From NCBI RefSeq assembly GCF_009914755.1, contig NC_060935.1: a DNA stretch of 64,000 nucleotides, one strand, 5' to 3'. Within the stretch, counting starts at the first letter, position 1; each line of letters opens with the position of its first letter. A model generated the notes under the pieces. The model was not told the DNA's origin, made no database searches, and saw nothing but the letters and a program-made list of their open reading frames with translations. Source of the stretch: the human T2T-CHM13v2.0 reference genome, Homo sapiens. Of the stretch, positions 1-64,000 are shown piece by piece. The translations under genes and the position numbers were made by a program.

Positions 1-1053
<1,053 letters not shown>

Positions 1054-1066
1054 CAGTCTTGTGGTT

Positions 1067-1341
1067 ATTTTTCTAGACAAGATCCAGCTGTGTCATCCAG
1101 GCTGGAGTGCAGTGGTACAATCTCAGCTCCTGCAGCCTCGACCTCCCTGGGCTCAGGTAATTTTCCCATCTCAGCCTCCAAGTAGCTGGGACTACAGGCT
1201 TGGCTAATTTCTGTATTTTCTGTAGAGATGGGGTCTTGCCATGTGGCCCAGGCTGGTCTCAAACTCCTTGGCCTCAAGCCATCTGCCTGCCCTGGCCTCC
1301 CAAAGTGCTAGGATTACAGGCATCAGCCACTATCCCTGGCC
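1067..1341 (-). mobile_element. AluJ-like
   Basis: Reverse Alu with J-type GCAGCCTCGACCTCCCTGGGCTCAGG. Confidence 0.85.
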
Positions 1342-1520
1342 ACCCTTGTTAAAAAATAAAGAATTTCAAGATGGTGATGGCAGATTATTAAACCACAGTG
1401 GGGACTCCTCTGTGTCCCTGTGGGACTGTCCAGGTTCAAGCCCATGAAGCCGGCCCTGGCTGCTGGGTTCTTGGAGTGCTGGACCTCCCGTGGCATGTGG
1501 CAAGGAGTTGTCATGGGTTA

Positions 1521-1689
1521 TCACGACATATGATGATCAACTACGGGAGACCTAAAGACCACTCTGTCCTTTTTCCGACGAATGGCTGTGTATGTCACAC
1601 TAGCAGCAAACAGAACCGCAAGAGCTCCAGTGACAATGCTGAGCCCGATCACTGTGCCTTGCAGAGCAGATGCCGTCTGTACCTCCCTC
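1521..1689 (-). pseudogene. Probable last coding exon of the ENPP7-like pseudogene (TM helix + basic stop-transfer + tail)
   Basis: Acceptor ctctggtctcttaacAG (1691-1690); ORF reads ..LQGTVIGLSIVTGALAVLFAASVTYTAIRRKKDRVVFRSPVVDHHMS*; lies 1.5 kb downstream of exon 4 on the same strand; one frameshift is needed to join it to exon 4. Confidence 0.55.
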
Positions 1690-2245
1690 CTGTTAAGAGA
1701 CCAGAGGGTTTTTAATTGCCTGATTATTAAGAGGCTGTTCTGGCTGCTCCTGGTTCCCTGGGAAGTTTTCCATCTAGCTGCCAATGAGTATTCATTATGG
1801 AAATGAAGTGTACATTGAACCCAAGAAAATGCTCACTCTAGAGAAATCTCACAGGACAAGTCGTTGAAAGCCGATTTACTACATGACCTCTTCGCCAAAT
1901 GACCCATTTGCCTAATGACCACTTTGACAAAGGATCAATTTGCTGAAAGCCAATTCGCTGAAAATCTGTTTGTGGGATGTCCTGCTTATCAGTAACTGAC
2001 AGTCAGACGCAGCTTATCCCAGGCTCCCAGTGGGATGTGGGACAGGGGAGGGGCTACAAAATAGTTGTAGCAAAACTCCAAAACTTAAAAAGCAGAAAAA
2101 TCCTCCATAATTTGGTGAATTGGTCCTTCATTTAATTAGTTTTGTACAAAAGGGACTGCTTTCTTTATGTTCACAAGGAGATCATGGGCAGTGGCTTACA
2201 AGAAGAGAAAGGATGTATATCACCCCTGCCCTCCCCTCTTTTCCT

Positions 2246-2505
2246 TTTTTTTTTTTTTAAAGCAGGAATCGGAGTGCCGTAGTACAGTCACAGCTCACTG
2301 CAGCCTCCAACTCCTGGGTTCCAGCGATCCTCCCGCCTCAGCCTCCCCAGTAGCTGGGACTACAGGCATGTGACACTACATCCAGCTAATTTATTGTAGA
2401 GACAGGGTCTCACTATGTTGCCCAGGCTGGTCTCAAGCTCCTGGCCCCAAGTGATCCTCCTACCTCATCCTCCCAAAGTCCCAAGTATGAGCCACTGTGC
2501 CCAGC
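2246..2505 (-). mobile_element. AluJ-like
   Basis: Reverse Alu body after a T tract. Confidence 0.85.
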
Positions 2506-3145
2506 CCATTACTCCTTTTTGCATGTAATTGCTTTAAGCGCTCGTTAGATCACTGGACAGTATCCAAGTCTCTCCTGGCAAAAGGAAAGATAGCTAGTGT
2601 TTGTAAACAACCCACAAAAGAAGGCAATAGCAAATTCTGAGATGATTTTATTCTTCCTTTGTATTACCCAAATTGAAGGGGTTTGAAGTCTTGAGAATTT
2701 GCAGTCTCGTTTCAGACTCTCCCTTCTCCTTTTTTCAGCATCGAGGGAACAGCAGGGTTTTGCTCCTCCCCTATGAAGAGCTTTCTGTGCTATTGAAGGA
2801 GGGCTGATTTCCGTATCTGGAAGGGGCATCTTGGAGACAGACTATACACAGTGATTTCCTTAGGACCGGAAAGATTACAGCCCAACTTTCTCTATAGAGC
2901 ACAGTCCCTTTGCCTAAAAGGCACTATGTCAAATGTTACCAGCAGGTCGAGGGATTCTCTACCTCCCGTGCTATCTGTATGGAGCTGTTGACATCTTGTT
3001 CCTGGGGCTCCAAAGCTGCTGGGAAACAGGATTGTTCTGCTAGAATTCCCTCCTCCCCACCATGAGACCCCTTTTTGATTCTTTTCTATGTCAGGACAGA
3101 GCAGACTCTGCTGACAGTTTTCTGGCAGCTGCTTTTGTGTCTCAC

Positions 3146-3382
3146 CTGGCTGCTGGTCATAAGAGTTCATGAGCATTTCCTGGGTGACTGCCAGGGAGCC
3201 GTTGTGGGTTTGGGGGTGACTCCCAGGAGCTTACACACGAATGGGTAGATGTGGATGCTGTTAAAAGGCTCGGCCAGGCGATTCCTCTTGAAATCTGGCC
3301 CGAAAGCTCTGAATATGATGTTCATGTCCATGAGGACATTATCAAAGCCATGGCTGCCTTTGTTGAAACACATTATAATTCT
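3146..3382 (-). pseudogene. ENPP7P: ENPP7-like pseudogene exon 4
   Basis: Acceptor gttttcAG|AGA (exon starts 3382), donor CCAG|GTGAGA (3145); RIIMCFNKGSHGFDNVLMDMNIIFRAFGPDFKRNRLAEPFNSIHIYPFVCKLLGVTP matches ENPP7 RINVQFNNGEHGFDNKDMDMKTIFRAVGPSF..EPFESVHVYELMCRLLGIVP; one frameshift before HNGSLAVTQEML. Confidence 0.92.
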
Positions 3383-3599
3383 CTGAAAACTAATAACAAT
3401 AAAAAAGCCATTTTAGATTCCAATCCGCTGAAAGAAAACTGTCCCTTTGTTAATGTCATGCTTGTTGGATCCATGAAGTCTTTGAGAATTTAAACTACAA
3501 GGACACTGCTCTCTGTGGTGGTGGAGAGAATACCAAGGATTTAAAGGTCTTTAAGAAAGAGAATGTAGAAAGTGTACCCATTGGAAACAGCAAGATGAT

Positions 3600-3840
3600 G
3601 ATAATCGTACTGACAGTAATAATAAGCTCAAATATATAGAGCTTACTATGTATCATGAATTGTTCTGAATGCTTCATAAATATACGTTCCCTCCTTTACC
3701 GTCATGGCAGCCCAGTAAAGGCGCCATTCCCCATTTTACAGCTGGGGAAACTGAGTTACAGAGCTTGTCTGCACTGAGTCAACAGGAGCAAATGCTAGAT
3801 CAGGTAATGGAACCCAAGCAATCTGGTTCCAGAGCCAAAT
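3600..3840 (-). mobile_element. MIR
   Basis: Core CCCCATTTTACAGCTGGGGAAACTGAG and GAACCCAAGCAATCTGGTTCCAGAGCC. Confidence 0.75.
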
Positions 3841-3997
3841 AAGTGTATTTTTTATGGTATAAATACACATACATACATTTTTAGGGGAAAGGTGGGGGTA
3901 GGATGGGATGAGGATTCTGGGTAATTGCTTGGTAAATGCCAAATACCTTTCTTGTCTGTCCTTCTTTTCAAATGATAAAATAATGTCAATTGCAACA

Positions 3998-4298
3998 CTT
4001 TTTTTTTTTTGAGACAAGGTCTAGCTGGAGTACGGTGATGCAGTCATAGCCCACTGCAGCCTCAAATTCCTGGGCTCAAGCAATCCACCCACATCAGGTT
4101 CCCAAGTAGTTGGGACTACAGGCCCACACTACTATGCACAGCTAATTATTTTAATTTTTGTAGAGATGGCAGGTGGCGGTGAGGGGCGGGCGGTTTTGCT
4201 ATGTTGCCCAGGCTGGTCTCAAACTCTTGACCTCAAGTGAACCTCCTGCCTCAGCCCCACAAAGCTCTGAAGTTATAGGCACGAGCCACTGTGGCTGG
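3998..4298 (-). mobile_element. AluJ-like
   Basis: Reverse Alu. Confidence 0.85.
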
Positions 4299-4498
4299 CT
4301 ACAATACTATTTATTTATATTTTAGACCAACAGATATTATAGCATATAAGAAATGTGATGTTCTCTGCACATTGAAGAGTTGGTCTAATATTTGCCCTGG
4401 TGGATACAGAAATTGCCTGTCTGCTCCGCTCTGGTTGAAGAAACCAGTCCGACTGTCTCTGAGGCTATGGAGCAGTCCATCAAGAATGAAAGCCCTCT

Positions 4499-4798
4499 GC
4501 CAGGCACATTGGCTCACACCTGTAATACCAGCGCTTTGGGAGGCCGAGGCAAGTGGATCACTTGAAGTCACGAGTTTGACACCAGCATGGCCAACATGGT
4601 GAAACGCTGTCTCTACAGAAAATAGAAAAATTAGCTGGGCCTGGTGACATGTGCCTGTAATGCCAGCTACTCAGGAGGCTGAGGCAAGAGAATCACTTGA
4701 ACCTGGGAGGCAGAGGTGGCAGTGGGGAGCTGAGATCACACCACTGCATTCCAGCCTGGGCGACAGAGCGAGACTCTCTCAAAAAAAAAAAAAAAAAG
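4499..4798 (+). mobile_element. Alu
   Basis: Full dimer with poly(A), TSD AAGAATGAA. Confidence 0.9.
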
Positions 4799-5420
4799 AA
4801 TGAATGTCCTCATGATGGCCTCAAGCACATTGGTCCCTGAAGAGAGCCAAGGAAGGCCCACTTTACTCTGCACTGCAAAGCAGGCAGGTGGACAGGATGA
4901 GAAATGGATTCAGTGAGAGGCATTGACCCAAAGGATTTTCTGCCTAATGGTCGGTTCAGCAGAAGATTAAACTGAGCACAGCATCCTGTTCCCTCAAACT
5001 ATCTGGTTGGTCAGTGGGGAATGTTCTTGTCTCGTTAAATGTCCTCATGCTACTGTCAAGATATCCTGTTACAAATCATCATAAACCAGGTTTACAAATA
5101 GGCCAGGTGACTGTGGAATTTCTCCTTGACAAGGCCTTAGCTATGGGCGTGTGATTGGTGTGCAGTAATCACAGTGTTCCGGGCCACTTGAGGGATAAAA
5201 TATACCTTAGGTGATAAACTGTTGTATTTTAATGTGAATATTTCCACCAACATTAAACAGTAACCCCATGAGTTTTCTCATACCTGTTACACTCTGGAGT
5301 TGCAACAAGCTGACATGAAGCAAGTTGCAAACAGAATTATCGCATTTGGCTCCTATTCACAGCAAGGGTTCTTCAAGCTGTACCTGGGGCAGTCTTCCCT
5401 CACATGAGGTTTATAGCATC

Positions 5421-5730
5421 ATTTATTTCATTATTTATTTATTTTTTGAGATGGAGTTTCGCTCTGTCACCCAGGCTGGAGTGCAATGGTGCGATCTTGG
5501 CTCACTGCAACCTCCGCCCCCCCGGGGTTCAAGCGATTCTCCTGCCTCCGCCTCCTGAGTAGCTGGGATTATAGGCACCCGCTACCACGCCTGGCTAATT
5601 TTTGTATTTTTAGTAGAGACGGGGTTTCACCATGTTGACCGGGCTGGTCTCAAACTCCTGACCTCAGGTGATCCACCCGCCTCAGCCTCCCAAAGTGTTG
5701 GGATTACTAGCGTGAGCCACGGGGCCCGGC
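5421..5730 (-). mobile_element. Alu (S-type)
   Basis: Reverse dimer, TSD TATAGCATCATTT. Confidence 0.9.
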
Positions 5731-5854
5731 TATAGCATCATTTCAACTTTGTTTCTGCCATGAAGTTTTAATTGGTAGTTAACAAAAAATAGACCACCTC
5801 ATTTATGTCTCACAGTTAGCATTGGTTTTTGTGTTTTCTTTAGGCTTGTTTTTT

Positions 5855-6445
<591 letters not shown>

Positions 6446-6527
6446 CCTTAAAGCTGCTTTTTAATAACAGCCTTGCTGAAAGATAATTCACATACCATAC
6501 AATTTACCCATTTAAAGTGTACAATTT

Positions 6528-6827
6528 GGCCGGGCATGGTGGCTCACACTTGTAATCCCAGCACTTTGGGAGGCTGAGGTGGGAGGATCGCTTGAACCCA
6601 AGAGTTTGAGATGAGCCCGAGCAACATGGCAAAACCCTGTCTTAACCAAAAATGCAAAAAAAATTAGCTGGGCGTGGTGGGTGTGTCTGTAGTCCCAGCT
6701 ACTCAGGAGGCTGAAGTGGGAGGATGGTTTGAGCCCGGGAGGTGGAGGGTGCAGTGAGTTGAGATTGCACCACTGCCCTCCATCCTCGGCAACAGAGCCA
6801 GACCCTGTCTCTAAATAAATAAATAAA
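6528..6827 (+). mobile_element. Alu (Jb-like)
   Basis: Dimer with TSD AAAGTGTA(C/T)AATT. Confidence 0.9.
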
Positions 6828-7024
6828 GTGTATAATTCAGTGGTTTTTAATATATTCACAGAGTTGTGCAGCCATCACCACCATCAGTTTTAGAAATTTT
6901 AATAACCCCAGAAGAGACCCTGTATCCATTAGCAGTCACCCCTTATTTCCCCCTGACTATCCCCACCCCTGGCTCCTGGCAACCATTAATCTACTTTGTT
7001 TCTTTGGATTTTCATATTCTGGGC

Positions 7025-7059
7025 ATATATATATACATATATGCGTGTGTGTGTGTGTG

Positions 7060-7117
<58 letters not shown>
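7025..7117. repeat. (TA)n/(TG)n microsatellite
   Basis: Directly visible. Confidence 0.95.
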
Positions 7118-7119
<2 letters not shown>

Positions 7120-7544
7120 CATCTACTATTTGTCTGGCTTCTTTCACTTAGCCTAATGGTTTCAAAGTGTATCCTGGTTGTAGCATGAATCAGCCCTTCA
7201 TTCTATATTTTGGCTGATTAATGTTCCATCACACGGGTAGACTGTACTTGTTTGCCCATTCAACTGTTGTTGATAGGCATTTGTGTTGTTGCCACCTTGT
7301 GACAATTATGAATAATTTTGCTACGAGCATCTGTGTGTGTCTTTGTATGAACAGGCTTGCATATTTTTTGATATGGGCAAATAAGAACTAGTGGCGGGAG
7401 GCCTTTGTGGTGAATTTTTTGGTGATCTTTGTGTACTCTGTATAATGATCAGCCACGCAGGCTTGGGGGCAGCACTTAACCTTCCATTTGTTTCTTTTTT
7501 TTAAGATAGGGTTTCTCTCTCTGCCACCCAGGCCAGAGCGCAGT

Positions 7545-9386
7545 TGACGCAGGGCAGGAGAGCCCCCAAGTGGAGCATAGTGTGTCCGGAACTGGGGGGT
7601 TCTTGGTCTCACAGACTTTAAGAATGAAGCCACGGACCCTCGCGGTGAGCGTCACCGTTCTTAAAGGCAGCGTGTCCGGAGTTTTTTCCTTCTGATGCTC
7701 GGATGTTTTCAGAGTTTCTTCCTTCTGGTGGGTTCCTGGTCTTGCTGGCTTCAGCAGTGAAGTTGCAGACCTTCAAGGTGAGTGTTACAGCTCTTAAAGC
7801 TGCATGTCTGGAGTTGTTTGTTCCTCCCAGTGGGTTCATAGTCTCACTGGCTTCAGCAGTGAAACTGCAGACCTTCAAGGTGAGTGTTATAGCTCATAAA
7901 GGCAGTGTGGACCCAAAGAGTCAGCAGCAGCAAGATTTATTGCAAAGAGCAAAAGAACAAAGCTTCCACAGTGTGGAAAGGGACCCCAGCGCATTGCCAC
8001 TGCTGGCTCGGGCAGCTTGCTTTTATTCTCTTATCTGGCCCCACCCACATCCTGCTGATTGGTCCATTTTACAGAGAGCCGATTGGTCTGTTTTACAGAG
8101 AGCTGATTAGTCCGTTTTGACAGGGTGCTGATTGGTGCATTTATAATCCCTGAGATAGACCCAAAAGTTCTCCAAGTCCCTACTAGATTAGCTAGATAGA
8201 GGGTGTCCATTGGTGCATTCACAAACCCTGAGCTAGACACAGGGTGCTGATTGGTGTGTTTACAAACCTTGAGCTAGATACAGAGGGCCGATTGGTGTAT
8301 TTACAATCCCTCAGCTAGACATAAAGGTTCTCCAAGTCCCCACCAGACTCAGGAGCCCAGCTGGCTTCACCCAGTGGATCCCACACCAGGGCCGCAAGTG
8401 GAGCTACCTGCCAGTCCCACGCCCAGCACCAGCACTCCTCAGCCCTTGGGTGGTTGATGGGACTGGGCGCTGTGGAGCAGGGGGCAGTGCTCACTGGGGA
8501 GGCTCGGGCCACGCAGGATCCCACGGCGGGTAGTGGGGAGGCTCAGGCATGGCAGGCTGCAGGTCCCGAGCCCTGCCCTGCGGAGAGGCAGCTAAGGCCC
8601 GGTGAGAAATCGAGCACAGCAACCACTGGCCCAGGTGCTAAGCCCCTCACTGCCCAGGGACGGCGGGGCTGGCTGGCCGATCCGAGTGTGGGCCTGCCGA
8701 GCCCGTGCCCACCCGGCACTCGCGCTGGCCCGCAAGCGCCGCGCCCAGCCCTGGTTCCCGCCCGCGCCTCTCCCTCTACACCTCCCCGCAAGCTGAGGGA
8801 GACGCCTCCAGCCTCGGCCAGCTCAGGAAGGGGCTCCCACAGTACAACAGTGGGCTGAAGGGCTCCTCAAGTGCTGCCAAATTGGGAGCCCAGGCAGAGG
8901 AGGCACCGAGAGTGAGCTCCAGGTCTGCCAGAACGCTGACACCTCTCAATAGCACATGAGGGTTCTTGCCTTTGCCCAGGAAAGAATTCAAGGGCAAGCT
9001 GGAGGTTTAGAAGAAAACAGCTTTATTGAAGAGGCAGTGTTACAGCCCTGTGACTGCTCCTGTAGGGCAGGGCTAGCCTGGAGGCAGAGAGTAGAGGCAG
9101 AGAGTTTGCAATCACATTTATACCCACTTTTAATCGCATGTAGATTAAAGGGCAGTTTATGCAGGAATTTCTAGAAAATTGGTAGTAACTTTTGAGTCAT
9201 TGGATCATTGTCATGGAAAGTGGCAGTAACTCCCGGGTGTTGCCATGGCAATAGTAAACTCACATGGCACATTGGTGGGCATGTCTGGTGGAAAGCTGCT
9301 TCTGCCCCAGCCCTGTTTTAGCTAGTCCTCAATTTGGTCTGGTGTCCAAGCCCTGCCTGTGGAGTCAAGTCCTGCCTCCTATCTCA
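7545..9386 (-). mobile_element. MER66-like ERV1 solo LTR (~470 bp own sequence), interrupted by LTR12C
   Basis: TG..CA termini, 4-bp TSD CAGT, 5' end TGAGATAGGAGGCAGGACTTGACTCC..GACCAAATTGAGGACTAGCTAAAACAGGG; subfamily from recall. Confidence 0.7.
7581..8948 (-). mobile_element. LTR12C (ERV9) solo LTR
   Basis: Termini TGAGAGGTGTCAGCGTTCTGGCAG..CCGGACACA, tandem CCAATCAG (NF-Y) repeats ~8050-8310, CpG-rich 5' half, 4-bp TSD ATAG (7577-7580 / 8949-8952). Confidence 0.93.
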
Positions 9387-9809
9387 CAGTGGCGTGATCA
9401 TGGCTCACTGCAGTCTCAACACCCCCGGGCTCAAGCAGTTCTCCCACCTCAGCCTCCTGAGTTGCTGGGACCACAGGCACGTGCCACTATGCCCAGCTAC
9501 AGTTTTTTGCATTTTTTGTAGAGATGGTGTTTCACTGTGTTGCCCAGGCTGGTCTCAAACTCCTGAGCTCAAGCAGTCTACCTACCTTAGCCTTCTAAAG
9601 TGCTGGGCTTACAGGTGTGAGCCGCTGCACCCAGCCCAAGCTTACATTTTTAATCTCAAGTCACTTCTCTCTAGGTTTTGATTTCTTCTTTAAAATGGTG
9701 GAACTAAGAGCATCTATTTTATAGGGTTGTTGGGAAGACAAAAATGAAAGAACTGCTATTCAATGTTTAGCGAAGCGCTACGCACAATTTTGAATAATGA
9801 AGTTGCTGT

Positions 9810-10125
9810 TTATTTTTTATTTTTTATTTATTTTTTAGAGACGGGGTCTTGCTCTGTTGCTCAAGCTGGAGTGCAGTGGTGCAATCACAGCTTACTGCAG
9901 CCTTGACCTCCTGGGCTCAAGAAATCCTGCCACCTCAGCCTCCTGAGTAGCTGGGACTACAGGCATGCATTGACATGTCTGGCTATTTATTTATTTGTTT
10001 GTTTTTTGTAGATATGGGGTCTCCCTATGTTGCCCGGGCTGGTCTTGAACTCCTGGCCTTAAGCAATCCTCCTGTCTTGGCCTCCCAAAGCACTGAGATT
10101 ACAGGTGTGAACCACCATGGCCAGC
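9810..10125 (-). mobile_element. AluJ-like
   Basis: Reverse dimer. Confidence 0.85.
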
Positions 10126-10142
10126 CTTATTTTTATTTTTAA

Positions 10143-10648
<506 letters not shown>

Positions 10649-10688
10649 TAGATCCAAGGTGACTTTATTCATTTTAGAATGAACTTAT

Positions 10689-11313
10689 CCCATTAATACT
10701 GTAACTAGAGTTGGCATACATCACGATTGGCAGAACCCGGTCATGTTTAGCGAGATGGAAGTGTTCTGGAAACTCCTCCTTCTTGTAGACCTGGAGGTGA
10801 GGGTGCGCATTCTTCAGTGCCTGGTAAAGGGCTTCCTCTTGCCCCAATTTGGGTAGGGGCAGCCCAAAGCCACCGTAGCCCGCAATATCAAACTTGACCC
10901 AGACCCTGAACTTGATGTAGTTGGTCAAGGGATCTTGTTGACGTTGGGTCTCTTCTTCACGGTGGTCACCCCATGGTCTGATGTGATGATGACGCTGAGG
11001 TGCTCTGCAGGCTGTGCTTCTCAGTGGCTCCCACCAGATACACGATGGTCCTGCCGATTTGCTGAATCATCAACTTCCTCTTCTCTGCCTCTGGCCCGAA
11101 TCGATGTCCCACGTTATCTGGCTCTCTGTAGTACAGAGTCACAAAGTCAAAGTCTTCTGTGCTGAAGCAGTTCATGACGGTATCGATGTTCTCCCTCCGC
11201 TCTGTCTCGTTGCTGTTTGGGTGAGTGTAGGACTCCACCAGGGACCGCTTGACAGCCTCACCCTCGTATTTAGCACCTCCCCTGGAATAGTGGGATGATG
11301 CTGCTTTCTTCCC
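10689..11313 (-). pseudogene. ENPP7P: ENPP7-like pseudogene exon 3
   Basis: Acceptor ttcttgtactttaAG|GGG; NETERRENIDTVM..VTLYYREPDNVGHRFGPE, then LSVIITSDHG, then LKNAHPHLQVYKKEEFPEHFH..ING; 625 nt equals the 627-nt ENPP7 exon minus two 1-nt deletions; donor reads ATAAGT. Confidence 0.95.
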
Positions 11314-11686
11314 CTTAAAGTACAAGAAGAAAATTCCATCAGGGCCATTTCTCATACCTTTCTCACAATCAGCAAAGCTCGAGTTATCTACATCTGTGCC
11401 CCAGTCCAAAGACATAGAAAATATGTGGTGTTTGGAGTCAGACAGGGTGGAGTTAGATTCTGGGCTTCCCCAGGATCTCATAGCATCTACAACACTTTTA
11501 GTTACAAGATGTGCTATTATTTTATGGGTTACTAAGCAGAAAAATGCTGCCAACGAGACCGTGACATTCCAGTGATTGTAAGGTGTATTCTAACTTCAGA
11601 GATGGCAAAATGAAAAATAATTCCTTAGAAAAGAGGGAGATGGTAATTTCTGAGTTGTTGGTGGTGAATCTGTGCATGTGTGTTTT

Positions 11687-11792
11687 TTATATATATACAC
11701 ACATATATATACACATACGTATACATGTATATATATATATGTGTATATATAGACATAACTATATACATATACATATATATATGTGTATATAT
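11687..11792. repeat. (TA/CA)n low-complexity repeat
   Basis: Directly visible. Confidence 0.9.
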
Positions 11793-12358
<566 letters not shown>

Positions 12359-12446
12359 GGTGGTGAGTTTTAAAATTTTCCAGTGTCTCAGTGTTTCTAC
12401 CTGTAGAATGCCAAAAAGTAGATGGCATCTTTGCAAGGATTAAGCC

Positions 12447-12723
<277 letters not shown>

Positions 12724-13172
12724 TAATGAATGCTTGCCTGCTCAGCACCCACTACATGCTGGGCTGGGTCACATTACTCTGACTCCCCCTTGAGCTTCAG
12801 TCCATGCCTGGTTCAAGATGTATTGACTCAACTCGAGGATCCGGAGGTGGGATGTGGCTCTGGCCTGGCCAGAGGACCGAGGATGCTGCATGCCATGGCT
12901 ACAGCAACCGGTTCAGCTTTGGGCTCATGTCCTAGTCAGAGCCAATGAGATGTAATCTTGGGATATCTGCTGGGCTGTTCGGAGGGGACAGGCTGCCCTG
13001 CTCATCCCCATTCCTGATGCTGAGGGATCTGAGAAAATCACTTGTAAAATTCGGGGCTGTTTGGAAGAAGGGGAGACTGATGTCTCCTTCTCTCTACAGA
13101 CATCTGCTCAGCTACAGAGCTTGACTGACCTACCCAGAGGCAGAATGATATGGTGGTTAAAAGTGTGCTATG

Positions 13173-13579
<407 letters not shown>

Positions 13580-13789
13580 TTAGATGCATGTTATATAAAT
13601 GCTCTCCTCAGTTTCCTCGTCTGTAACTTGGGGACGATAGTGCTGCCCCATGAAGTGGTTGTGGGGGCTAAATGCACGTGGGCACATTGGTAAGCATTCA
13701 ACAAGCTTGATTTTTCCTGGAGAGGGAGAAAGAGCATACAGTGAAGTGGCATGGTCAGGTGCATTGGGGTAAAGATTATTTCCTCTGGC

Positions 13790-14529
13790 TTCTGCCTCCT
13801 GGGAGGTACTAAGGATGGATGTGAAATGTGTCTGCAGACCCCAGAGTTGGGGACTGCAGACGGAAATTGAGATCAGGGCCCCAGTCTGGCAGAAATGGGT
13901 GCAGCATGGGGCATTGGGTTCCTTCCATCAAAGGCATGGGGTGTGTTGCAGACAGTCATGAGATGTGGCTGAATCTTGCAAGGGAGCCGCGGTCCTAGGG
14001 TTGCTGCTTGAGACAAAGACTGCTGTCAGTGGAACCTGGTGACCTTCACCCTTCTGTGTCAGGCTGCAGACAGCAAGAGATGGCAGCAGATTACACCCAA
14101 CAGGAAAAGGGCCATTGCCATCCCACAGGTTGCCATAGGAGGAGATGACATCTCTCCCTCTCCTCCTCCAGCAGTGTCAGCTGGGGAAGAGGTGGGTGGG
14201 TTTGCACAAAAGAGTAGACCACAGACCATGCTCCTTCTCCTCCAGTCTGCTGGGGCCCCAAGAGAGTCTGCAGCCCTTGGCCAGGGACCAGCTGACACAG
14301 GAGAACAAAAGACCTTAGGTTGGGATAACATGGTGGTGCAGTTCATCCTCTGGAGCTCCCTGTGAGATCAGACTGGAGCTGGTGTCCAGCTGAGACCACA
14401 TCTCACTCAGATCCTTCCCTGCCATATCCTGTTTCCCTTACTCCTATCTCCTGAGAGTTCTTCCTGAATGAATTACATGCATTTAATCCCTGCCTCAGGC
14501 TCTGCTTTTAGGGAACTTGACGTAAGACA
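13790..14529 (+). mobile_element. Old ERVL-type LTR (LTR16/LTR41-like)
   Basis: 3' end CTCAGGCTCTGCTTTTAGGGAACTTGACGTAAGACA; 5' boundary uncertain. Confidence 0.5.
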
Positions 14530-14900
14530 GAAATCTTAGTACTAAATACTTTGCAAGGCCTCAGAAGCTCTGCTATCCACAAGCAAGTGAGATATTACCT
14601 TCCTACCACCTGGCAGTCATAGTCTATGATGAGATTCAGCTTTATGGAAGTGCTTCTCTAAAGAACTTCCCCCAATTTAAGACGATCTAAATTTGCTTAC
14701 TTGTTTACTATCCATTTAGCTGCTCTAAAATATGAGCTCCAAATCAGGGGCCATGTCTGGTTGGTTACTCATTTCCTGAGACCTAGAATGGGCCTAGCTC
14801 AGAGCAGGTGCTCACTATTGATGGAATGCATGCTGAAAGAATGCGTGAATCTCATCTCTTTTTGTGGGTGAAAAACTCATCCTATTCTCACCCTGATTAA

Positions 14901-15210
14901 CTTTCTTTCTTTCTTTATTTTTTTTTTTTCAAAATGGAGCCATGATCTGTCACCCAGGCTGGAGTACAATGGTGTGATCTCAGCTAGCTGCAACCTCTGC
15001 CTTCTGGATTAAACCAATTCTCCTGCCTCAGCCTCCTGGGTAGCTGGGATTACAGGTGTATACCACCACGCCCGGCTAATTTTTTGTATTTTTAATAGAG
15101 ACAGTGTTTCACCATGTTGGCCAGGCTGGTCCCGAAATCCTGACCTCGTGATCCACCCTCTTTGGCCTCCCAAAGTCCTGGGATTACAGGCATGAGCCAC
15201 CGTACCCAGC
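14901..15210 (-). mobile_element. Alu (S-type)
   Basis: Reverse dimer, TSD-like TGATTAACTTT. Confidence 0.9.
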
Positions 15211-15770
15211 CACTCTTGATTAACTTTATGGAAATATTTACAGAGATTCTTTCTCTTCTGGGTTCTAGCGTCTTATCTGTAACCTCTGCAGGTAATACAT
15301 TTTCCTTCCTGATGATAGCATTTCTATGGTTGCTTTCACTTGGAAATCCTCTAATACTTATTTATTCCATTTCTGATTGGCATTAGACATAATTCTCAAT
15401 TTTTAGTGACAGCACTTCGTTTAACTTACATATAAATCGACTTTGCCTTGAAATGTGACATTGACTAGAAGGATGAAACTTCTAACCTGCTGTAGAACAT
15501 AGTTTGACTGGCTAATTTATTATTTAGAAGAAGCTAATATTGCCATTATGAGGGACTTAGGTGACTCTGAAGAACCAGTTGCATTTCTAATGTTTGCAAT
15601 GTTAAATCACAGATATTGCCAACGTGAAATAGTTTCCATATGCTGTGTTCTCAATACACACCTTTTCCAAAGATATCCCAAGCTGTAGTCTTAGAAAACT
15701 GTGATTTTTCTTATTTGGTCTCACAGGAATTTGGGGAGCTATGCGGGATCTCCATAAAATGAGCTCCAGA

Positions 15771-15840
15771 AAGACACATGTGTGCACATACACACACACA
15801 CACACACGCACACACTCTCACACATGTACCACACCACACT
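15771..15840. repeat. (CA)n microsatellite
   Basis: Directly visible. Confidence 0.9.
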
Positions 15841-18347
15841 TGACTCTGTTTATTTGGGACCCATGATTATCAGAAGTGCTATTTTTAACAAATACTTTTG
15901 AGAAATAATCTGAACACTTAATTGGATGCAAAAGAGTGGCTATTTACTATTCTACACTTTAATTAGCATAGTCAGTGTTTACAGCAGCAAAAGCATTGGA
16001 AAATCGCTAGTTTTATTAGGTTCATAATTCTCCCTTAGCGTAGTGTGGCGTCAGCATGGCTATTATTCTTAAATTGCCTCTTTAAAACAAGAGCTGGTGC
16101 TTCTTACAGGCAATTCCTAACTCTTGGGTTTTGTAGAGGGTCCAAAACTCTTTAGAACCTATAATTCAAGGAAAGGCTCCACTTTGGTTTTGCATTTTTT
16201 CTGGTCTCTTTGGGTGACAGAATTTATGTCACAAGGTGCACATGGTTGGGGGAGGCTCATGGACAGCCCATCGCGCTTGTGCTTTGGTAGGAAGTATGTG
16301 CCGTTAAGGGGAAGGAGTTAGTTACTGATTCTAGGGAACAATTGGGTAGAAAGAGATGGACTCCCTGTGTTTGAAATTCAGAACTCAAGCTTGGCTCTAA
16401 GTGTTTCCTTGCTTTGCTGTGCTCCAGGGGAGTCACTGAGCAGAAGGAAGCGAGTTGCCTGAGATTCCTCAAATCCTGCAGCCCTTTTGGAGGTTACATT
16501 GTTATTCTCAGAGCCTTTAGGATGCATAATAAAGACCTAGCTTGGACCAATATTAGGATGAGTTATCTTGCTATTAACATTCTTTTAGGTAGAAGTTGCT
16601 TTTAGGTAGAAGTTGGTCCCGTCTTGCTCACAATCCTCCAAAGTTTGGAAGTCACTTTCCAGGAGACTTAGCTTGCACTGAGAGCTGCCCTCCCACCCTC
16701 TCTCCAAATTTCCTCTTGGGAGTAGCCTAACAAGGTGCTGTCACAGACCCTTGCCAGCCACGATGACCCCACCCAGACCATCCCTCTGCTGTTTCAGTCT
16801 TTGATATTCTCTGGAGCTCCCCGGGTAGGGGATGAGACCTGCTGTCTGGTTTGTACAGTTTGACCAGGTCTTACAGTCATGGCTGGCTGCCTGTCTCTGA
16901 GAACTGGGACTCCTGAACTTGGTGAAATACCTCAGCCATTGATCATGTTAAATTATCGGGGACACTAATTTAAAATCTGAGTCTGCTCCGGATGGACTCT
17001 CTCTCTTTCTGCCCTGACCATGAGAGAGAGAGATCGTGAGAGAGAGAGACCGTGAGAAAGATCGAGAGAGAGAGACCGTGCCCTGACCTGCTGGACAGTG
17101 GAGATGCTCGTGGGCTGTGAGCAAGGGATGCAAAGGCTGCCGGGAATCCCATCTTTCCAGCACCATCTGCCAAAGCACATCAGTTCCTGGGTGTCTTGAT
17201 GGATTCTGGCAGCATTACTGTCATTGAAGGAAAACATTTTAGCCATATTAAAGGTGAATGCAGCAATCTCCACACAGGCTGCCTGGAAGGGACGCGGGAC
17301 AAGAGTAGGTTTTCCCTGTGATGGACAGGAGGTAGGCGGCCCTCCCACAGCCCTGCCTGGCAAAGCAGATGTGTCCCCAAAAGGCACTGGGGGCAGCTGG
17401 AGTGCTGTGCCGAGGCGGGCTCACCCGGGCCCTGGGTTCGCTCTGATTGCAGCGGTTTCCCGCCAGCTCCTTGGAGAGCTGGCAGATGACCCAGCCCCAC
17501 AGCAGGAGCTGTGAATGGCAGAACGAGATACAACAATTAGATATCCACTTGCCAGATGAGCCGGGTGTCGTCAGTCGCCTGGCTCTGCGCCAACCTCTTT
17601 TTGCACAAACACTTATGAATTCAGCCAGAAGGAAAAGCACTCTGATTATGAATTGAGCAGAAGGAAACAAAGTTCTGCAGATAAACACCAATGAGACAAA
17701 AAAACCACAATTAAGAAAAATGACAGAAAAGGAGAACCTTCCCAGAAGCCTCCTGCCAGTGAACGGCCACCGTAGCAAGAGCTTGGAGGCCCTGGGTTTT
17801 GAACTGTGAGATAAGGAAGGTGATGAAAACCTCCCTAGCAGCCAGGCAAGCACAAGATTCCTGTGAAATCCAGGTCTAAGTGTTTTGACCACAGAAGTAA
17901 TATTATATCATAGGTGAGAGCTGTGAGTTGCTGAACCCAAAGTGAGTTCAAATCCGAGCTCTGCCTCCTGCTACCTGTGTGACTTTGAGAGTTCCAGCAC
18001 TGCTCTGTGCCTCAGTTTTGTCATCCGTTAAATGGGCATAGTCACAGCTCCTGCCTCAGAGTTGTTGTAAATTAATACAGGTAAAGCACTGAAATCAGCC
18101 TGGTATACAGTAAGTGTTATGAACGTTATTTTCTTGGAAGGACAGAACTTATTTTCATGGTCTAAGCCTGAAAGTCTAAAAAATTTGAGAGAAGAGGAAA
18201 GAATCTAGAGTCTCACCATGAGGGAGAAAAGTCAACTTGAAGCAGGACAGGGTCATTGACAATTTCCTGTGATTCTACAGCTGCCTTGTACACTATGGTA
18301 GCTCCTATCCACTTGTTGTTTAGATTTTGTGATTTAGAAATGAATTA

Positions 18348-18664
<317 letters not shown>

Positions 18665-18807
18665 TCAGCTCTTCATTCTCACCAGCCACATTTCAAGGGC
18701 TCAACAGCCCATGTGGGTGGCTAGCAGCTCCCATGTTGGACAGTGCAGAGTAGAGCAAGCCCACCATTGCAGAATGTTTGATTGGACCATGACTGAATAG
18801 TCTATTG

Positions 18808-19310
18808 CAGTGGTCCCCAATTTTTTTTAGCACCAAGGACCAGTTTCCACGTATTTGTGGGGGGAAGTTTCAGTATGATTCAAGTGCATTACATTTATTG
18901 TGTACTTTATTGTTATGAACATTATAATATATAATGAAATCATTATACAACTCACCATAATGTAGAATCAGTGGGAGCCCTGAGCTTGTTTTCCTGCAAC
19001 TAGATAATCCCATCTCAGGGTGGTGGGAGACAGTGACAGATCATCAGGCATTAGATTCTCATCAGGAGCACACAACCTAGATCCCTTCCACATGCAGTTC
19101 ACAATAGGGTTGGTGCTCCTATCAGAATCTAATGCCACTGCTGATCTGACAGGAGACAGAGCTCAGGCGGTAACGCTAGCCGTGGGGAGCAGCTGTAAAT
19201 ACAGATGAAGCTTCACTCATTAGCTCACTGCTCACCTCCTTCTGTACAGCCCAGTTCCTAACAGGCCACAGAACACTACTGGTCTGTGGTCTGGGGGATG
19301 GGGACCTCTG
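18808..19310 (+). mobile_element. MER1A-like hAT MITE nested in an older MER3-like hAT element
   Basis: TIRs CAGTGGTCCCCAA / TGGGGACCTCTG, perfect 8-bp TSD GTCTATTG (18800-18807 / 19311-19318). Confidence 0.85.
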
Positions 19311-19363
19311 GTCTATTGGATAACACTAGCTTTGAGGGTACTGATCAGCCAAAGAAGCACTGA

Positions 19364-19751
<388 letters not shown>

Positions 19752-20628
19752 TAATCCTCCCAGTGACTCTTTGAAGCAGGGACTGTGACAATCGTCATTT
19801 CACAGATGGAGCAACTGAGGCACAGAGAGGAAGTCAATGGCCACGGTCGCCCAGCTGAGGAAGGATGGAGCCGGCTGAGATACTGTTCTGGGGCTCTAAC
19901 TCTGCAGCCTGCATTCTGGGCTGCTGTATTCTCCCATGTTGCTATCTGACGAGCACAGCATGGGCTCACAGTACAGACAGGAGGAACCAGCTAATAAGGA
20001 GAGGTCTGGGGTGAAGGCTGGTGCCTTGGGGAAGAAGAGAGAGGTCCCATTCTAAAGGGATGGCATTGGAAGTTCATAGTGATAAAGCAAAGCCAACAGG
20101 TTTTGGGGCTGGGAGTTAAACACACAGCTCTGGTTTCTGCCTTTTCACAGTGGTGATGAATGGGCACTGAGACCCTCTCGAGCTATAGTTGTCATCATTG
20201 CTCTTCATAGTCTGAAGGTGCATAAAATGGTCAACTTTCTTCCAAAGGGCTTTTATGCCTAAGTCTGTGGTTAGTGTATAAACAGACATTTACCGAAGTC
20301 CTGCTGGGTGCAGACGCTGTGGCCAGCCCTGAGGCTACAGTCGAGATGAAGCCAGTCTCTGTCCTCATGGAGTCCTGTCTATTGATAAGAAAAGAGAAAG
20401 CTCACTGAGCATTGACCCTGTGCCCACTGCTTTTGATGCATCTCTCATTTAATCCTTCTATCAAATCTGTGAAATAAACACATCACCATCATCCCTATTT
20501 CACATTTAGGGAAACATATGCTTAGAGAGGGTAAGTAACTTGGTCAAGATCACACAGCTTCGAACTCTCATCCCACAGGTGCAGGAATGGGAGGCAGCAG
20601 CTGGGGAAGCCAGGGTCTCTGGCAGTCC

Positions 20629-20780
20629 TTGTCTCTGAGCGGTGATCCAGAGAGAGAGAGAGAGAACACGATTGTCTCAGCACTGGGTCTTCTTCTGAGT
20701 CATCTTGAAGGAGCAATTCCAGAGCGTCTCGGTGTTAAACATCATGTTGTGAATGACTCAGTGATCTCTGGCCCAGAGAC
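20629..20780 (-). pseudogene. ENPP7P: ENPP7-like pseudogene exon 2 (not in the supplied ORF track in this frame)
   Basis: Acceptor cctcccctcctttatccccaAG|GT; reads GLWARDH*VIHNMMFNTETLWNCSFKMTQKKTQC*DNRVLSLSLWITAQRQ vs ENPP7 GKYIENHGVVHNMYYNTTSKVKLPYHATLGIQRWWDNGSVPIWITAQRQ; same intron phases; two stops; no GT donor. Confidence 0.9.
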
Positions 20781-20877
20781 CTTGGGGATAAAGGAGGGGA
20801 GGTACGGAGAAGCTCTTCGAATGGATGTTACCGGGGTGTCAGTGTTCTTTGAGGCCACAGGCTATGTGTCACAAAAT

Positions 20878-21901
20878 TGAAGGGGTGGCCTGCCCTTCCA
20901 CACCTGTGGGTATTTCTAGTCGGGTGGGATGAGAGACGGAGAAAAGAAATAAGACACAGAGACAAAGTACAGGGAAACAACAGTGGGTCCAGGGGACCGG
21001 CACTCAGCACACCAGGACTTGCACGGGCACTGGCCTCTGAGTTCCCTCAGTTTTTATTGATTATGATTTTCATTATTTCAGCAAAAAGGAATGTAATAGG
21101 AGAGCAGGGTGATAATAAGGAGAAGGTCAACAAAAAACATGTGAGCAAAAGAATCTATATCATAATTAAGTTCAAGGGAAGGTACTATGACTGGACTTGC
21201 ACGTAGGCCAGATTTATGTTTCTCTCCACCCAAATATCTCAGTGGGGTAAAGAACAACAAGGCAGCATTACTGCAACATGTCTCGCCTCCCGCCACAGGG
21301 CAGCTTTTCTCCTAGCTCAGACTTGAACAAATGTACAATCGGGTTTACACCGAGACATTCAATTCCCAGGGGCAAGCAGGAGACAGTGGCCTTCCTCCAT
21401 CTCAACTGCAAGAGGCTTTCCTCTTTGACTAATCCACCTCAGCGCAGACGCTTTATGGGTGTCAGGCTGGGGGACAGTCAGGTCTTTCTCATCCCACGAG
21501 GCCATATTTCAGACTATCACATGGGGAGAAACCTTGGACAATACACTGCTTTCAAGGGCAGGGCTCCCTGCGGCTTTCCACGGTGCATTGTGCCCCTGGT
21601 TTATTGTGACTAGAGAATGGCAATGACTTTTACCAAGTATACTGCTTGTAAACATTTGGTTAACAAGGCACGTCCTGCACAGCCCTAGATCCCTTAAACC
21701 TTGATTTTATACAACACATGTTTTTGTGAACTCCAAGTTGGGTCAAAGTGACTGAGGCAAAGTGGCTGGGGCAAAGCTACAAATGAACAACATCTCAGCA
21801 AAGCAATTGTTAGAGTACAGGTCTTTTTCAAAATGGAGTCTCTTATGTCTTCCCTTTCTACATAGACACAGTGACAGTCTGATCTCTCGCTTTTCCCTAC
21901 A
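20878..21901 (-). repeat. HERV-K 3' LTR (LTR5A/B-like)
   Basis: TGTAGGGAAAAG..CACCCCTTCA; PPT AAAAAGAAAAGGGGGAAA immediately upstream. Confidence 0.95.
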
Positions 21902-21938
21902 TTTCCCCCTTTTCTTTTTGACAAAACCGCCATCGTCA

Positions 21939-21995
21939 TCATGGCCCCTTCTCGCTGGTCGCTGTCTCTCCGGAGCTGCTGGATATACCTGTAGA
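21939..21995 (-). CDS. rec: HERV-K rec coding exon 2
   Basis: Acceptor ctattgttAG|TCT; [18 protein letters not shown] (cf. Rec SAGVPNSSEETATIENGP*). Confidence 0.75.
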
Positions 21996-23693
21996 CTAAC
22001 AATAGAGAGGACAGACATACAAGAATTAATACAAAATTTGCAATAGTGGAATTTCCAATGGTTTTAACCCAAGTGACAGGGTTAAGATTAGTGAGGCTGT
22101 CAACAGCTTTTACCATTGCCTCCGTTTCTGACACCAGATTTAACTGGGCTTTTGATGTTTCAAAAATTTGTTCTTTCAATTTAGAAATATCTAAGGTAAG
22201 ATTATCTTCTCTTCCTTGTAGATGGCGTCTAACCATGTCCCAGTGATGTTCAGATTCATTATAGGCTCGAGGTTTAATACAAAAATCTGATGTATTCCAG
22301 TCACACTGTAACTGAAAAAGATATTCTAAGCTCATGAGCCTATCTCTCATCCAAATAACAGTTTGTCTAAGATCATTAATTTGATTTGTCAATTTTTGAT
22401 CTATTTGAGTCTAAGAATTCCACAATTTTGAGGAATTCTTTTGCCAATTATTCACATATTCTGCAGTTTGAACAGAGGAGTGTAAAGCAATTCCAGCAGG
22501 CGCAGCAGTAGCTGTGACTGCAATAAGGCCCATAATCACTGCAATCAAAGTAAAAATGAATCTTTTAGATCTAGTTAGAACTCCTTTTAATACTTAAGAT
22601 ATGTACGGATGGAGAAGCCTCCCACGGTCGATCCATGGACACAGGGATCCACACGCCTTCTCTTGCTCTTACAGAGTACCATTCTGCCAATCAAAAGTTG
22701 AATCAATGCAAGTAAACAATCTACAATTTTCACTGGTTGTAGTTTGGGAATCTGGTTTAATAGCTATGTTTCCTACAACTAGCATATAAGGTGGTTTTAC
22801 ACAACTTTGCAAAGGAATTTTCAGATTGTAATTTAGGTTAATAGTATAATATGGCTTATGATTTCTTGTTCCCATAACTTGATTTCCAGACCAAATTCTA
22901 ATGTGGTATGAGGCCACAGTGAGCTTCCATAATTCTGGGTGTTCAGGACCAACAACAGAACTAACTAACTTTGGTCGGGGTGATGAAATCCTCTTTTCAC
23001 CCCATTTCCATGGATAGGGTGATTCTAGCCTTCTATAAACCTGGTCTAGCCTTTTAGTTAAATCACTAACTAGGCCGGATTAGTGGGCCAGACAGATGGA
23101 GCCTGTGAACATGAGTGGGTCTGGCCCATACAGTCATAATATAATTGGCCTCAAGGGGCCTAGTCTATAATAGTTCCAAATTTATTGTTTTGTAGTACCA
23201 CTGCAGTATCAGCCACACATTCTTCCCAAACTAAGACTTCTGGGTCTTTTGATTCTTTTGGAATTTCCTTGGGGCATGGTTTCCCTTTAGGCCTAAATTT
23301 TAATAATCTTTGATAGGAAGAATTCTGTAAGTTATTCATTTGTGACCCGAGTGACATTCCACTTATCGTATGATAAGTAAATTTACTGGTGGCACTGACA
23401 GTAGGTACTTCTATCAACCAATTTTGGATTGTAGGCATTAAGCATCCTGGTGCTTTTCCCAGGCAAATAGGAGGATAATGACACCCAAAGGAAATGTTTA
23501 TCATCATTCCTTCTTCTTCAGGTTGGGCAGGGCCACGGTCATCAGTGGGGCCTGGTACCCTTGCACTGTTATTAACATATACTTCAATAGGATTATCTAT
23601 CCAAGTGACTGCCCGAATTAAGGGTGGGAAAATCACATAGGCTCAGTAAGTATAGTTAGCTGTAGCAGCTCCTGAAGACATAGGGAGACTTAC

Positions 23694-26457
<2,764 letters not shown>

Positions 26458-26459
26458 CC

Positions 26460-27300
26460 CTAAAAAGGATACCCTAGTCCTTTTCTTTCTGGATTTCCCT
26501 TAGCCTCAATTGGACCTTTAATGCCTTCTCCATTTTTCCCTAGTCCTTTGCCAGGGAGATATCCCATTTTAGTCATGATTTTTTGACTCGTGGGGCTGTA
26601 TAGAGAGACTGGAATAGTAATCTCTGCATGCCACTGTTCTAATAAGTCTCGGCCCCATAAATTAATTGGAATAGAAGTAATCATAGGCTGAACTGTACTC
26701 TCTTGATTATCAGGTCCTAGACAATGTAAAATCCTGGAACTTTGATACACTTCTGAGGCAGTGCCCACACCAACAAGTCCTGTGACAGGCTTTTGTTTAG
26801 GCCGATTTTTTGGCCGTTGATTTAAGGCAATGATAGAAACATCAGCCCCAGTATCCACTAATCCTTCAAACTGTTTTCCCTGAATAGTAACTGTACACAC
26901 AGGTCTATTCTCTGAGAGCTGACTAGCCCAATAAACAGCTTTTCCAGCAGTGTTGGTACTTCCAAACCCTCCTGTTCTTTCTGTTTTGCTATCCCCAATT
27001 TTAATATAAGGCAAGAGCAGTAATTGAGCAACTCTATCACCTGGATTGGCACTCCAGGGAACAGTAGAGCTGATCACTAACTGAATTTCCCCTTTATAAT
27101 CTGAGTCAATTACCCCAGTATGAATTTGAACTCCTTTCAAATTTAGACTAGATCTTCCTAAAATAAGGCTACCATCCCTTCTGGCAGCGGGCCATATACC
27201 CCTGTAGGAATCTTTTGCGGGGGCTCTCCAGGGAGTAAGAAATCATTTGAGTAGAACATAAATCTACTGCAGCACTGCCTGCTGTGGCAGGGGATAATTG
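26460..27300 (-). pseudogene. pro: HERV-K pro (dUTPase-protease-G-patch)
   Basis: GVIDSDYKGEI, RTGGFGST, LVDTGAD, GRDLL, MGYLPGKGLG in a 226-codon ORF; dUTPase N-terminus frameshifted. Confidence 0.93.
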
Positions 27301-29267
27301 TCGTATTGTAATTGGCTGATTTCCTGAAATGGTGGTATTTACTGTGGGGTTGTTGTCCCTGAAAACCCTGAGGAACAAATGGCTGAATCCGGAATGCCCC
27401 ACTTTGTTGCGGGGCCTGGGGCTGGCCCCTCTTCCCGTTTCCCGACAATGGTTGTCCATTTTTATCAAATTTAGAACGACATTCCTTAGCTCAATGTTTT
27501 CCTTTTCCACATCTTGGGCTCAGGCCAGGTGGCTCTTTTTTGTTTGTTTGTTTGCTCTGTTTATTTAAGCCTGGGCAATTCTTTTTTAGATGACCGATTT
27601 GACCACAATTATAACATTTCCCCCCAAATGTTTTAACTTGTCCTCCTAAAGCAACCCCTGTAATTGCTTGAGCCAATAGCATTGCCTTATGCATAGCTCC
27701 TCCAATCCCATCACAAGCCCTCACATATTCTGTAATTACATCAACTCCTGCTGAAACCTTTCCTCTTAATGGCTTTATGGCTGATTGACACTCCGGATTT
27801 GCGTTTTGATAAGCCATTATTTCTACAATAACTTTTCGGGCATTATGATCCGCAATGGATTTTTGAGCCGCATCTTGCAACCTTGCCACAAAGTCTGGAT
27901 ATGGCTCTTTAGAGCCTTGTCTGATTGAACTAAAAGAACGGCAGGAGGTTCCTGGGTCCTGAATCTTTTCCCAGGCCCTGAGGCAAATAGCCCTTAGTTG
28001 TTCAATAGCCTCATTTTCATTACTGATTGTTGGTTAATAGTGCCCTAATTTGGACCTGTTCCTAGCAATTGGTCTGCATCTATATAAGCAACAGGATTAG
28101 TAGCCTGATTTTTTCGTACCTGTTCTTGTACCCCATCAGTCCACCAGGTTTTAAACTGTAGATACTGAGAGGGTGAAAGGGAAGATTTAGCCAAAATTTC
28201 CCAATCATAAGGAATAAGTCTATTTCCATGAACAATGGAATCTAATAATGTTCTCATATAAGGAGAGTTAGGTCCATATAGTTTAACTCCTTCCTTCATA
28301 TCTTTTAACATTTTTATGGTGAAAGATTCATATCTAGTCTCAGTTCAGACAGACGCTCCTGCCTGACTCGCTTTCCCGGCCGGCATCGGTTGTAACATTA
28401 CCGGATATTGCCATGCCTCAAGATCTCCCTGTTTTCTGGCTTTAGCAATGGTCTCATGCAGTGCACTATCTTGTCCACTAGGTGGTACTGTAAGATCAAA
28501 CGCCATCGCCGTGGGTTGTTGATGTAGTGCCTTGCTATTTGGCACAGGACGCACTGCCTGAGATCCATACTGAACCTCTGGAGACGGCCGATACTGAAAT
28601 GCGGCTGGCGGCTGGTGTTGATAAACTACCGATGGTTGAGTTTTATTTTCTACTGGCTGGTATTGCGGATACTGTGCCTGGATTGGCATTTGAGATTGTG
28701 ACATCACAGGCATCTGAACCGCGGGAGAAGGAGTTGGTGGCCATCGTGGTCTAAACTCTGATGGTCCAAATAATTCTGGACCTCCTTCCCCCAATTTTGA
28801 TGATTCAGGATATATTACCTCCTGTAATTGATTATAGTCAACATTCTGCATTGACCAAGCCAGTACAGGCTCTACTGCATTTTTACAATGTGAACTTTCC
28901 ATTCCTTTCTTACACTCTGTTCCTGCCTCTTCTTCACAATCTATTACACAGCTTTCAGGGGCGTCAAAGACTGAAACGCTATCTTCTTCTATTTGAAATG
29001 GTTCTAAAGTTGCTTTAATAATGGCCCAATCATTCCATACTGTAAGTGGGATGATTTTACCTTCCTAATTGCTTGTTTTAGTTCTTTGCCAATTTTTACC
29101 CAATCTTCTAAATCTAAAGTTCCCTGTTCTGGAAACCATGGGCGGAATTGTTCTATTGTTTGAAATAGCGTAACTAGATTTTCTGTAGAAGCTTTAACTC
29201 CTCCTCTTCTTAAGAGAATTTTAATGAAGCTGAGATAAGAAGCATATTTACTTTCAGTTTGCCCCAT
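27264..29267 (-). pseudogene. gag: HERV-K gag (disrupted)
   Basis: MGQTESKYASYLSFIKILL at 29267; CA fragments; CYNCGQIGHLKKNC zinc knuckle; several stops and frameshifts. Confidence 0.95.
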
Positions 29268-29390
29268 TGTTACCCTGGATTCCTCCGAGCGCACAAGCTA
29301 ACCACAAGGCTGACTGTGGACGTACTCGGGAATCTCTCGTCGGCTGTCCTCAATGCTCACGTTCTTAGCGTACCTTCACCCTAGAGAAGG

Positions 29391-29408
29391 GCCCCACTCT
29401 GGGCTCCA
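29391..29408 (-). other. Degenerate tRNA-Lys primer binding site
   Basis: TGGAGCCCAGAGTGGGGC vs TGGCGCCCAACGTGGGGC, 3 mismatches, 2 nt after the 5' LTR. Confidence 0.85.
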
Positions 29409-29410
29409 GA

Positions 29411-30431
29411 TGAAGGGGTGGCCTGCCCCTCCACACCTGTCGGTATTTCTAGTCAGGTGGGATGAGAGACAGAGAAAAGAAATAAGACACAAAGTATAGA
29501 GAAACAACAGTGGGTCCAGGGGACCGGCACTCAGCACACCAAGGACATGCACCGGCCCCGGCCCCTGAGTTCCCTCAGTTTTTATTGATTATGATTTTCA
29601 TTATTTCAGCAAAAAGGAATGTAGTAGGAGAGCAGGGTGATAATAAGGAGGTCAACAAAAAACATGTGAGCAAAAGAATCTATATCATAATTAAGTTCAA
29701 GGGAAGGTACTATGCCTGGAAGTGTACGTAGGCCAGATTTATGTTTCTCTCCTCCCAAACATCTCAGCGGAGTAAAGAATAACAAGGCAACATTGCTGTA
29801 AACATGTCTCGCCTCCCATCACAGGGCAGCTTTTCTCCTATCTCAGACTTGAACAAATGTACAATTGGGTTTTATACCGAGACTTTGAGTTCCCAGGGGC
29901 AGGCAGGAGACAGTGGCCTTCCTCCATCTCAACTGCAAGAGACTTTCCTCTTGTACTAATTCACCTCAGCACAGACCCTTTACGGGTATCTGGCTGGGGG
30001 ACAGTCAGGTCTTTCTCATCCCACGAGGTCATATTTCAGACTATCACATGGGGAAAAACCTTGGACAATACACTGCTTTCAAGGGCAGAGGTCCCTGAGG
30101 CTTTCCACGGTGCATTGTGCCCCTGGTTTATTGTGACTAGAGAATGGCAATGACTTTTACCAAGTATACTGCTTGTAAACATTTGGTTAACAAGGCACGT
30201 CCTGTACGGCCCTAGATCCCTTAAACCTTGATTTTATACAACACATGTTTTTGTGAACTCCAAGTTGGGTCAAAGTGGTTGGGGCAAAGTGGCTGGGGCA
30301 AAGCTACAAATGAACAACATCTCTGCAAAGCAATTGTTTAAAGTACAGATCTTTTTCAAAATGGAGTCTCTTATGTCTTCCCTTTCTACATAGACACAGT
30401 GACAGTCTGATCTCTCTTTCTTTTCCCTACA
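29411..30431 (-). repeat. HERV-K 5' LTR (LTR5A/B-like)
   Basis: Direct repeat of 20878-21901; about 11 substitutions and 2 indels in ~170 nt compared by eye at the U5 end. Confidence 0.95.
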
Positions 30432-30640
30432 CAAATAAAGAGCCCAGTGCCTTTTGTCATTGCTCAAGAGATTGAAGGGGTAGGAAGAAAAGATGTTAAG
30501 TTATAAACATGTTTCAGTTTTGGTACCACTTGAGCCAATTTACGTTTTGAAGAGGAAAGAGTCTTGCCTACAAAGTCAGCCCCTGGGTTTTCCTTCTGTT
30601 TATGGAATCCAGGCAATGGGCAAAGAGAAAAAGAAAACTA

Positions 30641-30963
<323 letters not shown>

Positions 30964-31033
30964 TAGGGCATCTGGACAGAATAAGCTTATGTATATAATA
31001 AAGAACTGAGATAGAACTGGGTTGACTGAATAA

Positions 31034-31436
<403 letters not shown>

Positions 31437-31963
31437 TAGAGTCTACCATTCTTTGAATTCACTGCAGTGCAAAGACTGGGACATGTGGAACTCCAGGTGT
31501 ATATGGGTTATGTAGAGATGCTAGGGGCTGATTAAGGAAGGAAAGATATGAGAAGCCTGCAGAGCATGCTTTCCCAGACTGTATGGGCCCTGGGAAAGGA
31601 GAAGTGGACAGAAAGGGAACACTAGGTACCCTGGAAGAGAAGATTCATCCAAGTCATCAGGAAAGTTACTAAAGCAAGGGAAAAAAGTTAGAGACAGGGC
31701 TAAACACGCTTCTTCCAAGTCCTTTCTGTCTGCTCAGTCACCTCTATGCTCATTTTTCTTCTTTCCTCTAAGTAGTGTCATGCGTTTTCTTCCTATTCCT
31801 AGTCACTCCTAGTCAACTAACTCCTCTTTTTACCATCTTTTCATCAGAACTTGAAACCTCCTCTCCTTCATGTATTAGTGATCATGTTTCTCCATATTAC
31901 TGCTAGAAACAAGAATTGAAACCTTGAAAACCTGCATTTGAGAACCAGATCTGCCTCTGCTAG

Positions 31964-33335
<1,372 letters not shown>

Positions 33336-33514
33336 AATTCCGTTCTTTTAATGCAAACTAGAAAATAGGTGTTCAGAAAGGCCTGCCCTATCCACCTCAG
33401 GGTTGCTATGAAGATCAAATTAGATCATGTGCAACAGAAATTTAGAAAAGATTCCAAAAGCACTGTGCAACGAGAATGTATTTTTAAACTTCACTGAGTG
33501 GACTTAAAACTATG

Positions 33515-33845
<331 letters not shown>

Positions 33846-34006
33846 TGTGTTTCTTTTTTAAGCAAAAAAACAAATGCCTCTCTCCAGCGCTCACTAAACA
33901 AATCCCTCTTTTTTTCCCATAGGATTCTTATCCTTCTTGCCCCAGTGCAAACAATCTATTTTCTTTTGGCCCTTCTGTCCATCTGTGAAAGGGGCAGGCT
34001 TTCTAG

Positions 34007-34346
<340 letters not shown>

Positions 34347-34399
34347 TCAAGACAGTGTTTATTAATGCCTGAGATGCATTCAGGAGCACATGAGCTGGC

Positions 34400-35107
<708 letters not shown>

Positions 35108-35717
35108 AGCAAAAGGCAGAACATCCTCATTTTCTTCCCTACCTCAGAAATAAAGAAGTTAACTTCAACCCTCTGAGAGAGGCTTCCTGAGCTTCCAACA
35201 ATCAATTATCCAAATATTAGTCACAGAAGAGCACTAAGGGTTGCGCACAGCATGTGGCCAGCCCATTCTCAGAGTCTGTCAAGTTTAAGGTGAACGCTAA
35301 TCCTGAATGAGTTTTAAAATGTATTTGGCATTTCCTCGTCATTGGAAAATGTTCTCGCATTGTGATGGCTGGGGCTTCCCTCTCAGGTGTAATCTGCGAA
35401 GTCAGATGTGACACAGCCTGGGTGAGGTGGGCCAAGCTGGGAACTGGGTTAGGAGGGAAGCTGGGGAATGATCTCCAAGGTCTCAGATCCCAAACTGGCT
35501 TTAGCCTGATTCACCCAGAGGGATCTCATAAAAAATGCACATTCCGGGGCCCACCCCAGACCTAATGAATCAGAATTACCTGGGAAGGAGCCTGGGGAGC
35601 TCTGTTTTCAGAAGCAGCCCAGCCAAATCCTATGGTCAGACAGGGCTGGGAAACCGAGCTCAGTCTAGCGCGGTAGATCCCAAACTCGTCTGTGCTTCAA
35701 AAAATACAGATGCTGAT

Positions 35718-36107
<390 letters not shown>

Positions 36108-36876
36108 CTAAAGTGTAGATGAGTTTGGAAACCACACATCGAAGGCACACTTGAATGGGGGAGCAGTGAGGTGGCGTGGGCCAGCCGGCCAGAACCCAGG
36201 GGTGGGGCGGTAGGAACCAGCATTGCAGAGGCCGTTAAGGCTGGAAAGCATAGTGTCTGGGGCCCATAAAAATGTTTCGACATGAATGCTTTAGACCTAA
36301 GACAATTGGCTTCTAAATGTGCAAACTGCAAGGCTGAAATGAATGCTTGTTTAATGCTTTACAACACTGTCAAGTGGTCAGCTGCAACTCCGTTCTGAGG
36401 GCGTGATGCCTGAGAGATGCCTGTAATGGCGGTTGATTTTAATGAATTTAATATGGTGTGGAGTGGGGCCTTCAAAAGTAAAGATGTCAGTTCTGAGTTG
36501 GTTGCAGGGGTCTGGGCAAAGGTCTTAAAACCCCATGGTGAGCAGATGGCCAATCCTGAACACCCCAATTTTAAAACAGGGCTTTTTTTCCAAGATACCT
36601 TTTGAAAATAGCTCCTATTTTGAGGGGAGGAACCCTGGCAGGAGAGAGCCAGAGTTAAGCCCAGCTGAGAGGGCGTTGGCAGGCAGGGGCCTGCCTGATC
36701 CTCACTGAAGCTTGGTACTCAGGGTGAGCTTCCTAAACCAATGCAGATTTGCCGGCCCACTGAGCCTCGCGATGAGAACCTGCATTTCAACAAGGTCCTC
36801 AGTGCAGCAAAGTTTGAGATATACTGGGCTAGAACACCCAGGGGACACAAAGGTTCTCTGAAAACTAAGGAAAATA

Positions 36877-37519
<643 letters not shown>

Positions 37520-37683
37520 ATACTGGGCTAGAAGACCCAGGAGACCCGAAGATTCTCTCAAAACTAAGGAAAATAATCTAGGTCACAAATATATTCTCTT
37601 TCTCCTTCTCCCCATTGCCCCCCTCCACCAGTAATCTTTATAGACTCAAATCGAGTTGATGTTCTATAATCAATTCTAGTCAC

Positions 37684-37852
<169 letters not shown>

Positions 37853-38183
37853 TAAGCTAATGCCTGTGAGACCATAAATTCTTTTTATGCACTCAATACA
37901 TTTTCGTGTTTACCTTACATTTTTATTATGGAAAAATTCTGTTTTTTCCACTTGTTTCTTTTTGATAATGAAGCCCTCTGTGCCTATCACCAGCCTCAGC
38001 CGCCATCATCTCATTACCAAGCTGGGTTATTTTGAAGCAAATATCTTCTAATATTTAGCCGGTGTTCAAATTTCCCTAACCATCCTAAATGAATGTTTAG
38101 AATAGTTGTTTCATTGGAAACAAGGTCAAAAAAATACATTTTAGATTTTTAGGCCAGTCTTGAAAGTAATTGTAAAACCATGT

Positions 38184-38258
38184 GTGGGGTAGGAGGTGGG
38201 ACTAGCCTCTCAAGGTGGGGCCTGGATACCAGACCCAATTGAGGACTAGCTAAGACAG
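38184..38258 (+). mobile_element. MER66-like LTR 5' fragment
   Basis: GGGTAGGAGGTGGGACTAGCC..GACCCAATTGAGGACTAGCTAAGACAG resembles the 5' end of the LTR at 9386. Confidence 0.6.
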
Positions 38259-39347
38259 ATTCCACAACGAATAACACCAGGAGGTGGGAATATTAAGGTC
38301 CATTGTGAAGGATGGCTACCACAATTATTTGATCAACTAGTTATCAACCCTGACTGCACCTGAGAGAGATTTGTTTTTGCTTTTTTTTTTTTCAGAGACA
38401 GGGTCTTGCTATGTTGCCCAGACTGGACTGAAAATCCTGGGCTCAAGTGATTCTTCTGCCTCAGCCTCCTGAGTAGCTGAGACCGGGTGTGTGCCACTGT
38501 GCCCGGCAAGATTTTAAAAAATACGTATGTCCGGACACCACTCTAAACCAACTAAATCAGAATCAGATAGAGTGAAGTCATTAATCATTTTGCTCCTGGG
38601 TCTTCATGAAAGTTTTGCTCCTGGGAAACTCCTGGGAATGTGGTAGAGAGAGAGAGAAAGAGATGGGAAAATAAGATTTTAAGAAATGTTGCTATGCATT
38701 TTGATAATAATTTTTCTTTGGTGTTTGTCTTGAGGGACGGCGGTAAACATTTCAATTGCCTTTAAGTATGCTTGCATGCTGGAATGATGGTTCTTTGAAT
38801 GCAGCATCAAACTGGCATTGGGCCACATGGCAGCCAGCATGAGCCTTTATGCCACATTTATAAAACATGAATGTCATGAACCCACTCTCAGGGACCTTAC
38901 AATTTGGAGGGTTAGGTCAGATCCACAAATCTCTTGTATCTCATCATAAAGGAAACCTGGCGTGTAGCAGGAGATGGCGTGATAACCATAACATATTGCA
39001 TGATCAATATTTGTATCTTCTTAGCAATATTAAACTTTTTGACTCCCTCCATTATGTCATCAATTTGCTTAATACAGTTTCTTCCTCAGCGTCGGGTTTT
39101 AGGCCTGGCATAAGCTGTTTGAAACCCAGGCAGGTACCCCGCCCATCATCTTTGGCCTAGTTAACACCTCCCCTCCCTGCGTGGTGCTTTGGAGAACCTG
39201 CTTCTTCCTCATCCCACTGATCCCAAACCCAGGACACCCCACAGCTGCTGACCAGGATTAAACCTAATGGAGATTTAATGCCGTTAAATCACAAGAAATT
39301 CTGATTCTCAGGGACTGACATTCATTCACTTAAATACTTGCAAAGTT

Positions 39348-39637
39348 GGCCAGGTGTGATGGCTCACACCTGTAATCCCAGCACTTTGGGCACCCGAGGT
39401 GGGTGGATCACGAGGTCAAGAGTTCGAGACCAGCCTGGCCAACATGGTGAAACCCCGTCTCTACTAAAAATACAAAAATTAACTGGTGTAGCTGTGCGTG
39501 CCTTTAATCCCAGCTACTCAGGAGGCTGAGGCAGGGGATTTGCTTGAACATGGGAGGTGGAGGTTGCAGTGAGCCAAGATTATGCCATTGCACTCCAGCT
39601 TGGGCAGCAGAGCGAGACTCTGTCTCAAAAAAAAAAA
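39348..39637 (+). mobile_element. Alu (Sg-like)
   Basis: Dimer with poly(A). Confidence 0.9.
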
Positions 39638-39950
39638 ACCCAAAAATTTGCAGAGTGAATTTAGGAAACCATGAAGTCCACAGTTTGATCCAATGCCTTC
39701 CTTTTTCTCTTTCTCAAATATTTTGAGCCAGGTACTATCCTAGATTGTCTTGTGATATTTACAATCTAGGAGAAGGCAGGAGAGAGAACTAAGAACAGAG
39801 AGCATGTTCTGAGATGTCTGCTGTGTTTGCAGGTACCTTCCCTCAATTTGCCTACTCACTGGCCATGCTGGAAAACAGGTCTTGGCGCCATATTTGTACC
39901 GTGGTATTCCCCTCCCTATACTCAATTGGTTGGCCAGAAGCCCAATTGTC

Positions 39951-40008
39951 ATTCTCTCTCTCTCTCTCCCTCTCTCCCTCTCCCTCTCTCCCTCTCTCCC
40001 TCCCTCTC
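39951..40008. repeat. (TC)n pyrimidine tract
   Basis: Directly visible. Confidence 0.9.
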
Positions 40009-40149
40009 CAAGATATCCAGTAACTGACTGATAAGCTGGTGGTGGGTTCTGCTGGCTGCCATGATGGACCACCAGCAAAAAGGGAAAATTGGTTGTGAGT
40101 AAGAGAAGCGGAGATAAGAAAGTCCACAGGGCTGATAAGAAAGACCATG

Positions 40150-40460
40150 GGCTTCCGGGCGCGGTGGTTCACGCCTGTAATCCCAGCACTTTGAGAGGCC
40201 AGGATGGTCGGATCACGAGGTCAGGAGATCGAGACCATCCTGGCTCACACGGTGAAACCCCATCTCTACTAAAAATACAAAAATTAGCCAGGTGTGGTGG
40301 CGGGTGCCTGTAGCCTCAGCTAATTGGGAGGCTGAGGCGGGAGAATGGTGTGAACCCCGAGAGGTGGAGCTTGCAGTGAGCTGAGATTGCACCACTGCAC
40401 TCCAGCCTGGGCGACAGAGTGAGACTGCATCTCACAAAAAAAAAAAAAAAAAAAAAAAAA
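40150..40460 (+). mobile_element. Alu (Y/Sc-like)
   Basis: GAGATCGAGACCATCCTGGC, poly(A), TSD AAAGACCATGG. Confidence 0.9.
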
Positions 40461-41238
40461 GACCATGGAATTCTGAGAGCAAGAAAGAGGAATTTTGGTT
40501 TCTGTAACTGCAGTTTCCATTCTCTCATGGCCTCTCATATGTTTCTTGTGCCCATGAGTTTTCCTGTTAGAGATAAGGTTTGCTCCTTGTCCTCAAGCTC
40601 ATGCAAATGGGTTTCTGTTTCTTACAATCATTGTTCCCAGATATGGATGGTTACTGATGCTCTGCTAAATGCTGAAAAAAAGCAGAGTGGAAGCACAGAA
40701 AAGCGGGCTTCTCTGAGGGGGTGACGCTAGAGCCCAGTTGGGAGGCAGGAGTAAATGTGCACCATGATATTTTAGGATTAAAACCAAGTATCTCACTGCT
40801 TGGGCACATGTAGATAGAGGTGATTTAACAGTAAACTGTCCCAGTGGTACCCATTGTCAGTTATCTCACCACAGGGATTATGTAGCCCTGAGTTTGCTTA
40901 GTGCTTATTTATTTTAGGTTGTTGTTTATCCAAACCTCCTAAATGATACGTGTTTGGAACAAGTAACAGCATCGTTCATTGATGTTGGGACAAACCACTA
41001 TTTTATTACTCAAGACTGGGTAATTTTTAAAGAAAAAGAGGTTTAATGGGCTCACAGTTCCATGTGGCTGAAGAAGTCCCGAAATCATGGTGGAAGGAAA
41101 AAGGCACGTCTTACTTGGTGGCAGACAAGAGTGATGAGAGCTATTTTGGTCATTGTTCACTGGCCATAGAATTTACTTCTATATTTTGAACTAAGGCAAG
41201 AGCCAGGCACACAAGACGGTTACAGGTCCGTCTTTTGT

Positions 41239-41241
<3 letters not shown>

Positions 41242-41277
<36 letters not shown>

Positions 41278-41288
41278 CGATGATGATG
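41242..41288. repeat. (GAT)n trinucleotide repeat
   Basis: About 15 units, one GAC interruption. Confidence 0.95.
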
Positions 41289-41576
41289 AAATGGCTGACA
41301 TGGTTGATGACTTGCTTTTTCTCATCATCTCAGACCTAGATTTTTGGCTGGACTATTGGCTTGGGATAGATGAAAATCATTCCTTGTATCCCCTTATCTT
41401 AAAGTCAAGACTGAACCAGCCTCCAGACTCAAGCCTTCATGGGACTTCAGATACCATGAGGAATGGGTGTCCCTGCAATATTGTCTTGGCTGTCAAAAGT
41501 GTTATTGGAGCTGGGCAAGTGGGTCCTCTCCTGCCATTCCATCCTGCTTAGATTTCCCATTCAACACCAATCTTAT

Positions 41577-41894
<318 letters not shown>

Positions 41895-43406
41895 CCATTT
41901 CCTCTTATACCATAAGTCATTGCCTGCAGATGTGTTTTCTCCATTAGTTTGCAAAAGCTTCCTGAGAGTAGGTCTGTGCCTCATTTATTCTGGAATCTCC
42001 CTGGCACAAAGCACAGGGCTTTATCCTCAGTAGGCATTCAACAAATGTTTAATATCATTCAACAGCTCCTCTTACCACTGCCCCCAACTTATTTGCAGGT
42101 GGCTAAGTACAATCAGAACAAGTAGGTATCACAAGATTTAGTCCAGAGTCAATCTGAGAAGAAATTACTTTAGTGATATGAAAAGAAGCCATGCTATTTA
42201 GTCAGAATACTTCTGAGAGTATCCCCTGTCCAAGCATTTGCTGAATTTCTATCTACTAATTTTCAGGTGGAACAGTATGGTTGCGGAGAGTCCATTTGGA
42301 CATAGATACACTTTCATGCATTCATGTCTTTAACAATAATTTGTGGCCCTACTGTGTTTGTTCACTAACTCCTTTGAACCTACCACATAAGCTATATCTT
42401 TATTTTCCTTGTAATTTGGAAGGTCCAATGCTTCATTAAGCTCACATGCCTGAAACTAATGAAGAAAATATCTCGTTAACCAGCTAGTATAAAAGTAGTC
42501 ACCAAATCAAGTCAATCACCTGCCTTAAATCAGCCCAGTACTCCCATGTTGAGCGGAGAAGCCCATTCTGAATCACAGTCAAGACATTGATGGAAAAACA
42601 GCTCCCTCTGGGGATCAAAACCACGCTCGCTCCAAATCCTCCTCCCCAGAGTTCTACTCATTGCTCACCCACTGAACCCAGAACAACCAGAAGTGCTTGA
42701 AATGAGGACGGGTAGCTCCTTGTACCAATCGGAATTTAAAACTGTATCAATTCCTGCTATAGAAATGAAGCGTCTCCCCAGGACCAGCATTCCACGAAGG
42801 CAGCCCTTTTCTAGATGGAGAAAACAGAACCTGAAGGCACCCGTTTCCCTAAACTGCTCTCGCTCATGTGTAAGTACAAATGAAAAATGCTGAGGCTGCT
42901 TCTGTTGGCATTGCTTTTTAATTACGGCCATCAATAAATCATTTTATCCTTGAACAAGACTTGAGAATGACCCCAAGGCAGAGGCACAATTCCTTAGGAA
43001 TTAGGCCAACAGAGAATGGGCTATCTCTCTTCCCACCTCTTCTCTTACTCTGCTGTCAGAAACAGAAACGTTCTCTGTGAGTAGCTGGGAGTAGACGGCC
43101 ACACTTGAGTTCCATCTGGGGGTTCTGTTAACACAGTTTTACCCCATCCTGCCTTGATGGCCACTGCCACACAAACTGCATCTGTTCTTTCTTCTGCGCC
43201 TTTTATTATTTCCTCTTTCTAATGTAGTGAGCTGAATGGTGGCTTTGCACAAGATATATCCAGATCCTTGTGCCTAGAATCTGTGGAGGTGGCATTAGTT
43301 GGAAAAAGGTTCTTTGCAGATGTAATTAAGGATCTTGAGATTATCCTGGAGGATTTTAGGTAGGCTGTACATCTGAAGACAAGTGTCCTTATAAGAGGAC
43401 ACTTTT

Positions 43407-43705
<299 letters not shown>

Positions 43706-43715
43706 GGACACTCCT

Positions 43716-44113
43716 TTTCATGCGCATCCGTGTGAAGAGACCACAAAACAGGCTTTGTGTGAGCAATAAAGCTGTTTATTTCACCTGGGTGCAGGTGGGC
43801 TGAGTCCAAAAAGAGTCAGCGAAGGGAGATAGGGGTGGGGCCATTTTATCAGATTTGGGTAGGTAAAGGAAAAAGGGATGTTCTCTGGCAGGCAGGAGTG
43901 GGGGTCACAAGGTGCTCAGTAGGGGAGCTTTTGAGCCAGGATGAGCAAGGAGAAGGAATTTCACAAGATAATGTCATCAGTTAAGGCAGGAACAGGCCAT
44001 TTTCATTTCTTTTGTGGTGGAATGTCATCAGTTAAGGCAGGAATCGGCCATCTGGATGTGTACATGCAGGTCACAGGGGATATGATGGCTTAGCTTGGGC
44101 TGAGAGGCCTGAC
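43716..44113 (-). repeat. HERV-H 3' LTR (LTR7)
   Basis: TGTCAGGCCTCTCAGCCCAAGC..CACACGGATGCGCATGAAA; PPT GAAGACAGGAA. Confidence 0.95.
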
Positions 44114-44770
44114 ATTCCTGTCTTCGTACATTAATAAGAAAAATAAAATGAAATAGTAGTGAAGTGTTGGGATGGTGAAAAATTTCTGGGGGTAGTATGG
44201 AGAGATAATGGGCGATGTTTCTCAGGGCTGCTGCGAGTGAGATTAGGGGTGGCATGGGAACCTAGAGTAGGAGAGATTAAGCTGAAGGAAGATTTTGTGG
44301 TAAGGGGTGATATTGTGGGGTTGTTAGAAGAAACATTTGTCGTGTAGAATTATTGGTGATGGCCTGGATACGGTTTTGTATGAACTGAAAAACTAAACGG
44401 AATAAGAGAAGGAGAAAAACAGGTATTAAAGGACGAAGAATTGGGAGGACCTAGGACATCTAATTAGAGAGTGCCTAAGGAGGTTCAGCATAGCCTTGCC
44501 AACAAAGATTATTTATTTAAGAGTTAAGAGTGGTGGTTTGGGGATAGCACCAGGAGATATCACCTGTGATGGTTTGGAGAAACAGTGTAAACCACCAGTG
44601 AAAACAAGAGCAGGGCATATATGAGTAGTTGAGAACGGTGAATAGGAGTATGACTAGACAGAAGATAGTAGGGATGACAAGTTTTTTGGGGCACAGTCCA
44701 AGTTGGTCTTGTGTCTGGAATGAGACTGGGGCCTAATAAAAAGGAGCTTCTATAGGGGAGATCCAATGGG

Positions 44771-45836
44771 TATCGGGGGACCTGCCCCGATAATCACGTA
44801 GGTTCTTTTCTATTTTCCTGTGTCGACTGGCTTGAGAAATAAAAGGACAGAGTACAAAAAAGAGAAATTTTAAAGCTGGGCGTCCGGGGGAGACATCACA
44901 CATTGGTAGGATCCGTGATGCCCCACAAGCCACAAAAATCAGCAAGTTTTTATTAGGGAGTTTCAAAAGGGGAGGGAGTATACGAATAGGTGTGGGTGAC
45001 AGATATCAAGTACTTAACAAGGTAATAGAATATCACAAGGCAAGTGGAGACAGGGCGAGATCACAGGACCACAGGACCGAAGTGAAATTAAAATTGCTAA
45101 TGAAGTTTTGGCACCATTGTCATTGATAACATCTTATCAGGAGACAGGGTTTTGAGATCAACCGGTCTGACCAAAGTTTATTAGGCGGGAATTTCCTCTT
45201 CCTAATAAGCCTGGGAGTGCTATGGGAGACTGGAGTTTATTTCACTTCTGCAATCTCGACCATAAGAGACAGGTACGCCCTGGGGGGGCCAGTTCAGAGA
45301 CCTATCCCTAGGTGCGCATTCTCTTTCTCAGGGACGTTCCATGCTGAGAAAAGGAATTCAGCGATATTTCTCCCATTTGCTTTTGAAAGAAGAGAAATAT
45401 GGCTCTGTTCTGCCCGGCTCACCGGCGGTCAGAGTTTAAGGTTATCTCTCTTATTCCCTGAACAATTGCTGTTATCCTGTTCTTTTTTCAGGGTGCCCAC
45501 ATTTCATATTGCTCAAACACACATGCTGTACAATTTGTGTAGTTAACGCAATTATTACAGGTCCTGAGATGATATAAATCCTTCTTGGCTGACAGGATTA
45601 AGAGATTAAAGCAAAGACAAGCATAGAAAATCACAAGGATATTGATTGGGGAAGTGATAAGTGTCCATGAAATCTTTACAATTTATGTTTAGAGATTGCA
45701 GTAAAGACAGGCATAAGAAATTACAAAAGTATTAATTTGGGGAACTAATAAATGTCCATAAAATCTTCACAATCCACGTTCTTCTGCCATGGCTTCAGCC
45801 GGTCCCTCCGTTTGGGGTCCCTGACTTCCCTCAACA
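44771..45836 (-). mobile_element. MER11 (HML-8) solo LTR, MER11C-like
   Basis: TGTTGAGGGAAGTCAGGGACCCCAAACGGAGGGACCGGCTG..CCCCCGATA, 1066 bp, perfect 6-bp TSD AATGGG. Confidence 0.92.
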
Positions 45837-45842
45837 AATGGG

Positions 45843-46985
45843 TTGTACCTTGTAGCATTCCGAGGACAGGCCTGAATTCTGAGAAGGGAAAGTGGTAAAA
45901 GTATTGTCCAGTCCTTTTTAAGTTGGTGGCTGAGCTTGGTAAGGTGTGTTTTTAAAAGACCATCAGTCTGTTCTACCTTTACTGAAGACTGAGGACTGTA
46001 AGAAATATAAAGGTTTCACTGAATACTAAGAGCCTGAAAAAATGCTTGGCTGACTTGATTAATAAAGGCTGGTCTGCTATCTGACTGTATAGAGGTGGGA
46101 AAGCCAAACTGAGGAATTATGTCTGACAGAAGGGAAGAAATGACCGTGGTGGCCTTCTTAGACCCTGTGGAAAGGCCTCTACCTATCCAGTGAAAGTGTC
46201 TACCTAGACCAAGAGTTATTTTAGTTTTCTGACTCGGGGCACGTTGAGTAAAGCTAATTTGCCAGTCCTGGGTGGGGGCAAATCCCTGAGCTTGATGTGT
46301 AGGGAAGGGAGTGGGCCTGAAGAATCCTTGAGGAGTAGTAGGATAGCAGATGGAACACTGAGAATTGATTTCCTTGAGGATAGATTTCCACGATGGAAAG
46401 GAAATGAGAGGTTCTAAGAGGCGGGCTGGTGGCTTGTTCTATAGCATAGCCTGCTTTTGCTGGTGTGTGGCGATTAGGCCTGGTGGAACCGCCATCAATA
46501 AACTAAGTGTGGTCAGGGTGAGGAACAGGGAAGAAGGAAATGTGGGGAAATGGGGTGAATGTCAGGTGGATCAGAGAGATGCAGTCATGAGGGTCAGGTG
46601 TGGTATCAGAAATAATGTGGAAGGCCGGATTGAAGTCCAGGCCAGGAACAATGGTAATTGTGGGAAACTCAACAAAGAGTACAGCAGAAGGAGCCGGGGA
46701 GCAGAATGTATATGTGGCAGGTGTGAGGAAGAAAATAGATTTCGGAAATTATGAGAGCTGTAGAGAGTGAGTTGAGCATAGTTTGTGATTTTAAGGGCCT
46801 TTAAAGTATTAGGGTGGCAGCAGCTGCTACACAGAGACATGACAGCCAACCTAAAACAGTAAGGTCAAGTTGTTTGGACAAAAAGGCTACAGGACGCGAT
46901 CCTGGTCCTTGTGTAAGAATTTCAACTGCACAGCGCTGCACTTCGGCTGTGTGTAATGAAAAGGGTTGGGATGAGTCACGGAGAG
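45843..46985 (-). pseudogene. pol: HERV-H pol 3' part (RT connection/RNase H/IN remnants)
   Basis: ALRDSSQPFSLHTAEV..PVAFLSKQLD continues directly from 55176. Confidence 0.85.
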
Positions 46986-46989
46986 CTAG

Positions 46990-47486
46990 TGTAGCAGGAC
47001 GAGTTGCAGACAAAACTCCTCAGACACCGGATTAAAGAAGGAAGAGGTTTTTTTATTCGGCCGGGAGCGTCGGTAGACTCGTGTCTTAAGAGCCGAGCTC
47101 CCTGAAAAAGAAATTCCTAGCACTTTTAAGGGCTTACAACTCTAAAGGGTCTACGTGAAAAAGTCATAATAGATCAAGTAAGCCTGAGGAACGTGACTGG
47201 GGGCTACATACTTCAGCTAACAGAACAAAAAGTTTTTACAGTGCTTTCTCATACAATGTCTGGGATTTACAGATAACACCTGTAGTTTTGGTCAGGGGTT
47301 AATATTATTGTCATTTTAACCACCAGGGCCAGGTGGTGGCGCCAAGGTCATCTAGCTATTTATTTTACTTCTGTTTTTTCCAACTTTTTGCTTTCTCCCT
47401 TTTTTGCTGTCTTACAAACTAGGGAAAAGGGGAGGTTGGGGAGAAACTGGGAAGGACAACAGGAGACGTGGTGGTCTCACACCATA
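46990..47486 (-). repeat. HERV-E 3' LTR (LTR2C-like)
   Basis: TATGGTGTGAGACCACCAC..GAATAAA..GTCCTGCTACA, 497 bp; PPT TCAAAGGGGGGAAA. Confidence 0.9.
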
Positions 47487-47513
47487 TTTCCCCCCTTTGA
47501 GCATTTTCACTTT

Positions 47514-49567
47514 TTAGTGGGAGTTCTCACTCTCATCTTTACTTTTTGAGTCTATTGGTGAGATAGAGCGATACTGATTTATATAACACACGTGTGCTGA
47601 AGTTTTCTGATGAACCAAAGTAGCTACAAAACCTTTTATCATTTGAAAAAGCAAGGGTAATACACAGGGGAGCAGCAAGCAAGCTCCTATCACTAGCAAT
47701 ACACCTACAATGAGGGTTTTAAATCCTGCTATAGCTGGAAACCATTTTTCAAATAAAGACTCAGGATTAAACTCGTGCCAAACCTGTACAGGCACATGTG
47801 CCACCTTTGTCATGTCCCTGACTATGTTTTTAACCACCTGTCCTTGATCATTTATTTGTAGGCAGCAATTGGTTAAGTTAAATTTTCCACAAACTCCTCC
47901 TTCAGCTACTAGCAAGTAGTCTAAGGCCAGTCTATTCTGATAGATAGCATTCCTCATTTGGGTTTCTTGCCAAGCTAAAACAGTCAAAGCTCTGCCAGTT
48001 TCATTAGTAATTATTTCTAAGATGGCCTGCAACCGTATGATCCAATTGAGCATGTAGATGGGGGTTCGGTATCCCCATGAGCCGTCTTGTGCCCATGTGG
48101 CAGGCCCATAATACTGAATGATCCTTTCAGGGGGCCACTCATTCTCCTTCCAGTTTCCTATAACTATGCCTTTCTTTTCTCGGGCGGCGTAGACAGGGAA
48201 ACCTAGGAGCTCACCCGTTTTTATGGGTAATAAGAAAAAGGATGGCTTAATAGTGTCAATAACACAACTGCCTGCCCATTTATTAGGTAACCGAATGTAG
48301 GCTCTGTGCCTACATATCTAGTATAGTCCAGCGGGAACCGTCCAGTCCTGATGAGATTCTGGATGAGCCTAAGCAGTTTTTAATTTAGAAAATTTACTAA
48401 ATGGATTCTTTTCAGTGTGGTTTAGGCCCTACTAAGTAATTGTCTGTATTGTGCTGTTATACAACTTCTGTCCTATACAATTAAGCTTTCCTACAGGGAT
48501 GATAAAGTCTTTCCCTTCTCTAGCTCTACAGTATTGTCTAATAATTGAGGTTTTTAGGACCTAGAAGTTGCTAGCTTCGGCCTTCTGAACTGGAATTATA
48601 TCAGGAGCTGGATCAGTAGGCACCAACTCTTGGGCTTCCCAAGGCCATCTGTCTCCGATAGTGGTTCCTCCGCGTACATAACAAGAAGTAACAGTTATGT
48701 AAGTAAGAAAATTACATTTTCTGCTAATTGGAGAAACAAATTTTTTGTCTTTTTCAGAAGTTCTGGTGCTGGCACATTCAGCTCCTCATAAAAGGTTTGA
48801 AATACTGGTTTGGGAGAGCACTTGTGGACCTCCCCTCTAATTACAATGGCAACTTGAGGGTTTAACCCTGTCCTATTGATCCCCAGGGTTACACGTTCTC
48901 CCTTTTTCCAACGGGGATCTAGGGGATTGGTAATTATTAGTTCTAGTGGGTTACAGTGACTGGCAGCACAGGAGGGGTTGGCTTCCCCCTTCTGAAGATA
49001 AACCGGTTCCTTTTTGTTCTTTTTTTAAGTAGCCTAAATAACACATGGCCAATAGGCACAATTTTTACAAACCCCTGACTCATGACAAACATATTTATTT
49101 TCTACTCTTTAGCTCCTTTCTCAGTTAAGAGAACCACATCCTATTTCTAGCTTTTTACTATTAATGGCTGCACAAGCATCAAATCTTAAAGTTATTTGCT
49201 TGGGAATTTCTTTTTCTTCTGTTCTAGTTATTATTTTACTTGTATCATCTAGGAAAAGGCCAGTTCTTATTCTTATTTCAAAAACGGTGGTTGCGGAGGG
49301 CTCAGATGGGTTATAACACGCATCAGGTCGGTCATTTCTCGGGCTACATACCTTGCACTGAGTGGCATTATACAAACAAGTTTCTTTTATTGTTTCCACA
49401 CATTCATAATAACTATAGAACAGAAAGATTGTTTTAATTTGCTGTCCTACTTCGGTGACCTGATGAATACACTGGGAACAGTCCCCAGTTTGAGTAAGAT
49501 CAGTTGAAGCCCTTACTGTATAAGTCCAAAATTTAAGAAAAATGAATCTCACGATGAGCTTCCTCAG
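47514..49567 (-). pseudogene. env: HERV-E env (SU disrupted, TM frame open)
   Basis: [16 protein letters not shown]6CC ([10 protein letters not shown]), TM helix; presumed ATG reads CTG; SU stops. Confidence 0.92.
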
Positions 49568-49589
49568 GCTTCGGCCGTGCGTGGACCAG

Positions 49590-52500
49590 TCAGCTTCCGG
49601 GTGTGACTGGAGCAGGGCTTGTCGTCTTCTTCAGGGTCACTCTGAAAGGGTTGTCTGGGCTTGGTCTTGCCTCCCAGGTTTCACGCGCTGCAGGTTTTAC
49701 ATGGCTGTGGTGGATCCAGGCTGGGATTCCTTCTACCTTCACAGCGGTGGGAGGGCTCAGAACGACAGTCTGGGGTCCTTTCCACAGTGGACACAAAGAG
49801 GCTACGTTCCAGTTCTTGATCCACACTCGATCACCTGGGGAGAAAGGGTGAACTGGGGAGAATAAGCTAACAGGCCATTTACTCAGGCTGAGATTGTTTG
49901 TGTAATTTTTCCTAAGGCCTGTAGCTGTCGCTGTAACTCAATTTCACCTAACTCTCAGGGAGTGCCTGGAAGTCCCCGCAATATAGGAGGGGGCCTATGA
50001 TATAATATTTCATAAGGGGAATATCCTGCTCTTTTAGAAGTGGTACATCTAATTTTAAATAATACCATAGGGAGAGCCTGTATCCATTTTAATCCTGTTT
50101 CCTGACATACTTTCCCTAAACTATTTTTGATAGTTTGATTCATTCGCTCCACCTTTCCGGAACTCTGAGGCCAGTAGGCAGCATGCAGTTTCCATGTGAT
50201 CCGTAATATCTTTGCCGCCTTCTGTACTAAGTCAGCCACAAATGCCGGCCTGTTATCTGAGCCGATCCGTAAGGGCAGTTCAAATCTAGGAAGAAGATCT
50301 CGAAGAAGCACACGAGTTACTTCACGAGCTTTCTCAGTTCGTGTTGGATAAGCCTCCACCTACCCAGAGTAGGTACGCCCAAGAACTAGTAAATACTTGT
50401 TACCTCTACACTTTGACATCTCTGTGAAGTCCACCTGGAGATCTTCAAAGGGGGCTGCTCCATAAGCTTGTATGCCGGGTGGAACGGCTGGACATTGCCT
50501 CGCATTATGCTGTGGGCAGGTAACACACCACTGCGTCACCGTTTTGGCAAGAGCTGACAAATGCGAGATGTAGAAATACCGGCCTAACAACTTTTCAAGT
50601 GACTCCTGACCTCGATGGGTGGTTTCATGCACAGCCAGTACAACTGCAGCTCCTAGCAGCTGTGGCGCAGCTTCTCTCCCATCCGGTAACCGAATCCATC
50701 CCTCCTCCATCACTTGTCCTCTCTCTGCCTGGAGGAAGTCCTTTTCTTCTTTAGAATAAGTAGGTACAAGATCAGGTGCTTGAGGGAGCATGGGGGCTGT
50801 GACTGATGCCCGGAAGGGGGCAGACGCTGCTTTTCGAGCCTCTAAGTCAGCGGGGGAATTCCCTAAACCCAGCAAGGTGGAAGCTCGCTGGTGTCCCCTG
50901 CAATGCATAACTGCCACCTTGTGGGGTCTCCATATGGCTTTTAACAATTGCAAGATTTCTTGTTGATATTTTATGTCTTTTCCCCCAGAGTTCAATAGGC
51001 CCTTTTCTTTATATAATGCTCCACGCACTTGAAGGGTTGAAAAGGCATATTGAGAGTCAGTGTAAATGTTGACATTCTTAGCTTCACTGAGTTCTCAGGC
51101 CCGAAGGAAAGCAATGACTTCAGCTTTCTGAGCTGAAGTGCCCTGGGGCAATGATCTGGCTTCAGCAACAGTGTCCAGAGTTACCACCGCATATCTTGCA
51201 CATCTCTCTCCTTGTGGGTTGATGAAGCTGCTCCCAGCCACGTATAGTTCCTAGTCTACTGGTGCCTAAGGCTGGTCCTGGAGGTTAGGTCTGCTAGAGT
51301 AAACTGAGCCCAACACTTCTACACAGTCATGCTCGACAGGGCTCTCTGATACTGGGAGCAAGGTAGCGGGGTTCAGCGTGTTACAAACTTCATTGGTTAT
51401 ACGGGGATTTTCACAGAGCAAACTTTAGTACTTAGTGAGTCTAGCATTCATTAGCCAATGATGTCCTTTAGTATTCATTAAAGTCACCACAGCACGGGAG
51501 GCCTTTATGTTCAGGTTTTGCCCAAGAGTCAGCTTATCTGCTTCTTGTACTAGCAGGGCAGTTGCTGCCAAGGCCCTCAAACACGGGGGCCATCCTTTAG
51601 AAACCCCGTCTAGTTGTTTAGAGAGGTAGGCCACCGGCCTCAGCCAGGGCCCCACAGTTTGGGTTAAAACTCCAACTGCTATCTTTTCTCTCTCTGACAC
51701 ATACGATGGAAAAGGCTTTGTTAGATCGGGTAGCTCCAGGGCTGGGGCTGACGTAAGTTTTTCCTTTAACTCATGAAAGGCTTGCTGTTGCTGGGATCCC
51801 CATTCAAAACGTTCCCTGTCCCCCCCCAACCCCTTTGTGACCTCATACAAAGGCTTGGTTTATACTGCAAAGTTTGGGATCTACAGTCTGCAAAACCCCA
51901 CAGCCCATAAGAATTCTCTCACCTGCCTTCTGGTCTTAGGCTCTGGTAGATTTCAAATGACCTGCTTTCTTTCTGATCCTAGGCTGCTCTCCCCCTTTTG
52001 GATAGTAAATCCTAAGTAATGTACCTGCTGTCGGCAGATCTAAGCTTTTTTCTTGGACATCTTATACCCACAGCCCTCCAGGTGCCGGAGTAGAGCATCT
52101 GTTCCTTTGGTGCACCCGACTGCCGTGGGGTGTCCCAGCAAAAGATCATCAATGTACTGGAGCAACACGCAGTCTAGGTCTCTGGTGGGAAACTTCTGGA
52201 GGTCTCGAGGCAATGCCTCCCCGAAGATGGTGGGGGAGTTCTTGAACCCTTGGGGAAGCCCGGTCCAAGTGTACTGAGTAGTGACACCTGACTCCGGATC
52301 TTCCCACTGAAAGGCAAACAGCTTCTGGCTCTCAGGGGCTAATCTGATGCTGAAGAAAGCATCTTTCAGGTCCAAGCAGGTGAAGCAGCTGTCCTCAGCT
52401 GGCAGCAACCCCAGCAATGTGTACGGGTTAGGTACTGCTGGATGTAAAGTCACTGTAGCTTGATTAACCAAGCGCAAATCCTGTACCGGCCAGTAGTCCT

Positions 52501-53036
52501 TGGTCTTAGGCTTGGGAACAGGCAGGAGGGGAGTGTTCCATGGAGACTGACAAGGAACTCTGATTCCAAAAGTTCTTAGGTGCTTGAGATGGACCTGGAT
52601 ACCTTCAAGAGTTTCTCTGGGGACCGGCTCCTGTTTTTGCCTAACCGGCTGGGCCCTAGGCTTAACTGGCCAATCCTGGAGGGTTGTCTTTTGCCCATGA
52701 CTTTAGCAGCAAGGAGCCATGCTCTGTAAAAGAGATAGTGGCTCTCAGTTTGCTAAGCAAGTCCCTTCCAAACAAGCACAAGGGACAGTCAGGTGTGTAC
52801 AAAAACTGATGAATCACTTTATGTCCTCCTACAGCACAAGTCCGGGGCAAGCAGAAAGCTTGCTTTGCTGAAACTCCTGTGGCTCCAATGATGTCAATAA
52901 TCTTTTTGGATAAGGGGGTGACCGGGGCGGTTACTACCGAATGTTTAGCTCCGGTATCTACAAGAAAATCAATGTCTTTACCCCTAACTGTCATCCTGAC
53001 CATAGGCTCTTTAGGGGTCCTTGAGCCCAGTCCCCC
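49590..53036 (-). pseudogene. pol: HERV-E pro-pol (disrupted)
   Basis: FLVDTGA, LDLKDAF, LPQGF, YIDD, HHCC (HETTH..CVTC), LQVDF..SDN..KVER. Confidence 0.95.
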
Positions 53037-54626
53037 TCAGTCCAATAACCCTTCTGCCAGGTTGAGCAGGGTGCCTTCATCCTTGTCCGGGGCCTCCTGC
53101 TCTGAGTCACCTTGTTTTCTTTTTAGCTGAGGGCATTTGTTTTTCCAATGTCCTATTTCTTTACAATAAGCACACTGATTACGCTGCAAGCTCTGACAGC
53201 CAGGCTGAGTTTCCTTTCCAGGGCCCCCCTTCCCTTGCCTCTTTTGGGGGACCCCTCTGATTGCTGCCGCTAACAGGTCGGTGTTTCGCTGGGCCTGACG
53301 TTCATTGTCTCTGTGGTTTTCCTTACGGCTTACTGCATCCCTGTTTACAAACGCCTGGTTAGCTATTTCTAATAACTGTGATGTGTTCATCCCTGCAAAC
53401 TCAGCCTGTTTCTGCAGTTTTCTTCTAATGTCTTCTGCGCTTTGGCTAACTAAAGCCATGTTAATCATGCCTTGATTTTCAGGGCTATCGGGATCAAAGG
53501 GAGTATACATACCATAGGCCTCACACAGACTCTCCTACAATTGTGCTGGACTTTCTTCTTTTCTCTGAATGACCTCAGAGACTTTGTTAACATTTGTGGC
53601 CTTCTGGGCTCCCCTCTTTAATCCTTCCAAGAGAGCTTCCCTGTCTCTGTTTAGCCTTTGCATATCCTCTCTTTCATGTGGGTCCCACTGGGGGTCAGTT
53701 CCTGGTAACTGGGTCCTTACATACTCTTGGGGGTTTTGGTAATCAGCTGGTGCATGTTCCTCTAGCCACTTAGTTGCCGCTTGGAGCACTCTCCACCTTT
53801 CATCTGTGTTAAAGAGGAACATGAGCAACTGGTGGCAATCAGCCCAGGTGGGGTTATGGGTCTGGATAATAGTTTGGAGCAAATCAATCAGAGCTTGTGG
53901 CTTTTCGGTACAGGATGGGGTATTGTCTTTCCAGTTGAGAAAGTGGGCAGAGGTGAAGGGCTGGTACCCAAAAACACACCTCCCCACCACGTGACCATCC
54001 TCATATATCCCAGTATACCGCTGCTCTCTCAGGGGCATTTGTGTCCCCGTTTTGGGTCTTAAACGAGCTGCCAAGGGAGGGGTTTCTCCCGAGTCCTCAC
54101 CTCCTCTCTTGTCTACTCTGGGTGGCCTAGGGATATGTTTGTCTTGTGGAGGCACAAGCACTGTGGACTCAAAAGTGGGGAGCCTGCCTCCCTGGTAAGG
54201 AGAGGGCACCACTGAGATCACTGGTGCCATCTCCTGCAATGGATCTTCTGATGCTGGGTCGAACAGAACTTCAGGAGTTGATTTCCCTCGGCGGGTGGAG
54301 CGGGATCCTTCCTTGGCTATCTGTCACTTTGCTACTAGCGCTGCTGCTGCCTGCCCTCTTAGCCACTGTGGGGGGTTTAGCATCAGCTGTAACCAAGTGT
54401 CTATGTGTGGAAACTGGTCTGAGTGTCCTGACTTACCAGTTATCTTGTGCCATACCTTAGAAACAAGGGACCTGTCCAGGCTTCCTTCTGATGGCCATCC
54501 TACTTCTAATGTTGGCCAATCTATTTCACACAAAGTTCTAAGTTCCCCAAAGTCTCCATTAAATCCTCTCTTAAAATTTTTCAACATAGTTCCTAGGGGA
54601 GTAGGCTTACTTTGTATCTGACCCAC
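53037..54626 (-). pseudogene. gag: HERV-E gag (disrupted)
   Basis: GTG-GQIQSKPTPLG, WPSEGS, HNPTWADCHQLL, CAYCKEIGHWKNKC. Confidence 0.93.
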
Positions 54627-55150
54627 GTTTCCTCGAGACAAAACACCAAGCTCACACCACACGCACACCACAGAACAAAGAATGGGTAAAAAGGGCACAC
54701 ACACACTTTTTCAGTTTTCACCAAACCAGAATCAAAACCAAAATCAGAGTATCCAGAAATCCATGCCAGGTCAAACCAAAACCAAAGTATCAAGCAATTC
54801 AAGTCAAGCCAAAAACAAAAACCAAAGTGCCAGTACAGGCACGCCGTGGGTGATCAGGCCACGCTTCCACTCAAATGGAGTGGGCAAGTTCCAAAGACCA
54901 GTCTTACCAAGTTTCAAATGTCCGGACTCCAAGTGCCTCTTCCTTCCCTGTGTTCAGCCACTGTGTTGATCCTCCATGGGGGCCTACCACACACTGCTCT
55001 GACGAGGCATTCCTCCGGGGCAATTGCTTACCCGGGAGAGCTCTCAGGATCCGCATCGCTCAAGCTGGCCGGAGTCCCCCGCAGGGATGCTCCACAGGGC
55101 AGGCCTAAGCCACCTAACGGGCTGCCTCGACTTTCCGTCAATTACCTCGC

Positions 55151-55168
55151 TTCCCGGTCAGGGAACCA
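55151..55168 (-). other. tRNA-Glu primer binding site (HERV-E)
   Basis: TGGTTCCCTGACCGGGAA. Confidence 0.93.
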
Positions 55169-55175
55169 AGACTAG

Positions 55176-56290
55176 GGTGGGGGCAGTCTTTAAAGCTGTC
55201 TTCAAGGAACAGAAAGAGGAGTGGGGAAAGGATTTAGGATCTATGGGGTCAGCTAGGTTTCCTTTTGTGAGTTTATATAATGGTTTTATTAGGATGGCAA
55301 AACCAGATATCTAAAGATGAAAGTATCCAACCATGCCCAGGAAGGAAAGGAGTTGTTGTTTTGTAGAAGGGGTTGGGGTTTGAGAGATTAGTCACACACG
55401 ATCGGCAGGGAGAGCATGTGTGTTTTTATGAGAATTATGCGGAGATAGGTAACAGAGAAGGAAGAAATTTGTGCTTGACTGAAGTAATGGGGGCTGTCTT
55501 TGAAGCTTTGCAGCAGTACAGCCCAGGTAATTTGCTGAGCCTGATGGGTGTCAGGTTCAGTCCAAGTGAAAGTGAAGAGTGGCTGGGATGAAGGGTGCAA
55601 AGGAATAGTAAAGAAAGCATGTTTGAGATCCAGAACAGAATAATGGGTTGTGGAGGGAGGAATTGAGGATAGGAGAGTATATGTGTTTGGCACCTTGGGG
55701 TGGATAGGCAAAACAATTTGGTTGATAAGTCATAGATCCTGAACTAACTTGTAAGGCTTGTCTGGTTTTAGGACAGGTAAGATGGGGGAATTGTAAGGAG
55801 AGTTTATAGGCTTTAAAAGGCCATGCTGTAGCAGGTGAGTGATAACAGGCTTTAATCCTTTCAAAGCATGCTGTGGGATGAGATATTGGCATTGAGCTGG
55901 GTAAGGATGATTAGGTTTTAATGAGATGGTAAGAGGTGCATGATAGGTCGCCAAGGAGGGAGTAGAGGTATCTTCTACTTGTGGGTTAAGGTGGGTGGCA
56001 ATGAGATGTAGCTGTAATCCGGGAATAGTCAGGGAAGCAGATAATTTAGTTGAAGTGTCTCGGCCTAATAAGGGAACTGGGCAGGTGGGGATAACTAAAA
56101 AGGAGTGCTTAAAAGAGTATTGTCTATGTTGGCACCAGAGTTGGGGAGTTTTAAGAGGTTTAGAAGCCTGGCTGTCAATACCCACAACAGTTATGGAGGC
56201 AAGGGAAACAGGCCCTTGAAAAGAAGGTAATGTGGAGTGGGTAGCCTCTGTATCGATTAAGAAGGGGATGGACTTACGCTCCACTGTGAG
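55176..56290 (-). pseudogene. pol: HERV-H pro and 5' pol
   Basis: FLIDTEAT (DTG>DTE), GRD, SPYNSPILPV, VLDLKHAFF; YxDD region absent. Confidence 0.9.
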
Positions 56291-56459
56291 AGTAACCTAG
56301 AGCGTCTGTGATGGTCCTGTAGGCTTCCGAGGCGATCGATCGGGCAGTGTCGGTCTGCAGCTGCTAAGCCAAGAAGATCTGGGAAGGAGTCAGTCAGGGA
56401 GCCTTGGGCTGGAGATCCAGGGGCTCTGGGAGTGGCTGCCAGGTGAGTTGAACAGTCCG

Positions 56460-57540
56460 ATTTCTAGTGGGGTCCCGCACAGATGGGACATGGCTTAGGA
56501 GGAATCCCGTGTTGCAGGCATTCCTTGGCCTGGTGGCCAGATTTCTGGCACTTGTAGCAAGCTCCTGGGAGAGGCGGTTCTGGAGGAATGCCTGGCCACT
56601 GCGCTTTAGGTGTTTGGAAGCTCTTGTGTGTTGGAGATGTGGCTGGGGTTTGTCTCAGTGGAGGCAAGGAATTGCAACTGAGAAATATGTTGCTACTTGG
56701 CTGCCTCTACTCTATTATTGTACACCTTGAAGGCGAGGTTAATTAAGTCCTGTTGTGGGGTTTCAGGGCCGGAATTTAATTTTTGGAGTTTTATTTAATG
56801 TCGGGGGCAGATTGGGTAATAAAATGTATACTGAGAATAAGATGGTCTTTTGAACTTTTAGGGTCTAGGGCTGTAAAGCATCTCAGGGTTGCTGCCAAAC
56901 GAGCCATGAACTGGGCTGGATTTTTATATTTGATGAAAAAGAGCCTAAACCTTATCTGATTTGGGATAAAGAAAAAGGAGCATTAACCTTGACTATGCCT
57001 TTAGCTCCAGCCACCTTTTTAAGAGTAAATTGCTGGGCAGGATGGGGAGGGCCAGTCACGGAATGAAACTGTAAGCCAGACCCAGTGTAAGGAGGGGAGG
57101 TGATAAAAGGATTATAGGGTAGAGGAGCAGAGGCTGAGGAAGAATTGGGACATAGCTCAGCCTGGCAAGGAGGGGAGAGGTCAGATGGGTCTGTAGAAAA
57201 GGAAGATTAGAAAGTCTCAGCGACACTTGGGGTTGGGACTGAGGGGACAGGTGGGAGGGAAAGAAAGATTTGGGATGAGTTGCATTGGGAACAGAGACTA
57301 GGGAGGGACCCATGTGTAAAAGAATGCCTGGACGTCAGGCACCTCAGACCATTTGCCCATTTATGACAAGAATTATCTAGATCTTGTAGGATGGAAAAAT
57401 TGAAAGTGCCATTTTCTGGCTATTTGGAACCACTGTTGAGTTTGTATTGGGGTCAAGTGGCATTGTAGAAGAAAATAAGGCATTTAGGTTTTAGGTCAGG
57501 TGTGAGTTGAAGAGGTTTTAGGTTTTGAAGAACACAGGCT
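56460..57540 (-). pseudogene. gag: HERV-H gag remnant
   Basis: CYKCQKSGHQAKEC and CPICAGPH* zinc knuckles. Confidence 0.8.
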
Positions 57541-58268
57541 AATGGAGAAGAAAGGGGAATGGAGGGTGGAAGCTTGCCCATAATGAAGGAGGCAAGCCTA
57601 GAGAAAAGAGAGAGTAGAGACACAAAGAGTAGGGGTGGGGTGGTCTTGCCTTCCAGAAAAGCAGGAAATGGGTTGGGGCACAGAAATAAAGGGTTGGAGT
57701 GCAGAGATAGGAGGTCAGGTTGTGGAAATAAGGGATCAGGGCACAGAGATAAGAGGGCGGGGCATAGAAATAAGGGATCGGGGTGCAGAGATAAGAGGGT
57801 GGGGTTCCTGTGCCTCCCCCAGAAAAGCAGGACTTGCCGCTAAGGGTGAAGGACCAAGGCAGGCGTCCCTGCATGGTCTGACACCTCTGAAACCTGGGTG
57901 AATAATCAGAGGCGTCCCTGCAATGATTAAACGCCAAGGGAAGGCTGCCTTCCCTAGTCCATGACCGGCACCAGAGTTTTGGGTCCACGGATAAAACGTG
58001 TCTCCTTGGTCTCTACCAGAAAATGAAAGGAATTGAAATTAAGAGAAGGGAGAGATTGAAGTGTGGTGCCAAGACTGAAAGGAGGAAGAGGTTGAGGGAT
58101 AGTGAGGGAGGTTGGAGAAGAGAGTAAAAAGAAGCTGCTTCCCAGATTTGAAATTGGTGAGATGTTTCTTGGGCTGGTCAGTCTGAGGACCTGAGGTCGT
58201 AGGTGGATCTTTCTCACAGAGCAAAGAGCAGGTGGACAGGGGATTGATCTCCCAAGGGAGGTCCCCCA

Positions 58269-58286
58269 ATCCGAGTCACGGCACCA
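58269..58286 (-). other. tRNA-His primer binding site (HERV-H)
   Basis: TGGTGCCGTGACTCGGAT, intact. Confidence 0.95.
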
Positions 58287-58288
58287 AA

Positions 58289-58640
58289 TTTCACATGCAT
58301 CCGTGTGAAGAGACCACCAAACAGGCTTTGTGTGAGCAATAAAGCTGTTTATTTCACCTGGGTTCAGGTGGGCTGAGTCCAAAAAGACAGCCAGTGATGG
58401 GAGATGGGGTGTGGCCATTTTATAGGATTTGTGTAGGTAAAGGAAAATGGGGGGTTGTTCTCTGGCAGGCAGGAGTGGGGGTCACAACGTGCTCAGTAGG
58501 GGAGCTTTTGAGCCAGGATGAGCAAGGAGAAGGAATTTCACAAGATAATGTCATCAGTTAAGGCAGGAACTGGCCATCTGGATGTGTACGTGCAGGTCAC
58601 AGGGGATATGATGGCTTAGCTTGGGCTCAGAGGCCTGACA
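58289..58640 (-). repeat. HERV-H 5' LTR (LTR7) with a 51-bp U3 deletion
   Basis: Direct repeat of 43716-44113 lacking one U3 repeat unit; TATAAAA present. Confidence 0.95.
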
Positions 58641-58823
58641 CTCTTCCTCCAGAGGAGGAGACCCAGACAGAAGAGGAGGAGGCAAGGTGATCACAGAGGC
58701 AGAGATTGGCTCATGCAGCCACAAGTTGAGGAATTCCAGGAGCCTCTATAAGCTGGAAGACGCAAGGAATGGATTCTCCCCTAGAACCTCTGAAGGAGCA
58801 TGCTCCTGCTGACCTTTGATTGA

Positions 58824-59147
<324 letters not shown>

Positions 59148-59911
59148 CCAGACATTGTTTGAAGCCACCCATTTCATGGTTCTTTGCTGCAGTGGTTGTG
59201 GAATATGAATGCACTCGTGCTGTTGGTTAGACTTTGCTGCCCTTTGGTCTGTTATTCCCTGGCAGTTCTACAAGGCCTGGAGCTGATACAAAAAACCTCC
59301 CTTCTTTCCCAAATGGTCCCCAGCTTCCCCGATCACTGAAGGCCCTGCAGTCAGGAACAGTCAGGACTTTGCACCCAGTTGTTGTGGTTGTTTGGCAGAC
59401 CCTTCCTCTTGTGTGATTCATGGACCCGCAGCATTGCGTTACCTGGGAGCTTTTGGAATTGAAGACTCTCAGGGCTCACCCGGAAGGACCTCCTGGGCCA
59501 GAATCTGCATTTTAACAAGATGCCCAGGTGATTTGCATACACGTTCAGATCTGAGAAGCGCTAGTAGGAGAGGCTTTAAGGTGGTAATTAGATCTTTTCT
59601 CCACCTGCAAGAATCTTAGTTTCTTCATGTTAAATCTATTAACTGTGGCAATGGCGTGGGGGGTTATAAAACAAAATCCTTACATCAGGAATGCACCCTG
59701 GCGTGTTATGGATGTGGGTGAAATGAAATGTCTGGAATTTGCTTTAAAATATCCTAAAATAGCAAGAAGGAAAAGAAAAGTGGGAACTGGAATGAGATTG
59801 GAGAAATGTTGACAAGTTCTTGCAGTGGGATGATGGGTGCATGGGGGTTCATGGTATAATTCTTTCCCTGCTTTTTGTGTATATGGGAAATTTCCATAAT
59901 GAAAAGTTAGA

Positions 59912-60195
59912 GGTCGGGCACGGTGGCTCATGCCTGTAATCTCAGCATTTTGGGAGGCTGAGGTGGGTAGATTGCTTGAACCTAGGAGTTCAAGACCATC
60001 CTGGACAACATGGTGAAAACCCATCTCTACTAAAAATGCAAAAATTAGGCATGTTGACAACATGCCTGTAGTCATGTTGAGGCACAAGGTTGAGACATGA
60101 GAATCACTTGAACCCAGGAGGCGGAGGTTGCAGTGAGTCAAGATCGCACCATTTCACTCCAGCCTGGGTGACAGAGTGAGACTTGGTCTCAAAAC
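59912..60195 (+). mobile_element. Alu
   Basis: Forward dimer. Confidence 0.88.
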
Positions 60196-60204
60196 AATTT
60201 TTAA

Positions 60205-60498
<294 letters not shown>

Positions 60499-60503
60499 CT
60501 TAA

Positions 60504-60811
<308 letters not shown>

Positions 60812-61202
60812 CTCAACTGTTTTTCATGACTCCACTTTTTCTCCCCTCTTGGAAATGAGTAGTCTTTGAGGGAATGTCTTTTTTGTCTCAATCTCTGGTT
60901 TCTTTGCTCAATGCACCTGTGTTTGGGGCTTTGTTGATCTCCAGGCCTTTTTCAGCAGAGTTGTCCCTGGAGAGCAGGATGGGAGCTGATGGCTTCTCAG
61001 CATCTTTTAACTCATTTTAAAGATGACTATCAACAACATCTAGTCAGCATCTGTTGCTCTCGGCAGCTGGGACTTCATTTCTTTTCTCTTTCTCCACCTC
61101 TCTAACCTCTTTAAGACTCTGGCTTTGTCATGGGTACAGCATCACCTGTGTGGCCCTTAGGCTCTCTTACTTACATGTGATCTGCGTATTATGTCTTTAC
61201 TT

Positions 61203-61410
61203 CAGGGCTTCTCAACCAGGGGGTGATTTTGCCCCCCAGAGAACATGTGGCCATGTCTGGAGACAATTTTGGTTGTTGCGGCTGGAGGAGGTGGTGCTAC
61301 TGGCAGCTAATGGGTAGAGGCCAGCGATGCTGCTAAGCATCCTACAATGCCCCGGACAACTCCCACTAAGACAGAATAATGATCCAGCCCCAAATGTCAA
61401 TAGTGCTGAA
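61203..61410 (+). mobile_element. MER20 hAT MITE
   Basis: TTCTCAACCAGGGGGTGATTTTGCCCCCCAG..GGAGACAATTTTGGTTG..CCCAAATGTCAATAGTGC. Confidence 0.85.
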
Positions 61411-62951
61411 AGTGAGAGACCCTGATTCCATCTTAGAGATCATCCAAGCACACTTGGCCAAATTGTTTTTGCTACTGTCCCATGAAGAAAAGGCAGACTC
61501 ATGACTGATGGCAACATCGATGGGAATTTTGTTTACCTCTTCTTTGTGGACTTTGGGATACGATGACTTACCATTTGTGCAAGTTGTGCATTGCATACCT
61601 CCAGGGGGCGCCACCCACATATTTATGAAAATGCCACCCCAGGAATTGCACAGTACATAGTCTACATGGCAATAAGCAATTGCTCTGGTTTTGGGGTTGC
61701 CCTGGGGTGCTCTGGAACTGGGAGGAACTTTATTTCTGGCCATTAGAGGCCCTGAGCATGACATTGAGTATCCTTTCAAGAAAGGAGAAATGTTGAACAG
61801 AGAGGACCTCATTTTTATAACTCTTGACCATCATCTAGTTACAGAGCATCCACTTTTCACCCCTGGGCCATATCCATTTGACGGATGAAAAATCATCAAA
61901 TTATAATATCATGGCTTATACTTTTGATAGCTTCTGCCCGGAACATGGCGGTAACAGCTTCTCATTTTCAATTGATTCATTGGGGGAGAAAATATACACG
62001 GCTGCCCTAAGACTTTCTATTACATACCATTTGTTTGACGGGATTTCTTTAGTTTCTGTAGCATAACTTATTCTAACTGGTCCTCAATCACTTTGCAATA
62101 AAACCTGAGATCGTGAAGATGTTCATTGTCATTACCAGTGACGGAGCAAGTACAGAGTTCTGGAGAGGGAAGGAATCGAGAGAGTTAAACTAGCAGAATG
62201 AGCCGCTCACCCTCAGAATTGCTTTTAATCTTGGTGAGAACTGAGGGGAATTTTGACAGGGTTCAGGGGGATTGCGAGGAGTGGGGCTGGGAAGTGGCTG
62301 TTTGCACGTGTGGTCAGCAAATCCAGTGAGGGGGTCCATGTACTGTGGGCAGCCCCACAGATGGAGTTGGGATTGCCCTAGACTGAGTACTGGGTCATCA
62401 GTACTCAAGACATCGAGGCCCAGGCTGGTGCAGGAGATACATTTCACTGCTTCAGCCTTTCTTCTATCGCTCCTCTCCAATGACAGTCCCCGATTTTCCA
62501 CCGAGGAGTCACCAGTCCCCCACGACATGTTTGCGACTGGCCATTCCCCATCCTGATCTGGAGCTGGGGCATGTAGTCCCAGCCTGGATGTCAGCATCCT
62601 TCCACCACCCTGGCCACAGTGATTGGGTCTGAGAAGCAGATTAGCCAAAGGAGAAACAATCTTGGAAATTTCATGTTCATGCTTAAGAAAGTAAAATGGA
62701 AAGCGCGGGGAGGGTGAGGGGTCATTCTGATGATATAGTTTTAGGACCTGGATGTAGCCACACCTGTAGCTGTCAACTCTGTGCCACAGTACTGCTTTTT
62801 TTTTTTTCCTTCAAATTTAAATACTTTCTAAAGGCAAGCTCTTGCTATGTGGCTTAGGCTGGTTTTGAAAAGTCCCTTTTGGGGGGATGCTTTCACTGCT
62901 TCACTTCCTTTCTATGACAGCTCAGGGAATCAGAAGACAAGGGAGATGACT

Positions 62952-63360
62952 TTCATTTATTTTTTTGTTTGTTTGAGACAGGGCTTGCTCTGTTGCCCAG
63001 GCTGGAGTGCAGTGGTGCAATCACAGTTCACCACAGCCTTGATCTTCTGGACTCAAGCGACCCTCCTGCTTCAGCCTCCTGAGTAGCTGGGACTGTAGGT
63101 GGCTACCACCATGCCCAGCTAATTAAATTTTTTTTTTTTTTTTAGAAGTGAAATCTCACTATGTCACCCAGGCTGGCCTCAAATTCCTGGGCTCAAGTGA
63201 TCGCCCTGCCTTAGCTTCCCAAACATACAGGTGTGAGCCCCCACACCAGTCAACGCTGTGGTTTTATGCACCTCGTGTCCCCCTACGCCCTGAGCAATGA
63301 TCCTCCTGCTTCAACCTCCCAAAGTGCTGGGATAAGAGATGTGAAGCAGCATGTGTGGCC
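62952..63360 (-). mobile_element. AluJ plus an Alu fragment
   Basis: Reverse Alu bodies. Confidence 0.8.
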
Positions 63361-63369
63361 CACATAGTA

Positions 63370-64000
<631 letters not shown>

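What the first reader, a model, noticed from the sequence alone, without database searches (positions are those of the whole stretch)
46986..55175. HERV-E integrated with no 5' LTR yet with a clean TSD: possible fossil of aberrant reverse transcription
Seen (minus strand): HERV-H pol ..GCCCCCACC-CTAG | TCT-TGGTTCCCTGACCGGGAA (PBS) .. gag-pol-env .. LTR-CTACA | CTAG-CTCTCCGTGACTCATCC. Removing the insert restores continuous HERV-H pol (TAPTLALRDSSQPF), so no host DNA was lost and the element starts 3 nt before the PBS. A later deletion would have had to remove exactly the LTR and spare the TSD. Inference: integration of a DNA that failed second-strand transfer (minus strand ends near the PBS), or of a 1-LTR circle opened at the U5/PBS junction. 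The HERV-E is left under the HERV-H promoter. I recall dispersed HERV-H/HERV-E hybrids being described (Lindeskog et al. 1998; verify) as a 3'-deleted HERV-H next to HERV-E. This window instead shows a nested insertion with the HERV-H 3' half retained.
Basis: partly seen in the sequence, partly recalled or inferred. Interest (0 to 1): 0.78.

Follow-up and report, generated by a model that had tools for sequence, protein, structure and literature searches.

The report
One-LTR HERV-E nested in HERV-H
An ancient HERV-E retrovirus copy sits inside an older HERV-H copy with a normal 4-base target duplication but no left-hand LTR, which is best read as a fossil of faulty reverse transcription and integration, although the nested element itself is already in the literature.

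Summary
On the minus strand, HERV-H pol reads ...CCCACC-CTAG, then TCT, then the tRNA-Glu primer binding site (PBS). An 8,182-nt HERV-E follows (gag-pro-pol-env, PPT, one LTR ending CTACA), then a second CTAG and the rest of HERV-H pol.

- Uninterrupted HERV-H copies carry this tetramer once: CTAG in 18 of 19, CTCG in 1.
- The same HERV-H provirus is found at 15 loci. Eleven have the same LTR-less junction, four are empty with one CTAG, and none has a 5' LTR.
- The 11 filled copies form one clade (99/95 support), so this was a single insertion later spread by segmental duplication.
- Canonical HERV-E reads ...CTACA-TT-TCT-PBS. The missing piece is therefore the LTR plus TT, and TCT is viral.

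Best explanation (about 0.6): a HERV-E DNA that never gained its 5' LTR, with its left end at the U5/PBS border where minus-strand DNA ends before the second strand transfer. Its U5 end was joined by integrase with the family's 4-bp stagger. A later deletion would need two exact breakpoints.

The nested HERV-H/HERV-E/HERV-H element is already published as part of the "type II DA" duplicon. Only the mechanistic reading may be new. Scans found no second example. Interest is moderate.

The parts
58289..58640 (-). HERV-H 5' LTR (LTR7). Host flank ...GGAAGAG precedes TGTCAGG. Followed by TT and the PBS-His at 58286-58269.
   Evidence: Direct-repeat pair with 43716-44117. Sequence read.
55176..58288 (-). 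HERV-H 5' internal part: leader, protease (55733-56296), and reverse transcriptase (55391-55729) running on to the insertion point. Degenerate, with stops.
   Evidence: Pfam RVP 1.5e-9 and RVT_1 1.9e-6. Translation.
55172..55175 (-). Left copy of the 4-bp target-site duplication, CTAG. This is HERV-H sequence.
   Evidence: Of 29 other HERV-H matches, 26 end at this G (query position 109); 1 ends 2 nt earlier and 2 run 14-15 nt further.
55169..55171 (-). TCT, the last 3 nt of the HERV-E spacer between U5 and the PBS. First bases of the insert.
   Evidence: all 19 canonical HERV-E 5' ends have TT plus three more bases before the PBS (TCT in 17, TCA in 1, TTT in 1). The TT and the LTR are absent here.
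55151..55168 (-). HERV-E primer binding site, complementary to the 3' end of tRNA-Glu. The tRNA assignment is recalled, not tested.
   Evidence: The same 18-mer pattern occurs at 114 canonical loci.
47487..55150 (-). HERV-E internal region: leader, gag (MA 54327-54710, p30 53040-54323), protease 52665-53036, RT 52043-52702, RNase H 50363-51859, integrase 49593-50359 plus the zinc finger in 50363-51094, env TM 47517-48317, PPT AAAGGGGGG(AAA) 47498-47487. All genes are split by stops or frameshifts.
   Evidence: ORF list. Pfam hits Gag_MA, Gag_p30, RVP, RVT_1, RT_RNaseH_2, RNase_H, zf-H2C2, rve, MLVIN_C, TLV_coat. Sequence.
46990..47486 (-). The only HERV-E LTR (3' LTR, LTR2 family, 497 nt). Starts TATGGT and ends CTACA. 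AATAAA lies near 47055.
   Evidence: Alignment with three 5' LTRs. LTR starts. Single copy in the window.
46986..46989 (-). Right copy of the target-site duplication, CTAG.
   Evidence: 10 of 10 paralogues.
44115..46985 (-). HERV-H 3' internal part. The pol frame continues as ALRDSSQPFSLHTAEVQRC...
   Evidence: BLAST to other HERV-H copies.
43716..44114 (-). HERV-H 3' LTR (LTR7), ending ...GCGCATGAAA and followed by AGGAG. The 5' flank ends AAGAG, so the 5-bp duplication matches at 4 of 5 positions.
47032..50534 (-). RefSeq lncRNA LOC105376526, lying wholly inside the HERV-E. It has a GT donor after 50404 and an AG acceptor before 49834. Its 3' end lies about 20 nt past the LTR's AATAAA.
   Evidence: Hub annotation. 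Splice sites read. Poly(A) signal.

Best explanation
This is one germ-line integration of a HERV-E DNA that never acquired its 5' LTR.

Proposed steps:
1. Minus-strand DNA was copied to the end of the RNA template, which is the PBS plus 3 leftover U5-side bases (TCT). The second (plus-strand) transfer, or the strand-displacement synthesis that builds the left LTR, then failed. Equivalently, a one-LTR circular intermediate opened at that discontinuity. The product was a linear DNA: TCT-PBS-gag-pro-pol-env-PPT-U3-R-U5.
2. The U5 end was processed and joined by the viral integrase at its normal CA.
3. The other end, the raw 3'-OH of the minus strand, was joined 4 bp away on the opposite target strand. 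This was done either by the same intasome using a non-cognate end, or by host end-joining after a 4-bp staggered cut.
4. Gap repair produced the CTAG duplication.

The target was the pol gene of a HERV-H provirus already resident in a duplicon, in the same orientation. The composite was then copied to at least 11 loci by segmental duplication.

Shown: the structure, the duplication, the empty sites, the single origin, and the viral origin of TCT.
Inferred: the reverse-transcription failure, and which enzyme joined the left end.
For: 1. The right end is a normal integrase product. The LTR ends at CA and abuts CTAG in the window and 9 paralogues. The duplication is 4 bp, the length gammaretrovirus-type integrases give with high fidelity (PMC2857682 passages: 13 of 15 XMRV proviruses).
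2. No target base was lost. Pre-insertion paralogues of the same HERV-H provirus read ...CCCACC-CTAG-CTCTCC (L020, L081, L089). The fourth empty copy, chr3:75.5M, is inferred from abutting hits.
3. The left end lies where minus-strand DNA ends before the second transfer. TCT matches the canonical spacer, and the LTR plus TT is absent.
4. It was a single event. All 11 copies share the junction. They form one clade on 1,329 nt of upstream HERV-H sequence, excluding the 3 empty paralogues (UFboot/SH-aLRT 99/95).
5. A deletion has no help from homology. The only shared base at the junction is one T. Annealing at the TGGT shared by the LTR start (TATGGT) and the PBS would give CTAG-TA-TGGT, which is not what is seen.
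6. There is precedent. [quoted passage not shown] 7. The U3 end of this family is itself non-canonical: it is TA, not TG, in 11 of 11 5' LTRs. This suggests relaxed left-end recognition.
Against: - This is a single historical event, and nothing here observes reverse transcription.
- No second example was found. Scans for a tRNA-Glu PBS without an LTR end upstream returned only the hybrid copies, plus point mutants or other families, against 114 canonical loci.
- For HERV-H, 0 of 5 and 0 of 4 candidates qualified, against 58 canonical loci. Each scan could see only about 40-55% of such elements.
- In cell culture, host-joined aberrant ends usually come with much larger duplications or deletions and some microhomology. 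The clean 4 bp therefore requires the less documented idea that the intasome itself used, or cut for, a non-LTR end.
- The U5 end of such a DNA would carry 5 extra bases (TTTCT), or a PBS overhang, that integrase must remove.
- TCT can also be read as host sequence, because HERV-H continues CTAG-C-TCT.
Confidence: 0.6

Rival explanations
1. Normal two-LTR integration into HERV-H pol with a CTAG duplication. Later, before the first duplication of the composite, an end-joining deletion removed exactly the 5' LTR plus TT.
For: 5' truncations of old proviruses are common (general knowledge). One T of microhomology exists at the junction: the LTR starts with T and the retained sequence starts with T. 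All copies descend from one ancestor, so a single early deletion would be invisible today.
Against: The left breakpoint must fall exactly at the host/LTR border, and the right one inside the 5-nt spacer. For random breakpoints over a ~500-nt LTR and an ~8-kb body, my estimate is about 1 in 10^5-10^6 deletions. No homology-driven route gives the observed junction: CTA/CTA annealing would leave CTACATTTCT, and TGGT/TGGT would leave TA-TGGT. No paralogue keeps the LTR (0 of 15).
Confidence: 0.2
2. One-ended integration of an ordinary full-length DNA. Integrase joined U5, and host polymerases and repair trimmed the U3 end back and joined it. On this reading the 3' AGA of the trimmed strand primed on the host TCT just downstream (CTAG-C-TCT). 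That gives an 8-bp duplication, CTAGCTCT, from which one C was skipped.
For: The model and its features (truncated viral end, short homology, host duplication) are described for ASLV and HIV vectors (PMC5041404). The host sequence does read CTAGCTCT, so 3 nt of homology is available.
Against: It needs an extra 1-nt loss, present in all 11 copies. It also needs trimming to stop by chance at the U5/PBS border. The 4-bp reading needs neither, and it fits the family's normal duplication length.
Confidence: 0.12
3. Integrase-independent capture of a HERV-E DNA fragment at a chromosomal break with 4-nt 5' overhangs that were filled in. Alternatively, a replicative template switch copied it from another locus.
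For: CTAG is palindromic. Filled-in staggered breaks can give short duplications (general knowledge).
Against: Both fragment ends coincide with retroviral landmarks: the CA of U5, and the spacer 3 nt before the PBS. No donor flanking sequence is carried. The 4 bp equals the gammaretroviral stagger.
Confidence: 0.05

Closest known systems
HERV-H/HERV-E/HERV-H element of type II/III 'DA' duplicons (Li et al. 2009, PMC2700803). Related: the HERV-H/HERV-E hybrids of Lindeskog et al. 1998, known to me only as a title in that reference list plus recall.
   Same: This is the same object. [quoted passage not shown] The paper dates it to 14-7 Myr (passages).
   Different: The passages I read say nothing about the missing 5' LTR, the CTAG duplication or a mechanism. 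Ji & Zhao 2008 and Lindeskog 1998 were not readable, so this may already be in print.
Aberrant 'one good end, one bad end' integrations of ASLV and HIV-1 vectors (Hughes laboratory; PMC5041404)
   Same: One viral end is joined normally at CA. The other end is not an LTR terminus, and viral sequence is missing there.
   Different: Those events usually show large duplications, deletions or rearrangements of host DNA and microhomology at the bad end. Here the duplication is the normal 4 bp, homology is 0-1 nt, and the bad end sits at a reverse-transcription landmark.
One-LTR circles and the circular plus-strand-transfer intermediate of reverse transcription (PMC13332604 passage)
   Same: The content and order match: PBS-gag-pol-env-PPT-single LTR. 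There is a strand discontinuity at the U5/PBS border.
   Different: These forms are regarded as dead ends that do not integrate. Here such a genome is found integrated in the germ line.
LINE-1-made processed pseudogenes of HERV-W (PMC5016936, search listing only)
   Same: Both are proviral copies lacking complete LTRs yet flanked by duplications.
   Different: Those start in R, end in R with poly(A), and have long variable duplications (recalled). This one has a complete U3-R-U5 ending at CA, no poly(A), and a 4-bp duplication.

Membership tests
HERV-E (gamma-like ERV, LTR2 family) | PBS complementary to tRNA-Glu, preceded by the family's spacer | tested here: met
   The 18-mer at 55168-55151 is identical or near-identical to 19 other HERV-E loci. 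TCT is retained.
HERV-E (gamma-like ERV, LTR2 family) | gag-pro-pol-env in gammaretroviral order | tested here: met
   Pfam Gag_MA, Gag_p30, RVP, RVT_1, RNase_H, rve, MLVIN_C and TLV_coat in order on the minus strand. All are broken.
HERV-E (gamma-like ERV, LTR2 family) | Two LTR2 LTRs | tested here: not met
   Only the 3' LTR (46990-47486) is present. It is the single LTR2 match in the 64 kb window. No paralogue has a 5' LTR.
Canonical concerted retroviral integration | Target-site duplication of the family's length, with no loss of target | tested here: met
   CTAG is on both sides of the insert and occurs once in empty paralogues and other HERV-H copies. The 4-bp norm is taken from PMC2857682 and PMC2700803. 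HERV-E's own norm was not measured here.
Canonical concerted retroviral integration | Both junctions at LTR termini | tested here: not met
   The right junction is at CTACA. The left junction is at TCT-PBS, 2 nt inside the spacer.
One-ended integrase insertion with host-mediated second end | Abnormal host duplication or deletion, and microhomology at the aberrant end | tested here: not met
   The duplication is the normal 4 bp with at most 1 nt of shared sequence. It would be met only under the alternative 8-bp-minus-one reading.
LINE-1-mediated processed ERV pseudogene | Starts in R, ends in R-poly(A), long duplication | tested here: not met
   It starts 3 nt before the PBS, ends at the U5 CA, and has no poly(A).
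Type II/III DA duplicon HERV-H/E/H element | The same HERV-E/HERV-H junctions at the dispersed duplicon loci | tested here: met
   11 loci have the left junction and 10 have the right junction, on chromosomes 3, 4, 7, 8, 11 and 12. This matches the description in PMC2700803.
Unfinished reverse-transcription product (no plus-strand transfer, or one-LTR intermediate) | Left end at the 3' end of minus-strand DNA (U5/PBS border), with a single complete LTR at the other end | tested here: met
   The structure fits. That the end was actually made by reverse transcriptase is not testable with these tools.

The most novel reading that the evidence does not exclude
A retroviral intasome carried out a normally spaced, concerted integration in the germ line using one true LTR end and one non-LTR end, the 3'-OH of unfinished minus-strand DNA at the U5/PBS border. 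That end looks like the family's odd U3 end (T-x-TGGT). If so, completion of reverse transcription is not an absolute precondition for heritable integration. PBS-initiated one-LTR proviruses would then be a rare but real class of endogenous retrovirus.
Probability: 0.3. Interest if true: 0.6.

Novelty: new variant of a known kind. Interest (0 to 1): 0.42.

Why it matters
Aberrant integrations are known from engineered vectors and drug-treated infections in cell culture. There they usually damage the target.

A natural, fixed, about 10-20-million-year-old provirus that begins at the primer binding site yet has a perfect family-length duplication would be a rare germ-line record. It would show which failed reverse-transcription products can still be inserted, and how tolerant the integrase complex is of a non-cognate end.

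It also explains why this HERV-E has no promoter of its own. It can only be transcribed from upstream, as the title of Lindeskog 1998 implies with 'spliced hybrid transcripts'.

The practical weight is limited. It is one event, the composite element is already described, and two family-specific scans found no further cases.

Tried and rejected
**Second examples**
- V+TCT+PBS scan: 12 hits. Ten were hybrid copies and two were ordinary HERV-E with a point change in TT.
- Two scans demanding non-LTR bases further upstream: only hybrid copies, plus 7 unrelated or variant loci. Of those 7, three belong to another family ending ..ATAACA, two are LTR2-end variants still carrying CATTTCT, and two are TGGCT[A/G]GGAA sites that were not followed up.
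- HERV-H scans: 5 hits were tRNA-His-like retro-fragments or isolated 18-mers, not HERV-H. Four hits all keep the LTR7 end.

**Displaced 5' LTR in the window:** none.

**Microhomology-mediated deletion** at CTA/CTA or TGGT/TGGT: the predicted junctions do not match the observed one.

**Recombinant-genome origin** (template switching between co-packaged RNAs): rejected. The insert carries a complete U3-R-U5, and four paralogues of the same HERV-H integration lack the insert.

**Apparent 'CTA' after CTACA at two other LTR2 loci**: judged a ranking bias of the search, which favours hits that extend into the query's flank.

**Papers not held:** Lindeskog 1998; Oh 2006 and 2008 and Varadarajan 2013.

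**Other:** The HERV-E review PMC4379568 (term search) returned no occurrence of 'HERV-H', '11p15' or '8p23'. Supplements of PMC2700803 were not opened.
Full report
**What is in the window**

Everything below is read on the minus strand.

A HERV-H provirus spans 58640 to 43716. Its two LTR7 copies are the direct-repeat pair 58289-58640 and 43716-~44114. Its flanks read ...GGAAGAG|TGTCAGG and ...CATGAAA|AGGAG, a 5-bp duplication matching at 4 of 5 positions. After the 5' LTR come TT and a tRNA-His-type PBS.

Inside its pol gene the sequence reads ...AAGACTGCCCCCACC-CTAG-TCT-TGGTTCCCTGACCGGGAA.... About 8.2 kb further on it reads ...GTCCTGCTACA-CTAG-CTCTCCGTGACTCATCC....

Between the two CTAG copies lie 8,182 nt, made up as follows:
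- a tRNA-Glu-type PBS (the tRNA assignment is recalled, not tested);
- gammaretrovirus-like domains in order: Gag_MA, Gag_p30, RVP, RVT_1, RNase H, integrase zinc finger, integrase core, MLV-type integrase C-terminus and the env TM part, all cut into stop-bounded pieces;
- a polypurine tract;
- one LTR of the LTR2 family, 46990-47486.

No other LTR2 copy exists in the 64 kb.

The HERV-H frame runs ...SLKTALKTAPT, then L, then ALRDSSQPFSLHTAEV....

**The duplication is real and no target was lost**

In one search, 40 of 652 candidates were scored. Eleven hits span the left junction. Of the other 29 HERV-H hits, 26 stop at the G of CTAG; one stops 2 nt earlier and two run 14-15 nt further.

Nineteen uninterrupted HERV-H loci were fetched. 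All 19 read ...CCCACC-CTAG-CTCTCC or a one-base variant, with the tetramer present once (CTAG in 18, CTCG in 1).

A stronger test uses the junction between this HERV-H's 5' LTR and its host flank. That junction is found at 15 loci (40 of 2,400 candidates scored). Eleven are the HERV-E-bearing loci. Four are not: chr4:9.64M, chr4:4.00M, chr3:128.6M and chr3:75.5M.

Three of those four were already in hand and read as empty sites with a single CTAG (L020, L081, L089). The fourth is inferred to be empty from two hits that abut on CTAG. Two of the three, L020 and L089, align over all 1,329 nt upstream of the site, and L081 over the first 738 nt. Unrelated HERV-H copies align only from position ~500. 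These loci are therefore paralogues of the same provirus, that is, pre-insertion alleles.

**One event**

All 11 copies carry CTAG-TCT-PBS. Ten carry LTR-end-CTAG-CTCTCCGTGACTC: CTACA in 8, CTACT in 1 and TTACA in 1. The chr8:12.76M copy did not appear among the 40 scored right-junction hits and was not pursued.

A maximum-likelihood tree was built on the 1,329 nt of HERV-H sequence upstream of the site. It places the 11 filled copies in one clade (ultrafast bootstrap 99, SH-aLRT 95), apart from the three empty paralogues and five unrelated HERV-H copies. Paths from that clade's root to its tips are about 0.02-0.03 changes per site. This is roughly Miocene, depending on the rate assumed.

The published PCR survey puts the HERV-E-bearing duplicon type at 14-7 Myr: present in gorilla, chimpanzee and human, but not orangutan (PMC2700803 passages).

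**What exactly is missing**

Nineteen other HERV-E 5' ends all read ...CCTGCTACA-TT-NNN-TGGTTCC, with the three bases being TCT in 17, TCA in 1 and TTT in 1.

The TCT at the left junction is therefore viral, and the missing piece is the LTR plus TT.

There is a caveat. HERV-H continues CTAG-C-TCT after the site. The left junction can therefore also be parsed as an 8-bp duplication, CTAGCTCT, that lost its C, with the provirus then starting at TGG. This parse needs an extra event and an atypical duplication length, so I rank it lower.

**Why a later deletion is a poor explanation**

The left breakpoint would have to fall at the host/LTR border. The right one would have to fall within the 5-nt spacer.

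LTR2-family LTRs begin TA (TATGG.. or TAAGG.., 11 of 11). The only homology at the junction is therefore a single T. Annealing at the CTA shared by CTAG and CTACA would leave CTACATTTCT. Annealing at the TGGT shared by the LTR start and the PBS would leave CTAG-TA-TGGT. Neither is observed.

My rough estimate for random breakpoints is 10^-5 to 10^-6 per deletion. That is small even across all human proviruses. None of the 15 paralogues keeps a 5' LTR, but all filled copies descend from one ancestor, so this does not exclude an early deletion.

**Most likely mechanism**

The right end is an ordinary integrase product: U5 ends at CA next to a 4-bp duplication. Four base pairs is the length that gammaretroviral integrases produce with high fidelity (13 of 15 XMRV proviruses; uncoordinated joining gives variable lengths; PMC2857682 passages).

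The left end lies where minus-strand DNA ends after copying the PBS and before the second strand transfer builds the 5' LTR. [quoted passage not shown]

I therefore read the insert as a one-LTR DNA, TCT-PBS...U3-R-U5. Its U5 end was joined by integrase. Its other 3'-OH was joined four bases away, either by the same complex or by host end-joining after a staggered cut.

In cell culture, DNAs with one bad end are inserted at up to 30% of normal efficiency. Typically, though, this comes with large duplications or deletions and short homology at the bad end (PMC5041404). The clean 4 bp here points to the intasome geometry rather than to free host repair.

Two sequence features make a non-cognate left end less far-fetched:
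- The family's natural U3 end is already non-canonical (TA).
- The natural left end (TA-TGGT...) and the observed one (TCT-TGGT...) look alike.

All of this is inference.

**Search for more cases**
- Genome-wide, the tRNA-Glu PBS with the canonical T before TCT occurs 114 times.
- With a non-T there are 12 hits: 10 hybrid copies and 2 ordinary proviruses with a point change.
- Two scans requiring non-LTR bases further upstream gave 9 of 9 and 10 of 17 hybrid copies. The other 7 were different families, LTR-end variants or unrelated sites.
- For HERV-H, 5 hits were tRNA-His-like fragments rather than HERV-H. Four more hits keep the LTR7 end. This compares with 58 strictly canonical loci.

Each scan sees only about 40-55% of possible cases and needs an intact PBS. 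The negative result is therefore weak, but no class of such elements emerged.

**What is known**

The composite is published. [quoted passage not shown] It counts 13 type II and 5 type III copies, and cites Lindeskog et al. 1998 on co-amplified HERV-H and HERV-E with spliced hybrid transcripts.

I found no statement about the absent 5' LTR with an intact duplication, or about a mechanism. However, the two papers most likely to hold one (Lindeskog 1998; Ji & Zhao 2008) could not be read, and four full-text searches returned nothing on it.

**Verdict**

The object is already described, and only the mechanistic reading may be new. Interest is moderate.

Noticed in passing
L042-L058 (5' LTR starts) and window 47482-47486: LTR2-family LTRs begin with TA (TATGG.. 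or TAAGG..) rather than the usual TG in 11 of 11 5' LTRs. The base just upstream varies. The LTRs end in the usual CA.
   Followed up: partly
L042-L060, just upstream of the PBS: HERV-E has 5 nt (TTTCT) between the LTR's terminal CA and the PBS, where the window's HERV-H has 2 nt. The unintegrated U5 end would therefore carry 5 bases beyond CA.
   Followed up: no
window 46979 (minus strand, 7 nt after the right CTAG): All 10 HERV-E-bearing copies read CTCTCCGTGAC. The three empty paralogues and 16 of the 19 other HERV-H copies fetched read CTCTCCCTGAC, and none of the 19 has the G. This is a clade-specific C-to-G change right next to the insertion. It could be a repair scar or simple lineage history.
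   Followed up: no
window 58289-58640 vs 43716-44114: The HERV-H 5' LTR is about 47 bp shorter than the 3' LTR (repeat offsets 14573 vs 14526). The flanking 5-mers AAGAG and AGGAG differ at one base.
   Followed up: partly
L093-L102 (chr7:131.0M, chr8:144.2M, chr18:12.4M, chr20:59.1M, chrX:83.5M): These are 18-mers identical to the tRNA-His-type PBS, mostly preceded by T runs, and not followed by HERV-H. At least one (chr20) continues as a reverse-complemented tRNA-His-like sequence, and the others break off after 18-30 nt. They look like retroposed tRNA 3' fragments.
   Followed up: partly
chr1:89.05M, chr10:103.07M, chr13:84.19M: Another element family uses the same tRNA-Glu-type PBS, after an LTR end ..ATAACA and a 5-6-nt spacer.
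   Followed up: no
window 47032-50534 minus: The RefSeq lncRNA LOC105376526 is built entirely from HERV-E sequence. It has a GT donor in the integrase region, an AG acceptor about 570 nt downstream, and its end lies at the LTR's poly(A) site. The annotated 5' end lies inside pol, so the model may be 5'-incomplete.
   Followed up: partly
window 55944-56279: A repeat-masked ~340-bp stretch lies inside the HERV-H 5' part. It appears to be shared by the paralogues, because unrelated HERV-H copies align only beyond it. It marks the paralogues as copies of one provirus.
   Followed up: no
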